From Zygnema circumcarinatum SAG 698-1b (taxonomy: Eukaryota > Plantae > Zygnematophyceae): DNA of 64,000 nucleotides. Positions 1-64,000 of this stretch are shown piece after piece. The notes under the pieces are model-generated. The model did not search any database. It had not been told where the DNA came from and saw only the letters and a list, made by a program, of their open reading frames with translations. Numbering within the stretch: the stretch's first letter is position 1; each line of letters begins with the position of its first letter. Where the stretch lies: positions 1,922,001 to 1,986,000 of the forward strand of contig CM074815.1 in assembly GCA_037447605.1 (NCBI GenBank). The letters run 5' to 3'. Position numbers and translations under genes: made by a program.

Positions 1-3000
1 ACAAATGATGTTCAGAGATCGGATTTAGTCTTTGAAAGCACCTCGCGAATAAGAACGAGAAATCGGTTTTCACAGTTGCGAACACGAATGAAATCTTCTT
101 CACTTTTTGGACCATTTGGGTCCAGTCCACGCATGTAAAAGTAGGTGTCGGTAAACCCGCAAAATCGTCGTTTTGTTGTTTTGGGGTCTAAAACTCTGGC
201 GATTGCATCTATGGCGACCTGGAAAAAGCCAAAAACGGGAGCTTAGAAAAACAGCAAAACACGCATCACATGTAGACTTGGATAAAAAAATGTGGCCCTA
301 TATCTTTGTTGAATTGGGTTTCTAAGGAAAGAGTTAGCACATATCCATGTACAGTAGTATGGATATGAGTCATATATGACGATAAAGTGGTAGTTTCGAA
401 ATCGAGTGGAAGGACAGAAACGAGCCTGATACACTGAATATGACACCCACCTCCTTTGAGCTCTTTAAAATGAAGACAGTATTGTCTTGGGAATGAACCG
501 GATCAAAGTTGTTTACTATCTTCAGCTGCGAGAAAAAAAAGATGATTAAGCCAAGTTAGTCTGCCAGCTATACAAGAAAAAAAGCAACCTGAGAGAAGTT
601 TTTTCCATACAAGGATTTCCAAACCTTATCCATTGAAAGATAAGACAATCCCTATTCCAGCAGCTGCAGAAACCCTGCGACAAAAAGTGAAGAGAGGAGA
701 GATGAGAGGGAGAGGGAAGCGGACTGAGGGGAGAAGTGGGAGAGGGAGAGGGAGAGAGAGGGAGAGGGAGAGGAAGAGGAAGAGGAATAAAGAAGGACAG
801 GGCTCACATGTGCACTTGTCGAGTGAGGTTCTATGTGTTCACGGAACATAGGAAAAATTGTTTGAATCACTTCGCTCTCGCCCATCCACCGACCGGTTCG
901 CTCCACATCGCGGAGAACTCGAGCTGCTAAATGGGAATGCACTCCTCCGACCTGAAATTCCAAAACACAGGAATAAGCAGAAGAATCGCTTGATCGATAT
1001 TGGCAAGCAAACTAAGATCAGTGCAACATCGTCAAAACGGAAAAAAAAATGCACATTTGAAAGAAAAATGTGAGGGCAACTTACGACGGAAACTCGAACA
1101 TCCATAAGTTGTTGAAGGGAGGGATGTAGAGCATACACACCTTCAATGACTACCTGCCTTCCCAGACACGCTCCCACAATCCCAAAATTCTCAAACACTG
1201 TTCCTCAGAACCTCAGGTATTAACTAGTAAGCTGTAAGCCGAGCATTGACACGTGCGAATAGTCAAATGAAGGCACATGATTGGACGGCCCATTTGCGCA
1301 GTAGTACACTTACCACACCACTCTCACGAGAAGCTTCGACTTTCTGAAAGGCCACACGCTTTTTCCTTTGAAAATCGAATATGGGTATCCTCGCAGGCCT
1401 AAGCTCCTTCAAATCCCGAATATTCTGTAACGTAACGCTTCCCAGCCATCGCCAATATCAGAGCTCTGCAATGCATGGTATGACAAGTGACCATACAATA
1501 CACATCATAATCAAGCCTTTAAGAATGAAAAAGTTGTGACTGATCTACCTGCACCAAGAGAAGGCTATCCAATGTATAGAATTCATCGTAGTTTGTATCA
1601 TCCACCAAGTCCTCCTTAAAGTAGCTTTCCATAGAGAGCAAATGACATTCGACAAGGTCCGCCAATTTCCTCGCGAAGTTGCTTTTGCCCGATCCGCTAG
1701 GACCACCTGCAACATGTGCAAACATTAGCATTCCAGTTCAAGCACCCTCTCAAATCGCGTACAAGCCTTTCAAAAACGAATGGAGAATTCAAGCAATAAA
1801 GACGAAATTACAGCCTTACCAATGCCAATGACAACTGGGCCGCCATTCTCTTTCAAGAGTGTCTGCAAAGAATGATTTCACAGAGCAAAGGAAACAAGCA
1901 GCCAAAAGCCTCACGGTCAGCCTGGTTTACACTTACATGTGCGGATGAATAAGTCACAGAAACACGACTCCGTACAGGCATCATGCATTACGGAAATCGT
2001 AGATGTGATGTTTTACAATAGGGTAAGGAAATCAAGGCCAAATGCTAGTTAAGACAGTTTTGTTCATATATTGGCAGAAGAGTCGTAAGGAGAAAAACAA
2101 TCACATTGCCTATAAGCTGTCTGTAACATTTTAGTATCAGAGCCTAAGGTAAGGATCTTAGGTCTAGGGTTATCCTATCCCCTACACTCTACTATTGAAA
2201 ATCTCACGGAAGGTGGTTTGACAGACACCGACTCAATGAGGGGTGAGGACTTGAACCCCGGCCCTTGGGTCGCCCGTGTCACCACAAAACCGTGACATAG
2301 CACTTGGGGCGTATTAAGGATTTTTGGGCTTTAAGGGATCTAAGGTTGAATACGTTCTGCATGTTCAACATGCCTAGGGTTTGCGTGCCTAGCGCCAAAG
2401 TTACAGCATGACTTCCATACATGCGTCAAGAAATGAGCTTAAAATCGAGACAAATTGCGAGATTGCAGGACGCTATATAAAGTTGTAAGGGCAAACAATA
2501 ACCTGAACAGCTTGAACTGCCAGGTTCAGGCCCCGATCGAAGTTGAACACTTCCGGTTTAGGCTTGAGCTCCACCCTTGCAATACCACTCTTGCTGCTGC
2601 TACCGCCTTCCACATAGCCTCTGCTACTATCTCCCAGAAACTGCTCTGCGAACCATTGCCAAGAAAAGGTGCTTAAATAAGGCTTCATCTACAGGTCCTG
2701 CATTTCCTCCAAAAGGCCAATCCTGCTAGAGGCAGAGGCAAAGTAGTACCTAAGGTAACATCAGAGATGTAAAATGTACCTTGTGGCATGCGATTCTCAT
2801 CCTGAAGTCGACCTCTGATTGGCCCAGCAAGAGTGGCTAGACGCCAAGATCCCACAACTGGGTCCGAAGCCGAATGCTTAGGGGAGCGGGTCCAGGGTTC
2901 AGCTGCTGAGCTTCCTTCAGAAACTGCCAAAGGAAGTAAACCTGGGGAAGCAGGAACAGGTGCATGGAGCCTCTCTTCATTATGGGGAGGGGCAGGAGGG

Positions 3001-6000
3001 GTCGCAAAGCGGACTGCTTCTATAGCAGAGGTAGAGATAGGGGGAGAGGGAAGCCTCGGAGGACCTGCAGTAATGTGGAAAAATGGCATCAGCAACCCCG
3101 AGAAGATGCTTATCTACCATAGTGGTGTTTACACCTGACATTGAGAATTTTTTTTTCTATGGATGGGATATGTCATGTAGCAAAACAGTGTTTTGAAGGA
3201 ATGAAAAGGTATGTCTAACCCATGCTTAAAGCCATCAAGTGAAAGTAATCCTCGAAGTAGATACGGAAAAGCATTTTCACCTTTGGCTTCGATAACCATC
3301 TCGAGGTAGGACAGAGTAATCCACGGGCCATCCAGGTTTAGAGCCTTGGCGGTTGCATATACTGCCTGCTGACAATACAAATTTCCAGGAAATTAAGCTT
3401 GGATACGACCATAAGTTGATGCATCTACTGCCATGCATCGCAATAGGATAGGATGTACCTGCCGGTTCTTTCCTCGGATCTGAAGAAACTTCTGATATTG
3501 CAGATCCGCTATAGTGTCCACAGACACAACCACTTCATCCGTCTCCCACATCTCCGACTCCCTCGCAAAGCTCACCGCGACATGATAGTTGCAAGCCAAC
3601 AATCCCCCCAGAGTTGTTTTGCCCACCTGAAATCTCTCCCAAGCAGAACAAAGCAACTCATCATGGGCATGGAACAAGAACGTCCAAAGATCCATTTTAA
3701 GCTTTATAGAAAACACTACTCGAAGAGGTAACTCGCTACATAAGATAAGAAAAAGTAAGCTCAAAATTGTCCCTCGACTTCCAGCCTAACAAAAAGTAAG
3801 TTTCCTAAAAACTGTATCCATAGTGCCATCATGCACACTCACTTCGAACTCACATCTCGGCCTTATGATTGTATTTCTGTCAATGATCCTCTGATTCCCT
3901 TCAGTATAGAAGTATCGGATTCCCCATTGCCGCATGCGAATCCAATCCTTTGTCCGCACATTGTTCCCTGGCGGTTGAAGGTACATGTCAATGTATCTGA
4001 GAATGCGTGGAGGAAGTTGCCATTAGTACAAGGAAATATGCTTTGATACAAAAAATGTCAACCACATGCGCAATTACCTCAATTAGGACAACCGAGGAAG
4101 GAAGTGCTTACTTCTCATGCTTGGAGTTATGCTGTTTTTTTATTCCAAGCGCTTCCACAATGTCAGAAGTTGAGACCTGCACACAGAAATGCAACAATGG
4201 AAATTCTAAACTGGGAAATTCTTCTAACTCAAGCACCCTCCTACATTCCATACTCCTTAGGTTTCACAAATGAGCCCCACAGCAAATGGAGCATAGCGTG
4301 TTTCAGCCAATCTCATCTCAAGAAAAGTTCCTTTTAAATGGCTTGCATTCTGTTATGAGGACCATAGTCACTAAACTACAACATGTCAATTCCAACAAAT
4401 TGGTAGACCTAACAAGAGGAGTTTCATGAATTTGTGACACTGACATGTGGGAGAACGAAGTGACAAATGGCCATCCTACAATTGATGACATGGAACGTTC
4501 GGTCTATGTGTCGGAAAACTGTCATTGAAGTCCAACGTCAATCTAATGGACAACGCAATCCCCCTCCTCTTATGACAGTTCCACACTTCCCCGACGCCCC
4601 TCTCTTTCGCTCTCTCTGTCTCTTCTTCATACTCCTTTTGAAATGTCAGTCCATCCTCACAAATAGGTACTTGAACCGCAGATGCATCAGCTATACACGT
4701 TCACATCAGCCTCTATATCAAATTTACCTTTCTCTCCCTCTCTTTTGTTCGTGTTGCCATGTTATGGGGAACAAAAATGCATACATGCCAAGTGAAAAGG
4801 TAAAGGAATAAGACTAATGACTGGAGACTAGACATGGCTTCTAACCTGTTTGTTGGTTTTCAGTATGTACAGAGGCTCTCGAAGGGAGTCGGCAACGAAC
4901 TTGTTGCTGATGCGGATCTGCACTCAACAACATCCCATGAGTAACACACGGTAGTACATATGCCTAAAGTTGACTAGAAAGAAAACGGTAGGGCTCTAAA
5001 TTCCCATTTAAATAGCCACAGCCCAGAATATCCGGTCTACTTGAACAAAACAGGAACAGGAGAAGGCTGCTGCTGCTATTTTTCCGCTCTTGGTCTTTGC
5101 TGACAATGTATCGTAACGTGATGCATTCAACACGATGTTCTGCAGACACAGCATTCAGCAGTAATGGGCGGAGAAATGGGTTTCATGAACTTACAAGGCG
5201 AGTAAGTTGCAAGGGGTCAACTTACTTGTGCAAAGATTAAATCTGGCTCAATCTGCGTCCGAAAAAGCGGGAAAATGCTATCCATCACTCCCGCCAAAGT
5301 CTTCTCTCTCCCACTTTTCCTCACATCTGCTGCCACTCTTTGCAGCAGATTGTAATGAACTCCTCCAACCTGTTTCAGCCACAATGTGGAGCGACTGCCT
5401 AAAGTTGGCATACATCTAGTCTCCTCAAATCCAACATAAGATATGCCCATAAGCGGTGTAGACATTTTGGCAGCCATAACAAGGCCCTTTATACCCATGA
5501 AGAGACCAGTTTTTCCAGCAAAAATGAACATCGAAAACAGCATATTGAATTGCTGAAGCCTTTCCGTAAGCAAATTCCCAAAATGACCTCTTAAAGTCTA
5601 ATCTCAGCTCAGTTCATACTGAAGAAGCCCAGGATGGAGTTAACACTTACCACGGCGATCCTTATGTCAAGCAGAGGGCGCACTGCTTCGTTCAAAGCAT
5701 ACATGCCCTTCAGGAATACCTGTTATACATCACCATGCCATCACAATAACAATCATTAGATGCTCATTCAAGAATGCCTTCATAATCAGCTCTGGCCAAT
5801 AGGAGCCCAGCAAAGGTGGCACATTTGAATAGATTGGCCCATGGCCCTTCTCGAATGTGAAGTTCGCAAAAGAACTGACCACGCCGGAATGCGGAGCCTC
5901 GACTGGGATGAACCTCGCTCGTTTCTTCTCCGACCAGTCAAAAGTTGGCATGTCAATGGATTTCCCTGCAAGTAAAGCCTGTTTGCAAGCACTCACAGAA

Positions 6001-7463
6001 AACATCACTTCCTTTTGCGGGAACAATTATGCTAGTTTTATTAACATTGTCTTGTTGCGATGTGGACCCAACTATCTTGAAGCATTGACGGACTGCAGAT
6101 AAACTGCATGCGACAAAATGGTCTCCTAGTAAGGCAACATGCTTCAACGATATTCCGAGAATGACATTCGCGAAAGGATGTAAAGCACCCTCTTGCCTGA
6201 AGGTGCTGGCAGAGCAGATGGAAGTCGATGGACGCTACATCATAGCTATCATCGCTTAAGCCTTCCTTGTAGTAGTTTGATTGGTCGATGACTGTTCCAG
6301 CAAGGATTTGTGCAAGTCGCTCTGCCAAGCTGCATTCATACGTGACCGAAGCAGCCTGAGCAATTTAACAACTTATGCAGCATCACTTATGCAGAACCTT
6401 ATCATAATATGATACGATTCAAACGCTACAAACGGACATTTTTTCACATTTGGAAGGTGCTGCCTTTGGATAAATGCTCAACTATCCTATCCTTCAAGAA
6501 GCTTCTGTCCAAGGAGTGTGGTCACGTTCAATGCCCTTTGTTCAAAAAGAGAATGTTTCATTTACTTTTTGCCATAGAATGAGATCGTACGTTAGTGAAA
6601 CTCTCTTCCTCGATGTTTTCAGACAAGAATAAATACAAAAAAAAAATAAAATCTAACTCAATATCTGGAAAAAGGAAACCAAATAAGCTCACCAATATAG
6701 AAAAAGCCAAAATCAAACACCCGACTCTGCTTCAAGAAATGAAAAAAATAGAACAAAATAAACTCACCAATTTCTGACCATACCTTGATTTGCCAGATCC
6801 ATTTGGGCCCCCGATGCCGACAAGGAGCGGCCCCTTCCTTGCTTCTCGCAGCTTCTGAATGGCTCGCACAGTAACGAAGTAGCCTTGATCCAGAGACTGC
6901 AAAACCGTCATCCCAAACATACACACTTGGTGGACAGCTCGAGCCAAGATACGAAACGTCTTATGACTTAACCTACAAGGTTTTTTTACATTTAAAGAGT
7001 CGAAATTTTCAAAGAAAATACTGAACATCCAAAGGAGTAGACATACCAGCTCCTTAGCAATAGGTGCCAAAGTCCATTTTGAAAGCGGAGTTTGACTGGT
7101 TGGCTCCACTAAAGCTATTAGGCTCATTAGCTGCTGGTCCTCCATGGACTCTCGAAGACTTGCATGCTCTTCGGCAACCACATACTCCAGTTCATCGGGC
7201 TCTCGCCTACCCGGATTGCCTGCGTCCTTCCCACATACTATCAAATGACTGAATCGAATCAAATCAAGCCATGCGCTTCAATTTCAGGAATCACCAACCT
7301 ATTTTTCTGTATTGCACCTAAATCACCACATTCCTGCACTATCTTCGGGCGTCTTGATCGATTGATTTTGCAGGGAAAAGTTTGAATAAAGTTGCAAAGG
7401 TCTGGTACCCGAGCTCCCGTTGAAGCCACCGCCTCGGGAACCCCAGTAACTGGCCTCATCCAT
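1..7463 (-). CDS. Tandem (uridine kinase-like P-loop + CYTH) x2 protein, resembling Arabidopsis AT2G01460 of the TTM-related family; multi-exon, 3' end runs off the left edge
   Basis: Spliced exons give: SLDQGYFVTVRAIQKL..VGIGGPNGSGKS; VGGVHYNLLQRV..DSIFPLFRTQIEPDL; MYLQPPG..DWIRMRQWGIRY..IIRPRCEFEV; GPWITLSYLE; PWTRSPK; FNFDRGLNLAVQAVQ; GGPSGSGKS; VIEGVYALHP; VGGVHSHL..IFPMFREHIEPH; DFIRVRNCENRFLVLIRE. Putative start MDEASYWG at 7463. Confidence 0.9.
2238..2320 (-). mobile_element. Possible degenerate tRNA-derived SINE fragment in an intron
   Basis: The minus strand reads ccggGGTTCAAGTCCtcacc, a B-box match. No convincing A box or cloverleaf. Confidence 0.2.
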
Positions 7464-8237
7464 GGCTTCCAGCCGGTAACAGCTGCCAAGCCGTGTCCTT
7501 GTCTGTCATCAATCCATTACTGCCTGCCCTGGACGATTAGGACGCGGGAGGGAGGGAGGGAGGGAGGGAGGGAGGACTTGAAGGATGGGATGGGTCCCTT
7601 GACTCGGGATGGGACTTTCACTTTTCCGATATACCGTCAATATATCGCTGACATATTCACTTGACTCGGGCCAGGACTTTCACTTTTCCGATATATCGCA
7701 CATGTATCGTATCGATAATGAGATGTGCCATGCAATCCCTTCGATATATCGTATCGATTTGGAGGCGTGGCACGATAGTGTTTGTTTGTTGCATTTTAGA
7801 AGTCCAATGGGATGGGTTCAATCTTTGGGATGGTGATTTTTTGGGGCTAGTCTGTTTGGTGTCGAGTTGGTGAAGACATTCCATATTGTAGCTTCGCTTA
7901 GTATGGAGGGCCCTTAATGTTTCATTCCCTTGTGTCGCTTTGCAGCTTTGTGTGTCTCACATTTGGTTGTGTTCAGTGTGCCCTGTTCACTCGCAGCTGA
8001 GATTGGTCATTGCAATGACTAGCGAGTGAGTCTGAGCTTGCTCAACCTGCAGCCTCACCACCGCCAACATGGCAAAGATCACGGCAAAGCGGTAAGCTTT
8101 ACCAACACTTCTTCAAGCCAACGGCCAATTTCAACAAGCGAAAAAGTCTATTTTTGCAATGTCTTTGTAAGGTTTTCTTCCCAAAGTGGCGCACTTACAA
8201 TGAACAATGACAGGAACTCACAGTTCGCTAAAACCGG

Positions 8238-8685
8238 CGCGCAAGTGCGAGTGTGCGCGTCCCTCGGCCCGAGGTCTCCGCAAAATTATGAGCTGGGCCG
8301 CCAGCCTACGGCGGCTCGCCATCGACAACTAGAAGCCAATCACCATCTGCCACGTGTCATTTTTTATGCGTGGTAAATGTTGATTGGTCCAGGCTATCAA
8401 TGTAACAGATTTTGGGTTTCCTCCAAGTTGTGGCCGTACGGAGTTTGTACGGGCCCACTTTTGAGAGGGCTTTGTTGGACACGTGCGCACGTGCCATTCG
8501 CTGGGACCGAGCCTGGACTGTGATCTGCCGTGGTGCGATCTGCGAGAGAAATCGGCGGCGAAGATTCACCGCAAGTGTGAGGGACGGCCACTTGCGAATG
8601 ATCTCGTGGCGGACGGATCTTCCTCTCCGAGCAGATTCGGGCAGGTCGATTATCTTTTTCAATCAGAAAACAAAAATTAGTTTCC
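8238..8685 (+). mobile_element. Degraded fragment (core plus right arm) of the foldback element family at 57002-58849
   Basis: Co-linear similarity with 57430-57740 (gcgagtgtgcgcgtccctcggcccgag..ctgccacgtgt..ttgattggtc..gatctgcgag). Its tail (gatctcgtggcggacgga..ccgagcagattcgggcagg) matches the reverse complement of about 57235-57290. Confidence 0.75.
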
Positions 8686-8850
8686 TTTATTTTTGACTAT
8701 TCTTGGGAATTTTTCAAAAATTTCCTCCTTTGAACGATGCCTGTACTGTACCACTCTCGCCACCGGCCCGTACCTCCCGCTTCAGCCTCTAATAATGCAT
8801 GCCAACCAATGGTTGGTTGTTCCTAACTGTATGCGCGTGCTTGGCATCGA

Positions 8851-9010
8851 CCGTTGGATAGGCCACTCGCGTGTACGTGCGGGGATGCTGACCGTTGGAT
8901 AGCGACGAAATTTAGGGTCAACGGCCGTTGGATAGGCCACGTATGCGTGCGATGCTAACCGTTGGATAGCTACAAGATTTTAAGTCAACGGCCGTCAGAT
9001 ATGCCACGTG
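8851..9010. repeat. Four CCGTTGGATAG motifs in a duplicated ~75-bp unit upstream of PBRP1
   Basis: Motif at 8851, 8892, 8925 and 8959, with caacggccgttg palindromes. Confidence 0.7.
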
Positions 9011-9296
9011 TACTTTTTCCACGTGGACGTTTGTGATTGGATACAAATACTTCCGTGGTGCTTAGTTTTCTTTTCGTCAGCTGTTTTTCGCTGTGCTCCC
9101 AGCTGCTATCTTTTCATCCTGCCCGGAAAAGTTTTTTCCCTACCCACCCAACGTTTCGACCTGCCCGTTTATGACGGTTCCTTGTCCCTGCCCCGGCTGT
9201 TGCACGGCTAATTGAACGGCACCGCATGGAACCGCCGCCCCGGGCATGTTGCTCGTGTTTTAGGGTTAGGTCTCGGCCCTCATTGCAGCGGTCGCC

Positions 9297-12200
9297 ATGG
9301 ACGAGAGGGAGAGGGAGAGGGAGAGGGAGAGGGAGGGGGAGAGGGAGAGGGAGAGGGAGAGGGAGAGGGAGAGGGAGAGGGAGAGGGAAAGGGAAAGGGA
9401 AAGAGAGAGGGAGAGGGATAAGGAGAGGGAGAGGGAGAGAGAAAGGGAGAGGGAGAGAGAGAGGGAGAGGGAGAGGGAGAGGGAGAAGGAGAAGGAGAGG
9501 GAGAGGGAGAGGGAGAGAGAAAAGTGCCCCTACTGCGCGGCGCTGGCGGGCACGCGCAGCGTTCGTCTGCTGGTAGAGTGCCGTGCGTGCGGGCGCATCG
9601 TACGAGAGCGCCATCTGTCACCGCTGCTGTTGTTTGGAGAAACAGCGCGGGACGTGGTGCTCGCAGCTCCTCTGTGCAGGTCTCAGCAGCGGAACGAGAG
9701 AGAGAGTGGGGAGGGAGAGAGGAAGGAGGGACAGAGATGGGAGCGTGCAGGGGAGGAGAAGGGGCATCCTGAAGGCGGGGAGGCGGAAGAAGAAGGAGCG
9801 CTCATGGCGGCTTATTCCTTTTCGGCATTGGAGACTTTGCCTCTGTTTACGGTAGCGACTACGTCCATGTCAGGACAGCTGGCGGAGTTGGAAAGGGTGT
9901 TTGGAGACGTATTGTACGCAAACGAGGGCCCGAATGCTCCCGGAATAACGGACTATCTTCGGGCGTACTTTCAGTTACTGGAGCTTGCATCTTTGCTAGG
10001 ACTCGAACATGAGATTGTGGAAAGTTCTGCTCGTCTCTTTAAAGAATGCTGCTCTGCAAGCAACGGTGGATTCAACGGATTTAACGGTTTTAACAGTCAA
10101 AGCGTGGAAACGTTAGCTGCGGCAGCAATGATGCTGGCTATGAGAGATGCGCAGGAGACGCGTACACTGCAGGTAATGCAGTTTTAGCCCCCTCTCGCAC
10201 TCTCTCTTCCTCCCTCTCACCTCCTCGTCCCCCTTTTTCCGTCCCTTCCCTCGGGCTTTTCCTCTCCCCGTCCCTCTTGCTTGCTTTCTCTCACTTCTAA
10301 CCCTCCATGCCGTGGCCCCTCCACCCCTTTCCCTTTCTTCTACCTAACCAAACACTATTTTAGATTATCATTTTTTTGCACTCCTGCTAACTGAGATTTC
10401 TACAAACGACAATGGCTGCAATATTCGTATTTTCTAGTTGTTTGGCTCGCTTGAGTCTTCGGAAGAATTCACATGACAAGGGAAGGCTTCACTCGCTAAG
10501 TTTTTGCAAATGACATTAAGATACTGCGAATTCGATTTAATACTCCTTGCTTGGCGAAGAGAAGAACGTGTGGCCTATGTGAATTTCTGAACGAGGTGAA
10601 ACTTGATTGGTCGTCAGATCTTATCTCTGCGTACTGCTGCTCTTGTGAACGAGTGCCCTCCCTCTCTTCTTACCTTTCCAGGGTTTTTTCAGGCATGCGC
10701 CAAAATCGCCTTCTTGTCTAACTTCTGCACTTGTTTTTCTCTCTTCCACCTCTATTCTCAATTGAATAGTGTTGGTGTTCCTTTCCTATCACAATATGTC
10801 ATGCTTTTATCAGCTCGGCCATTAATTTTTTCTTGTCTAAATCTGTCTAGTAATCGTATTGGGAGCCTGCATGCAATTCGTGCAAGAAATTATAAATTGA
10901 AATATAGGTTGTCCAGGCAATCTCATTATTCAATTGACACAGGGCGTGAAGCCAACCTTCTTGAGCAACGAAAAAAAAAGCTTAAAAAAAGTTAGTTCTT
11001 GCGACGTTCTCAATGTCTCAGAAATTTTGATAGCCAAAGTCTCATTATGCATTGAATTCAATCAGTTTGATATTGACATAATAATTTTTGTTTTCCCGTT
11101 CAACTTAATTTCTTATTTGTAACTGGCTGAGCATTTCAACAATTAAATTTCGGTCTGACTGCTCCATTGTCTGAACCGTGATTCGCAATATGTTGGAATC
11201 TGCGCGTGTGCGTGAACTGTTTGAACATTGGAAACCACTACGAAAAAGGTTTAAATGTTCAACTGAGAAAGGTTCCAAGCGGCTGAACTTCATGTTCAAT
11301 CCTATTGAGTTAGCTTGAAACGAGAAATAATGGCCCGAAATCGTTTTCAATGCTTAAAAAAAAGGCTAGCTTTACTGTAGGCACCATTGCCCTGTTGCAT
11401 GCAAATATATGCGCCACTACATTTAGCAAGTTTCCATGACCGCGTTCTTGATTTTCGCATCACATGATATGCCCAACTCCTCGTCTTGCTGAAGGTTAGT
11501 GATGCACGGGCTATTTTAGTTGTGTTGGTAGAAGTTAAGTAAAAAATAGATTTTGAGAAAATAGTACTTCAGAATGTGAAGCTTGGCCTTTCGAGCTTTT
11601 GGAATCTAAGCAGAGTGCCAGGAGGGAGTCATTTCAAGGGTTTTTGACGGCACTTCACTTCCTTGTTCCAAATTCCAAGTTGTACATCGTACTTCCTCCG
11701 TTTGCTGATGGTGATTTTGCCTTCTTTGTCGGGTGTAGGAGGTGGCTGCAGCAGCTGGAATCCCACAAAAAGAGATGGCTCGAAACATGAAACTTCTGTC
11801 GGATGCATTAAAATGGAGGCAGCCTGCGAATTGCAACTCTATTGCCATGCACATGCCGAGGTTCTGCGGAATCTTGCAGCTTCAGCAGAGCACACAGGCA
11901 CGCCCACTCCTTCCTTTCTTCCTGTCGTGGTAAAGATTGTGTTGTAACTTGTACCAGTCCACCTGCTAGCACATGACAGTCTACGAGAGAGTACACCCCT
12001 GCCTCTGTATGTTCCCAAACCAAACATAGGTAGCAGGTCGTATGGCTTCTCGGATTTTTGTAGATTCTTTAGTTGAACCTGAGATCAATTCCATACTATA
12101 ACCATGTTCTAGGAAATGCATGGCTTTGTCGTGGTTAGGTAAAGGCAGCCATTGCTAGCGGTTGTGTGTTCATTTGGAGTGGTGGGGGAGGGCTCTGAAT

Positions 12201-14035
12201 GCAGTTTGGAGTGATCGGGAGGGCTGCCCCCCGCAGGACCTTGCAACGCACATTGGGGAGGTGGTGATCAGCAGGAGTCTATGCACCCGACGAAACCCCA
12301 TCAGCATTTCCGCAGCAGCCATCTACTTGTCATGTCAGTTGGAGGACAAACGGCGGACACAGACGGAAATTTGCAAAGCAACCGGTCTTACTGAGGTGCA
12401 GTTCCTCTACTGATAAAGCTCAGTCAAAGTGTGGTATGGAATACACCTTTTTCTGCTTCGACGTTACTCTGCTGTTAATAACGAGGGTTTTTGCGAGTAC
12501 AGCATGGTGCTTTAGAACAAGTGCTTAAGACAGGTCTGCTTGGTGAAGTGTTGCAGGTGACTTTGCGGAAAGTTTATAAGGAGCTTTTAGAGAATTTGGA
12601 CTCTCTGTTGCCCTTACATTATACTCCTGCGGTGCCTCCGGAAAAGGCTTTCCCTGTCACTGCTACCACGATGGGCCGAGGTTCGGCTAACCGGCTTACT
12701 CCCCCACGTGGTGAAGCAGAGGCAGAACAGGGAACAGGGAGTGAGGGGTCTGCCCCATCTGCTCCACCACGCTGGTCAGGTGCTGCTTCACATTCCCTTG
12801 GAGGACATAATGCGGGAGGGAGGATGGGGGGGCATGCATCTGGGGAGACTTCCATGGCTGTAGGAGCTGCTGGAAGAGGGGGAGGAGGGTCTATGGAGAA
12901 GGGAGGAGGGAGTGTGTCTATGGATGGGCGGCAAGAGGACGGTCAGGAGGGGTTGGGAGGTAGAGAGAGACAGGTGCAAGTGAAAAGGGAAGGAACACCG
13001 GAGGGTGAATTGGAAGAGAGGGGAGCGATTGGCTGGGAAGGAGACGGGCGTGGATCAATTGGGTCTCAGCAGCAGCAACAGACAAATATGCTGACCAATT
13101 TCCGGGCTTCCATGATGCCTTTTCCGGGATTGCGGGAAATGCCTCTGATGTGGGGTGCCTCTGTTTCTGCACCGGAGAGACATCCACAAGGAGCAGAGAA
13201 TGCACCCAATACGTCACAGTTTGGATTTCCAGGCATGTTAGAATCAGGTGCTGGTGTAGTATCCCCTCTTTCCACAAATTCCAACCAGCAGGATATGGGG
13301 GGACCTTCAGCGATGGGCTTGGCAGACCTGAAGAGAGAAGCAGCGCATGACAGAGAAATAGAGAAGGAAGAGAGGCAGCGGGACGAGAGAGCTCGCTCAA
13401 GACCAGAGGGTCCTGATAGCAGTTCAGGAAACCCAGTAATGATGGGGCCTCCTTTGCCGTCTCCTGCATTTATCAACGCCATGGCTGCTGCAGCGGCTGG
13501 ACATCCCCCCGCCTTCCCTACATTCCCTGCCAATCTTTGGCCCTTCATAGCAGCAGGGGGGGGGCTATCACCCTCCAATTGGGGGGCCATCATGCAGCAT
13601 CAGCTCATGGCTCAGGGCATCCCATCTGATGGCAGGAGTGCAAGCACAGCCGGCCCTCCTCGAGCCCAAGGGTCCTCTCCTCTCTCCCCTTCCGCCATGC
13701 CCTCTGGTCTACCACCAGGCTTTGCTGAGGCTATGGTACATGGTGGCATGATGGGTCCCAATTCTGGCATGCCCCACATGTGGCCCCCTTTCCATCATAT
13801 GTTGTTTCCGGGAGCTGGAGGAGGCCATGATGGGTCAGCCCAGGGGGGCTTTGGGTTTCAAGACCAAGCAGCTTTCATGCGGGGAGCAGCACAAGGGGCT
13901 AATGGGCAGCAGGCGTATCCTATGCTCAATATGGGGTTGGCTTATCAGCAGGCGCTGATCCAAGAGAAAATGGCTGCAAATTCAGCAGGGATGGTTGCTC
14001 CTCCCTCTGCTCCAGCGCATGATCGCATGCAGTAG
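9297..14035 (+). CDS. PBRP1: Plant-specific TFIIB-related protein 1; exons 9297-10172, 11739-11897, 12237-12395, 12557-14035
   Basis: Zn ribbon [17 protein letters not shown]; SGQLAELER; [18 protein letters not shown]; [70 protein letters not shown]. All introns are phase 0 and intron 2 is GC-AG. Confidence 0.93.
9303..9522 (+). repeat. (GAGAGG)n microsatellite inside the PBRP1 5' coding region
   Basis: About 220 bp of GAGAGG/GAGGGA translating as (ER)n. Confidence 0.9.
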
Positions 14036-15560
14036 GATCGAAAGCTGCAGTTATGCTGCGTTTGGGTTTTAAAGTATTCCTTCATTTTGCTTCCCTTTGT
14101 TTATAATGACTAGGGTACCCTTTCCGGCTTATTAGCCAACTCTCTTTCGTCCATTTTGGGCCTGTTGTGGGGATGCCGTGCTGCCCTCATCTAGGTCATG
14201 CACGGATGTATGCATGGGTGACTTAGGTAGGTGTAGGGAGGAAGCAGAGGCGGAATGTGACAGTTGCCATGTGGTAAACTGGAAACCCACCTTTGTTGCA
14301 CTGTAGCTAGCGTAAAATTTCTGCCAGGAAAACCAGTGACAAGGAGTTTGCATACTTGCAAGTTTTATCATGTATGGAACTCACTAGGGCAGTAAGTACT
14401 CCATTGATGGTATAGTTTAGTTTGTCTAGAAACCTATCCAATGCCACATTCACAATTCTGAGCGTGCATTGGCAACTTGATGGAAGTAAACTAAACTAGA
14501 CCTTTACCGGAGTTCAACCCCAGGATGGATGCGTGGGGAACAGATAAATTACGGTGACAGTTTCCTTGTCTGCACTCTACTCCCCTTTTCTCTTTCTCCC
14601 TTTCGTTCTCTCTTTCTCTGTCTCTCTCACTCTTCTCTATCCTCCTTGCCACTATCTTCCTCCCTCTCCCCCCGGAGGGATGGAGGGTGATGGTTGCGAG
14701 AGAGTGAGAGACAGAGTGAGAGAGAGAAGGGGACAAGGGCATTCTGTTTCCTTATACTACATCTGGCTCGTACACAAGATAAGAGGAGAGCTATGAGGGT
14801 GGTATAGTGATAGCCATTACAGTTTCAAAGTGCGTAAGACTGCTAAAGTCCAAAACATACCCCTTTCTCCGTTTTATATTTTCTTTCCCTCCAAGGAAAG
14901 TGGAAAGTGTCTAAAAATAAAAATGAAATCTCATGGCGATTACAAAAAACACATTGTTGTGCCACAGGATGAAGGACTGAAGGTTGACGGGTTTTCAGCG
15001 TTTTAGGTTCTTTCCAGCCGCAAGCTATCTCACAAGAAGGATGTAAGTGGAGAAATTCAATGTACGAACACGAGGCTGAATTAACCTGGACATAAATTTG
15101 CACTCTGCTACCACTGCTCCCCACAGCCTAGCAGACATCCCGGATTCTGCCACACGCTATGTAGAGGACAAGGTGTGAAACTTTAAAAGTAGAAATGGAC
15201 AGTTCATCTGAGTGCAGGTGCTCGGGCCGGCTCCCCAGAGAAACTTTGAATAAGAGCCGATGACACTGGGATTTACTCTTTACAGAGAAAAAGAGCTTGA
15301 GGCTTTGGGGTTCAACCGGCCTTTGTACACTGTACGAGGTGACTAGCTGCTTGACAACAAAATGAAGGGAGCTTCCAAGATCTTTCCTCTGTCCATAGAG
15401 CCACAGACCCAGAATTTGGGACCGTTCAATAGTCATAACAGACCTTTTTACTTCAACTCGACAAGGAAAGGGTCACCCGCTTGTAACAGTGTGAAAGGTC
15501 CTGATTGGAACCACTCAAAGGAACTTAGTGAGAATATATGTACGAATGGGATGACGCATA

Positions 15561-18500
15561 TCAAGTGTCTGAGCCTGCTGCTGAACTGCTTTCTCCTTCA
15601 TATCGTTGCAGCCTTCGTCTTCTCAAAGTTTCCCTCTCCTGGTCCTCTGCACTTGGAGCTGTCGCACCTTCGGAATCCATAACATAAGGGGATGCGCCTT
15701 CAGGTTCTTCAGAAGTGCCCGCCACCGCATCCTGCCTTGCAGATTCTCCTCCTCGGACACTTGACCCGGATGGCTGGCCAGAGGGATCTGGTGGAAGGTA
15801 CATACCGGCTGAGGGGTCTTGGGCTGCAGCTTGCCGCAACCCCTGCAAGGAGTCTGCCTGAGTCTGCAGCTGCGACATAGCCTGCAACTGCAACTGCATC
15901 ATCTGCGCAACCCAAACCCATCAAAAAAGTCAGAAATATTCAACTGAAGCATTAGGTAGCCTGCAACTGCAACTGCATCATCTGCGCAACCGAAACCTAT
16001 CAAAAAAGTGAGAAATATTCAACTGAAGCATTAGGAAGTCAGAAACATTCGATCAGGACCCATCAAAAAGATTCAGAAACATTCAACAAAGACCTAATGC
16101 GAAGTCAGAAGTCGCTATGGTGACTTCCTTATTAACGAGCAAGACGCCAACATCAAGGTAGTCCGGGGCAATCCATGTCAAAGATGGATAAAAGCAGTCA
16201 GAGTTCGAGGTGATGGCATATACCAATTGAGCTAAACCGGCTGGCGAGGAAGGCGCTGAACCCCCAGCCAAACCCCCTCCTCCACCTGCTCTATCGCCAT
16301 TTGCAACTCCCTCTGGAGGAGCCTGCCCACCAGGGGCATACAGACCATAGAATGGCAAGCCTGCATAAGGCCAACCTCCCATGGCAAGATGGGCCTGAGC
16401 CTGCGCTGTCCATGCTGCAGCCATGGTTGCTTGCATCTGCATCCTTGCAGCAAGTTGGGCTTGTGCATCCGACAGTGAAGGATAAGGAGAAGGCGGCCCA
16501 AACAAATTTCCACCCTGGCTGCCTGCGGAGGTGGTAGAGGGTTGATGGAGATTAACATTTCCATTGGCTGCAGCAGGATCAGGGCCGGGCATGGCCATAG
16601 GTGGCATGACTGGAAGGACAAAAGGAGCCTGCATAAAGTACTGTTGGCGCTCATTTTGTTGGAGCTGCTGCTGGTTCACATATGGATTATAGACGTGATA
16701 CCTGGAGAATAGCACCTAAACTAAGTGAGTGAAGTGGTCTGATAAAGTTACATTAGCTCCAGTCCAACATAAATGGTCGCTCAAAGTTGAAAGCAACGTC
16801 TCCCATAAGCCAGTTTTACCCCTCCATATAATAAACCATAAAGCCTACTTGTTTAAATATTACCAAACGGCATTCAACTCTCCAGAAACTGGCGATTGTT
16901 CCCCAAACGTGTTGAGAAAGTGGTAGAGAAAGTCACACCTCTCGACACTTATCTAAATGACTTTGCTGTGATGAGAAGCACAGAACCAGCACTCTTCTCT
17001 CAGAGCCGGCATACAATAAACTTCTTCATCTCCTGAGAATAGCAAATCGGCACCGCCAAGAGAAGTCTTCATTCTTTGGGACGTGCTCACGATACTGATT
17101 ACCTAAACAAAATTCTGAAATTCCTTGAATGTCAAACATGGCAAATATTACACACCCTTCTCGCCTCGGCAACTAAAAGGCCAGAAAACTAGCTTACGGG
17201 TCATTGATACGCCTCCAAACGGGATACATTCCGGCCATCCCCAGTTGTGCAGCTGCAGCCGCAGCCTGCATCTGAGCATGCATGTCGACTCCATAGTTTT
17301 GCCCCATGCCACCATACTGGGGTACAAGATTAGGTGGAGCTGCACCATGCACCTGCCCATCGACCACCTGAGCAGCTGCAGGAAGAAAGAGCAAACGAAC
17401 AGAGTAAAAGGAAAATGCTAAGCAATAATCACGGTGTACAAAATACCAGACTAACCTTACGGCCTTTTTAGGAAAACAATCATAAAACCGGAAGAAAACA
17501 AAACCTCCTCAAACCAATAAACCCCTTCGTAATCTGAGCTCCGAATTTATGAAAACTCGGCATCTGCAGCAACTGGTGTGCAAGACATCGAAACTTTCAA
17601 ATCATTCTCCCCTTCACTGCCTCTCCATCCTTTCTCCACCTGAAAGATAGAAAATGAGGACAGGGATGGCAAATCGAAGCACTGTTTTTGAAAAATGACT
17701 CATAATGGTACATTCATTAAAATAACACTCGTAAGATGATTTCCCTGGAGAGAAACAGCTCAATGTTTTACAGTGAGGCGATAAGTGCGTCAAAACATCC
17801 TGACGCGTGTTCTAATTCTAACCAACGCAAACCCACCGTCTGCTCCAGGCTGTAGGGGTTGCTGGCGTGCACCATTGGCTGCATTTGCGGCTGCCTCTTG
17901 CTCTGATGGAAGGAGGGGGGAACGGCAGGTAGGACATGTCTGTTGCCGCTCAAGCCAAGAACGGAGGCAGTGGACGTGAAATAGATGGCCACACGGAAGC
18001 TTCTTTGCAGTTGACATCTCCTCACGACAGATGATGCATGTTGCATCACCTCTGTCACGCACAAAAACAGTGACAACACAGTATAAACAAGAAGAAAAAC
18101 AAGAACAGAAAATAAGGGCTCTAGCAAGCTGTCTATTCTAGTTCGAAAAATGTCAGCTACAGCTTGTACATTCCACCTAAACGAAAAAATATGATCTTTG
18201 CCTTCTGATTGTCAGACGAAGCCGAAGGCATTTGATGTTTACTTATAGGGAGGCACAAGGACAAGGGGCACAAGCACAGAGTCACCAGGATAGAGCTTTC
18301 TTAACTAATGACTGATTCTAAAGAAAAGGTGACAAGTAAAAAATTGTGTCAAATCCCTCTCCCCCCACAAACCATACCTGCCAAGCTCTTCAGGTGTCGC
18401 ATCAACAAAACGGTCATTCAGATTTGATGTGATTCGACGATAGCGAATGAAATCCGCCACACGAGCTTTGAAGTTACGGAAAGTCTCGTACAAATCACGG

Positions 18501-19570
18501 ACTAAATGAAGAGGCAGACCATAGTATCTGCAATCATATCCTCCTCTGCTTTTCCCCTCAAGTTCTTCTGAAACAATCTGTGCCTAGTTATTTACATTCT
18601 TACAATTCTGCCGACTTGAGTCATGGAAATGAGAATCATGAGTGAGATAATAATTAGTCTATATCATACTTCAGTTTATTTTACAAAAAAAAGGGATCAA
18701 AGAGAAACAAGTCTGATGATTAGGTACGTACGCGAAGACGATTAGGAAGAAGACAAGGTATACAAAAAGATGGAACAAGTCCCTGATCAGCTCCAAGTAG
18801 AACACGTAGACAGCCTTGTTGTCCCATTGGCCTTCCATAACGACATCAAGTGCATACAGAAGATACTTCAAGAATGTTGCCACAGTTGAGGAAGCCAAAA
18901 TCATATACCTGTATCCCAAGGAAAGAACATCCCCTAGTTCAAAGGACATTCAAGTACTCGGAGTTCAATCAGCAAGTTGCAAAACTTTGCAAGGGGTGAG
19001 AAATAAGGTCAATAGAGCGGCTTACTCAAATGCAAAGAGAACGAGGACAGATGGACGCTTTTGTTTCAAAATGTGTGACACCGCATGAGTTACTGCGTAG
19101 TGCAAAAACATGCAATCGACCGCCAGAAGTATTCCCATGAACGCCACGATCCGGAAATGTGAAAGACGTGATACTGATGGTGTTGTCTCAATGTACTCAA
19201 CGCGTTTTTGCGACAACCAGTGAAAGATTTTGACAAAGAGAAGGGCCGTGAACATTGCGAGGAAGGACATGTTGAACTCGTCGCGGAAAATTGTCATGGC
19301 CAAGCAGGTCTCCATGATCTCATGCCGAGATAACTCGTAGAGACGTTCGACCTCAGCCTCCCTTAGGGTTCCTAAGAATACTGTTTTCACCAGCTGTCCA
19401 AACAATACAGTGAGGACAAAGGCCATGTTCCCAAGCACCACCACGCTGATCTTGGAAGTTGCAAGGAACAGCATGGCGGGATAGAATTGCTCTCTGGTAT
19501 AATAGGCATGATAGATTACTCCGACCGTTGCCAAAGTGCTCGCCAGAGCATACTTCCCTAACCCTATCAT
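15561..19570 (-). CDS. HRD1: ERAD E3 ubiquitin ligase HRD1 (multi-TM + RING-H2); 7 coding exons
   Basis: TM region EQFYPAMLFL..FLGTLREAEVERL..METCLAMTIFRDEF..KIFHWLSQKRVEYIET; WDNKAVYVFYLELIRDL; YYGLPLHLVRDLYETFRNFK; RING CIICREEM..KKLPCGHLFHVHCLRSWLERQQTCPTCR; C-terminal ETLRRRRLQRY. Confidence 0.95.
15878..16035. repeat. 79-bp tandem duplication spanning the last 3' splice site of HRD1
   Basis: Near-identical copies at 15878-15956 and 15957-16035. Confidence 0.92.
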
Positions 19571-20548
19571 CCTCGCTCAGATTCACCAAACGCGCCAGCT
19601 GCCGAGGTAATTTACCAGTGCTCGCGACAATGCAATTGCATATATCCGAATATTGATAGAAATTATCTTTTACTTCAGTTTACTCGCTTCCCTGCCCCTC
19701 TGCCCCCTGGATGAGGCTGCTGCAATTGCCAGACACCTGCAAGCAGCGATATGCTGCAAAATCTACCAAAAAAAAGATCAAACAAAAAGTGGAAGGATGT
19801 TTAAAGGACTAACTGAACTCTCCTCTTGCTCAGAGCCCTTCTGACAGCAACCTGCAAGCCATGAATATCTGACAACGTTGACGATCCATGGCTGCCCCTC
19901 CAAGGAGAAGCAAAAGCAGTTTCCGCTGGAGCTGATTCTACGCCTGGGTTAGCATCAGGTGGATCCTATCGAACACCCGGATCAATGGTAGACGAGACGT
20001 CGAATTCTGTAGACTCTCACCTTGCATTGGCTGGTCTTCTGAATCCTGGGCGATGACTGGTTGATCTACTTTCCGTTGCGTGAGTTCCACTTCATTGCTT
20101 GGTTCAATGCTCGAGGCTCGCGAGTCAAAGCCCCAAATCTCAAGGCCATTTTTGGAAGGAGACCGAAATGTTTCAGGTTTCTGGTTTGTGGTCGCAACTC
20201 GAGCCTGCTACAGCCGTGGGCTTGTCGAGGTTGCGGCCTGGCTGTAGCCCCGCCCATATCCATTGATTGACCCATTGCTAATGTGCTACAGTGATACAGC
20301 CGACACCCAGGTTTGTGGTGTCAAACTCGCACCAGTGCCGTCCGTGACTGGTGACTGACTGGCCATCCCTTGGTCAGCCCTCTCTCCCTCCCACTCTCTC
20401 TCCCTCCCTCCCTGTTTGACCTAACTTGCGCTACGCCTCCCCACGTCTCTCTCTCTCGCTCGCATCTCTCTCTCTCTCTCTCTTCCAGCCTTCCTGCCCC
20501 TCCCTCCATCCCTCCCCGGCTCCCTCCTGCAGGCGTCGGCGCGTCGCC

Positions 20549-22227
20549 ATGAGGTGAGCAACCTGTCACTATCTCCGGAGGGAGAGGAGAAGGCGGGAGA
20601 GGGGCGCGTCGCTCGTCACTTTTCTGACATTAACGTTGAAATTGAAATCTCATTCTGCAGAAATGAGATTAAACTCAGAGCAGAAAATATAGTGATGTTT
20701 GGCAGCCAAATGCATTTCTGTGCACTAACACCGTCGTTGCATCTATCTTCTCCTTTCTCTCCCGCTGCCTCTCTTCACTTTCTCTTCTTTCACTGTCGTC
20801 TGTTACCCTCCGCGTTCATCCTTCATCTCTGGCTGTAACGGTGGGAGCTTCGCAGCCGCCCTATGGAGGAAGATACGGTACGCTTAATTAGAAAACTTTG
20901 CGCCCTGGGTTTTGAAACTGCAGCTTTCAGGGTTTTGGCTGACGAAATTGCACGAGTTCTCGCTTACAATTGTTCTTTTTTATACCTTTTTTTGATGAGT
21001 TTTTTGATAGAGCTATGCGATTTCTTTCCTGTACATGGGTGTGGGAGCAGGTGGAGAAGGTGGAGCAGCAAGAGCTGAGCACGGGGCCTTTGTCAGTTCT
21101 GACGATGAGTGTTAAGCACAATACTCAGGTGAAGTAGACACAGGAGAAGCACAAGTGGGAAGCAGAAAAAGCAGATGCAGAGTTTATAAGGAATTCAGAG
21201 ACTCGAAGACGTCTGATACTGGTAGCAGAGTCAGGTGTTGAATGGGACACGTATGCTTGATATAGAAAATCCTTCGAGGGAATTTGAGTTGTAAGCATCA
21301 TAGTCTGAATTTGAGGGGTTTTCAGTCCCTCCCTTTGCTCTTCCCTTTTCCCCCTCTCTCTTTTCCTCTTCTCACTTCTTCGTTCGTTTCGCTCCTGAGG
21401 AAGAGTGCGTATGACTAGACGGAACGAGAGAACATATTTTTGTGAAAGCATTAGAGGCGGGAGAGCTAAATTGCTCTTAAATGTGGTTGGCATTATGACG
21501 CTCCTTAGGTTTTTTCCTGAAGTTAAGTATGCTAAATGTGCATCTTTTTGCAAATCAACTTCCCTAACCCGGTCTCTGGAACCCCTGGCTGAACGGGCTT
21601 CATTCATAACCTATTTGGACATTTTTATGAGCTTATTGTTTCCAAATTGATGTTAAATCTCGTTATGTTGTATCTCCCTTGATTGGATGGTGCAGGTGCT
21701 TATCAATTGTCGGAACAATCGAAAGCTTTTAGGTCGTGTGAAGGCATTCGATCGCCACTGTAACATGGTGCTCGAGAATGTGAAGGAGATGTGGACTGAG
21801 GTATAATACTGTGACAGATTCTATCCTCAGGAGGTCCTTTAATGCATATGGAGTCCACATGCAGATTCATCTGCAGCTTACGAATGTTTAATGTTTCGTT
21901 AGTTGATTCTTATGCTCTAATAAGTCTAACGGACTGGTTAGGTGAAAAACTTTGTGAATATGATCATCACCGCTAAGGATTTGCAGGTTGCGTTCTTTTG
22001 ATGTAGCGGTGTTTTTATGAATCTACTGCAGGCACTTTTGGTTTTCTGGGTACTTGATCCCCTTCATGTTTGCTCCAATTGAACTTTCCTTTCTCGTCTT
22101 GTTCTTGCAGGTTCCTAAGACAGGAAAGGGAAAGAAGAAGGCAAAGCCGGTGAACAAGGACCGGTTCATTAGCAAGCTGTTTTTGCGAGGAGACTCCGTC
22201 ATCATCGTCCTCAGAAACCCGAAATAA
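20549..22227 (+). CDS. SmD2: Small nuclear ribonucleoprotein Sm D2; exons 20549-20553, 20856-20877, 21051-21128, 21696-21800, 22111-22227
   Basis: Spliced product [108 protein letters not shown], with canonical splice sites. Confidence 0.96.
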
Positions 22228-22962
22228 GTCCTAAGCAGTAGTCTATCACCTACTATCACTCGGCAGAGGCTCAGAACATGGCGATGTAAGACCATGGTAT
22301 TTGCCTACAGATCTATAAGGATTCCATGCTCCCTTGGCTTGCTGGAGAAGGTCGACTGAAGGAAGGCCCATGTACCTTACCAGGTATCCTGTTCTTGTTT
22401 GTGTTCATCCTTAGCAAAGGCGCGTTGCAGAGGAAGGTCCTTGGCATGCTTTCATGGCATTTGGGCAATAGGATGTTCGTAAGGCAACCTCTGTGCTGGA
22501 GAGCTTAAGTAGCAGAATGCGCAGCTTACCATTCAACCCGAAGTCTATTGTAAAGCAGAGCGCCAATGTGCCACCTTTTGGGGTTGAGAGAATGTCTAAT
22601 GTGAGAGGTCCACGCTCTCCTGCTTTACGAATTGCAATGGCTACTTCTGTGTGGGCCTTTCAGTTGAGCCATGTCGGTTGGCTTATGCTTACGGTTGGTA
22701 GGACCATGCCATGGTATTGATGGGCCATCTTGCGAACGTGCATAGACACACGATGAATAATTTCTGTTTCGCTTAAAAATGTATAAATATGTAGAAAATA
22801 AGCTTAGTTCTCCTGCATGTTTGCTATACTTCCAAAGCTCAAGGTTAGCATAATCGGCGGTTGAAATGCGAGGCTGGTCATCCTTCTCGGGTAGCCAACG
22901 TTTCGCCTTTCAGGTTGACTTGTAGGTATTGCGATAAAGCGAGCATGGCAGCAATGGCGACC

Positions 22963-23865
22963 AGCTTGGTTGGCAACCAGTCGAATGGTTGCCAACCATT
23001 GGCACCCACTGGTTCCGACCCATTCGAATGCTTGTTTCGATCCGGCGCCAATGGTTGGCAGCCAGTCGAATGGTTGCCAACCATTGGCACCCACTGGTTC
23101 CGACCCATTCGAATGCTTGTTTCATCCGGCGCCAATGGTTGGCAGCCAGTCGAATAGTTGCCAACCATTGGCACCCACCGGTTCCGACCCATTCGAATGC
23201 TTGTTTCGATCCGGCGCCAATGGTTGGCAGCCAGTCGAATGGTTGCCAGCCATTGGCACCCACCGGTTCCGACCCATTCGAATGCTTGTTTCGATCCGGC
23301 GCCAATGGTTGGCAGCCAGTCGAATGGTTGCCAGCCATTGGCACCCACCGGTTCCGACCCATTCGAATGCTTGTTTCGATCCGGCGCCAATGGTTGGCAG
23401 CCAGTCGCATGGTTGCCAGCCATTGGCACCCACCGGTTCCGACCCATTCGAATGCTTGTTTCGATCCGGCGCCAATGGTTGGCAGCCAGTCGAATGGTTG
23501 CCAACATTGGCAACCACTGGTCCCGACCCATTCGAATGCTTGTTTCGATCCGGCGCCAATGGTTGGCAGCCAGTCCAATGGTTGGCAGCCAGTCGAATGG
23601 TTACCAACCATTGGCACCCACTGGTTCCGACCCATTCGAATGCTTGTTTCGATCCGTCGCCAATGGTTGGCAACCAATCGAATGGTTGCCAACCATTTGC
23701 CAACCATTGGCATCCAACAATTCGAATTAGTTGTTTCAATCCGGCGCCAATGGTTGGCAACCGGTCAAACGGTTGCCAACCATTGGCATCCACTCGTCCC
23801 GAACCATTCGAATAGTTGTTTCGATCCAGCGCCAATGGTTGGCAGCCAGTCCAATGGTTGGCCTA
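22963..23865. repeat. Tandem array of about 10 copies of an 85-bp unit, with a 21-bp-stem hairpin formed once per repeat
   Basis: Unit ccattggcacccactggttccgacccattcgaatgcttgtttcgatccggcgccaatggttggcagccagtcgaatggttgccaa. Period 85 (tcgaatggtt at 22981 and 23066). Confidence 0.95.
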
Positions 23866-24375
23866 ATGGTCCGACTTGTGCAAGGCCTCGGGCTTCCCCG
23901 AGCCCTCTTCGTACACTCAGCCACGTGGCGCCCGCCCAGCCCCCCACGTCCACGTGGCAACCCCTTCGCCCGCCGCCGATCGTCGCCACGACCGCGCCCT
24001 GAAGTCCCTATGTTTCCCGTCTGGTCAAGATCCAGTTAGTCATGACTAAAGAAACACGAACCAATCGTGGAGTGACACGTGGCAATCATTTCGCTCTGAT
24101 TGGGCCAAAAAAATGAATTGCCGCATTGATGGGTTCCCGCTGGAAGCGCCTGCGCGCGACACGTGTCCCTGCAGGAGGAGGGTGAGGCCAGAAGCGGGAG
24201 GGAGGCTGCCAGTGGCGCTGAAAGACCTGCAGGGGGTGTGGACTGCCAGCTGGCAGCGTGTCGTACTGCCACGTGGTGCTGCGGAGAGGAGGGAGCCATG
24301 GCCATGGTGAGAGTGGGGATGAGTGCTGCAGGATGAGAAGGTATGGCTGCACGTTAAAAGCTTGAAAACTCAAAA

Positions 24376-24515
24376 TTAGGGTTAGAGGGAGAGTGACGTG
24401 TCGGGAAGATTTGGGTTCAAGAAGAGACTAAAGTTGAGGTCAAAGCTAGAGTTTAAGGTTAGAGTTAGGCTGTGGTAAAAGTTAGAGTCACAGTTTGGAC
24501 TGAGTTTGGATTAGA
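24376..24515 (+). repeat. Degenerate TTAGGG-like hexamer tract
   Basis: ttagggttagag..aggttagagttaggc..agttagag with roughly 6-bp periodicity. Confidence 0.55.
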
Positions 24516-25219
24516 GAGAAATATGGTGTCGTTTTCTTGGGTTTTTTAAATTACTCACTGAAACCGGCAAGAGCGCTTTGAGCTACCTTTCATATGAACA
24601 TGCTGAAAAGAAAATCAGCCAACTGTCGTTTGTGCCCTTTGCCACCATCCTCGCCCTCCTCCCTTCCTCCCTCTGCCCCTCTACAGGCCTTTCTCCTATT
24701 TCTCCGCTCCTTTCCTTCTTAACGTCCGTCTGTATCTCTCCTTCTTCTCATAACTCTTTCCCTCTCCTCTCCTTTTCCTTCTCTCCCCCTCGCCTTCTCC
24801 CTCTCTCCAACCCGCCCCCTCCTCCCCCCCCTTCTCTCTCTGCGTCTCTCTATCTCCCTTTCACTCTCGGCCTCCTACTATCACCATTTTCCGTAAGCAT
24901 GTACCCTTTTGCGTTTCCCTGACAGTAACAGCTCACAAGAAAAACAGCAACACTCAAGCCTATCTCCACTTGTCAGCAGTGTAGGGCCTACTAGCATCTT
25001 TGATCAGGACTTTGAAACAACCACTCTAAGCACTCTTCTAAGCACAGCAGTACTGACAAAAACCCGAACGTGAACAACACTCATTTTAGTGCTGTTAAAG
25101 GTTCGAGTATGAGAGCTACCCTATCTGACATGATCATGATCTTCACATGCACAGCTCTCATTCACGTGCCCATCACATGTAATTTGCGATATTCTCAGGT
25201 GACAGGGAACACAAAACGA

Positions 25220-28200
25220 ATGTCACGGCAGGGTAACATGGCGATCATCAAGCCCGAAATCGACGAGTCTGATGGAAGCCCACAGGAAAGCTTTTCGGTC
25301 AACAGGAAAAGGCCTTTTTGGTGGTGCAATCTGTTTGAAGCTAAAGATGTAGCAGTTTCAATAGTAACCTTCTGCAAAGGCAAAAACCGACATGATGCCC
25401 TTTTGAAGCGATCAAAGACGATCAAAGAGGACGAGGATCTTGTATTTGCCGTAGCAAGTCAATCGGAGGAGGTCTCTTCTGTCGACGATGAGGAGATTCA
25501 TGCAGTGCTTTCTCAATTGTTTAGCGCGGAACGTTTGGCGGATGCTATGACAGCTTCCATTCTAAAGACAATTGAGAAAAAGGGACCGCTTTTATGGGAC
25601 AGCGTCCACATACTTGTCAAAATCGTCATGACGAAGGCATTTGGGCCGTTGGATGAGGTCAGATTTCTCCAAGTTTTGCTTCGTGCAGCACTTGTTAGAC
25701 AGAACAGGATTTGTAGACACTGTCAGTTCAAATGATCTGTTAGCTGAATCCCCTCTCCACTTTTCCAATGCTTGTATTGGACTAGAAACCCAAGCTATAG
25801 CCAAAACTTGAAAGTGTGCATGTGTGCCTGCGTAAATTCACTCCTTAAAAAAACCATTTTTAATGCGCCTGAACCTTTGACGATACGAGACATACCCTTA
25901 GACCTCTAAACCCTTCATCTTTCGAATCAATAAACGGTGCTAAATCTTGCTCTTAGTGTGTGTCTCATGCGTGAAAAGGAGTTTAGAAGGCAATGGAGAC
26001 ATGCAGACTCTTATAATGGCTCTAAATTAACTCCCAGAAGATGGGAATCTTCAAATAAACTTCTTCTCCTGCAGGCCAAGGAGGTCGGAGTAGCCTTCGT
26101 CTTCCAAGCGTGGGCTGAGCATGCTCTGTCAGTGAGAGGACCCTTTAAAGGCCCTCTCGGGGGAGCCCTAAGGGCGATGGCTATCCTGCAAGAACCTCTG
26201 GAGAGGTTGATGACCATGGAGGACCAAGAAGCTTTGCGATCAGAAATAGCAGCATATGTTTCTGAGGTCAGTTTTGTGTGTGTAGACCTCTGAGTGTATG
26301 TGAGCCGAAGTTCGTAATGTGTTTGAGGGGAGTGAGCGAGAGAGAAGGGGGAAGAGGGGGGCGGGGGGGAGGGGGGGGAAGAGTGAATGAGAGGGAAGGG
26401 GGAAGGGGGGGGGGGANNNNNNNNNNGGGGGGGGGGGATGGGAGTGGGGGGGGAGAGTGAATGAGAGGGAAGGGGGAAAGGGGAGGGGGGATGGGAGTGG
26501 GGGGGGAGAGTGAATGAGAGGGAATGGGGATGGGAGTGGGGGGGGGAGAGAATTAGAGGGAAGGGGTCGTCTTGGGGAAAATTGATGGGAATAGGGGAGG
26601 GAGAAGCGTGACAAGTGAGGAGGAACCTGGGAGGAGAGTGAGCCACAAGGAGGGAGGAGATGGATGGGGATAAGGAGGGAAAGGGGTAAACCAAGAGAGG
26701 AGGGAAGGAGAGGAGGCGAAGGGAACAGAAAGTGAGGAAAGTGTCCCTGAGTGGATCACTCTTGTCACATGCAATAGATGTACCCACACGTATATCTTCT
26801 CCTCTCTTCTTCTTCTTTTTTGTTCATAAACACTTGTTTTCTGACTTTTCTCCTCTGTTCCTATGCAGGTTGGCTTGTTTCTGAGAGCCATAACAGAGGG
26901 TAAAAATGTATGCCAAGTTCTAGGACATGTGCCAAATCATAAAGCACTGAAGGCCTATGAAAGCGGACTTATATTGCATTACACAAAGCTATATTTGAGT
27001 GGAGTTCTGAGCGAAGTTAACACTGCTGGAATGAGCCCTGAAGATCACAGAAAGTGGCTTCCGTTTCTCGAAAACCCACAATTTGAAGGGCAGAGGAGTG
27101 TTCTAGATCAACTTGACTTAGGATTAAACCAGGAAAGACTTTCGTCGGTAACGGAAGCAGTGATGAAATTTGAACGCGGATTGTTAGGACCCTCATCAGA
27201 GGTGAGAAACTTAATCCTCAGAAACGTCAAACACCACGTTGTAGTTCGTTGAGCTTAAACAATCATTCAAATGTTAATGCTTTGTGCGATTCTACTCCAA
27301 ATTGTGATGATTTTCAAGTTTGAATGATTTATGGCATTGTCGGATTTGCTATTCAACATGCAGGTGAAAGTTTTAGGGTTGGTGGGTCCTTCCGGAGTGG
27401 GCAAAACTCAAGTAGCTTTGGAGTATTCGCACCTTACAAGGGAGCACTATGAGGCCGTACTATGGCTTGATGCGGAATCTCTCAACCTTCAGGATCAGTT
27501 AGCATCATACAGCGCTGATCTCGGAGTCGAAGTAAGTCATAAAGCAGCATAGGAAACTGCTCATTGGTCATCGCAAAACGTAGATCAGTTTCCAAAGACC
27601 GTCTTACTGATCTTGAATTACTTGCATAGAGCTCTTCGTTTTATATAGTGAAGCGGTTGAAGGAATGTGGGAGAGAGATTGTGTGCAGGTGGAGGAAGGA
27701 GCGACCCTGGATGAGAGAGTAGAGCAAGTTCGGAGTGCACTGGAAACCACTGCTAATGCACTTATTATTGTGGACAATGCGCGAAATTCAGAGATCTTAG
27801 AACCCCTCCTACCAAAGGTAAGATGCTGCAGATTTGGCAACAGTCTCCCTCCTTCTGTTATGGAGATTAGGTCAAGGATAGCACCTTTGCAAACGGACAG
27901 AAAGCGATAGATAGAGAGAGTGGAGGGAGGGGGTATAGAGAGTTGAATGGGAGGAGGAAGGGAGGCGTAATGTTGATGGTGATGATGATTGCAGCTCGGA
28001 CGATCGCACATCCTCATCACTTCTGAATTTGACATCGACCGTGTCTCTTTGGCTATCAATATGGAACCTATGTCTCTGGATGATGCATTGGAGGTATGTT
28101 TATTCGTGTGCTCTTTCATCATGAGAGTTTTTGTTTGAGGAAGTTTCACGTCATCGATAGAAAACCTAGTTTTCAGTTCGTTTACAACCGACACATGCAA

Positions 28201-31200
28201 CTCAGATGATTAACTGCATGCAACCTTCTTCATGTCAATTCTCTCCCTCTCACTTCCCCCCCCCTCCCCTCCCTCTCGTGCTTCGCTATCCACTCCTTCC
28301 CCTTCTTTGCACTCTCCTTCTCTCGATCTCCCTGCCTTTCCACGCCACTCCCCATCTCCTTCCCCTCCTCGTATCTTCTCTCCCTTCTCTGTGTATTCTC
28401 TCTCCTTTCCCCTTCCCCTCCCGTCCTTCTCCCCTGCATCGCTTTCATCTCCTCTACCCTTTTCTCTCTCACTCTCTTTCTAACCCTCCCTGTCTCGTCC
28501 GTTCCCTCCCTTTCCCCTCCCTCTCTCCCTCCCTTTGGCAGCTCCTGCAGGATTCTCTCTTCCCTCTCCTTTCTCTCTCCTTCCCCTCTCATATCCCCTC
28601 CCCCTCTCCCCCCCCTTCACATGTCCTGCAAGATCTTCTTCTCCCCCTCCCTGTCTCTTCCTTCCTTCCCCTCTCTCTCACCCCCTCTCTCTCTCTCTTT
28701 CCCCCTCCCGCAGACCCTTCAAGCTGGTTACCGACAGGATGGAGCGGAGGCCCGTGTGCTTGCAGATATAGCCCATGCTTTGGGCTGCCTCCCTTTCTTT
28801 CTCGCCATTGCAGGAAGGCAACTTGTAGAGGTCGGATTGCAGCCCTCTGAGCTTCTCCGTCTCCTGCAAAAGGACATTCCTTCAGAGTCAGAGAGTATAC
28901 AGGTCGACTGCTCCTTTCAGTCTCCCTCCAGGTTATCTCCCAACTCTCTAATTCCCACAATGTGAAAGCAATAAGAACGTTCGGCTCATGTAGAGCAGCG
29001 GAAAAGTGTTTCAAATGGAGGTCTGGGATTGAGATGTACATCTTCCTTGTTGCGTTTTTCACCACATTTGCAGCATTATGCAAAGTAGCGTAATGTTGTT
29101 CTCAGGTGTAGTTAGTTCCTCCTTCTACCTATGTCCAGTCAGACAAAGTCATCAAAATCCAGTTTTCGGTTGAAATGTAAAGAAGAGATATATGAGGTTG
29201 AAGTGACTGCATGAAGTGACCCATAGCAGCATTTCATGGTGGATTGTTTCGATCTCCCCTTTGTTGGAGGGCAGCATTCGAACGCTATTGGAGGAAGCAG
29301 TGAGCTCTCTCGCAGACAACAGGAGGGAGGATGGCCAGCTGGCAAAAGCAATGGTAGAAGTCTGTGGCTGGTTTGGGGCACAGCCCATTCCTCTCCCGAT
29401 TCTGACAGGGGCTGTCCGTAGATATAGGTAAGTGAATTTCCTGTCTCCCTCCCTCTCTTTTTCTCTCTCTTTCTTTCTCTCCCTCCCACTCTCCCATCCA
29501 CCTCCGAACCTTCCTCCCGGTTGCCCTGCCTTGTCTCCCATCCCGCCCCCCTCTCCCCCTCCCCCTCCTACTCCTCCCTCTCTTTCTCTCTCCAAGCATC
29601 TGATATGACGTTATCCAGACTTGGCCCTCCTTTCAAATCCTCCAGAACTTTTTCAACACTCCTGCGGGAGGCACTGTAAGACCTAGAGAAATCTTGAAAA
29701 TCAAACAGACCATATTTAAAAAAAAAAAAAAAAAAAAATCTTTACAAAACTTAAACCCCAATGTGAAAGTTGTGGTCTAGCAGGGGTCAAGATCCGAACG
29801 AATTCGACGACTCAGATCGTGCAGTTTCCCGCCTTCTAAAAATGGAGCTCGCCCAGCAAGAGCAGGCAGAGGGGTCCATAGTTTTCCATCCCCTCCTTCA
29901 AACTTTTTCTCGAAGTCGAGATTTTGGAGGGGCAGCTGCTGTGGCAGTTTTGAAGACTGTCGCAAATTCTCGATGTTGTGCCGAAACCGCTGACCATTTC
30001 GCTGCGATTTGGGAGAGGAAGGAGGAGTTGGTGAAAACCCATCCAATTGTTTTGGGGAAGGTGTTGGAAGTGGGGTTGAGTTTAGTGAGGTATGGAATCG
30101 ACAAATGGGATGCTCGTGAAGTAACCGATGTATGCGATCAAGTGTTAGAAATGGGTCCGATTATTGGTGAAATCCGACTTCACTTTTGGCAGCTGAAAGC
30201 GGAGATTTTGGGACAGAAAGGAGAGAAGGTAGCTGCTGCCCAGGAAGGTAGAAAATGCTTAAAAGCGATGCATGAAAACTTGGCTTCTGGGCCACTCGGA
30301 CTCTGTGCTTGGGCTGCAATTCTGATTCATGAAGTGGAGGGAAACTTGAAGTCATTAACAGATGCGGTTGATGAATGTGACTTGTTCGAAGAAGAGGCAA
30401 TGGAGCTCGCAGAGGGTGTGAGAGAGAGGGACAGCACAAGACCACTTGGAGAGTTTCAAGCAGTAGATGGAGATGGGGTTCTTGTAGTCGCTGCATTGAA
30501 ATCTATAGGCAAAGTGTATTCCCAAATTCCTGCTCTAAGTATGCAGGCTTTAGCACACGAGCTCACTGTTCTGAAACTCCAAGAGAGGGTTTTGCCAAAA
30601 CTGGACTCAGAAATTTCTGAAACTTGTTGGGGTCTTACTCTGCAGTATGCTGTTCTCGATGATCTATGCTGGCAGCAACAAGTCATATTGGACATTTTCC
30701 AACTCCCATGCGGAATTCTGACAATAGAAAGCAACCATTTGGGGACAGCACAGATGATTGACAGGTGGCAGGTTGTGAGCACACCCTCTTTGGGAGAGCT
30801 TCACTTTGACTTCCGCACGAGAGAGGAGGCAGGGAGAGTGTATGAGAAAGCGATATCTTCCTTAGTACAGAGTAAAGACCCCTCTTCTCTGACATTAAGG
30901 CTTCGCTGTGCTGCATATGCAGCCATGGCTGCTCTCACAAAGCGCCCGAAAGATAGGACTTGGAGGAGATCAGCAATAGCAGCAATAACCCAACTGGAAA
31001 AAGTGTTGGCTGCTTCAAAGGCTGCTAATTTGAAGACTTCAGAGACATATCATGTGGGAGTGTGGAAACTTGGTCTGTTATATGAGAGCATGGACCGGCC
31101 ACTCGAAGCGGAGGAAAGGCTTGCAGAATGGGTCTCATTAGGGCTCATGGATAAGGAAAAGGGGGGGTCATTTAGTAGGCTTGTAACTATGGCCTGCATG

Positions 31201-32245
31201 CTGATCAAACGGGGTAAAGTTACCGATGCTGATTTCATGCTGGAAAAGCGCAAGCAGCTCTTGGAATCGTCGCAAATGGATCGAAATTTCGAGTTGGCCC
31301 AGGTCTTTGCATTAAGTGGAGCAATAAAGTGGCTAAGGGGTCAAGCTGAGGAAGCACAGATGGCTCTCGAAAGGGCTCGAAAATTACTAAGGACATTACA
31401 TGCTCTTTATCCGTTGCAGTTGGCGGATGTTTTGGATGCTCTCGGGAGGGTTTCAGCACATAAGGTGAGAAAGGGGGATTGCAATGAGGCTGGAAATGCT
31501 TCAATCTTGAAAGCTCTTTGCTTGGGTGATAAAATTAAGGATTAGTGGGATTAGAGGATTAGTTTCAAGGCTGATTGAGTTCGAGTTAGGTGAACACATC
31601 ACTAGGACAAGAGCTATAGTTATTGCTAGGATTAGAGTCAGCGTTAGGCCTAGGATCATGGTTAGGCTTGGAGGTAAGGTTAATGTCAGGTTAGAGTAGA
31701 AGTAGAATTAGGGTCAGAGCTGTAGTTAGGGTTAGACTTACAGCTAGGATAAGAGTTATGGTGAAGACTGAAGTTGTGTTTTATGTGTGAGTCATGGTTG
31801 GGACAAGGTCAGGATCAGGGCTAGGTTTGGGTTTTAGGGCTAAGTTAGGGTTGGAATTGGTAGGCTTAGCATTAGGGTGACGGATATAGTTTGAAGTATT
31901 TGATCTTAAGAGTTTTGTGAATCTTATTGCGGACAGGGAGACCATATCCGGGCATTCGACCTATGGCAGCGCGCATTGAGTGCCCGAGAGGAGGTCATTG
32001 GGGAATCGCATCCCTGCCTCGCTTTCACTCTTACCAATATGGCATACATAGAAAAGCAGCTTGGCCGGATACATGCTGCAATGGACTTGAGAGACAAGGC
32101 TCTCCGTCTCATCTCAAAATCATCAGAAACTGACATTGTGCAGTTGCAGCAATTGATCGAAAGACAACTCAGGCGAGTCCCCTGCAGTGCTCTCACTGTG
32201 CTTTATCACAATCCTGTTCTCTGTTCTATTCAATGTGGAGCTTAA
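25220..32245 (+). CDS. STAND NTPase (NB-ARC-like) with C-terminal TPR repeats and an unassigned N-terminal domain; about 10 exons
   Basis: P-loop VLGLVGPSGVGKTQVALEY..YEAVLWLDAE (27364-27531); Walker B LIIVDN; sensor HILITS; GLPL-like LGCLPFFLAIAG; WHD-like VCGWFGAQPIPLPIL; kinesin-light-chain-type TPRs LADVLDALG../ALSAREEVIGESHPCLAFTLTNMAY. The start codon is uncertain. Confidence 0.85.
26417..26426. other. Assembly gap (10 N) in a G-rich intronic tract
   Basis: Run of n flanked by poly-G. Confidence 0.99.
31546..31885 (+). repeat. Degenerate TTAGGG-like tract in the last intron of the NB-ARC-TPR gene
   Basis: Repeated ggttag/ttaggg/gttagg variants (gttagggttagac, aagttagggttgg, attagggtc). 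Confidence 0.7.
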
Positions 32246-33229
32246 TCTTTCAGCTTTCCAATATTGACCCATATTTTCCGACTCTATGATGAACCTTGCG
32301 TTGTGGTTGCAGTGACGAAGCGCTCACAATGCACGCAGAAGAGCAGCCGAGATTATCGCGAGGAGGGCGACAAAGCTTAGAGACAATAGCGGAGGCGGAA
32401 GGCGGGACAGAATAGGCCTTACGGAATTCGTTTTTCGAAAGCAAGTACGGTACATACTATTGATTCCGCCATTACTACTGAAATTGTGGCGGAACTCATA
32501 CTGGCTTTGATTTCAAATGTATGAAACTTTTCTAGGGGGGGGGGGGGGGTCTGACCGAGGCCCCCCTACAACAGGAATAGGCGGTTTCATACTTTGAAAA
32601 GATCGATAGTATTTTTCTACACAGGAAGTCGTGATTCAATTTTTGGCTTCCGAAAGTGTAGAGCTTTTCTAAGTTTATGACTGAAACCCCTCTTAGAGGG
32701 GGTCACTGAAATGTACAGCACTGCTGCTGGCTGGGGGGGGGGGGGCTGGCTCCATAATTTTGGCGATTTCAGCATGGAGCCAATGTTTAGCATCTTCCGG
32801 GATTCAGACACGCAGCTTGTGGGGCACAGTGTGTATCTATTTTGATTTCAGGTTTAAAATAAAAACACTATCGCTGCAATACTTTGAATACGTTTGTAAG
32901 TTATAATTTCTACGCTCGTTTTACGGCTTTGTATTGGCCTCCATCATCATCAGCGCTGGCCAAACTTTTTGACAGCTCTCTTATCAATCAAAGAGATAGA
33001 TGAAAGCCACCTGACTATCTATGATCTGAATACACATGCAGCACAAGAAAAGAAAACGATGATTGAAACTGAGAGCAGAAAACATATGAAGGAGACAACC
33101 GAACAATTGGAATTAGACTCGTAAGGGTTTTCTCCTCAAGCGAGATCTCCTTTCAAAAAAATCTCAGCCCACTTCTGTACAGATTTCTCAGTCGTGCATC
33201 AAGACATGGGCAAACTCTGCTTGAGCTTT

Positions 33230-33595
33230 TCAAGACTCCTTTGCCTCCTTAATCTGCTGCTGAACCTCCTCCGCCGAAACATTATCAGAAACAGCAAACG
33301 GATTCACATATTGGTCGTCCAGTGGCCTTCCCTTCAGATCACTCCGCATGGCTCCTTCAGGATGAGTTGCAAACTGAGCGCCTTCCTTTGCAGATTCTGC
33401 CCTTACTTGTCCCCCTTTCCGGCCCATCTCTGCATAGCCTTCGTGACCAAGCTGCTGTTTACGAGTCTCGCCTCCCTTTCTCCCTCCTTCCCTGATGCGT
33501 TCCTCCGCTTCCTCCGCCTGCTCCCAGGTCTGCCCTAACTGAAACTGAGGGCCATGCTCATCCTTCAGCTTGTCCATAGACGAATGCGATGTCAT
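33230..33595 (-). CDS. Group 1 LEA / Em-like hydrophilin (LEA_5, KGG motif), 121 aa
   Basis: REGGRKGGETRKQQLGHEGYAEMGRKGG matches the Em 20-mer motif. The CDS is intronless and hydrophilic. Confidence 0.88.
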   Translation of the reverse strand: MTSHSSMDKLKDEHGPQFQLGQTWEQAEEAEERIREGGRKGGETRKQQLGHEGYAEMGRKGGQVRAESAKEGAQFATHPEGAMRSDLKGRPLDDQYVNPFAVSDNVSAEEVQQQIKEAKES

Positions 33596-34391
33596 ACTGC
33601 CCTGTCGGAATCGCAGACACAGCGGTGTGCTCCTGTTATAAAATCTGCAAAAAAGGAACTCGATAGCGTATGAACTAAGCTAGGAATTCCGGTGCCATTG
33701 AAATGTGCTTGCTTGCAAACGCACAACCGGGAGAACAGCCACAATTATTACCACTCTCTCAAGCCTAAAAAACACGTCTTTTCCACGAGGTCAGGAAAAA
33801 GGAAATACGGAACTTTAATCGTACAAGGAAAAAATGAATAAGCCTTGAAAGGCTATCCCGTTCCCGGCAACAGCTGGTTGCAAAACTTTCCAACTTCCGC
33901 CAATGACTGAGGAACACTTGTGCTCAACATCAACCTTACAATTGTATTTTATTTAGGTGATCTTGCAAGATGTTTGCAGTTCAGAGTCACCAATCAGCGC
34001 TCCTATTCAGTATCCAGCAGAGCAAGGTGATAAAGTCGCCATCAACATCAAACAATGAACATGCAAAGGGCAAAAACCACCAATTTCCAAACTCCTGCGG
34101 ACCAAGCAGTCCATAGATCCGCTACTGCTGCTATGCCTCACCTCTGAATTTTTCTAAATGCTGAAGCTTTTCTTTCCTCGCAGCAAGCAGCTCGACGGTC
34201 TGCTGGACAGCAAGAACCAGCGGCTTCTAAAACATAGTAAGCCGATTAAAGTATTTTCCTCAGTCACCTCCACTTTGAATAATTGAAGAATACAAACGAA
34301 TCTTCCTTCCTCTATTCAATAAAATCACATGGCTGCGAGAAATGGAAGTGTAGGCGCAGCCAGCCATGGCCTGCCAGGCGGCGGCCATTGC

Positions 34392-34845
34392 CTGCATGCA
34401 CGCATGCATGCATGGGTCATGCGGCGCATGGGCAAATGCCGACCTCGCCTGGTTTCAAACTGAACTTCTTTGGGAAACGTCAAAATTGACACGCCCTAAT
34501 GTCAAAGGTTGGCAAGTGTCGCCCGTACACGAGTGCTGACGTGGAAAATAAGATCTGCCGGATTGAATAACGAATTAAAGACCGCCACGTGGTAAAGTGT
34601 GTCACGTGGCACGCTCACGAGAGCCAGCAGGCTGCCCCGCCGCCCAGGCCCTTCGTACCGTCGCTTTGACCGCCAACTCTGAGCTCCGGGACGCCATTCG
34701 GGCCGTCCGATCGTCGCCGGAGTCGCTGCGCGCCGTCCGATTTCGTCCGACGTGGCGGCGGTTTGGTGCGCAGTGTGCATGGCAAGTGGCAATTCCAACG
34801 AGATCTTTTCAGGGAAGCAAGACCTATGGCTCTGCGACACGTGGC
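34392..34845. promoter_or_regulatory. Candidate LEA promoter with RY/Sph repeats and five ACGTGG (ABRE/G-box) motifs
   Basis: tgcatgcacgcatgcatgcatg at about 34393-34414; ACGTGG cores at about 34539, 34587, 34604, 34750 and 34839. A possible 5'-UTR intron spans about 33602-34268. Confidence 0.45.
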
Positions 34846-35923
34846 GGGCATGCATACGGCGACACTTTTACACTTCATCAATAGATTGGAGCAGCAGAAA
34901 GACGAAAAAAAAAAAAAAAGAGAGCAGAGAGAGGCAGATCATTGTTAATGCTTGAAGGGGCTCTTTCTTTACAGCTGGATAAGTAGTCGGCATGTGGAGA
35001 TGATTATTATCTCAGATAGAGTACAGGAAGCTTTTGATAAAGAAAGGAAGCAGGAAAATGGCATTGATCTCACGATGGCGACTGTGCCATCAAATGCACA
35101 TGGACACAATCATCATGGGGAACCACGAGGAACTGGCCGCAAAGGAACTAAGGAGAAAAGGAAAAAGCTGGGAGCGGAAAACTACGCCTCGGCTCAACAA
35201 CGCAGCCAGCTAACGAAACATGCTATGCAGTTATCAAAACCATCGTGTTACAAAGGTGTTGAAAACATAAGGATGGGCCTTATGGAATGTTTGGAGAAAG
35301 AGCTTAATTGCACATTTGGGGCTTCCAAGCTTCTACTTCAGCTCAACACCGGAGCGTTATTGCCGATGCTCTTCTTTTCCAGTTCCTTATTATTGCCTTC
35401 TCTCCTCCATTCGATTCAAGAACGCAGCATAACTCTACCTACTGAAGGTTTGGTTAAATTCTGTACTCATGCTGAAGAGTCACTTTGTCCTCTATCCGGA
35501 AAACAAAACAAGTCGAGCGTCCAACCAAGTTGAAATACGCACCTTAAGTTTCCACATTGAGTAACGTGAAAGGTAAGAATGAGCATGAGCCCCCCAGAGT
35601 ATATACCGCTCACCTTATTCAGTTTGGGGCATGCCCTTGCGAACTCTGTTTATTATCCGGTAGTGCAGCCCACAACAAATACGAACCCACAGTACAGTAA
35701 AATGTTCTATTCTATATTCTCAAATGTCCTCTGTTCTGTTCTATTAACCGTCTGCTTATTACTGCTTTTTACAAAAGGAACTGAAAAAGGAAAAAGAGAA
35801 AGCCCCCCTTCACCCACACTCTTTTCTTTCTTGACTGTACATACGATGTCATACGGTATTCAGTACCCTAAAAAATAACTTAAGACTTTGCTTTCCAAAC
35901 CCCCCAACAGGCGCAATGTCTCA

Positions 35924-38900
35924 TCACACTAATCGGCTTTGGGCCCTCTCAATGGGCCCTTCTGCCACATCAGCAACCTTTGCTCTCATCCTGAACCTCT
36001 CCAGCATGTTCCCACCCTTCTGCTTCTCTTTGAGAGGGGGAGGCTTGCTGCTACTTGCTGCAGCCGAAGAGCCTTCGTCGACTCTCCAGGCGAGAGCCTC
36101 ACTCATGGCGATCGCCTTCATCTCAGCCTCCTCCCTCTTCCTCTCCAACTCTCTCACCTTCGCCTCCAGTTCCTTCCTCTTCGCAACTTCCGTCTCCAGC
36201 GCAGTCATTGTGGCATTTATCTTAGTCTGCTCTTCCGCGAGCCCTTGATCTCCGGACGTTGTTTGTTCAGAAACTAGGTATATCTGCAAAAGGAATTTCA
36301 TTGTCACATGATTAGGAGAAGGAATAGCTTCGAAATACGTTGAAAACCTAACTGAACTATTTTTTAAGAGGATTGAAGTCCTTGTTTTAAAGCATTTATC
36401 CTCTTTCAAGCAACTCCCTTTCTTTTCACACATACTTGCTCAACAGTGTTCCTCTCGAAATCACTATTCTCGTCCATCGCATCACTTCCACTCCGTTTCG
36501 CGCAAATGTCTCCCTTCAGCCTCTTCAATTCCAGCTCCAACTCCTGCACCTTCTTCTGAAGCTCCAGTTCTCTTTTCCCGTGCTTCATCGTTTGCTCCCC
36601 TTCCTTTCCTTCTCCTTCTACTCTCTGCCCCTCGTCCTGGATTTGAAATCCTCTCATGTCCTCCAATTTCACCTCCGGCAAACCACTATAGATATCATCT
36701 GCACTTCCCTCCGAAACATTAATCCTGCCTTCCGCTACCGCACTCGTTTCCTCCTTCAACGATTCTCCCATCTTTTCAATCTCTGCTCCAATCGTCAAAA
36801 TCTTCCTCATTTCTTCCTCCAAAACTTGCTCTACATGAGATCGCCTCCCTCTCTCATTCATCGCGGCAGCTTCCGCAACTGCTAGTTTCTCATCCCACTG
36901 TAAGCATCTCTTTTCAGATATCTCTAACTGCTGCTGAAGTTCAATTTCTTTCTTCACAGCAGCTTCTCTCAAAGCCTCTGCCTCTGCAGCAGCTTTCTCC
37001 TTTCCTACGACCTCTTTCTGCAATTCTGCAATGTTTGCGTCCATGGATTTTATCCTCACCTCTCTTTCTCTCAACTTCTCCTCCAACTCGATAATCACTC
37101 TCTGCCATTCTGTGAGCCTTTTCTCTGTTTCTGCCTGCTTCAAGGCATCCTGAGCCCTCAAAGACAGCAATTCCTTGACCCTCTCTTCCGCATCATGTTT
37201 CCTCCCCTCTTCTGCCATGGCTGAGATCTCCGCCTTCGCCCGTCGCTTACTCTCCTCCATAGCTCTCCCTTCTGCCAAACCTTTCATTCTCTCGGCTTCC
37301 TTCCTCATCTTCTCCTCTTCCTTCCTAATTCTCATCTCCTCCTTTCCGAACGCTTCAGCTTTTCCCCTCTTCTCGCTTTCCTCCTTCACTTTCAATTCCA
37401 GTGCAGTTCTTTTCTTTTCTTCCTCCCCAAACTTCAACTGCAATTCTTTCCTCAGCTTCTCTTCTGCCTTTGCTTTGCTCTCCTCCTCCCTCCTCAGTTT
37501 CTGCTCCTCGACAAGCATAGCCTCCGCTTTCCCTCTCCTCTCCCTGTCCTCCGCAGCCCTCCTCTCAATTTCCCCATTCTTTCTCCTCTCCTCGATTAGC
37601 GCCAATTCTGATCTCTCCCTCTTTCCGTCTTCCACGAGCAACCTCATTTCTGCCTCTTCTCTCCTCTTTCTCTCCTCTATCAACTCCTCCTCTATCTCTC
37701 GTCTCATATCCTCTGCCTCTGTCGCCATATGCATTGCATCATTCATCTGATTTTCAAGAATCCGTCTGTGTCCTTCCTCCGCTCTTCGTCGTTTTTCTTC
37801 CTCTGCGAATCGCAGCTCACTCTCTGCTCTTTTCTTCTGCTCAGTTAAAAGCCTATTTTCAGTTTCTTGCCTCTTCTTGTTCTCCTCAGTCCATTTCGCT
37901 TGTGCTTCAGATAACGCATTTTCCAAAGATTCTACCTTAGCAGCTGCCTGTCGAGCTGCAATTTCGTCGTACGCTTTACTCACAGAAGTTTCCGCTCTCT
38001 TCACAGCAGCAACCTGAGAGATAGTTTCTTGGACCTTTGCAGCCATCTGCAGCCACCACTTTTCTAAAATAAACTCAACTCATGTCTACGTTGACTGAGA
38101 AGTGAAATTTTTACCTTGACTGCCATTCCAGAGATGAGTTTCAACAAACATTTTTTGTTTTCAATCATGGACAGAGTTTCAAAATCACTGTTAGAAATAA
38201 AGGTGATAATCAGAACAGAATTTCCTTGGTTAAAAAACTTAAAACTCGAATAACATGGCCGTGGGGTTAAAGCTGGTCACTCACAGAAGCACTTGTCTTG
38301 ACTGTGTGCCCGTGACGTTGAGAAATAATATGTGCGATGTCGTGACGTTTTGCCTTTTCTGCTAATTTAAGAGCAGTGCTGCCATCCTGGGAAACAACAG
38401 AAAGCCAGTTTACAAGTAATCTGCTTATCAAATGCATAATTTTTTGCTGCTTCTGTATCTGCTATACCTGCTATCGATATTAACTACATACGATCTCCTT
38501 CTCTCCTTCTCATACCCTCTTCTCCAACCCCCATTGCCTCCCATAATCCACCCACTCTGTTCCCTCCAGCCTTTTCAAGCTCTCGTCTTCCCTCTTTCTT
38601 CCACCCTACTTCCTCGTCGGACCCTTGCAATCGTTCATTTCCCCTCTTTCTCGTTGTCCATGAAATGTTTCCATCTTGCGTTCTCTCTCGCCTTCCTTTT
38701 GTTTCACAATCTCTTCTTTCCTCTGCCTCTTTCCTCCTCTCCCATACAGTCTTCGTTTCCCTCCGTTTCTAAGCCACTTTTCCCTTCCTCTCCCCAAATT
38801 CCTTTCACTTCCTGTTCCTTGTCCATCGGATGCACTCACTCCGTCGTTTCCCTGCACCTCACTACGTCACCTATCTCTCTCTCTCCTCTACCTCCGCTTT

Positions 38901-41009
38901 TGAGACATTATTGGCATCAATTGTGTATGCATAAAATTCATTGCAGCAAGAAAAGTTTGAATATTTTTCTCACCTTTGTCTTTGCAAACTTGTCCGCCCC
39001 TCTCTGGAGGAGCACCTTCACTATCTCCACCGACCCAAAAGCAGACGCGCAGTGAAGTGGAGTAAAAAATTTCTGACATTTTTGAGAATCCAAAAAGAAA
39101 AACATACATGTTTCAGTACATCTACATAGTAATTTGCCAATAAAGAAAGGCAGTTGGGCTTCAGAGGCAAACAGGAGATTTACCTGGTCACGCGCGTCAG
39201 GGTTTGCGCCAGATTCCAACAACATGATCAGTTCCACTATGCGACCCCGCATGGCTGCGAGATGGAGCGCAGTCTGCCCCTCCTGCAGCTCACATTGATT
39301 GAAACAAGTTAAGTAGCTTGCTCTCTGTAGCCATGCGAAAGCTATCTTTTGAAAAAGGCATTGGAGAGGGAAAATTTTGCTCCCTGAGAAGCAGAGATGT
39401 GGTCCATGTGTTGCTGTCCGTGAAGAGGAGGGCGAGAGGGAGGGGAGGATGGGGGGAGGGAGATGGGGGGGGGGGGAAGAGGAGGAGTTGGGGAGGAAAG
39501 AGAAGCGAAAATTGACCTGATCTTCTGCATCCAGGTCAATGCCTCGCTCAATCAAAGCCTTCACAACACCGGTACCTCCTCCCCACACGGCATAGTGAAG
39601 GGCTGTCCATCGTCCCTGAAAAGGGCCGCACCGTCTTCAGAACCGAAAATCCCAAAACAAATCCTAAAAGCAGAAATATCCGCTTCATGCAGTCTCTTGA
39701 AATGCTCACAAGGTAATCTTTTTCGTGCTGAACTACTGCATTCTACACCTAACACAAAACTTGATATTTCAATTACAATTGATTGGCCAGTTTTAGATCA
39801 GAGTTCTGGATCATAGGGTTACTTGTCGAATCTGTTTGCGAGACGGTATAAACGCGGTAGTATGAAATGGAAGAATGTACATAAACATGTCATAAGGTCA
39901 ACGTAAAACACCCCCCTTAAATGATGGAGTTATGTACCGTACAGCCCTTACGGCTTGCAAAATATGAACTGAAACGTGCATACCGACTTATCGCGAGCTT
40001 CTGCTTTGGCTCCCTTGGTAAGTAAGATATCGATCATTTTGTCATTTCCAAGAATGGCCGCTGCTTGGAGTGGTGTGTGCCCCTCCTGATTCCCCAACGT
40101 TGCAAACGGAAATGACTCAGTACCTGCCTTGAAGCGTTTTTTTTCCTTTCTTGAAATCTCAAGACAGATAGCTTGCCACATATGGCACATGTATTTTAAG
40201 TGCCCAGCATATATCCTCACGGCACGTATTACAAAGCGATGGAGGTGCCTGGCTTAATTTTTGAAAATGGACAGTCTCATTGGTCCTGACAAGCATAGCA
40301 ATGTGGCCAATGTCTTTGGCACCTTAACCAGCACGAAAATAGAATGTTAGAAAACACCACCCGGAAACAGACACAGCGCTTCGATATATAGCCTCATCCG
40401 TGCCGTATTTACGTCACAAAGCCATTTCAGCGCAATGCCTCAATTTGCTGCAAAGTCTATTGCTTAATTTTTTGGAATAGACTATGTAAGTACTGCTTAC
40501 AGCGTCCAACGCTTCAGTATCTGCGCCCTTGTCAAGCAGTCGCAGTAAATCTGACACTTGTCCGTCTCGTATGCTCTGGTGAACGGCTTCTGTCAGCGCC
40601 GCCTGAAAAGGAGGACACGAACATAAAAAATTAAGCTTCAACAATAAATATTCAGATAAATGCATGCAAGTGAGGTTTCAATATCATGTCGGTCCTGCCT
40701 GTAGCGGTTTGCCTTCTGCACTTTATCAAACACCTTGTGGCAAATCTGTCGAATTGAGACAGCTTCAGAAATTATTATTTCTTCAATTCACGCACACCAA
40801 TAATTCTACTCGATCTGTCTCCAAATCTCCAATATTATATCGGATAACCGATCCACGTATTTAAGACTTGGAGACGGAGTGAAAGAGCAGAGTGAAACGA
40901 GTGTATAATTATAAAAATAAGAAAAAAAATGATGAATTTTTCATTTCCTGCTATGTTCTCTCCTACTGCACATTATAATTCTCAATAAAAATAAGCTTAC
41001 CATAGTCAT
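35924..41009 (-). CDS. Ankyrin-repeat protein with a long E/K/R-rich coiled-coil C-terminus
   Basis: Ankyrin exons AALTEAVHQSIRDGQ..GADTEALDA (40501-40602), EGHTPLQAAA, GRWTALHYAV, EGQTALHLAA, KFFTPLHCAS and DGSTALKLAE, followed by the 546-aa charged helical ORF (36406-38046) and a final exon ending at 35924. The start (MTM at 41009) and the ankyrin-to-coiled-coil junction are inferred. Confidence 0.75.
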
Positions 41010-41578
41010 ACAAACAGCCCCTTGAAGAACCTCCTCCGCTTTTCCTCCCACTACCCTTTTACTTCTCTCAATGTTCCCTGAGATTCCTCTCCTCCTCTTC
41101 CTCCTCCTCGCCTTCCACCTCCTCCTCCTCCTCCCTCTCCTCCTCCTCCTCCTACCCCTATTTCTTCCACTACTAATCCTTCTCCTCCTCCTCCCCGCTC
41201 TTCTTCCCCGCCCTCCGCAGCCCCTGCAGCCATGGCGGTCCTTGGCAGGCGCAGGGCCGACGGCGTCCAAGGGTCGCGCCGTTCCGCCGCAATGATCCGA
41301 CGTGGCGAAGCAGGCGCCCCGTGGCAAGCATTTGCCACGTAGGAACAAAATCCCATTCTTGCCACGTGGCAACCATTGTTTCGTCCAATGACCCTGCATT
41401 CTAAAATAAAGTTGCCGCTTAGGTCTGATTGGGCCACGTGGGTCCGTGCGTTGATCCAAGCAGCCACAGCGCATGCCCAAAGGACGACCCGCATACCGTA
41501 TGGTATGGCTTTTTGCAATGGGCCATTACTCTGTTTTGTTTGCTCAATATATTTCACCAAAGATGCACCTACTTACTC

Positions 41579-41880
41579 TTCATGACCCATATTGGAACCA
41601 TTCATGAAAAATATTTTCATGACCCATGTTGGAACCATTTATGACAACTATTTTCATGACCCATGTTGGAACCATTCATGACAACTATTTTCATGACCCA
41701 CGTTGGAACCATTCACGACAACTCTTTTCATGACCCATGTTGGAACCATTCATGACACCTCTTTTCATGACCCATGTTTGGAATCACGACTGACGCCCAC
41801 CCTCTTCATGCCCAATGTTGGAGTCACTTCTGACAACGTCTAACATTGTACCTCCTCTTCATGCCCCATGTTTGGACCCA
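41579..41880. repeat. 37-bp minisatellite with 6 good copies and 2 degenerate ones
   Basis: catgaccca at 41581, 41618, 41655, 41692, 41729 and 41766. Confidence 0.93.
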
Positions 41881-42982
41881 CAACCGCCAACACGGCAGTC
41901 AACGCCCTTCCCTTAAAGCATATCTGACCGCTGCCCTCCCTCCCTCCCTCCGATCTAGGCACACTCGTGCCACGTGTCGCCCGATCTCACACCTGCCGAG
42001 TTGTGCCGCCCAGCCAACAAAATATTCCCTCCTAGAAAATATTCGTACCCGGCCCCCTCCCCCTTTGCCCCATTATTGTGTCCGTACACGACCGTACACG
42101 TCAGACGGACAGTCGCCGCGTTGCCTGCGACTGACTGCAAGAAAGTCACCGTCCGCTGTCGGAAGCTGCCCCCGCGGCAAGGAACGCGTACATCGCGCGG
42201 GATCACGCTGAAACAATGGTACGCTAGAACGGTAACAATAAATACGAATTCCGATTTGAGAGCTGCGGCTCTGCAGCGAGCATCATTGGAAGGGGGCCCC
42301 TCTGCAGGGGAGCCGCCAGGTGGCGCCCTCGCACGTGCGGGCTCCCCTGCAGCAGGAGGGAGAGAGGGAAAGGGAGCCATGGCGGCAGAGTAGTTGCTAG
42401 CTCCGCCCTGCTCACCGGGAAGCTTCTCTTGCATTGACTGCACACGTGTGATATCCATCGTTGCATGACGCTGCTGAAGGGAGGGCGGCAAAAGGGCAGG
42501 AGGGAGAGGGTAGAGTCAGATGTTTGGCTGCAAAATTTGGTAGAGGGTGCAGTTGGAGGTAAGAGGTTGAGGCTGTTACAGGGAACTTTGATTTCCGGCT
42601 CACATTTTTTCGCAGAGTCAAACTCAAATTCAGCTTAAATTGGATAGCCATCATCGGATTCAGATTCGGCCTTTGGCTGTAGGTGTGCGCTATTGGATAT
42701 TTGAAGGCCTTCAGCTTCAGACATGGTATTTTCTCGTCAACGAAGGAGTGAGTGTCATCAGGGTCTCATTCAAGCGTCGGAGCGACTTCTTTCAGTTCAT
42801 AGTTGGCAGCAACTATACATTTCCCCCGTTTTCCTCTACGACAGCGAAACTGTATCTAGAGGCTCGCGGTAGAAGGATTTACATGTCCAAGTAGTAGCCC
42901 ACTCAGTCAAAGTATGTACTTTACCTGCTAAAGTGGATACTCCAAACTGGAAGAAAATCGCCTGGTTAGGGAAGCCACCAGC

Positions 42983-45900
42983 ATGCGGATATTAAAATCA
43001 TGTTATCCCGAATCCAGCAGCCCTCCGAAGCCAAAAATCGAAGGGGTGATATTCTTCCGGCATCTGTTGTTGTGGTTAGCTCTCCCAACCTTGGCCATCA
43101 CCGTTGTCATTGTAACTGGAGAGTCGGAGAGACAGCCAACGTGGGATACAGGGTATCTTGATAAGTACGACAACGAGCTCTTTGAGAAGGGTCTATCGGC
43201 TGTGCCACAGCCTGGTGCAACTCCTAAGATTGCTTTTATGTTTTTGATCCGTGGACCAGTGCCTCTTGAAGCCCTCTGGGAGCGATTCTTTCAGGTAATG
43301 CTCCTTCATCCCTCAAATATGCCTACTTGAGTAGCAGGACCTAGTGCTCCTGTCGTTTTTGTGAGGTGTTTGAGTTCTTCAGAACCGCTCCTGTTCCTTT
43401 GTCTTCATGTTATAGAGCGCCTTCTTCGTCACTGTGCTTTTTGTTTTTAGAAAGAAACGCGCTGGCTGGATCGCGAGTTCCTTCTTGTACTCATTTTGAC
43501 TTTATTGATGGCCCAATATCCTTGACAGCAACCTTAGGGTTTCACCTTGGATACACCTAAAAACTTTGTAACCTATAATTCGAGAAAGTTACTCTTTTCA
43601 GTGACAAAGCGAGACAGTCTTCATTCAGCTAGAATCTAAAAGATGTGTTTCTGAAGAGGCGGGTCTTTGCGCAATAGTAGTCATTGTTCTTAGTTGCTGG
43701 TCGAGAAGTTCACAGATAACCAAGGGAGAAGGAACTTTTTTGAAGGACACTGGTCACGTGATGAAGCTCAATCTTATCAAGGTTCATGCATTAGTTTCTG
43801 AGTCACCCGCCTTCAGCCTGGTGTGCATTAGGTCTCCCAAAGTCTTGGAAGTTATACGTGTTCCATGCTCGAATCCGTCGTTTGACGTTGTAGGTGGATT
43901 TATCATTGTGCATTGCAGGGATACGAGGACAGATACACTGTCTACTTGCATGCATCAACTCCCGGTTTCAACTGCAATACTGTTGTTAATACCACTATCT
44001 TCAAGGGCAGGCAGATCCCTAGTATTCCGGTACGCATGAACTTTCCTGTCTCTGAAACGGTGTGTTGGCTGTATATACACATCAGTCAACTTTGACCATT
44101 TCGCAGCTGCAACGTCTCAGTCCCTGTATGTTCTCCTGAATGTCGCCGAGCGACATCCTACGTACGCCATGCATCAGCATTTCAGCAGATACACGTTCTG
44201 CCTTTTTCATTGTATTGTCTGAGAGCCATACTCTCTCCATCACAACATTTCTGCACCTCATTCAGCATTCTGAGTTTAGAGAATGCTGAAGCAGGTTTCT
44301 GAAAGGTGCATTTTTGCCTATTGGCAGATAATGTGGGGAGGACCGAACATGGTGAGAGCAGAACGGAGGCTGATTGCAGCCGCACTTGCAGACCCTGCAA
44401 ATCAGCGGTTTGTGCTCGTATCAGAAGCGTAAGTTTCCTTATTTTCTTCACTTTGCTGAATTTCCTTGGGCAATTATTGCATTCTACTTCTTAATCCCCC
44501 AGTCAAGTTCGGTTGTTTCGACTAGGGAATGCCTGAATGTGATCGAACAATGTCGACAGACGAGAATGCAAGAAAAGTTTTGCACGATGTTTTATCCTCT
44601 AAAAGCAGGAAATACAGGGAATGGGTCAAGAAGCTGTTAGGTCCAGTGGGAGGGAGGTGGAAGGTTAGGAACGAGGAGGATGCATAGGAGCCAATATATG
44701 ATCGGGTCTACTTTCACCAATTTATGAGAAGTAGAGACTAGTATGTAACGAGGCTTACACTCTTTTCCGTCTACTTATCCCTGCCCTCTCATCAAAATAA
44801 CAAGATTATGAGATACATGTGTTGGAGTTGAGGTGGTCGAGGCTCCGCCTGCAATCACGCAGTTAGTGTTGTAGCTGTTTGCCCTTTTGTAACCAGTAAA
44901 AGGACGGTGGCCAAAGTTCCGTATTCTGTTTCCTGCGAATGAAGCTAATTTTTGAATCGTTGTATTGGGGCAATGTAATATCTCAGATATTCGCATGAAA
45001 TGTTGTACATGGAGTGCGATTAGTTAGTTCTTGAAAAGGGTGCAATATCAGAAAGACATTCGGATTTGAAGTTGCTCATCTTTCCACTCAATAGTTTATA
45101 ATCAACGTGCTTGGATGAAGTTCATAGGGCGATTTAAGCTGGAATCGACAGTCTGTTACATGTTCCTGTACTGATTACCTGCTGTGTTTATGGTCCTCTT
45201 GCAGATGCCTTCCCATCTTTAACTTCTCACATGTGTATGACTACCTTTTCGCAGCGAACCACAGTTATGTTACAAGGTGGGTGAGCTTTAAAGTGCATAG
45301 ATAATTCACGCTGTACACAATCATCCGGGAAATATACTGGAAGGAGGCATAATCTGTACACCGTTTCGCTCAATAGTTTATCGTCAATGTGCTTGCATTC
45401 AGTACGATGTTGTGAACAGCCTTTGGTAATGACTTGTATGCTGCTGTTCTTGGCTTTGGGCAGCCACGTGAGTGCATGGAGGTACAAGGGCAACATGTAT
45501 CCCTTGATAAGACGCCATCAGTTTAGAAAAGGCTCACAGGTAAGGAAGCTAGGGCGCTAAGCGAAGGAAAAGCATGTTTGCCTTTTTTTAAACTATGGCG
45601 AACCATAGGATGTTGTTGCAGTTTCTGGACTGTTTCCTCGTTTGAAGTTCACCATTACAGTTTGTAGCCTTTGCATAGAGGCGGCTCTTGTTTTGGAGGC
45701 AAGGTAAGTCACGCTCAATTCTTTATTTTAGTCATGGCACTGCAAAAAGAACCCTGGACAAAGGTTATATGCAATCTGTTGGTCAGTGTCTGGGGGAAAC
45801 TTCAGTGGGTAGTTGTGTAATGTTTTTAGAGTTTTACATACTCAAGCTCCCGTCCTTTCCTTTCAAGAGCAAACGTTTTTCTGACTAATTTGAGAATGTG

Positions 45901-46964
45901 GATTCTACTGGATTGTGATTGCAGTGGCTAGCATTGATCAGAGAACATGCGTACTTGGTGGTTAACGACACGGTTTTATATGAGAAATTTCTGAGCACAC
46001 GGGCAGAGGTATGCTCATCCACTGATCATTTTTTGCAATATACTTGCATCAAAGCATGTTCCGAATCCCGGTACAAAAGGCTTTACCTAGCTAGTGTTGC
46101 TGCCTATAAACTGTGTATGAGAACGTGGAAGGCTGGTTGGCGGGGTGATTTTGCAGATCCCGGACGAGAGTTATATACAGACTATGCTACCGGTATGTGT
46201 AAATTTCTTTCACATTTGATGCTATTTTAAAACGGCATTGCGACCAACAGGGTTTTCATCTTTCAATTTTAAAGTACAGTGATAATGGTCTGGTGCTTCT
46301 AGTAGGGCAATCTTGATCTGGTTATTTCATGTCCCCTTTCAGATGTTGGATCCTGAAAGGGTAATCCCTCGGGGAGTGGAGTACGTCCATTGGCGATATT
46401 CGTCCTCACGGCATCCAATGACGTACCATGGGAAGGATATCAGTCCTGAGTTTTTGCGAGCCATACAAGTAAGCTTTTTGTTCCTCCGATGGAAGTATGA
46501 GTAGATTGGATAGACGGAGTGTTGCTTTGCTAGGGATTATAATGAACTTCATTTGCTCTCTCATGTTTCAAAAAATTGTACGGCTAAGGTCATCCTGTGT
46601 TTCACGTGTTTATGTTCAGTGTCAGATGATTCCATTTGCTATTAAAGTAATCAAAATGGAGGCCTGTACCTTGGTTTCCTCTTCGTTTCCTTCCTTATCG
46701 TAGGAAGGAACAGAAGATGCACTGAAGCTATTCAATGATGTTGTTTTCTTTCCAGTCCTTTCACTCCTTTCTTTCGCCCTTGTTTCATGTGTGAAACAGA
46801 TGAGCCGGACCCCTCCTGTGGAAACCATTGGCTTCTTGAAGATGTCTCATGATGAGCCTTGCACTCTGAATGGCGCTCCGTCATCCTGCTTCCTCTTTGC
46901 GAGAAAGTTCGCCCCTAGCGCGGTGGAAGTGATGAAACAAATGCAGGATGTTATCGGGTATTAG
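42983..46964 (+). CDS. Core-2/I-branching beta-1,6-GlcNAc-transferase-like (GT14-like / DUF266, BC10 family) type II membrane protein
   Basis: N-terminal TM segment; KIAFMFLIRGPVPLEALWERFF; YTVYLHA..FKGRQIPS; WGGPNMVRAERRLIAAALADPANQRFVLVSE; CLPIFNFSHVYDYL; WLALIREHAYLVVND; PDESYIQT; YVHW..HPMTY; CFLFARKFAP. Confidence 0.92.
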
Positions 46965-48734
46965 CTGCATCCCTGGGGACCAACTTGTATTAATAACACT
47001 GGACCCATTTTCGGATGAAGCCTGTAAGGCAGAACCTCTTACAGGATCCGCCATCCCGCGTAGGCACCTTCAACGCTCCTTCGTCAACTGCAAGTGAGGC
47101 TGTGGGCCAAGACTAGTTTGGGGAGGCATGGAATACCACGCTTTGACGGAACGGAGAGCAGTGAGCACGACTGTTGTGACGACGATGTCACGTTGTGGGA
47201 ATCACAGTTTCTTGCGCCATTCCGATAGGGCTGGCGTGACCATTCTTTCATTCCAGCTTTAATTCTTGGGGAGACCCCTTTCCCACTCCCTCTCCCTCTC
47301 CCTCCCCCTCTCCCTTTCCCACTCCCTCTCCCTCTCCCTCTCCTGCGTGCCAGGAATAGGATACCTCTGCTTTCTCGGGGGGCATTAGGCCTTGAGGCCA
47401 GGAGACAGAGTGCGGGTTATATTCGCATCTCCCTTGTGACTGGCTGATGTGTAAAGAGAGGCAGGAGCGCCGCCTCTGCTGCCTGACAAAGACATGGGGG
47501 CTGCATACGGTCGAACGACGCGTTTAGCCCAAAAGTAGGTGGCACTCTACGTGCTATGTAAAGGGTTCGAAGGTTAAAATTTTGAATGATGTGCGGGGTT
47601 GACTTTATCAAGGTACGTGGAGAGGGGGAGTGTAGGCATGTCAGATGCAAAGGAAATGAAACCCTTCCTTTGGTTTCCCAATGGGTTACAGAGCTCTGAG
47701 CTCCAAAACGGAGCCTCGGCAGATGGGTCAGGGATGCTCCAATGCCCCATGCTGACGGCAGATATCGATTAGCGAGAGAGACTAGTCATTCTTTCATATT
47801 GTCTAGGAACTTAACCATAGAATCGTGAATTCGGTTTTCTCTATATAGATGAGACGGTTCTGTGTTCTCTCGCGTGTCGTGCCTCTTCTCTTAACTTGTC
47901 ATCTTTTTGTACGGTCGTGCGCAAACAATTAGTAATCAGGAAACTCCGTCGGCTATGTGGAAACCGTTTGGTAATGAACATCCTCTGATGGGCTTCATAG
48001 CGTTTGTTGGTTGAATCTTCAAATACTGGAATTCGTAGAAGTTAAAAAGATTATCCGCAAGATTTTGGCTTTAGCTTATTACAAGACCCTGACCAGGCCC
48101 GAGAGCATAAAGCGACGTATACTACAACGAAGACATCTATTCTCGTGGACAAATAACCCTAAAAACCCTAAAATCTGACTCCATCTAGGAATAGCGTCAA
48201 CAGTATTGCCCACACTATTTACGCCATACATCAGTTATTGTTGGTCTATTTAGAGTGGTGGTCCACACTATTAACCTGAGGGGAAGATAGTTTACGATGA
48301 AAGAACAACAGAAGGAAAAGCAACAGTACAAAACGGAATGGAACGGGACAGAACCTTTCTTCTTCTTTGTCGAATAACGATTCGCTACCTTGGAAATAAT
48401 TTTGAACCTGTTGTCTGCTGTGGACGGCATCGGTTTCAGCTTAATTTTGAACTACACCGCTTGAGGACGGCGAGTGAAGTTATGCTCAGAAATAGAATTT
48501 ACTCTAATGCTGCCAAGCCCTCTTTGCTTGAGCTTTCGCAAACCACCCATCACGTGGATCGGAAGAAAATCAACATCTTCCTCTCCTAAAACGAATCCCA
48601 AAAAACCTTACAACATAAGAAATGATAATTCACCTTCAAGTTAGGGCGAAAGGTTGAACATGTGCCGACCACCAAGGGAAGAATCCAGTAACCACTTCCC
48701 TCGATACCATGATGAATAATTTGAACACTCAGCT

Positions 48735-51481
48735 TCATATATCGACAGGAATGACAAGGCCATCATAAGAAAGCTCCACTGGTATACCCTCCCTGCATGG
48801 AGGAGGAACAAAAGACGAAAACAAAAATTGCTGGACCCCCTTTCAGAAGCGGTATGAAACAACATGCCTCAATGAGCTACAAACAAGGATGCTGGCTGAT
48901 TGATCTTGTGCACGCATCATAACAGTATGAATGGGAGTGCTAAGGATGGTGAAACCAAGTAATGTAAACAACAGAAGGAAGGGAAGGGGTCATTCAAAAT
49001 ACCTTAAACTCCATTCCGCAAGCTCCTGATTGTCACGTGAATGGTCGAACTCGTGGGTCATGCCGATCAAGAATGCCCGCTTTGGTCGTAGTTTTTGGAT
49101 AATGTCAAGACTCTGCTTCGAATGCAGATGTCAGTGAAGGGTATCCTAAAAGGCAATGAAAAAGAAAACGGGGGGAAAGGGAAAAAAGTGGGGGCAGCAG
49201 GCACTATATCAACAGGAGTGGGGGGACACCTCTGGAAACGAGACATGCGTGTTGTGCTTCGACACCTGCAAACAAGAGAAGGAGAACAGAGCCAATTCAA
49301 GATGCAGTTACAAGGAGACACAAGAGGGCGCAATCTGGCAAGCGTAATGCTAACAGCAATGATGAATTTCCCGTTGATTCTATACGCTTGAGCTTCACCC
49401 ACCTTGTATAGTGAGTCCAGTATAAGCAGATCCAATGCAGGTGAAGAGTCCCCTTCTGGACGCAGCACTGCCCTCCTTGCGCCCGCCAAGGATAACGCTC
49501 TTGCTTCAACTTGGAGAATCGACCCTACTGTCTGCCTGGAAGTGCGTCAAGAAAGCAGCAAAAACATACAAAGGTGGTTCGCACTCAGGAGGGGGGGAGC
49601 TACACACTCCGTTCAATCTCCGCAGGAATTCGGGACACGTCAGATATGTATGCCACTCGCTGTTTTGCACCGAACAAAAAGCCGAGGCAGATGTAATCCT
49701 CTCCATGCTTGACCTGCCATTCCAGTACAGCTCAGTTAAGCACAATCAGCAATGCACTGCCGAGACAAGCTGCTTGTTTAGCCGCTTTAGAAGCTCATAC
49801 CTCTTTTCTCGAGATAAAAGAAAAGCAAGAAACGAGGTTCATCGGAGACGCAGCATGTTAGCTAAGGAAACGAGGGTCCGGATCAAAAGCATGGGTAACA
49901 ATAAATACAAATACAAGGCATGCGATCAGGAAGATGCTTGAGCAAATGTGTGGACGGCCGTTTTGAAGGGAAGGAATCGAAACTTTACCGGCAGGGGGGT
50001 GATTTTCAAGCCGCAAACCTCGAAGGAGATCTCTGCATCCTCTTTGATGACATTCCAGTCTAATTGCGTCACTCGGCGTACTACCTCTGTATCTGAAGGC
50101 GGGGCGTTCGTACGTTTGCGCTGAACAAGGTACGGAAACTTAGTTTCAATGCTGCTCCCAAAAGCTTGAAAATGATATAGATTGAGATTTACTGCGGACG
50201 TAAACTTCTTCAATCAAGGAACTCGCCTCATCCAAGAGTCAATCTAAGGAAGAATCCCAGGTCACATAGGCACAAAGTCCACAGCTAAGCAAACGGACTC
50301 TCAATTTCACCTAATTTCATGATTCTTTCGCCTCCAAATGGCATGCAATGAAGTAACGTTACTTAGCATGAAAGGCATTTCAAGCCATGATCGATGGCTG
50401 AAATGCGAATGGCTACCATAGGGGAAGGTCCATGATCATCAGAATAAAGAGTCGCATCAGAGGCTGTGAGGTTGCCTAGGTGGGTGCACCAAGAAATATA
50501 CCTGGCCAGGCTATGCTCGGTGAGGTATACAGGCAGGGGAGGGATCCGATTGAGCGGATCAAAGGGCTGGATTCCTCTGATATCATCCAGCCCTAAGATT
50601 GCGTCCGCATGTTCATGAGTGAGGATGAGCTGCCAAGAAAACCGGCCTTGGAAGTCACCAAAGGGATCAAGAAGTTGCTAAATTTGGGTCTTCGAGGATT
50701 TGCATAAGGTAGCGAAGAGGAGAATAGTTTGGAGGGATTTTGTTCAATGGACATCTTGAAATTTAAAAAAAAAGTTGAGTCTACCGATACTTGCTCCTGT
50801 ACTTTGGTTAGTAAAGTGATTTGTCTACATGTAACATTGAGGACGGTCGAGGACTGCCGAAACCTCCGCAATGTACATGCAAGTAGTGCATGGACATGCG
50901 TGTAGGAATGTGTATGCATGTGATGCATGTAATAAGCATATGCATGTGCATCAGTATGACATGGCAACAAACTTACAGCGTCAATACGAGGGATTCCGCG
51001 CCGCACAAACCACCGCAAGACCTGCTCGCGGAAGCATTTCCCGGCATCGAACTGCAAGAACTTGAAGTCACCGCTCGGCTGCCGATACTTGATCACCATA
51101 GAAGGGTTGCACCTTTACACCGCACACATGGCATGGATCCATCCAAACTTTAATTTCTAAATCTGCAACAAAAGTACGCTCTGACATTTATCTATTGTAC
51201 GAAGTGAATGCGCTGCAGCCGAAAAGAGCGAGGCCAGGAGAGGCAGATAAAATCTGGGCATACCTGTAATCAGGATTCTGTTCAGGAGGGGAAGCGAGCG
51301 CCTTGTGGCAGACGGAGCAGGGAGGAGTCGTAGGGAGCAGAACGCAGTGAGGCGTGGGCACGCCTGTGGACGAGCCCGAGCCGATAATGACAAGCTCGGA
51401 GAGAAGCCCACGCCGCTCCGCCTCCATCTTCGTCTCTTTCTCGTCCGCCTCCGCCACCTCCGCCTCCGCCATGGCTGCCAT
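48735..51481 (-). CDS. Metallo-beta-lactamase-fold hydrolase (PhnP-like plant family); about 9 exons
   Basis: IIGSGSSTGVP..CSVC; RCNPSMVI..FDAGKCFREQV; LILTHEHADAILGLDDIR; KHGEDYICLGF..VAYISDVS; LDLLILD; HNTH; FLIGMTHEFDH; final exon EGIPVELSYDGLVIPVDI-stop. Confidence 0.92.
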
Positions 51482-51758
51482 GCGGGAAGAGCGAGGGAGG
51501 GGGAGACACGTGGGCCTTGTACGGCATTTAAGCATTGCACTCGTGCAGGAGGCCGACAGCCAATGGCGACGCGCCACGTATGTATGTCTATGTGCATGGC
51601 TGAATGGATGCGGCATGGGTCTCATGCATGGCCATGCATGCCATCACATGGCCATGAGCGTGGGTCACATGCATGGCCATGTGCGAGCTGGGAGAAAAGG
51701 TTCGCCCTTGACTTTTCTTTCTCCGGCAGGAGCAGAGCGCTGGATGAGGGCGGCAGCC
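51482..51758. promoter_or_regulatory. Short divergent (bidirectional) promoter shared by the MBL hydrolase and the pLGIC
   Basis: Opposite-strand ATGs at 51481 (-) and 51744/51759 (+). Contains ccacgt and clustered CATGCATG/CATGG motifs. Confidence 0.6.
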
Positions 51759-54700
51759 ATGGCTGCCGGTCTGCTTCAGATGATTCTGTATATTGTGCTC
51801 CTACTGCTGCTGCTGAATGCAGGAAATGCGCAGCAGGAGCAGCCCTTCAGGGGGCTGGGAAGCACTCCGCCCAGCGACCCGACAGATGTCTACATTTCCG
51901 CTACGTTGGATCGTCTCCTCAGTGTTGACGGTTAGTGGTGGATGTGATGTGAATAGGAAGGAATTTGGAGAGAAAAATATCGGCAGTGGGACGATGGGAG
52001 GGAGAGAGGGGAAGGGAGCAGAGTGAGAAACGGACAGGAAAGCAGGAAGAGGGACAGCTTGAGAGAGGGCGAAGCGAGGAGAGGGTACAAGTGGTGTGGA
52101 TAAATGGGATGAAAGTGATACATACGGAGATATTTTTTGCAAGCAAGAATTGGTGATGGGATTTGGTACTCGGTTCCGTCTACGAGTTTAGGGATCACTG
52201 GGAAGCCCCTGAAGAAATTCACTGTAAAGTTTCATAGCGACGAAGGCTAATCTGAGGGACAATTTGAAAGGATATGGTTGTTAGAGTTGCTGAAAATTGA
52301 CAGATATATCGCCTCTTTTCCGTGGTTGTGTAACAGACAGGGGTTACCGCTTCACGGCGATCCTATTCATTATCATCAGCTGGACAGATCCACGAAGTAG
52401 GCACGCTTCATCTCTATCGCGTACTAGCTGCATTAGGGGATGTGCAAATGAATTTGTAGAGATGCATATCGACATGTGTAATGCATTCTTTTGGCCGCAT
52501 TAAACTCCTTAATGTTCTATACAACAGTATGGCAACACCACCTTAATTGTCGCATGAACTGCAGTTGTTCTCACTCACTGGAGATCTGAACGATTTAAGA
52601 TGAGATTGATTGATTTCAAGTTCAAAACGATAGGGATGAAACTAGCTCTGCTTTTAATGGCTTTGGTAACACTGCTACTCGACCTTTATTTGCAGCCTAT
52701 TCATCCATGCTGGCCAGTTTGAACAGCACTTGCAAGAATTATTGCAGCACTACAATACCGTCGTCTAACTCCTGTTGTGACAATATCTGGAAGCCTGCAA
52801 TTTACTTGAACAATGCCATTCTATTTTCAGAAGAACGCATCCTATATGGTAAAGTGCCTAGCTCCTTGGCTACATTGGGATGGGAGGAAAGCAAGTAGAA
52901 GGAGAGCAGAGAAAGAACGAGCAGGAGCGAGAGAGTGTGGGAACGTGAGGATCCATCTGCATTTCATGATTTTTACGTAGCCTTGGCAAAGACAGAACGA
53001 GGCTAATAAGTTTTTGCAGGTTTCTAAAACAGCAGCATTTCTAAAACAGCAGTTTTTCAACTAAAAAGGACACGGCTGGTTCTCTGCGTTGCTTCTATTG
53101 TACCATTTCGACCTTCATTGACTTGATGATTGCATTCAGAATGGCATGATATGTCTGAGGCTACATCCCAGTTTCTATGTAACTGTATTGGCTACAGAGG
53201 AGCTTCAAATCGGAGGCCGAAATAACTCAGGGGTGCAGTGGGTTCAACGTCTGCTAGGTGGTCACCTTTCTGCCCTTGCAAATAAGGAGAAGAGGAAAAG
53301 TTGATTTTTTTTTGAAATGTTGACGCAGAGAGGGAAGGGGCCAGGGGAGGGGAGAGGAGTGAGAGAGAGAAATGGAGAGCGAGAGAAAAAGGGGGTAGAG
53401 TGACTGATGTGAGGTTTCGAACAGGGAAGGTTGTTCGCAGGCACATATTCGTCTGCAATGAATTTCAAGAGCTTCCCATTTGACTCGCAGGTGCCATGTT
53501 CGTCCCACCAACTTTGTCGACAGACCTTTTGGGTTCATTCATGGTCACACTTAAAACATAAATGGGGATGAATATGAGTCATCCTTCTAATGTGTGCTAA
53601 GAGGATTTAAAGTTGGTTTGAAAATATTGTAGAGAAATTACCTATCCTCTTGTTTGATGTCCAAGTGCTTCATTTTCCAGGAAAGAGCAATGTCTAAAAC
53701 CATATAGATAGTAACTTTTCGTGTTCCCTTCCAACCTGGCTATTCAACGCACGGGGGCTCAAAGTCCTGCATAGTTTATGGTGTGGTCTTAGCAGGCGGC
53801 CATAAGTTAAGTCCCACCTGTTCCTCTGTCGAGTGTGCAGGAATTGACTATAGAGATGGAGGCAAAGGATAGCAGAGTCCGCCTGCATAGCAGCTCTGTG
53901 GGCCTAAGCACAGGCATCTTCAAACTTCTCGGACAAGGAGATGACGTGTCAGGATGGCGCGTAGCCTCCATGTCTATTAGTGTCCGTAATGGGTCAGTTT
54001 CAGCTAGCAAAGATGAGGTGGTGCAGCTGAGCAGTAGTGAGTTCATGCCCCCCCTGCCCCCCCATGCATGCATGGCACTTCTTTCATGGTCCTCTATGCA
54101 TGCCCCATATGCATGATGTTCCCTCATCGCATGCCTTTCATGCTTGATTCTGCATGCAAGGTTTCTTCAGTACAGACAGAGTATGCATGTTCCTTTCTAC
54201 TGGAGAGAGAAGGTATTCCTTTAACCGATGGCATTGGATGTGCAGACGACCCCCTGCCCTACTGCCTTCTGAACCCTAATTGCTCCTCGGCAACAGAAAC
54301 CTCGGTTGCAGACATTGTGCTGCTAGTCAAACGGCTTAATAACTTCTTTGTGATCAATGTACGGTCTTTGACCCTCCACCTTCTGAAGCTGTAATGGAGA
54401 TGCAGCACTCATCTTGCAATCTTTGAAGTGACTTTGAGAGCCGGAGGGAGGTAGAACTGAAGAGCGAAAAGTGTGTTGGCTGTGATGTGTATATAGCAGC
54501 GCCCTGTTTTTCTGGAGTTGCTGTATCTCTAGAGTCTCCTTTCCCTGTTATAATGGCATGGAAATGGCTGATTTCTCTCTCTCTCTCTCTCTCGCTCTCT
54601 CTCCACTTCTCTCGCCGTTTCCAGATGGTGATCCCTATCGCCTTCACCGTTGCCCTCTCGTGGTCAGTGTTTCTTATTGATCCTCAAAAAGTCGGCACCC

Positions 54701-56157
54701 GGGTCACAATCACCCTCTCCCTCTTCTTTGCACTTGTCTCCCTCACTTTCGTCATCAACCAGCAGGTTTACTTCCCACTCCTCAACTCAGCAAACAGCAA
54801 AAAGTCGATTCATTCCTCCGCTCTTCCACTTTCCTTCACCTCCCTTTGCTTTCTGCTTACTAGCTTTGCTTGTAGTCATTCGGCAAAGTCCGTCCTTATT
54901 TCGAAAAGGTGCTATCCGAGCTACTTGTGTTTTTTTCTTTTTTTCTTTTCTCATATATCTGAACTGCTGCATGGGTCAGCTTCCTTCATCCTCCTACCTC
55001 ACCTGCATCCATTGGGTGCTTAGTCTCTCATACGTGGAGATTGCAGCCGCCGATATTGAGACTCTCTTTGTACATTACTCCCTCCGTCAAGTAAGAAAAT
55101 CTGACGCATTTTGGCCTATTCGTGTTGACGGTTCATATAAGACAACTTCCTGCAGCTAATTGTAGACATACTTCGAAGTTCAGAATGGATCAGCTATGTA
55201 AAGCACAAGTGTGTATTCTCCCGTTATGTTGTAGTAAACAGAACGGTTTGACCTCTGCAGGACTCCATGGAGCGTAGAAGAGAGTGGAAAAAGAGGCAGG
55301 CTGACTTTAGGCCCCGCTCTGTCTATGGAAGATTGACTCCTTGGGGACTTGCTCTTTCCGTTCACTCAAGTGGCCCCTCCACAGAGGAGCTGCTAACTGA
55401 GCCGAATTGGAGAAATAGAAGAGGGAGTGGGAGTGGGAGAGGAGGGACTTCAGACTCCCCTGCCCCTAAAGAGGAGGTTGAGCCTCTGTTGCAGAGTCAA
55501 GGGTCCATTAGTCCGACTTGGAGGGGCAGTTCACGGTTGGGAGGAGGGTCTGGTAGTCAAAGGTTGGCAGAGAGGGGGCGTCTCTCTATAGGGAGGACGG
55601 AGAGGGAAGGTGCGAGTGGCAGGAGGCTCAGCAGCAGTGGGGGGGAGACAAGTAGTGAAAGGACGGAGGAAGGCAGTAGTAGTCTGGGGAGGAGGGAGAG
55701 CGATGATAAGGAGCGGCTTCAAAAGTTGATGGGGAAGTTGGAGGAAACCTTGCCAAGTAAAGAGGTGGTTCTGAGAACCGTCCTGGAGGGTTCCAGTTGG
55801 AGGGGAGAAGAAGGGCAGAGAATCTTTTCACGAAAGCATTTCAACAGCCTAAAGGTGAGAAGTTTCTCCTTTTTGAGAACCTTCGTTCGTTCTTATCAGT
55901 ACCTCTCGTTAGGGACAGGCATGTAATTTTTGTGTTTGTGAGAGTGTTTTTTGCAGGCCATACACAAAAAGCTGCCGAGGAAAACGATCTTCCGAAGGCT
56001 AAGCTCGGCTCGACGGAAGATTCAAGAGCAGGAGAGTGTGGAGGAAGTCTCTGAGGGCGTGCTGGTGATAGACCAGCAGTGCCTTGTGGCCTTCCCAATA
56101 TTCTATGTAGTATCTGTCCTTTTGATCCTTGGAAACTTTGTGGGTCGGCCGGCTTAG
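51759..56157 (+). CDS. Pentameric ligand-gated ion channel subunit (Cys-less 'Pro-loop' receptor); 11 exons
   Basis: Signal peptide MAAGLLQMILYIVLLLLLLNAGNAQ; DVYISATLDRLLSVD; SWTDPR; CCDNIWKPAIYLNN; loop 7 MNFKSFPFDSQ; GDDVSGWRV; pre-M1 VKRLNNFFVIN; M1 MVIPIAFTVALSWSVFLI; M2 RVTITLSLFFALVSLTFVI; LPSSSYLT then M3; long cytoplasmic loop; M4 IDQQCLVAFPIFYVVSVLLIL. Confidence 0.9.
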
Positions 56158-57001
56158 GCTGTTAACTGAGTGCTCCCTTTATGTAGGGAAATGGGCCCTC
56201 AATGTTGTTCCAAAAGTGTATATAATATTCACCCCATGAAATATAATCTGTGTTCAAAAAGTCGCTTCACCAAACAGTGGACAGTTAATTTGGTGTTGTA
56301 AATGCAAGCGTTATGTTCTGGAGGATGTATGGTAAGCCCTATGGCCTATGGGGCTTTGGCTTACCCTAGCGATGGCCATGCTCAATGTGAAACAATGCCC
56401 ATGGGCTCCATGGCCCATGGGCCATGGCTGGACAGCATTCATAAGTTTATGATGTCGGCCTGACTGGAAATTTCCATAGAACACGCAACCCACGAGCGAG
56501 TTTCGCAACCTTGGAATGTTCTTTGTCAGTTTTTGATTTTGTTCCGTAAGGAAGTTCAACTAGAACGTGGAACCATAGAACGGCCGTTAAACGGCTGCAC
56601 ACGTGGCGCAAAAGGTGAATGCTCGGAAGGATTCGCCGTACGAATCCGCATCCACTTTGTTGACTTTGGTTTGATCAAAAAAATGGGTTGATCTGGCGGT
56701 TGAGAAGTGGATCCAGAGATCCATGATCGTACTTGTACCGGTCTGTTTCTGAATTTGGTGGAATCAATCCGATCTTCTTTTCAGTCAAATAGGTTGTGGG
56801 GCCTTTACTTTGGCCAATGATGAGTCGACACGTGTATAGATGGTACACGTGGTATGTTAACATTGGATCGTACGTTTTTGGTGTTGGCGAGTAGAGGTCC
56901 GGAACGGGCTTTAACTCAACTGAACCGAAAGGATGCCGTACAATTTTGTACTGTACATGAACGTACGGACGTGCAAGTACAGCTTGTGGCAGGGAAAAAA
57001 A

Positions 57002-58849
57002 GGGTAGTGTTATTTCCACCCCTTTTTTTGGATCCAAACACCCCTTCCCGGCCGGGCAGATTTCAAAATGGATTAAAAACAGAAAATGCTTTTTTCACAC
57101 CTTTTTGGAATCGATACCCACCTTCTTCCGTCGGCTGATTTTATTTTTGCTAACCAAGGAAAATGATACCCCGTCACTGCATTTTGAATACTGTATCCGC
57201 CTCCCTGAATTTTTTTTTTGAGGGAAAGAAATATCTGCCTGCCCGAATCTGCTCGGAGCGGACGATCCGTCCGCCACGAGATCGTTCGCGGGTGTCCGTC
57301 CTTTACAAGTGTGTGTCAATCGCAGCTGTCGATTCCCTCGCAGATCACACCACTGCAGATCACCGTTCGATCTGCAGCCGGGCTCGATCTTAGCGAATGG
57401 AAAGCGCCCACGAGTCCCGTCAAAGCCAAATCGCAAATGCGAGTGCGCGCGTCCTTCGGCCCGAGATCTCGTCATTGTTAGATCCCATCCAATCAACACC
57501 TGCCACGTGTTACATTTTAGACGTGGAAAATTTTGATTGGTCTAAGATCTCAATGTACGAAATTTTGGGTTCCTCAAGTTGTGACCTTACGATATTTGTA
57601 CGGACAAACTTTTGAGAGGACTTTGGCGGGATACGTGGGCACGTGCCATGTGCTGTGACCGAGCCCGGCTGCCGATCAAATAGTGATCTGCCGTGTTGCG
57701 ATCTGCGAGGGAATCGACGGCTGCGATTGACCGCAAGCGTGAAAAAAAATTCAGGTAGGCGGGATATTCAAATGGGGCGACGGGTTATCATTGGGTAGTG
57801 ATATTTCCACCCCTTTTTTGGATCCAAACACCCCTTCCCGGCCGGGCAGATTTCAAAAGGGATTAAAAACGGAAAATGCTATTTTCACACCTTTTTGGAA
57901 TCGATACCCACCTTCTTCCGTCGGCTGATTTAAACTTTGCTAACCAAGGAAAATGATACCCCGTCACCGCATTTTGAATACTGTATCCCGCCTCCCTGAA
58001 TTTTTTTTTTGAGGGAAAGAAATATCTGCCTGCCCGAATCCGCTCGGAGCGGAAGATCCGTCCGCCACGAGATCGTTCGCGGGTGTCCGTCCTTCACACG
58101 TGCGTGTCAATCGCATCTGTCGATTTCCCTCGCAGATCGCACCACTGCAGGTCACCGTTCGATCTGCTGCCGGGCTCGATCTTATCGAATGGAAACCGCC
58201 CACGAGTCCCGCCAAAGCCGGATCGCACGCGCGAGTGCGCTGCCACGTGTTAAATTTTTGACGTGAAAAACTTTGATTGGTCCAAGCTCTCAATGTACGA
58301 AATATTGGGTTCCTCAAAGTTGCGACCGTACGACACTTGTACGGACAACTTTTTGAGACGACTTTGGCGGGATACGTGGGCACCTGCCATTCGCTGTGAC
58401 CGAGCCCTCCTGCAGAGCAAATAGTGATCTGCCATGTTGCGATCTGCGAGGGAATCGACGGCTGCGATTGGCCGCACGCGTGAAAAAAAATTCACGTAGG
58501 CGGGATATTCAAAATGGGGTGACGGGTTATTTCCTTGTTTCGCAAAAATAAAATCTGCCGATGGAGGGTGGGTATCGATTCCAAAAAGGTGTGAAAAAAG
58601 CATTTTCCGTTTTTAATCCTTTTTGAAATCTGCCCGGCCGGGAAGGGGTGTTTGGATCCAAAAAAGGGGTGGAAATATCACTACCCTTATCATTTTCCTT
58701 GTTTCGCAGAAATAAAATCTGCCGATGGAGGGTGGTATCGATTCCAAAAAGGTTTGTAAAAAGCATTTTCCGTTTTTAATCCTTTTTGAAATCTGCCCGG
58801 CCGGGAAGGGGTGTTTGGATCCAAAAAAGGGGTGGAAATATCACTACCC
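57002..58849. mobile_element. Non-autonomous foldback DNA element (Mutator/hAT-like), internally duplicated
   Basis: Termini gggtagtgttatttccaccc and gggtggaaatatcactaccc are inverted repeats. A ~170-bp module occurs forward at 57002 and 57793 and reversed at about 58520-58686 and 58687-58849. Long inverted inner arms. Flanks carry gaaaaaaa on both sides (56994-57001, 58850-58857). Confidence 0.72.
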
Positions 58850-59460
58850 GAAAAAAAAAACACATTTCCTGATTCCTGATTTTTTTTTTGAATTTTCTTT
58901 TTCTGCCCGGGCAGACATGGAGTGCAGGGCAGCAAGTGGCAGGGGTAAGGCTCTCCTGTTCTGTGCCGCTGCCCTCCTGGGAGCAGTAGGTTGGAGAGGG
59001 AGAGAGGGAGGGAGGGAGAGAGCGAGAGGGAGAGGGGAAGAGGGAGAAGGGAAGTGAGGAGGAGGGAGGGGAGGAGGAGGGAGGGGGGGGGGAGAGGTGG
59101 GAAGCATTTGGTGGGAAGTGAGGGCAAGGTGGGAGGAGAGGGGGAGCAAGTGGGAGAGTGGAAAGGTCTGAGGATTGAGCGGTAAGGAAGAGAGATAAGG
59201 AGAGAAGGGAGCAATCGAGGAAGGAAGGAGAGTAGAGGAAATGAGGGATCAATGAAGGCTGGGTGGGTGAGAGAGGGAGTTATTGGAAGTGGATACGGAT
59301 CAGATCCTTGCTTGCATACATTGATGTCTGTAGGAAACATAGAAACGTCTGCAGTTCGTGGCTGCAGAGCTTAGGGCTACTGCAGATCGTAAGGTTGTTG
59401 TTCTTTTCTTGAGCTTCAAACCTTCCGTTAAATCAATTAGGGTTGTTAGGGTTAAGCCCG

Positions 59461-62400
59461 ATGGCTTCGTCTGAAGCAGCTGCGAAGCTGCGGGAACTTC
59501 AAGCGGCTCCAGGAAACAAAGTATGCGTTGATTGCAGTCAGAAGAATCCGCAATGGGCGTCGGTATCATACGGCATTTTCATGTGCCTTGAATGTTCCGG
59601 AAAGCATCGCGGCCTTGGAGTGCATATCTCCTTCGTTCGATCCGTCACAATGGATTCCTGGTCCGATATTAATCTGCGGAAGATGCATGCAGGAGGCAAC
59701 CTCGCCCTGAACGAGTTCTTCAATCAGTATGGCGTTCCAAAGGAGACGGAAATTGTAACAAAGTATAACTGTAAGGCTGCTGAGATCTATCGCCAGAAGA
59801 TTCAAGCCCTTGCTGAAGGCAGACATTGGAGCGCTCCTCCTGTTGAAAGGGTTGTGCTTTCAAGAGCACCTTCTAATACTTCAAATGCTCGAGCGGCTAC
59901 GAGGGCGAGTCCAGGCGGATTTGGAAGCTCCGACAGCTGGGATGACTGGGGGGACGGTTCTCAAAACGAGAACATGCGCAGAAATCAGTCTGCAAGGGAG
60001 TTTTCAAGCAACCGGCGAGAATCAGCGACTCATAAAACCCCTTCTAGTGGGGACTTGTATAGCAAATCGCAGCTGGAAGCATCAGCTTCCAGGAAGGAGA
60101 CTTTCTTTGCTCAAAAGCAAGCTGAGAATGCGTCACGTCCGGAGGGTATTCCTCCGAGTCAGGGCGGCAAATATGTCGGTTTTGGTTCTGCTCCAACGAA
60201 ACCATCCTCCAGCAGGTCTATGGCCGACGACGATGTCCTTACAAACACCGTTAGTGCCGTCTCAAAGGTGCTTTCCATCCTCTTGACCTGCATCTATTTT
60301 GCATGCTTGTTCTGTCCGCTTGTTGCTTGTCCGCTTGTCCGTCTGTCTGCTTGTTGTTGTTGCATCCGTGTGTACGCACAATTCGTTCTGAGATAGATGA
60401 ACGATCTGCATTTAACAACGACAAATTAATTCTTGCAGTCCGTGGGGGTTGCACCGCAAGCTAATTATGTTGCAAGCGTTTCTTTTCATGTCTACGAGGA
60501 TTATAGGTGTATGGAGTAGTGAGAATGCTATCATCAACAAACCCAAAGTGTCAAGTCGCACTTTCGGTCTGCGCTTGTTTCTCATTACTTTTGCTTTGCC
60601 TTGTTGTAGGGTTTTCGGACCTTGTCTACCGTGGCAGTCAGTGCTGCAGCTTCAGCTGCAGTTGCGGTGCAAGAGGGCACAAAAGAAATCCAGGCCAAGG
60701 TGAGTTCGCCCTTCCATTTATTGCCAACTAGCTGACTTAAGTCAGAGATTAACTCGCCCCTTTAATCCTCCCCTTTCTTCCCCAGTTTTCTCATTCCAAA
60801 GGAGATTTCTTGGACCCTCCTTTTCCAGTTATTGCTTTATTATCTTACCGCGTAGGACTTGACAAAGCTTGTCAACACGGAAGTTCAGGGAGCATTCAGA
60901 TCTGGTTGCATGAAGCAGAGTCTTTTGTATCTGTTTTTTTTTTAAACTGCAGCATGCTTATGGGAGGTCTTTGGGACTTTACCGTATCGGGTATACTGGA
61001 AATTTGTTGCAGTGTTTGATTTCTAATTGAGGTATGCTAAAGTTCGCTGTGATTTGGACTCTATAGACTGGTTACTCCTGGCTGCCCTTAGAAGCCATTC
61101 CATTTTGTTTGGGTTGCAATATGTGAATAAAGTTTAGAAATAGTCCATAGTGACGTTTCTTACGGCGAAGCGGCAGAAGTGTCTGTTGTTTCTAATCCCT
61201 ATAGCATGTAAGTTAGCTTGGTTACTATTCATCCATTTCTGATTGTCATTTAGAAGCTAGAGTCACGATCATCAAAATTGCCCAATGCTGTTCTATACTA
61301 TGCGTGCTGGATTTGGTTTGTTTGAAAGTGAACTGTCTGCGTCTTCCATTTTCCCCACATTCTTCTTCAACACCCCTAATCTGTTCCATTGCCGATCTCC
61401 CACTCTTGAACCAAACAACCTTCCCCCCATCCCCCCTTCTTCCTAAACCGCTTAGAGCCTGGTATACAGTGCCTCAGTCTTAGGTCCTCTTAGGCTTACT
61501 CTACCAAACTAGTGCAATACAATGGTGTAGCTGACGGCTTTCTCGTTGAAATGAGGGTAAAGGTGCTCGTGGGTAAGTAGTAGATAAGTGGGATGATTTT
61601 TCTAGCGCTTCACCATGACATGCAACTTAGAAAACTTCATAAAGAGAGTAAAGTGAAATGAATATTTTTTTGGCATGCTGTCAGCTTTCATCCCAAAATC
61701 TAATGATCCAAGTGATTCATTTAACTGTCTGAGAGGATTTTTAGGTTAATTTATTGGTATGTCTCTTGGCTGCCGGATGACGTCTGCAAGTCGACCAATC
61801 TTAGTGATAGTTAATAATTTCTACTGAATATTTTCTGGGTTTGGATCATGGATCTGACCATTTCAAATTTTTTTCTGCAGGTGAAGGAGGGTGGCTACGA
61901 TAAGCAGGCTATGGAGACAGCCTCTGTAGTAGCAGCGAAAACTACAGAAGTCGGGCACAAAGCGTGGACCTTTGTGAAGGCATTTGCCGTAGCTGCAACG
62001 CAGCACGTGGAAAATTATACGAAGGATTCAAATGATCAGTCTGCGTTTGGAGTGCAGACAAGGAACCAAAATGGGTTTTTAAGTTATGATAAGAGTACTG
62101 AGGAGGAGAACGACAATTTGGTGAGGGGGGGAGGCGGGAATTGGAATGATAGCAACATACGGGGAAGTCAGCGAAGTACGACCAGTGGTAGTAGAAAGGC
62201 AGAGGATGAATGGGACAATTGGGGCTCCGGTAATAGGAGCAGCGCAGGCCCTCGAAGTACTGGTTGGGGTGGATGGGAGGATGAGAATGGAGGGTCTGAG
62301 AGGAAGACACAGACGGGTGGATCAGGGAGAGACTTTCAGCAGGCAGAAACAGCTACTAACAGAGTGAGTGGTTCAACTGCAACAGGTGGAAAGAGTGGTG

Positions 62401-62516
62401 GGGATACATGGGCTGGATGGGATGATGCGGAGGACAAGGAGGAGGATGTGCGGGGAGGGGGAGGAGGTAGCAAGAATAATGTGTCGGACTGGGACGACTG
62501 GGGAGACTCGAAGTGA
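59461..62516 (+). CDS. AGD7: ADP-ribosylation factor GTPase-activating protein (ArfGAP1 / AGD6-AGD7 type); exons 59461-60267, 60610-60699, 61881-62516
   Basis: [50 protein letters not shown] zinc finger; [11 protein letters not shown]; C-terminal W/D/G-rich repeats. The symbol could equally be AGD6. Confidence 0.93.
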
Positions 62517-64000
62517 ACAGGTGGAGGGTTGAAGTGAGGCCCTTTCCTGAGATCGATTCGATTTTGACGTCTTTCACACCACTTAGCATGTTTTGAGGAG
62601 GGGGGAGAAGGAGGGGAGAGAGAGGGGAGAGAGAGAAGAGAGATTCGCAGTCAGGGATGTGGGCGAGAGGCTGGAAATTGACTCCCACTCAACTTATTCC
62701 CCACAAGTGAATGGCAGCATAAGTATTCATAAGTGGCCGTCATGCTATCAACTGCATGATCGTCCCTGTGAGCATCTCATTGCTTTTGACGTACTAGGTG
62801 AAATTGTTGGAAAATGCAGAACTGGACAGGAAACTGTGATCGAATAGAGAACAGAGATAACCCCGATTGCTGCAGCTATACAGGCGCTGCATCTTGGTTG
62901 CTTAAGCAGAGTCCTAATGATAAGCTTAGTTCATTTAGTTAGACCAGGCAGGAGTTGGAATTAAAGGGCCGCCTTTGACATCGAAAGGATGTAGCTGTTT
63001 TCCTCATTAAAATATTGACTTTTGGGAGGTGCCCATATTCAGTAAATTGTAATTTTTTCCACCGAATTTTCGGTGGGCTCTCCCTTGGCTTTGGGCCGTT
63101 GTGACTGGCGGAGACGTGCATCCATCCTCAACTCCGAGGGAGGCAGCGAGGATGCCATTCCTTTCCAAGGAGTGCTGAAGGCAAAAGCCGTTCCCTTAAC
63201 CACAGTCATAACAGCTTTGTTCTATTTATTTGAGTGCCCCCCGAATGATACGTCGGGTTTCCATGTTCCCCTATAACGTAAATCCGTGACAAACGATTAT
63301 TTTCATGAGCTTGTGTTGCGAATTCTATGAGGAATATGCGCAACTGGATGTGCACATATGTTCGAGTCGGCATTTCAGTGGTCTGCAACATTACGGGATG
63401 ATATTCAACAACAGCTGTAACATCACATCATCTCTCACATTGTCTCACATTGACCTGGTGTCATTACATGTTATCTTATGTATTTGAATATCAGGGGTTA
63501 TGGCAGTGACTCCATGACACATACATGCATTGTCATGTCAAAATGGCAGGGCATGGGGCAGCATGAATGCCAGATTCAAACCAACCAACAAAACAAAGCT
63601 CGCTCGCCGTGAAAGGAAAGTAGAAAAAACAGTTTGAACCATATACATTACCAGGAAGTGCTCCTCCTTCAGACGTGATTCGTACGCATGGCAATGCAGT
63701 GTTGGCTGACACTGAACTGTACAGTCAACACGATGCGACATATGAAAGCATATACAATACAAGAACCAAAAGACAAGTAGAAAAGGAGAGCAAAACAAGT
63801 ATCAGAGGAAACCGAACCATTGCTTTTGCCACAAACATGAGGTAATCAGGTGTATGAGAAGGCCGAGATGTTGCTCGGCTCTTAACGTACATCTACACAG
63901 CGTTCAGCACAGCAAGGTGATCGCAATAAGGAGTTGAGGAAGCTTCTGCTCTCCGATGTTTCCTTCACACCGAGGAGATGCTCTCCCCTTTTGCACACTT

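Follow-up and report, generated by a model that had tools for sequence, protein, structure and literature searches.

Proteins with the NB-ARC-TPR layout have been described in bacteria, fungi and brown algae, and reviews also mention NLR-like receptors of algae whose repeats are of an alternative type, for streptophyte algae in passing only. We describe here a genuine gene from an alga of the plant lineage, situated within a 64-kb window (the whole stretch of DNA that was analysed). The gene is spliced and transcribed, and its product is a large NLR-like switch protein. The protein itself is absent from the protein collections, where a search of 1.84 billion representatives gives seven matches with at most 30% identity, and the relatives referred to below are P0001 (30% identical), P0002, P0003 and P0005.

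By sequence, the nucleotide-binding module matches best to proteins of the bacterial AfsR/FxSxx-COOH type (PDB 8k60 and 8jke; NCBIfam NF040586), with which the window protein shares the order of NB-ARC followed by TPR, the D-N-A-R context of Walker B, and the PLLP that follows it. The arginine position of the AfsR LVTAR motif is Glu in the window protein (ILITSE), as it is in the plant TNL ADR2 (VTTEN) in the same alignment. AfsR is the closest solved relative by sequence, with a role as a transcription regulator and not a killer, and its N-terminus is a SARP DNA-binding part, whereas that of the window protein is a helical bundle without a family match; the window gene is also spliced and eukaryotic, unlike the AfsR-type bacterial genes. 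The NF040586 equivalog cut-off of 300 bits lies far above the scores of P0001 (127) and P0005 (157) and of the window exons (14.6-37.9 bits each); the window protein has the same type of module, yet is not a member. Matches to the bacterial anti-phage STAND systems in PADLOC (Avs and others) are at the level of the P-loop alone, with E values of 0.004 or weaker.

The plant TNP proteins (TIR-NB-ARC-TPR) are likewise NLR-like proteins of the plant lineage in which TPRs replace LRRs, and their NB-ARC is also akin to those of actinobacterial and fungal NB-ARC-TPR proteins according to the TNP authors, with orthologues reported as absent from Klebsormidium and Chara (PMC9806590). TNP contains a TIR domain, however, and none is detectable in exons 1-3 of the window gene. 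Canonical plant NLRs (CNL, TNL and RNL) end in leucine-rich repeats, whereas the window protein ends in a TPR-like solenoid. The fungal NB-ARC-TPR NLRs (Goodbye-like, HeLo-like and HeLo) share the tripartite layout with a helical and lineage-specific N-terminal domain, drawn from a repertoire described previously (PMC4986451), and PF17109, PF24809, PF14479 and PF17111 give no match at E<=10 to the N-terminal heads of the relatives, or at E<=0.1 to exons 1-3. The Ectocarpus NB-ARC-TPR family is also algal and its members are proposed to be defence receptors (PMC3341825). Ectocarpus is a brown alga of an unrelated lineage, and its genes are clustered and shuffled with one exon per TPR, whereas the window gene encodes ~560 aa of repeats in a single exon and has no paralogue within the 64-kb window.

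Structure and expression of the gene

The predicted protein is ~1,240-1,250 aa long, with an N-terminal region of ~265 aa, an NB-ARC module, and a TPR-like solenoid of ~600 aa. It is encoded in 11-12 exons by a gene that is single-copy in the window and expressed, with the following features:

24170 to 24340, + strand: 5'UTR exon, 5' end approximate, with an in-frame TGA and two short upstream ATGs
24341 to 25198, + strand: 5'UTR intron, GT..AG, 858 nt
25220 to 25657, + strand: coding exon 1, 146 aa; transcript piece 25197-25655 and joint to 26075
26075 to 26266, + strand: coding exon 2, 64 aa, encoding the central part of the helical bundle at the N-terminus; transcript joints
26267 to 26868, + strand: intron 2, a G/A-rich repeat with an assembly gap, skipped at GT..AG in four runs
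26869 to 27201, + strand: coding exon 3, 111 aa; transcript joints
27364 to 27531, + strand: coding exon 4, P-loop GPSGVGKT
27689 to 27817, + strand: coding exon 5, Walker B LIIVDNAR, with the same D-N-A-R as AfsR
27995 to 28093, + strand: coding exon 6, RNBS-B-like ILITSE; 100 contig letters unplaced between the pieces of exons 5 and 7, and alignment
28714 to 28931, + strand: coding exon 7, GLPL-like GCLPFFLAIAG, helical domain 1
29275 to 29427, + strand: coding exon 8, first part of the winged-helix region, with a WFGAQPIP motif
29784 to 31464, + strand: coding exon 9, 560 aa, MHD-like VFHPLLQ and then the TPR-like alpha-solenoid in one large exon
31465 to 31936, + strand: intron 9, GT..AG, placed by homology to P0003
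31937 to 32172, + strand: coding exon 10, kinesin-light-chain-type TPR_12 repeat; P0003 alignment
32173 to 32312, + strand: intron 10, probable GC-AG, by homology only
32313 to 32415, + strand: probable last coding exon, 34 aa, ending in TAG at 32413-32415, homology to the P0003 tail

In four runs of two studies, spliced transcript contigs connect the exons from the start at 25220 through exon 9, free of mismatches and with the joints exactly at GT..AG borders, and single contigs of 3,966-4,111 nt span exons 1 to 9, also without mismatch. The exons of the N-terminus, those of the NB-ARC and the large TPR exon are thus transcribed together. Five transcript runs contain exon 9 in full, and expression is detected in five runs of the two studies, whose sampling conditions are coded. 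The reading frame is open across all of the exons with exact splice sites, and the presence of 10-11 introns indicates that the gene is not a recent arrival. An earlier note on this DNA, drawn from the sequence alone, had taken the gene to be intron-rich and long resident, and in these respects its description holds; the exon borders differ from a reading by eye at two places, the end of exon 7 (28931) and the start of exon 8 (29275).

All four runs also contain a loose end of 103-169 nt upstream of 25197, the last 30 nt of which match uniquely to 24309-24338, and a GT donor at 24341 lies directly after the 5'UTR exon. The start is fixed at ATG 25220 by a TGA that lies in frame within the spliced 5'UTR exon. 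Intron 2 (26267-26868 as assembled) contains the assembly gap (N, 26417-26426) as well as tandem repeats at 26356-26566, and transcript contigs of four runs skip the gap and splice exon 2 at GT..AG to exon 3, in phase 0. Because intron 2 is spliced out in frame, the gap leaves the coding sequence and the reading frame untouched.

The NB-ARC module and the TPR-like solenoid

The motifs of the NB-ARC module are readily recognizable. GPSGVGKT in exon 4 fits the Walker A pattern GxxxxGK[ST] and aligns with the P-loops of AfsR and ADR2, ALIIVDNAR in exon 5 provides Walker B and aligns with AfsR VLVLLDNAR, the LGCLPFFLAIAG motif is at 28714-31 in exon 7, and GCLPFFLAIAG in the same exon is of GLPL type and aligns with the PLA(I/V) of P0005, P0001 and AfsR. 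The three STAND motifs of the earlier note (GPSGVGKT, LIIVDN and LGCLPFFLAIAG) are thus located where it had put them, in exons 4, 5 and 7 respectively. The WFGAQPIP motif of exon 8 is common to P0001, P0002 and P0005, and VFHPLLQ in exon 9 is taken here as the MHD-type motif that closes the winged helix; its conserved counterpart is FHP.LQ in both P0001 and P0005, and AHALLQ in P0002. The NB-ARC motifs occur in the expected order along P0005 and P0001.

In an exon-by-exon scan, exon 4 alone scores 20.6 bits against Pfam NB-ARC (PF00931, gathering score 23.5), whereas P0005 scores 33-36 bits (cut-off 23.5) and P0001 has no Pfam NB-ARC score. The NCBIfam FxSxx_TPR profile is matched by exons 4, 5, 7 and 10 at ascending profile positions (exon 4 at 30-71, E 7.6e-10; exon 10, E 1.8e-5), as well as by P0001 (E 8.5e-37) and P0005 (E 6e-46). 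A profile of the family itself finds AfsR at E 8.9e-14, whereas the plant proteins ADR2 and NRC1 are at 1.9e-3 and 0.059, and the nearest named relative in a word search with the P0005 NB-ARC is a TPR protein of a deltaproteobacterium (29% identity). By sequence, the NB-ARC is of the bacterial AfsR/FxSxx type, other than that of plant NLRs. We considered whether LIIVDN and ILITSE are degenerate ATPase motifs and rejected this, as AfsR shares the D-N-A-R and VTTEN takes the place of ILITSE in the plant TNL ADR2. The P-loop of P0001 is degenerate (APSGYEKS), and ATP binding is therefore not conserved across the protein family.

The module begins within exon 3, which beyond its first ~52 aa encodes a linker and the pre-P-loop segment with an FEGQ motif; the equivalent segment of the relatives (F-x-G motif) aligns to the pre-P-loop segment of AfsR in an alignment of the relatives without exon 3. 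The upstream head, put previously at about 320 aa resembling neither TIR nor CC, is indeed without a family match, but its last ~55 aa belong to the NB-ARC module and the head is ~265 aa.

The NB-ARC is followed by TPRs, as it is in TNP. Exon 9 (560 aa) has an all-helical AF2 model with ~25 helices, and a Foldseek search of the PDB with this model gives 72 matches at E<=0.001, the best 50 of which are TPR or TPR-like helical-repeat proteins (OGT, LGN and APC/C subunits). TPR_12 is matched weakly at the end of exon 9 and at E 5.5e-4 in exon 10, and no LRR family is matched in the exon-by-exon Pfam scan. The motifs, the FxSxx_TPR matches and the fold of exon 9 show that the NLR-like NB-ARC-TPR architecture proposed in the earlier note is genuine, with TPR-like helices that end, as it also proposed, in repeats of the kinesin-light-chain type.

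The N-terminal head and its plausible roles

The family-specific N-terminal region probably consists of ~90 aa of disordered sequence followed by a helical bundle of ~170 aa. The first ~90 aa of exon 1 are acidic and probably disordered and the first helices of the bundle follow, with the first ~52 aa of exon 3 closing it. Pfam gives neither TIR nor any other family at E<=0.1 in exons 1-3, nor at E<=10 in the relatives' heads (P0001 1-290 and P0005 1-380), and no CC, RPW8, TIR, HeLo or other family is matched in Pfam, NCBIfam, PADLOC or PDB sequences, in keeping with the impression by eye. The MADA/MAEPL-type first helix and the CC (Rx_N), RPW8 or TIR domain of canonical plant NLRs are not found. 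A word search for relatives of exon 1 is blank and the ESM Atlas has no usable match; for P0001, a word search with residues 1-295 returns P0001 itself only, a head profile run against PDB sequences gives chance matches alone (E at least 0.4), and a head model gives no match with Foldseek on the PDB or in the Atlas fold search.

The heads of the two proteins can nonetheless be aligned in part. BLASTP finds no match between exons 1-3 and P0001, but a Smith-Waterman alignment of exon 3 to P0001 196-290 has a z of 5.4, with none of 300 shuffles reaching the score, and MAFFT places exon 2 at about P0001 150-195, directly before exon 3 in a seamless tiling. Exon 1 has no detectable similarity to P0001, either by BLASTP or by Smith-Waterman with shuffles. 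AF2 models P0001 with a helical bundle at residues 80-240 (pLDDT 70-91), whose best structural look-alikes include the four-helix bundles of NRG1 CC-R and MLKL, with a degree of resemblance that is common among helical proteins. By language-model features, P0001 70-260 is placed near the Goodbye/DUF7708 clusters of fungal STAND N-termini at 0.78-0.83, although values below 0.9 are often reached by shuffled proteins, and kinship to the fungal Goodbye domains is only weakly indicated. An AfsR-like BTAD was rejected as an identity for the head, as BTAD gives no match and the 50 structural matches listed include neither an EmbR nor an AfsR chain.

There are several plausible models for the function of the protein. 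The model that we favor, and give somewhat better than even chances, is a STAND (NLR-like) ATPase switch composed of the N-terminal helical bundle, the AfsR-type NB-ARC and the TPR-like solenoid, with output through oligomerised bundles. By extrapolation from the family, the solenoid would bind a ligand and hold the NB-ARC closed, ligand binding would allow nucleotide exchange and oligomerisation, and oligomerisation would gather the N-terminal bundles as the output, which could be a membrane-active four-helix bundle like those of CC-R, MLKL or HeLo domains. Ligand sensing, oligomerisation and an immune or cell-death output are proposed by analogy, and the head is a candidate effector or signalling domain. 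Several points count against the model: AfsR is a regulator of transcription, the P-loop of P0001 is degenerate, exon 1 has no recognizable counterpart in P0001, the PDB and Atlas fold searches with the head model gave no match, the language-model scores are of a size often reached by shuffled proteins, and the modelled head belongs to a relative at 30% identity.

The same switch could instead carry an N-terminal bundle that is an adaptor or regulatory domain and not an executioner, recruiting homotypic or heterotypic partners or acting in AfsR-like regulation, which we regard as a possible but unlikely arrangement. That AfsR is a regulator would fit, as would a head that matches no pore-forming or enzymatic family, that evolves so fast that exon 1 is not alignable to P0001, and that lacks the initial MAEPL motif of the CC domains of non-flowering plants described in reviews (PMC10952240). 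However, the head equally lacks a match to DNA-binding, BTAD or other adaptor families, and the resemblance of the P0001 head to CC-R and MLKL bundles also speaks against it. A housekeeping NB-ARC/TPR scaffold with no part in defence, serving for instance cytoskeletal, ciliary or stress signalling, would be consistent with TPRs of the kinesin-light-chain and nephrocystin-3 type (TPR_12 and TPR_NPHP3 matches), a single-copy gene outside any tandem cluster in the window, its expression in the five coded runs, a G-box cluster in the promoter, and a neighboring LEA gene; we consider it quite improbable, and so small and fast-evolving a family is unlike those of conserved scaffolds. Finally, the degenerate P-loop of P0001 and the uncertain 3' end of the gene model might suggest a decaying, non-functional relic that is merely transcribed, but the open frame in all exons, the exact splice sites, the intact core motifs and the full match of contigs to the genome make this hardly credible.

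Within the favored switch model, a more specific proposal is that the head bundle is a new executioner domain of streptophyte algae, a plant-lineage counterpart of the fungal Goodbye and HeLo-like heads on an AfsR-type NB-ARC-TPR chassis, which would constitute a further green-lineage class of NLR-like proteins apart from CNL/RNL, TNL and TNP; this is tentative and, on balance, unlikely. Were the head a death or signalling domain, algae near the land plants would be using NB-ARC-TPR receptors of fungal or bacterial style with an output domain of their own, and this would have implications for how intracellular immunity in plants took shape before land was colonised. At present the locus offers a well-supported example of the NB-ARC-TPR architecture, with a gene model that is clean and expressed.

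The 3' end of the gene

Downstream of exon 9 the gene model follows P0003, which is continuous over the intron 9 junction, such that residues 469-560 of exon 9 correspond to P0003 1-92, and residues 1-78 of exon 10 to P0003 93-170. With the next intron retained, the exon 10 frame continues to a stop at 32245, the gene end given in the earlier note, although this unspliced tail does not align with the tail of P0003. In contrast, the translation of 32313-32415 aligns to the P0003 tail without gaps, directly after the conserved part (z 4.0, with 2 of 1000 shuffles reaching the score). The stop at 32245 is thus probably unused, and the alignment favors a gene that ends at 32415 by way of a GC-AG intron and a short last exon.

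Gene structure and transcripts

The gene under study very probably encodes an expressed NB-ARC-TPR STAND protein, and the transcript contigs, the motifs and the TPR-like fold confirm what the earlier note had observed. Open frames on the + strand form a chain with low-complexity introns between them, and transcript contigs from four public runs in two studies were aligned over window positions 24800-30799. All of the exons within that stretch are covered by single contigs of 3,966-4,111 nt with 0 mismatches, so that the N-terminal exons are co-transcribed with the NB-ARC module and the large TPR exon. The contigs are transcripts because the introns are absent from them, the intervals skipped being:

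25658-26074, 26267-26868, 27202-27363, 27532-27688, 27818-27994, 28932-29274 and 29428-29783, + strand, introns, each GT..AG

Between their exon 5 and exon 7 pieces the contigs have 100 letters, which fit exon 6 (27995-28093), although the joint after it was dropped at a repeat. The sole assembly gap in the window (N, 26417-26426) falls within intron 2, which is a tandem repeat rich in G and A, and since the contigs join exon 2 to exon 3 in phase 0, only the intron length is affected and the frame is untouched. Introns 2, 6 and 8 (26267-26868, 28094-28713 and 29428-29783) are G/A- or C/T-rich low-complexity repeats that also occur, at high depth, in unrelated transcript contigs of RNA run X1, and false joints result, for example from 28532 to 29548. 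Intron 7 contains a 214-nt low-depth contig of a second run, X2 (29005-29218), which may be a retained intron, pre-mRNA or DNA carry-over.

Before position 25197 all contigs have 103-169 extra letters, the last 30 of which match uniquely to 24309-24338, followed by a GT donor at 24341; the gene therefore has a 5'UTR exon followed by a 5'UTR intron of 858 nt. The 5'UTR exon has a TGA when read in the coding frame, which places the start at ATG 25220, where the earlier note had put it. Intron 9 (31465-31936) lies beyond the stretch compared with the contigs, and this putative intron is supported by homology to P0003, an unbroken, transcript-derived piece of a closer relative, 54-56% identical, in which residues 1-92 align to exon 9 residues 469-560 and residues 93-170 to exon 10 residues 1-78. 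P0003 shows no likeness to the genomic frame that continues past exon 10 as far as the 32245 stop. Splicing from a GC donor at 32173 to an AG acceptor at 32312 would bring in a further exon of 34 aa, which aligns without gaps to the P0003 tail from the very next residue on (z 4.0, reached by 2/1000 shuffles), and positions 32173-32415 are thus a probable GC-AG intron and short terminal exon. Since the P0003 tail matches only this spliced reading, the gene would end at 32415 (about 1,249 aa), and the previously proposed stop at 32245 (1,239 aa) is probably bypassed.

Nucleotide-binding module and TPR-like solenoid

The window sequence was searched and folded exon by exon, never as a whole spliced protein, and Pfam NB-ARC is seen below threshold on the P-loop exon only (20.6 bits vs 23.5), because the single-exon fragments are short. 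Of 1.84 billion representatives searched with exon 9, only seven proteins were hits, three of them long relatives:

P0001: 1,227 aa, 30% identity, Logan transcript
P0002: 1,502 aa, long relative with a truncated N-terminus
P0005: 1,594 aa, long relative from a EukProt transcriptome

P0001 is tiled by exons 2 to 10, in order and without overlap, and P0005 lies above the Pfam NB-ARC cut-off at 33-36 bits. The bacterial NB-ARC-TPR protein model FxSxx_TPR (NCBIfam) hits P0001 (8.5e-37) and P0005 (6e-46), and also matches window exons 4, 5, 7 and 10 with ascending profile positions. The solved structure nearest to the family profile is the Streptomyces regulator AfsR (8.9e-14), whereas plant NLRs are far behind with the same profile (ADR2 1.9e-3, NRC1 0.059). 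The Walker B motif LIIVDNAR has a D-N-A-R identical to that of AfsR, and ILITSE corresponds to LVTAR in AfsR and to VTTEN in ADR2. With the P-loop GPSGVGKT, GCLPFFLAIAG and the MHD-like VFHPLLQ, conserved in all relatives, every motif is present, and the description of an intact STAND module is therefore fair. In type the module is that of bacterial and fungal NB-ARC-TPR proteins.

Sequence hits to TPR_12 are confined to exon 10 and the last part of exon 9. The AF2 model of exon 9 has about 25 helices arranged in hairpins, at a mean pLDDT of 61.5 (confident in blocks 70-215, 230-280, 360-440 and 470-560). Its Foldseek matches in PDB at E<=0.001 number 72, and the best 50 of them are solenoids built of TPRs or related helical repeats (OGT, LGN, APC/C subunits, Ski3, Ctr9, consensus TPR). 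The claim of more than 600 aa of TPR-like helices ending in kinesin-light-chain-type repeats is borne out to within about 40 aa.

The NB-ARC-TPR chassis is already known. Bacteria and fungi commonly have such proteins (PMC4986451, PMC9806590), and those of land plants are TNPs, with a TIR (PMC9806590). According to a review (PMC10952240), the NLR-like receptors found in streptophyte algae have alternative repeats at the C-terminus, as well as TIRs or four-helix bundles of CC/RPW8-like kind. The brown alga Ectocarpus also has NB-ARC-TPR proteins (PMC3341825), with an exon for each repeat, whereas the window gene has a single 1.7-kb repeat exon.

Two further observations concern the relatives. 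P0001, the closest of the full-length relatives and otherwise conserved and transcribed, has a degenerate P-loop at residues 302-309 (APSGYEKS vs GPSGVGKT in the window). An ENA metagenome contig of 4,707 nt (L003) is a genomic fragment of another homologue matching exon 8 and three parts of exon 9, the latter split by apparent introns where the window gene has a single exon.

The N-terminal head

The region before the module was described as about 320 aa resembling neither TIR nor CC. The absence of a match stands, and the length is revised. The final ~55 aa of exon 3, near FEGQRSVLDQL, are part of the stretch that precedes the P-loop, the relatives' corresponding F-x-G segment aligning with AfsR and the FxSxx profile; this leaves a family-less head of about 265 aa. 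Searches of Pfam, NCBIfam, PADLOC and PDB sequences gave no match to it, word searches yielded none either, and an Atlas search with exon 1 found nothing. Its conservation within the family starts either at the end of exon 1 or with exon 2. Exon 3 aligns to P0001 196-290 (z 5.4), and MAFFT places exon 2 directly before exon 3 on P0001 as well as on P0005, with the exon 2/3 junction at a point where the relatives' sequence is unbroken; exon 1 could not be aligned in any test.

The fold was modelled on the relative's head (P0001 1-300) from a small family alignment. Residues 1-80 are of low confidence, and residues 80-240 form a bundle of roughly six helices, each 18 to 30 residues long (pLDDT 70-91). 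With this model neither Foldseek on PDB nor an Atlas fold search found anything. A language-model feature search with P0001 70-260 pointed to the fungal STAND N-terminal 'Goodbye' and DUF7708 clusters at 0.78-0.83, a level often reached by shuffled sequences, and with no HMM match behind it this likeness is a lead only. The head is an orphan helical bundle, common to two transcriptome proteins among the relatives retrieved.

We propose an oligomerising STAND switch that would have the helical head as its output, a mechanism that we favour by a little in its full form. The receptor interpretation of the earlier note is supported in part: the expressed STAND protein is secure to a high degree, and a cell-death role for the head, within the switch mechanism, is a tentative suggestion that we consider somewhat improbable.

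Genomic neighbourhood

The 64-kb window holds no paralogue of the NB-ARC-TPR gene. Downstream of it lie:

33230-33595, - strand, LEA group 1/Em-like gene, tail-to-tail with the NB-ARC-TPR gene (Pfam LEA_5, 45.9 bits vs cut-off 40)
36406-38046, - strand, Glu/Lys/Arg-rich coiled-coil ORF of 546 aa past the LEA_5 gene, no Pfam family
38938-40220, - strand, ankyrin-repeat exons after the coiled-coil ORF

An 85-bp satellite (22967-23860), about 300 bp upstream of the first exon, has >10 copies, 7.4 of them at 96% identity and the rest more diverged, and is readable as a 337-aa repetitive ORF. Five CACGTG (G-box) motifs occur within 354 bp (23922-24275) at the promoter and 5'UTR exon of the NB-ARC-TPR gene; window-wide there are 35 against 7.6 expected, in clusters mostly near gene starts.

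Follow-up and report, generated by a model that had tools for sequence, protein, structure and literature searches.

Gene Structure and Transcription

The window (the whole 64-kb stretch of DNA that was analysed) contains a complete and transcribed gene for a Cys-less pLGIC subunit. The gene was rebuilt at 51759-56157 on the forward strand, which also carries all exons described below. It consists of 11 exons and 10 introns, all of the latter being GT-AG. The coding sequence of 1851 nt has an intact ORF with a single terminal stop and specifies a protein of 616 aa. Spliced joints for all 10 introns are present in transcript contigs from four runs (X17, X7, X8 and X13), which represent four separate studies, and read depth at the locus is several-fold higher in exons than in introns. 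The transcript contigs begin at or before 51706, and their 3' ends reach approximately 56265. A reading made from the sequence alone (the sequence-only reading) had proposed this span with 11 canonically spliced exons and had named the lack of a spliced transcript as a reason to abandon the proposal. Its coordinates are matched exactly, every joint is seen in RNA, and spliced contigs come from all four studies.

Exon 1 (51759..51930) contains the start codon, the signal peptide (residues 1-24, nt 51759-51830, assigned by hydropathy) and the beginning of the extracellular domain. Its joint to exon 2 (51930/52337) is present in four runs. A second in-frame ATG is found at 51744, 15 nt upstream of the start and in a weaker context, and may give five additional residues. 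The acceptor of exon 5 is at 53441 in runs X7, X8 and X13, and at 53425 in run X17, where the exon is extended by 16 nt and the frame is shifted. No pLGIC paralog is found within the 64-kb window, and the ORFs flanking the gene have no Pfam match.

Assignment to the pLGIC Superfamily

The spliced protein was compared to a reference profile built from 151 bacterial or metagenomic pLGICs; this is distinct from the Pfam models themselves and thereby an indirect match to the two domain families, although most of the 151 members are annotated with PF02931 (Neur_chan_LBD) and/or PF02932. Over its length the protein reaches 133.5 bits (E 5.4e-37); by domain, the scores are 48.9 bits (extracellular) and 75.3 bits (transmembrane). 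The profile reports none of 1500 shuffled copies, which places the assignment far beyond chance. When phmmer was run against proteins annotated with both PF02931 and PF02932, E-values were as low as 2.6e-17, and one single alignment covers residues 39-377. A profile computed from nine relatives and six exons of the gene matches DeCLIC, ELIC, sTeLIC and GLIC with E ~1e-50. Pfam scores for single exons are weak because the exons are too short: exon 8 by itself matches Neur_chan_memb (PF02932) with E 0.0014 and 19.4 bits (cut-off 28.1), exon 11 by itself matches the C-terminal end of this model with E 0.11 and 13.2 bits, and the exons of the extracellular domain are too short to score. The M1-M2 exon, when used as the single query, has no match at E 1 among PDB sequences. 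All seven of the most conserved superfamily residues (Table 1 of PMC4795631) are found at the aligned columns. By these homology criteria, assignment of the protein as a Cys-less ("Pro-loop") pLGIC subunit is confirmed.

Domain Organization

The predicted topology places the extracellular domain at the N-terminus and the helices M1-M3 behind it, with a cytoplasmic loop separating M3 from M4. Hydropathy segments are located at residues 1-24, 261-288, 293-314 and 584-614. The extracellular part, which has four N-glycosylation sequons, is predicted to be a beta-sandwich domain of ~240 residues. Exon 2 (52337..52396) covers the beta1-beta2 region with W73-x-D75-x-R77, and these columns hold W in 144, D in 125 and R in 126 of the 151 relatives. 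Exon 3 (52696..52848) encodes a Cys-rich insertion (C90, C94, C104, C105) and loop A (W109-K-P111), while exon 4 (53198..53257) encodes the beta5-beta6 region. The Pro-loop, which is the "Cys-loop" without its cysteines, is located on exon 5 (53441..53490). It reads F160-P161-F162-D163-S-Q (F-P-F-D being encoded by nt 53473-53484), and its P and D are invariant at the aligned columns in all 151 relatives. The two Cys-loop positions, 13 residues apart in the disulfide pair, are occupied by S153 and L167, so that the pair is absent.

Exon 6 (53841..54036) covers beta7-beta9 with the conserved beta9 Trp (W204). Exon 7 (54246..54358) encodes loop C with C237 and C243, which brings the number of extra extracellular cysteines to six, and also the pre-M1 linker with R260 (nt 54332-54334). 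M1 with its kink residue P272, the M1-M2 loop and the pore helix M2 are encoded by exon 8 (54625..54765). Exon 9 (54980..55090) continues with the M2-M3 loop, which has the motif L316-P317-x-x-S-Y, and with M3 (residues 322-346, nt 54998-55072). M3 has a moderate mean hydropathy of 1.32, near the value of M2, and contains E335, D340 and E342. R260, W204, P272 and P317 are all at conserved columns. The bulk of the ~240-residue cytoplasmic M3-M4 loop, which is S/R/E/G-rich and belongs to no Pfam family, is encoded by exon 10 (55261..55854). Exon 11 (55957..56157) provides the end of this loop, M4 (residues 590-612, nt 56074-56142) and the stop codon. The hallmarks claimed in the sequence-only reading (signal peptide, WxP in loop A, FPFDxQ, pre-M1 Arg, M1 Pro, M2, LPxxSY and M4) could all be located, as could the extra extracellular cysteines; the claimed absence of the Cys pair is borne out by the Ser and Leu at its two positions.

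Pore and Predicted Selectivity

The pore residues of M2 are K290 (-4'), G292 (-2'), R294 (0'), S300 (6'), F303 (9'), F310 (16'), N313 (19') and Q314 (20'). Ser at both 6' and 13' is unusual for these positions, and a 9' Phe is known from a minority of family members, 13% (PMC4795631). From -2' to 0', the selectivity motif is G292-T293-R294, which is neither the cationic G-E-K/R nor the anionic P-A-R/K motif as defined in PMC4795631. The bacterial relatives have acidic rings (E/D at -2', D at 19' and E/D at 20', in 124-145 of the 151), whereas the protein has Gly, Asn and Gln at these positions, so that no acidic ring is left. From the neutral residues at -2', 19' and 20' and the Lys at -4', we predict that conduction is anion-preferring or weakly selective rather than cation-selective, with the caveat that sequence is an unreliable guide to ion selectivity outside the metazoan Cys-loop clade (PMC4795631). 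As a natural eukaryotic Cys-less channel without any acidic ring, the protein would be useful for selectivity work.

Host Lineage

The pLGIC gene lies between other eukaryotic genes, and a plant-type ArfGAP gene is located 3.3 kb downstream. The closest match of this ArfGAP is from Coleochaete scutata (66%), followed by land-plant AGD6/7 (~60%), and no chlorophyte is among the named matches in the best 120. The ArfGAP branches outside the seed-plant clade. From this placement, the host is a non-embryophyte streptophyte, that is, a streptophyte alga and not a chlorophyte, as judged from the flanking gene. This agrees with the streptophyte neighbourhood that had been claimed earlier, and speaks against a contig of chlorophyte origin, which had been named as a possible refutation.

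Contamination by bacterial or animal DNA, or an assembly artefact, was considered, with nothing found in its favour, and rejected on the basis of the 10 spliceosomal introns confirmed by RNA. This explanation is effectively refuted, given also that the unspliced stretch is 100% covered in six DNA-type runs (four samples, three studies), that eukaryotic genes, including the plant-type ArfGAP, are found on either side, and that the GC content of the coding sequence (0.517; introns 0.444) is like that of the neighbouring gene (0.511).

Relatives and Possible Origins of the Gene

Relatives were searched by several routes. With the M1-M2 exon as query, phmmer was run exhaustively over 1.84 billion representatives; a bacterial pLGIC with 48% identity was the one genuine match, the other two being artefacts from repeat proteins. 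At E 0.001, this search found no eukaryotic pLGIC; the protein itself and any ortholog of it were also absent from the results. A profile search with the exons aligned under bacterial scaffolds gave exclusively bacterial-type proteins among the best 120 listed, of which 119 belong to a ~400-aa family (with one named member, from Pelagibacterales) and the remaining one is P0058. When metagenomes were scanned with the exon, only intronless bacterial genes were found. The searches run retrieved no ortholog from other streptophytes, and no syntenic pLGIC is present on the ArfGAP-bearing genomic contigs of two related algae, the flanks of which are too short. All relatives that were compared are intronless bacterial or metagenomic genes with at most 26% identity. 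In a tree of bacterial relatives, the protein is on a long branch (2.96), outside all others and not nested in any sampled group. It should be noted that all sequences compared with it in this tree are of bacterial type, and that the use of bacterial proteins as search seeds biases the sample.

The literature reports pLGICs from Chlorophyta and from many protists, but not from land plants (PMC4795631, PMC11085791), in agreement with the distribution assumed in the sequence-only reading. Surveys interpret the presence in chlorophytes and absence in land plants as loss along the streptophyte line (PMC4795631, PMC11085791). As the sequence-only reading had proposed, the gene may descend vertically from an ancestral Cys-less pLGIC of the green lineage, from the stock also found in chlorophytes, having been kept here and lost towards land plants. 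We consider this a serious possibility, with a chance slightly below even. It is consistent with the eukaryotic clade formed by the Cys-less pLGICs of Chlorophyta and protists (PMC4795631), with the ten spliceosomal introns, the long eukaryote-type cytoplasmic loop and the host-like composition, and with the isolated position of the protein in the tree. However, it is at odds with the M1-M2 exon search, where the sole genuine match is bacterial, and with the failure to see an ortholog in any other streptophyte. If inheritance was vertical, the loss occurred later than the chlorophyte-streptophyte split.

Alternatively, a bacterial pLGIC may have been transferred to a streptophyte alga in the distant past, with introns, signal peptide and long loop being gained later. 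Every retrievable relative being intronless and bacterial or metagenomic, with a bacterial protein as the best M1-M2 match, points in this direction, and so does the stretch inserted between beta2 and loop A, which resembles that of the Pelagibacterales-type family. Ser/Leu at the two Cys positions is what prokaryotic members typically have (PMC4795631), but it is common to eukaryotic Cys-less members as well, and the prevalence of bacterial relatives has to be read against the biased search sample. Identity of at most 26% to any bacterial protein and the lack of nesting in sampled bacterial groups imply that any transfer must be old, and the ten introns and host-like composition fit such an old event. 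We regard transfer as possible and rather unlikely.

Proposed Function

The reading that we favour, and consider likely, is that the gene belongs to the nuclear genome of a streptophyte alga, where it is resident and transcribed, and that it encodes a Cys-less pLGIC subunit, which would act as follows. With the signal peptide cleaved off, the beta-sandwich domain of ~240 residues would face the exterior of the cell or a lumen. The channel would be a pentamer with M2 lining its pore, and its ligand, a small molecule or an ion from the extracellular side, would occupy sites between adjacent subunits. Binding would be relayed via the salt bridge between the F-P-F-D loop and the pre-M1 Arg, together with the M2-M3 loop, and a hydrophobic gate formed by F303 (9') and F310 (16') would open. 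Anions leaving a walled freshwater cell by this route would depolarise its membrane. The S/R/E/G-rich M3-M4 loop forms a cytoplasmic domain of eukaryotic type that probably serves regulation or trafficking.

The transcribed gene might also encode no working ligand-gated channel, the subunit being in decay or repurposed, e.g. partner-dependent or non-conducting. The odd pore (9' Phe, Ser at 6' and 13', acidic rings absent), the acidic residues within M3, the frameshifting splice variant in run X17 and the lack of a paralog in the window and of any ortholog found would fit such a fate. Yet the ORF of 616 codons is intact over 11 exons, all seven coupling residues are retained, expression is consistent across four independent studies, and the 9' Phe occurs in other family members at the frequency given above (PMC4795631). 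We consider the loss of a working ligand-gated channel quite improbable.

With the gene taken as encoding a channel subunit, the part in electrical or chemical signalling suggested by the sequence-only reading is a candidate function, and studies of ligand-gated electrical signalling in algal relatives of plants gain a concrete candidate gene that can be cloned. To our knowledge, a physiological role is known for no non-animal pLGIC. It is tempting to speculate that this is the plant lineage's own receptor, vertically inherited, anion-conducting, mediating externally triggered depolarisation in algae and later lost by land plants, but this combination as a whole is unlikely.

Comparison with Known Systems

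Among the known systems closest in description are the Cys-less pLGICs of Chlorophyta (Chlamydomonas, Chlorella; Jaiteh, Taly & Henin 2016, PMC4795631) and other unicellular eukaryotes. These are likewise encoded by eukaryotic nuclear genes, likewise lack the Cys pair around the F/Y-P-x-D loop and have all coupling residues kept; the host here is, however, a streptophyte alga.

The structurally solved bacterial pLGICs ELIC (2vl0), GLIC (3eam), sTeLIC (6fl9) and DeCLIC (6v4a) have the same two-domain architecture, with Ser and a hydrophobic residue instead of the Cys pair. ELIC likewise has a Phe at 16'. Compared to its bacterial homologs (identity at most 26%), the protein has in addition a signal peptide, the Cys-rich insertion and the ~240-residue M3-M4 loop, whereas bacterial relatives of 350-400 residues have room for a short M3-M4 linker only. 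At 9', Phe replaces the Leu of the bacterial relatives. The best end-to-end single alignment (residues 39-377) is to a Pelagibacterales (SAR11)-type marine family (P0037, P0076), and a Cys-containing insertion between beta2 and loop A is common to both. The members of this family are, however, intronless, ~400 aa long and ~25% identical; their M3-M4 linker is short, their pore rings are acidic, and the tree does not group them with the algal protein with any support.

Metazoan Cys-loop receptors (nicotinic, 5-HT3, GABA-A, glycine, GluCl) are alike in topology, long M3-M4 loop, signal peptide, the core of Pro-loop, pre-M1 Arg and M2-M3 Pro, and the basic residue at 0'. The algal protein differs by the missing disulfide pair, the G-T-R motif and the lack of an evident loop B aromatic. 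By its predicted sequence features, it is outside the strict (metazoan-type) Cys-loop receptors, lacking both their Cys pair and their selectivity motif. A full-text literature search found no report of a pLGIC in streptophyte algae, and an intact expressed member in such an alga would widen the range of the family to Streptophyta. This is not a new kind of system; it is a known family, with its range extended to a lineage for which no earlier report was found.

Gene structure and transcription

The channel gene (51759-56157, + strand) was modelled from the three forward frames of 51700-56200, with GT..AG boundaries picked so that the frame stays open. This frame reading gives 11 exons, all on the + strand: 51759-51930, 52337-52396, 52696-52848, 53198-53257, 53441-53490, 53841-54036, 54246-54358, 54625-54765, 54980-55090, 55261-55854 and 55957-56157. 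Introns are 102-406 nt long, and the 1851-nt coding sequence, with one stop, which is terminal, yields 616 residues. A second in-frame ATG at 51744, 15 nt upstream, lies in a less favourable context; a start there would lengthen the protein by no more than five residues.

All sampled words of the locus (100%) are present in six DNA-type runs from the same organism, and further runs hold 53-68% of them, as expected for transcripts. Contigs of four transcript-type runs, each from a separate study, were placed on 51500-56500. They span ~51706 to ~56265, join exons 6-7-8 and continue into exon 10 or exon 11, and exon depth is several-fold higher than intron depth. All 10 introns occur as GT..AG joints where the model puts them, in each of the four runs, the sole exception being the intron 4 acceptor in run X17. 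There, the exon starts at 53425, 16 nt upstream of 53441, which shifts the frame and leads to an early stop; the productive acceptor at 53441 is used in the other three runs. Because all 10 introns are seen spliced in four runs, the gene has a spliced transcript, the lack of which would have spoken against the sequence-only reading. One transcript contig, found in X17 but in no other run, has a 100-nt stretch 5' of 51745 without a match anywhere in the 64-kb window. This extension could be a distant alternative 5' exon, a product of trans-splicing or a chimeric contig.

The palindrome CATGCATG and the sequence CATGGCCATG form dense clusters at 51560-51700, 54040-54160 and 56340-56430, that is, just 5' of the transcript start, within intron 6 and just 3' of the gene. 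CATGCA/TGCATG, the same core as in the RY element to which B3-domain factors of plants bind, reaches 7-9 sites per 500 nt there (window mean 0.7). At 54073, contigs break or continue into other sequence, and for this reason the clusters may be a dispersed repeat. Purine-rich GGGAGAG/GAGAGA low-complexity tracts lie at 51940-52100, 52880-52950 and 53300-53420 (introns 1, 3 and 4). The loose ends of several RNA contigs lie in these tracts and lead into similar sequence from elsewhere; the tracts are therefore a dispersed, transcribed simple-repeat family. Elsewhere in the window, a long ORF (29770-31545, + strand) has weak TPR matches.

Family assignment and protein anatomy

Judged by its sequence, the protein belongs inside the pLGIC superfamily and outside the Cys-loop receptors proper. 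Taken singly against Pfam, the short exon 8 (M1-M2) matched positions 1-46 of Neur_chan_memb below the cut-off (E 0.0014), and the likewise short exon 11 matched the M4 end of this domain (E 0.11). An exhaustive phmmer search of 1.84 billion representatives returned one genuine match to the M1-M2 exon, P0003, with 48% identity. Its contigs are intronless and tightly packed and a PrsW protease gene adjoins it, so P0003 is bacterial. Metagenomic loci found with the same exon are also intronless genes, aligning continuously to residues ~24-361 with 19-33% identity.

Searches seeded with P0003 and with an alignment gathered 151 pLGIC relatives, most with precomputed PF02931 and/or PF02932 annotation. 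The spliced protein matches them with a best E of 2.6e-17, and one of the alignments runs without a break over residues 39-377. A profile of all 151 scores 133.5 bits (E 5.4e-37), of which the extracellular domain (39-212) has 48.9 bits and M1-M3 (248-354) 75.3 bits; none of 1000 globally and 500 locally shuffled copies of the protein was reported. A profile of nine relatives plus six exons of the channel gene matches DeCLIC, ELIC, sTeLIC and GLIC at ~1e-50. The superfamily's seven most conserved positions (Table 1 of Jaiteh et al., PMC4795631) are all retained at aligned columns (F160, P161, D163, W204, R260, P272, P317). The Cys-loop disulfide positions are S153 and L167; a polar followed by a hydrophobic residue is the pattern of bacterial, Cys-less sequences (PMC4795631), and the 151 relatives have A/S/G and then L. 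The profile match, the seven residues and the Ser/Leu pair bear out the earlier identification as a Cys-less pLGIC.

Hydropathy places a signal peptide at residues 1-24, M1 at ~266-288, M2 at 294-316, M4 at 590-612 and M3, which is less hydrophobic and carries E335, D340 and E342, at 322-346. The M3-M4 loop has ~240 residues and is S/R/E/G-rich. Since the bacterial relatives, with 350-400 residues, have room for a short linker only, this loop is a feature of eukaryote type. Four N-x-S/T sequons lie in the ectodomain. Its extra cysteines, already pointed out earlier, number six: C90, C94, C104 and C105 in an insertion before loop A, and C237 and C243 in loop C. The large family of Pelagibacterales-type marine pLGICs (P0037-type, ~400 aa, the one named member being from Pelagibacterales) has this beta2-loop A insertion in common with the channel protein (residues 85-108), the common part being Cys followed by S-x-x-P-S-x-N. 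Other bacterial groups, e.g., P0058, lack it.

Host and origin

An AGD6/7-type ArfGAP gene starts 3.3 kb downstream (+ strand; exon 1 59461-60267, further exons to ~62500). Its 269-residue first exon has an ArfGap domain (E 1.5e-34). Among the best 120 of 3243 homologs, from protein collections that do not hold the window's own proteins, the closest is from an algal contig (68%) and the best named one from Coleochaete scutata (66%), followed by Selaginella and seed-plant AGD6/7 (~55-62%). None of these 120 is named as chlorophyte, and bryophyte-level identity was not seen among them. In the tree, a strongly supported clade of seed plants excludes the protein, which clusters with Coleochaete and unnamed sequences. 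By this one neighbouring gene, the host is placed as a non-embryophyte streptophyte, in accord with the sequence-only reading and not with a chlorophyte contig. Coding GC of the channel gene, 0.517, agrees with that of the ArfGAP exon, 0.511.

The earlier statement that chlorophytes have pLGICs and land plants do not agrees with the literature. A 2016 survey reported them in Chlorophyta and many protists, with none in multicellular plants (PMC4795631), and a 2024 review inferred loss in the streptophyte lineage, land plants being devoid of them (PMC11085791). It is quite possible, if short of probable, that the gene is a green-lineage pLGIC retained vertically, as was originally proposed. The exhaustive M1-M2 exon search found no eukaryotic protein past E 0.001, and the metagenome scan with this exon no ortholog. 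Two related algal contigs with the same ArfGAP lack a pLGIC; their flanks are short and uninformative. An ancient transfer from bacteria, among which the sole M1-M2 exon match lies, is somewhat less likely than vertical retention. A recent transfer from the sampled bacterial groups is excluded because identity to any fetched relative is at most 26%, the branch is long (2.96 substitutions per site) and, in the tree of fetched relatives, the protein is nested in no sampled bacterial group.

Pore and comparison with known channels

Pore positions were numbered by setting the M2-M3 proline as 23'. They are K290 (-4'), G292 (-2'), T293 (-1'), R294 (0'), T296 (2'), S300 (6'), F303 (9'), S307 (13'), F310 (16'), N313 (19') and Q314 (20'). 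Bacterial relatives have Q/E/D at -4' (146/151), E/D at -2' (145/151), L at 9' (151/151), D at 19' (144/151) and E/D at 20' (124/151), whereas the channel protein has Lys, Gly, Phe, Asn and Gln, respectively. Thus, every acidic ring is neutralised, and the inner mouth gains a lysine. At -2' to 0', the motif G-T-R corresponds neither to G-E-K/R (cationic) nor to P-A-R/K (anionic), and a 9' Phe is found in 13% of the family; selectivity calls from sequence are unreliable outside the metazoan clade (PMC4795631). The chances are about even that the pore is, as predicted, anion-preferring or weakly selective, with a hydrophobic constriction of the 9' and 16' Phe as its gate.

Full-text searches, covering the main text of articles outside subscription journals, turned up no paper describing a streptophyte pLGIC; a genome paper may still list one without comment. 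The gene adds a new member to a known family, from a lineage without an earlier report. It extends the range of pLGICs solidly and its pore is unusual, but as a system it is not of a new type.
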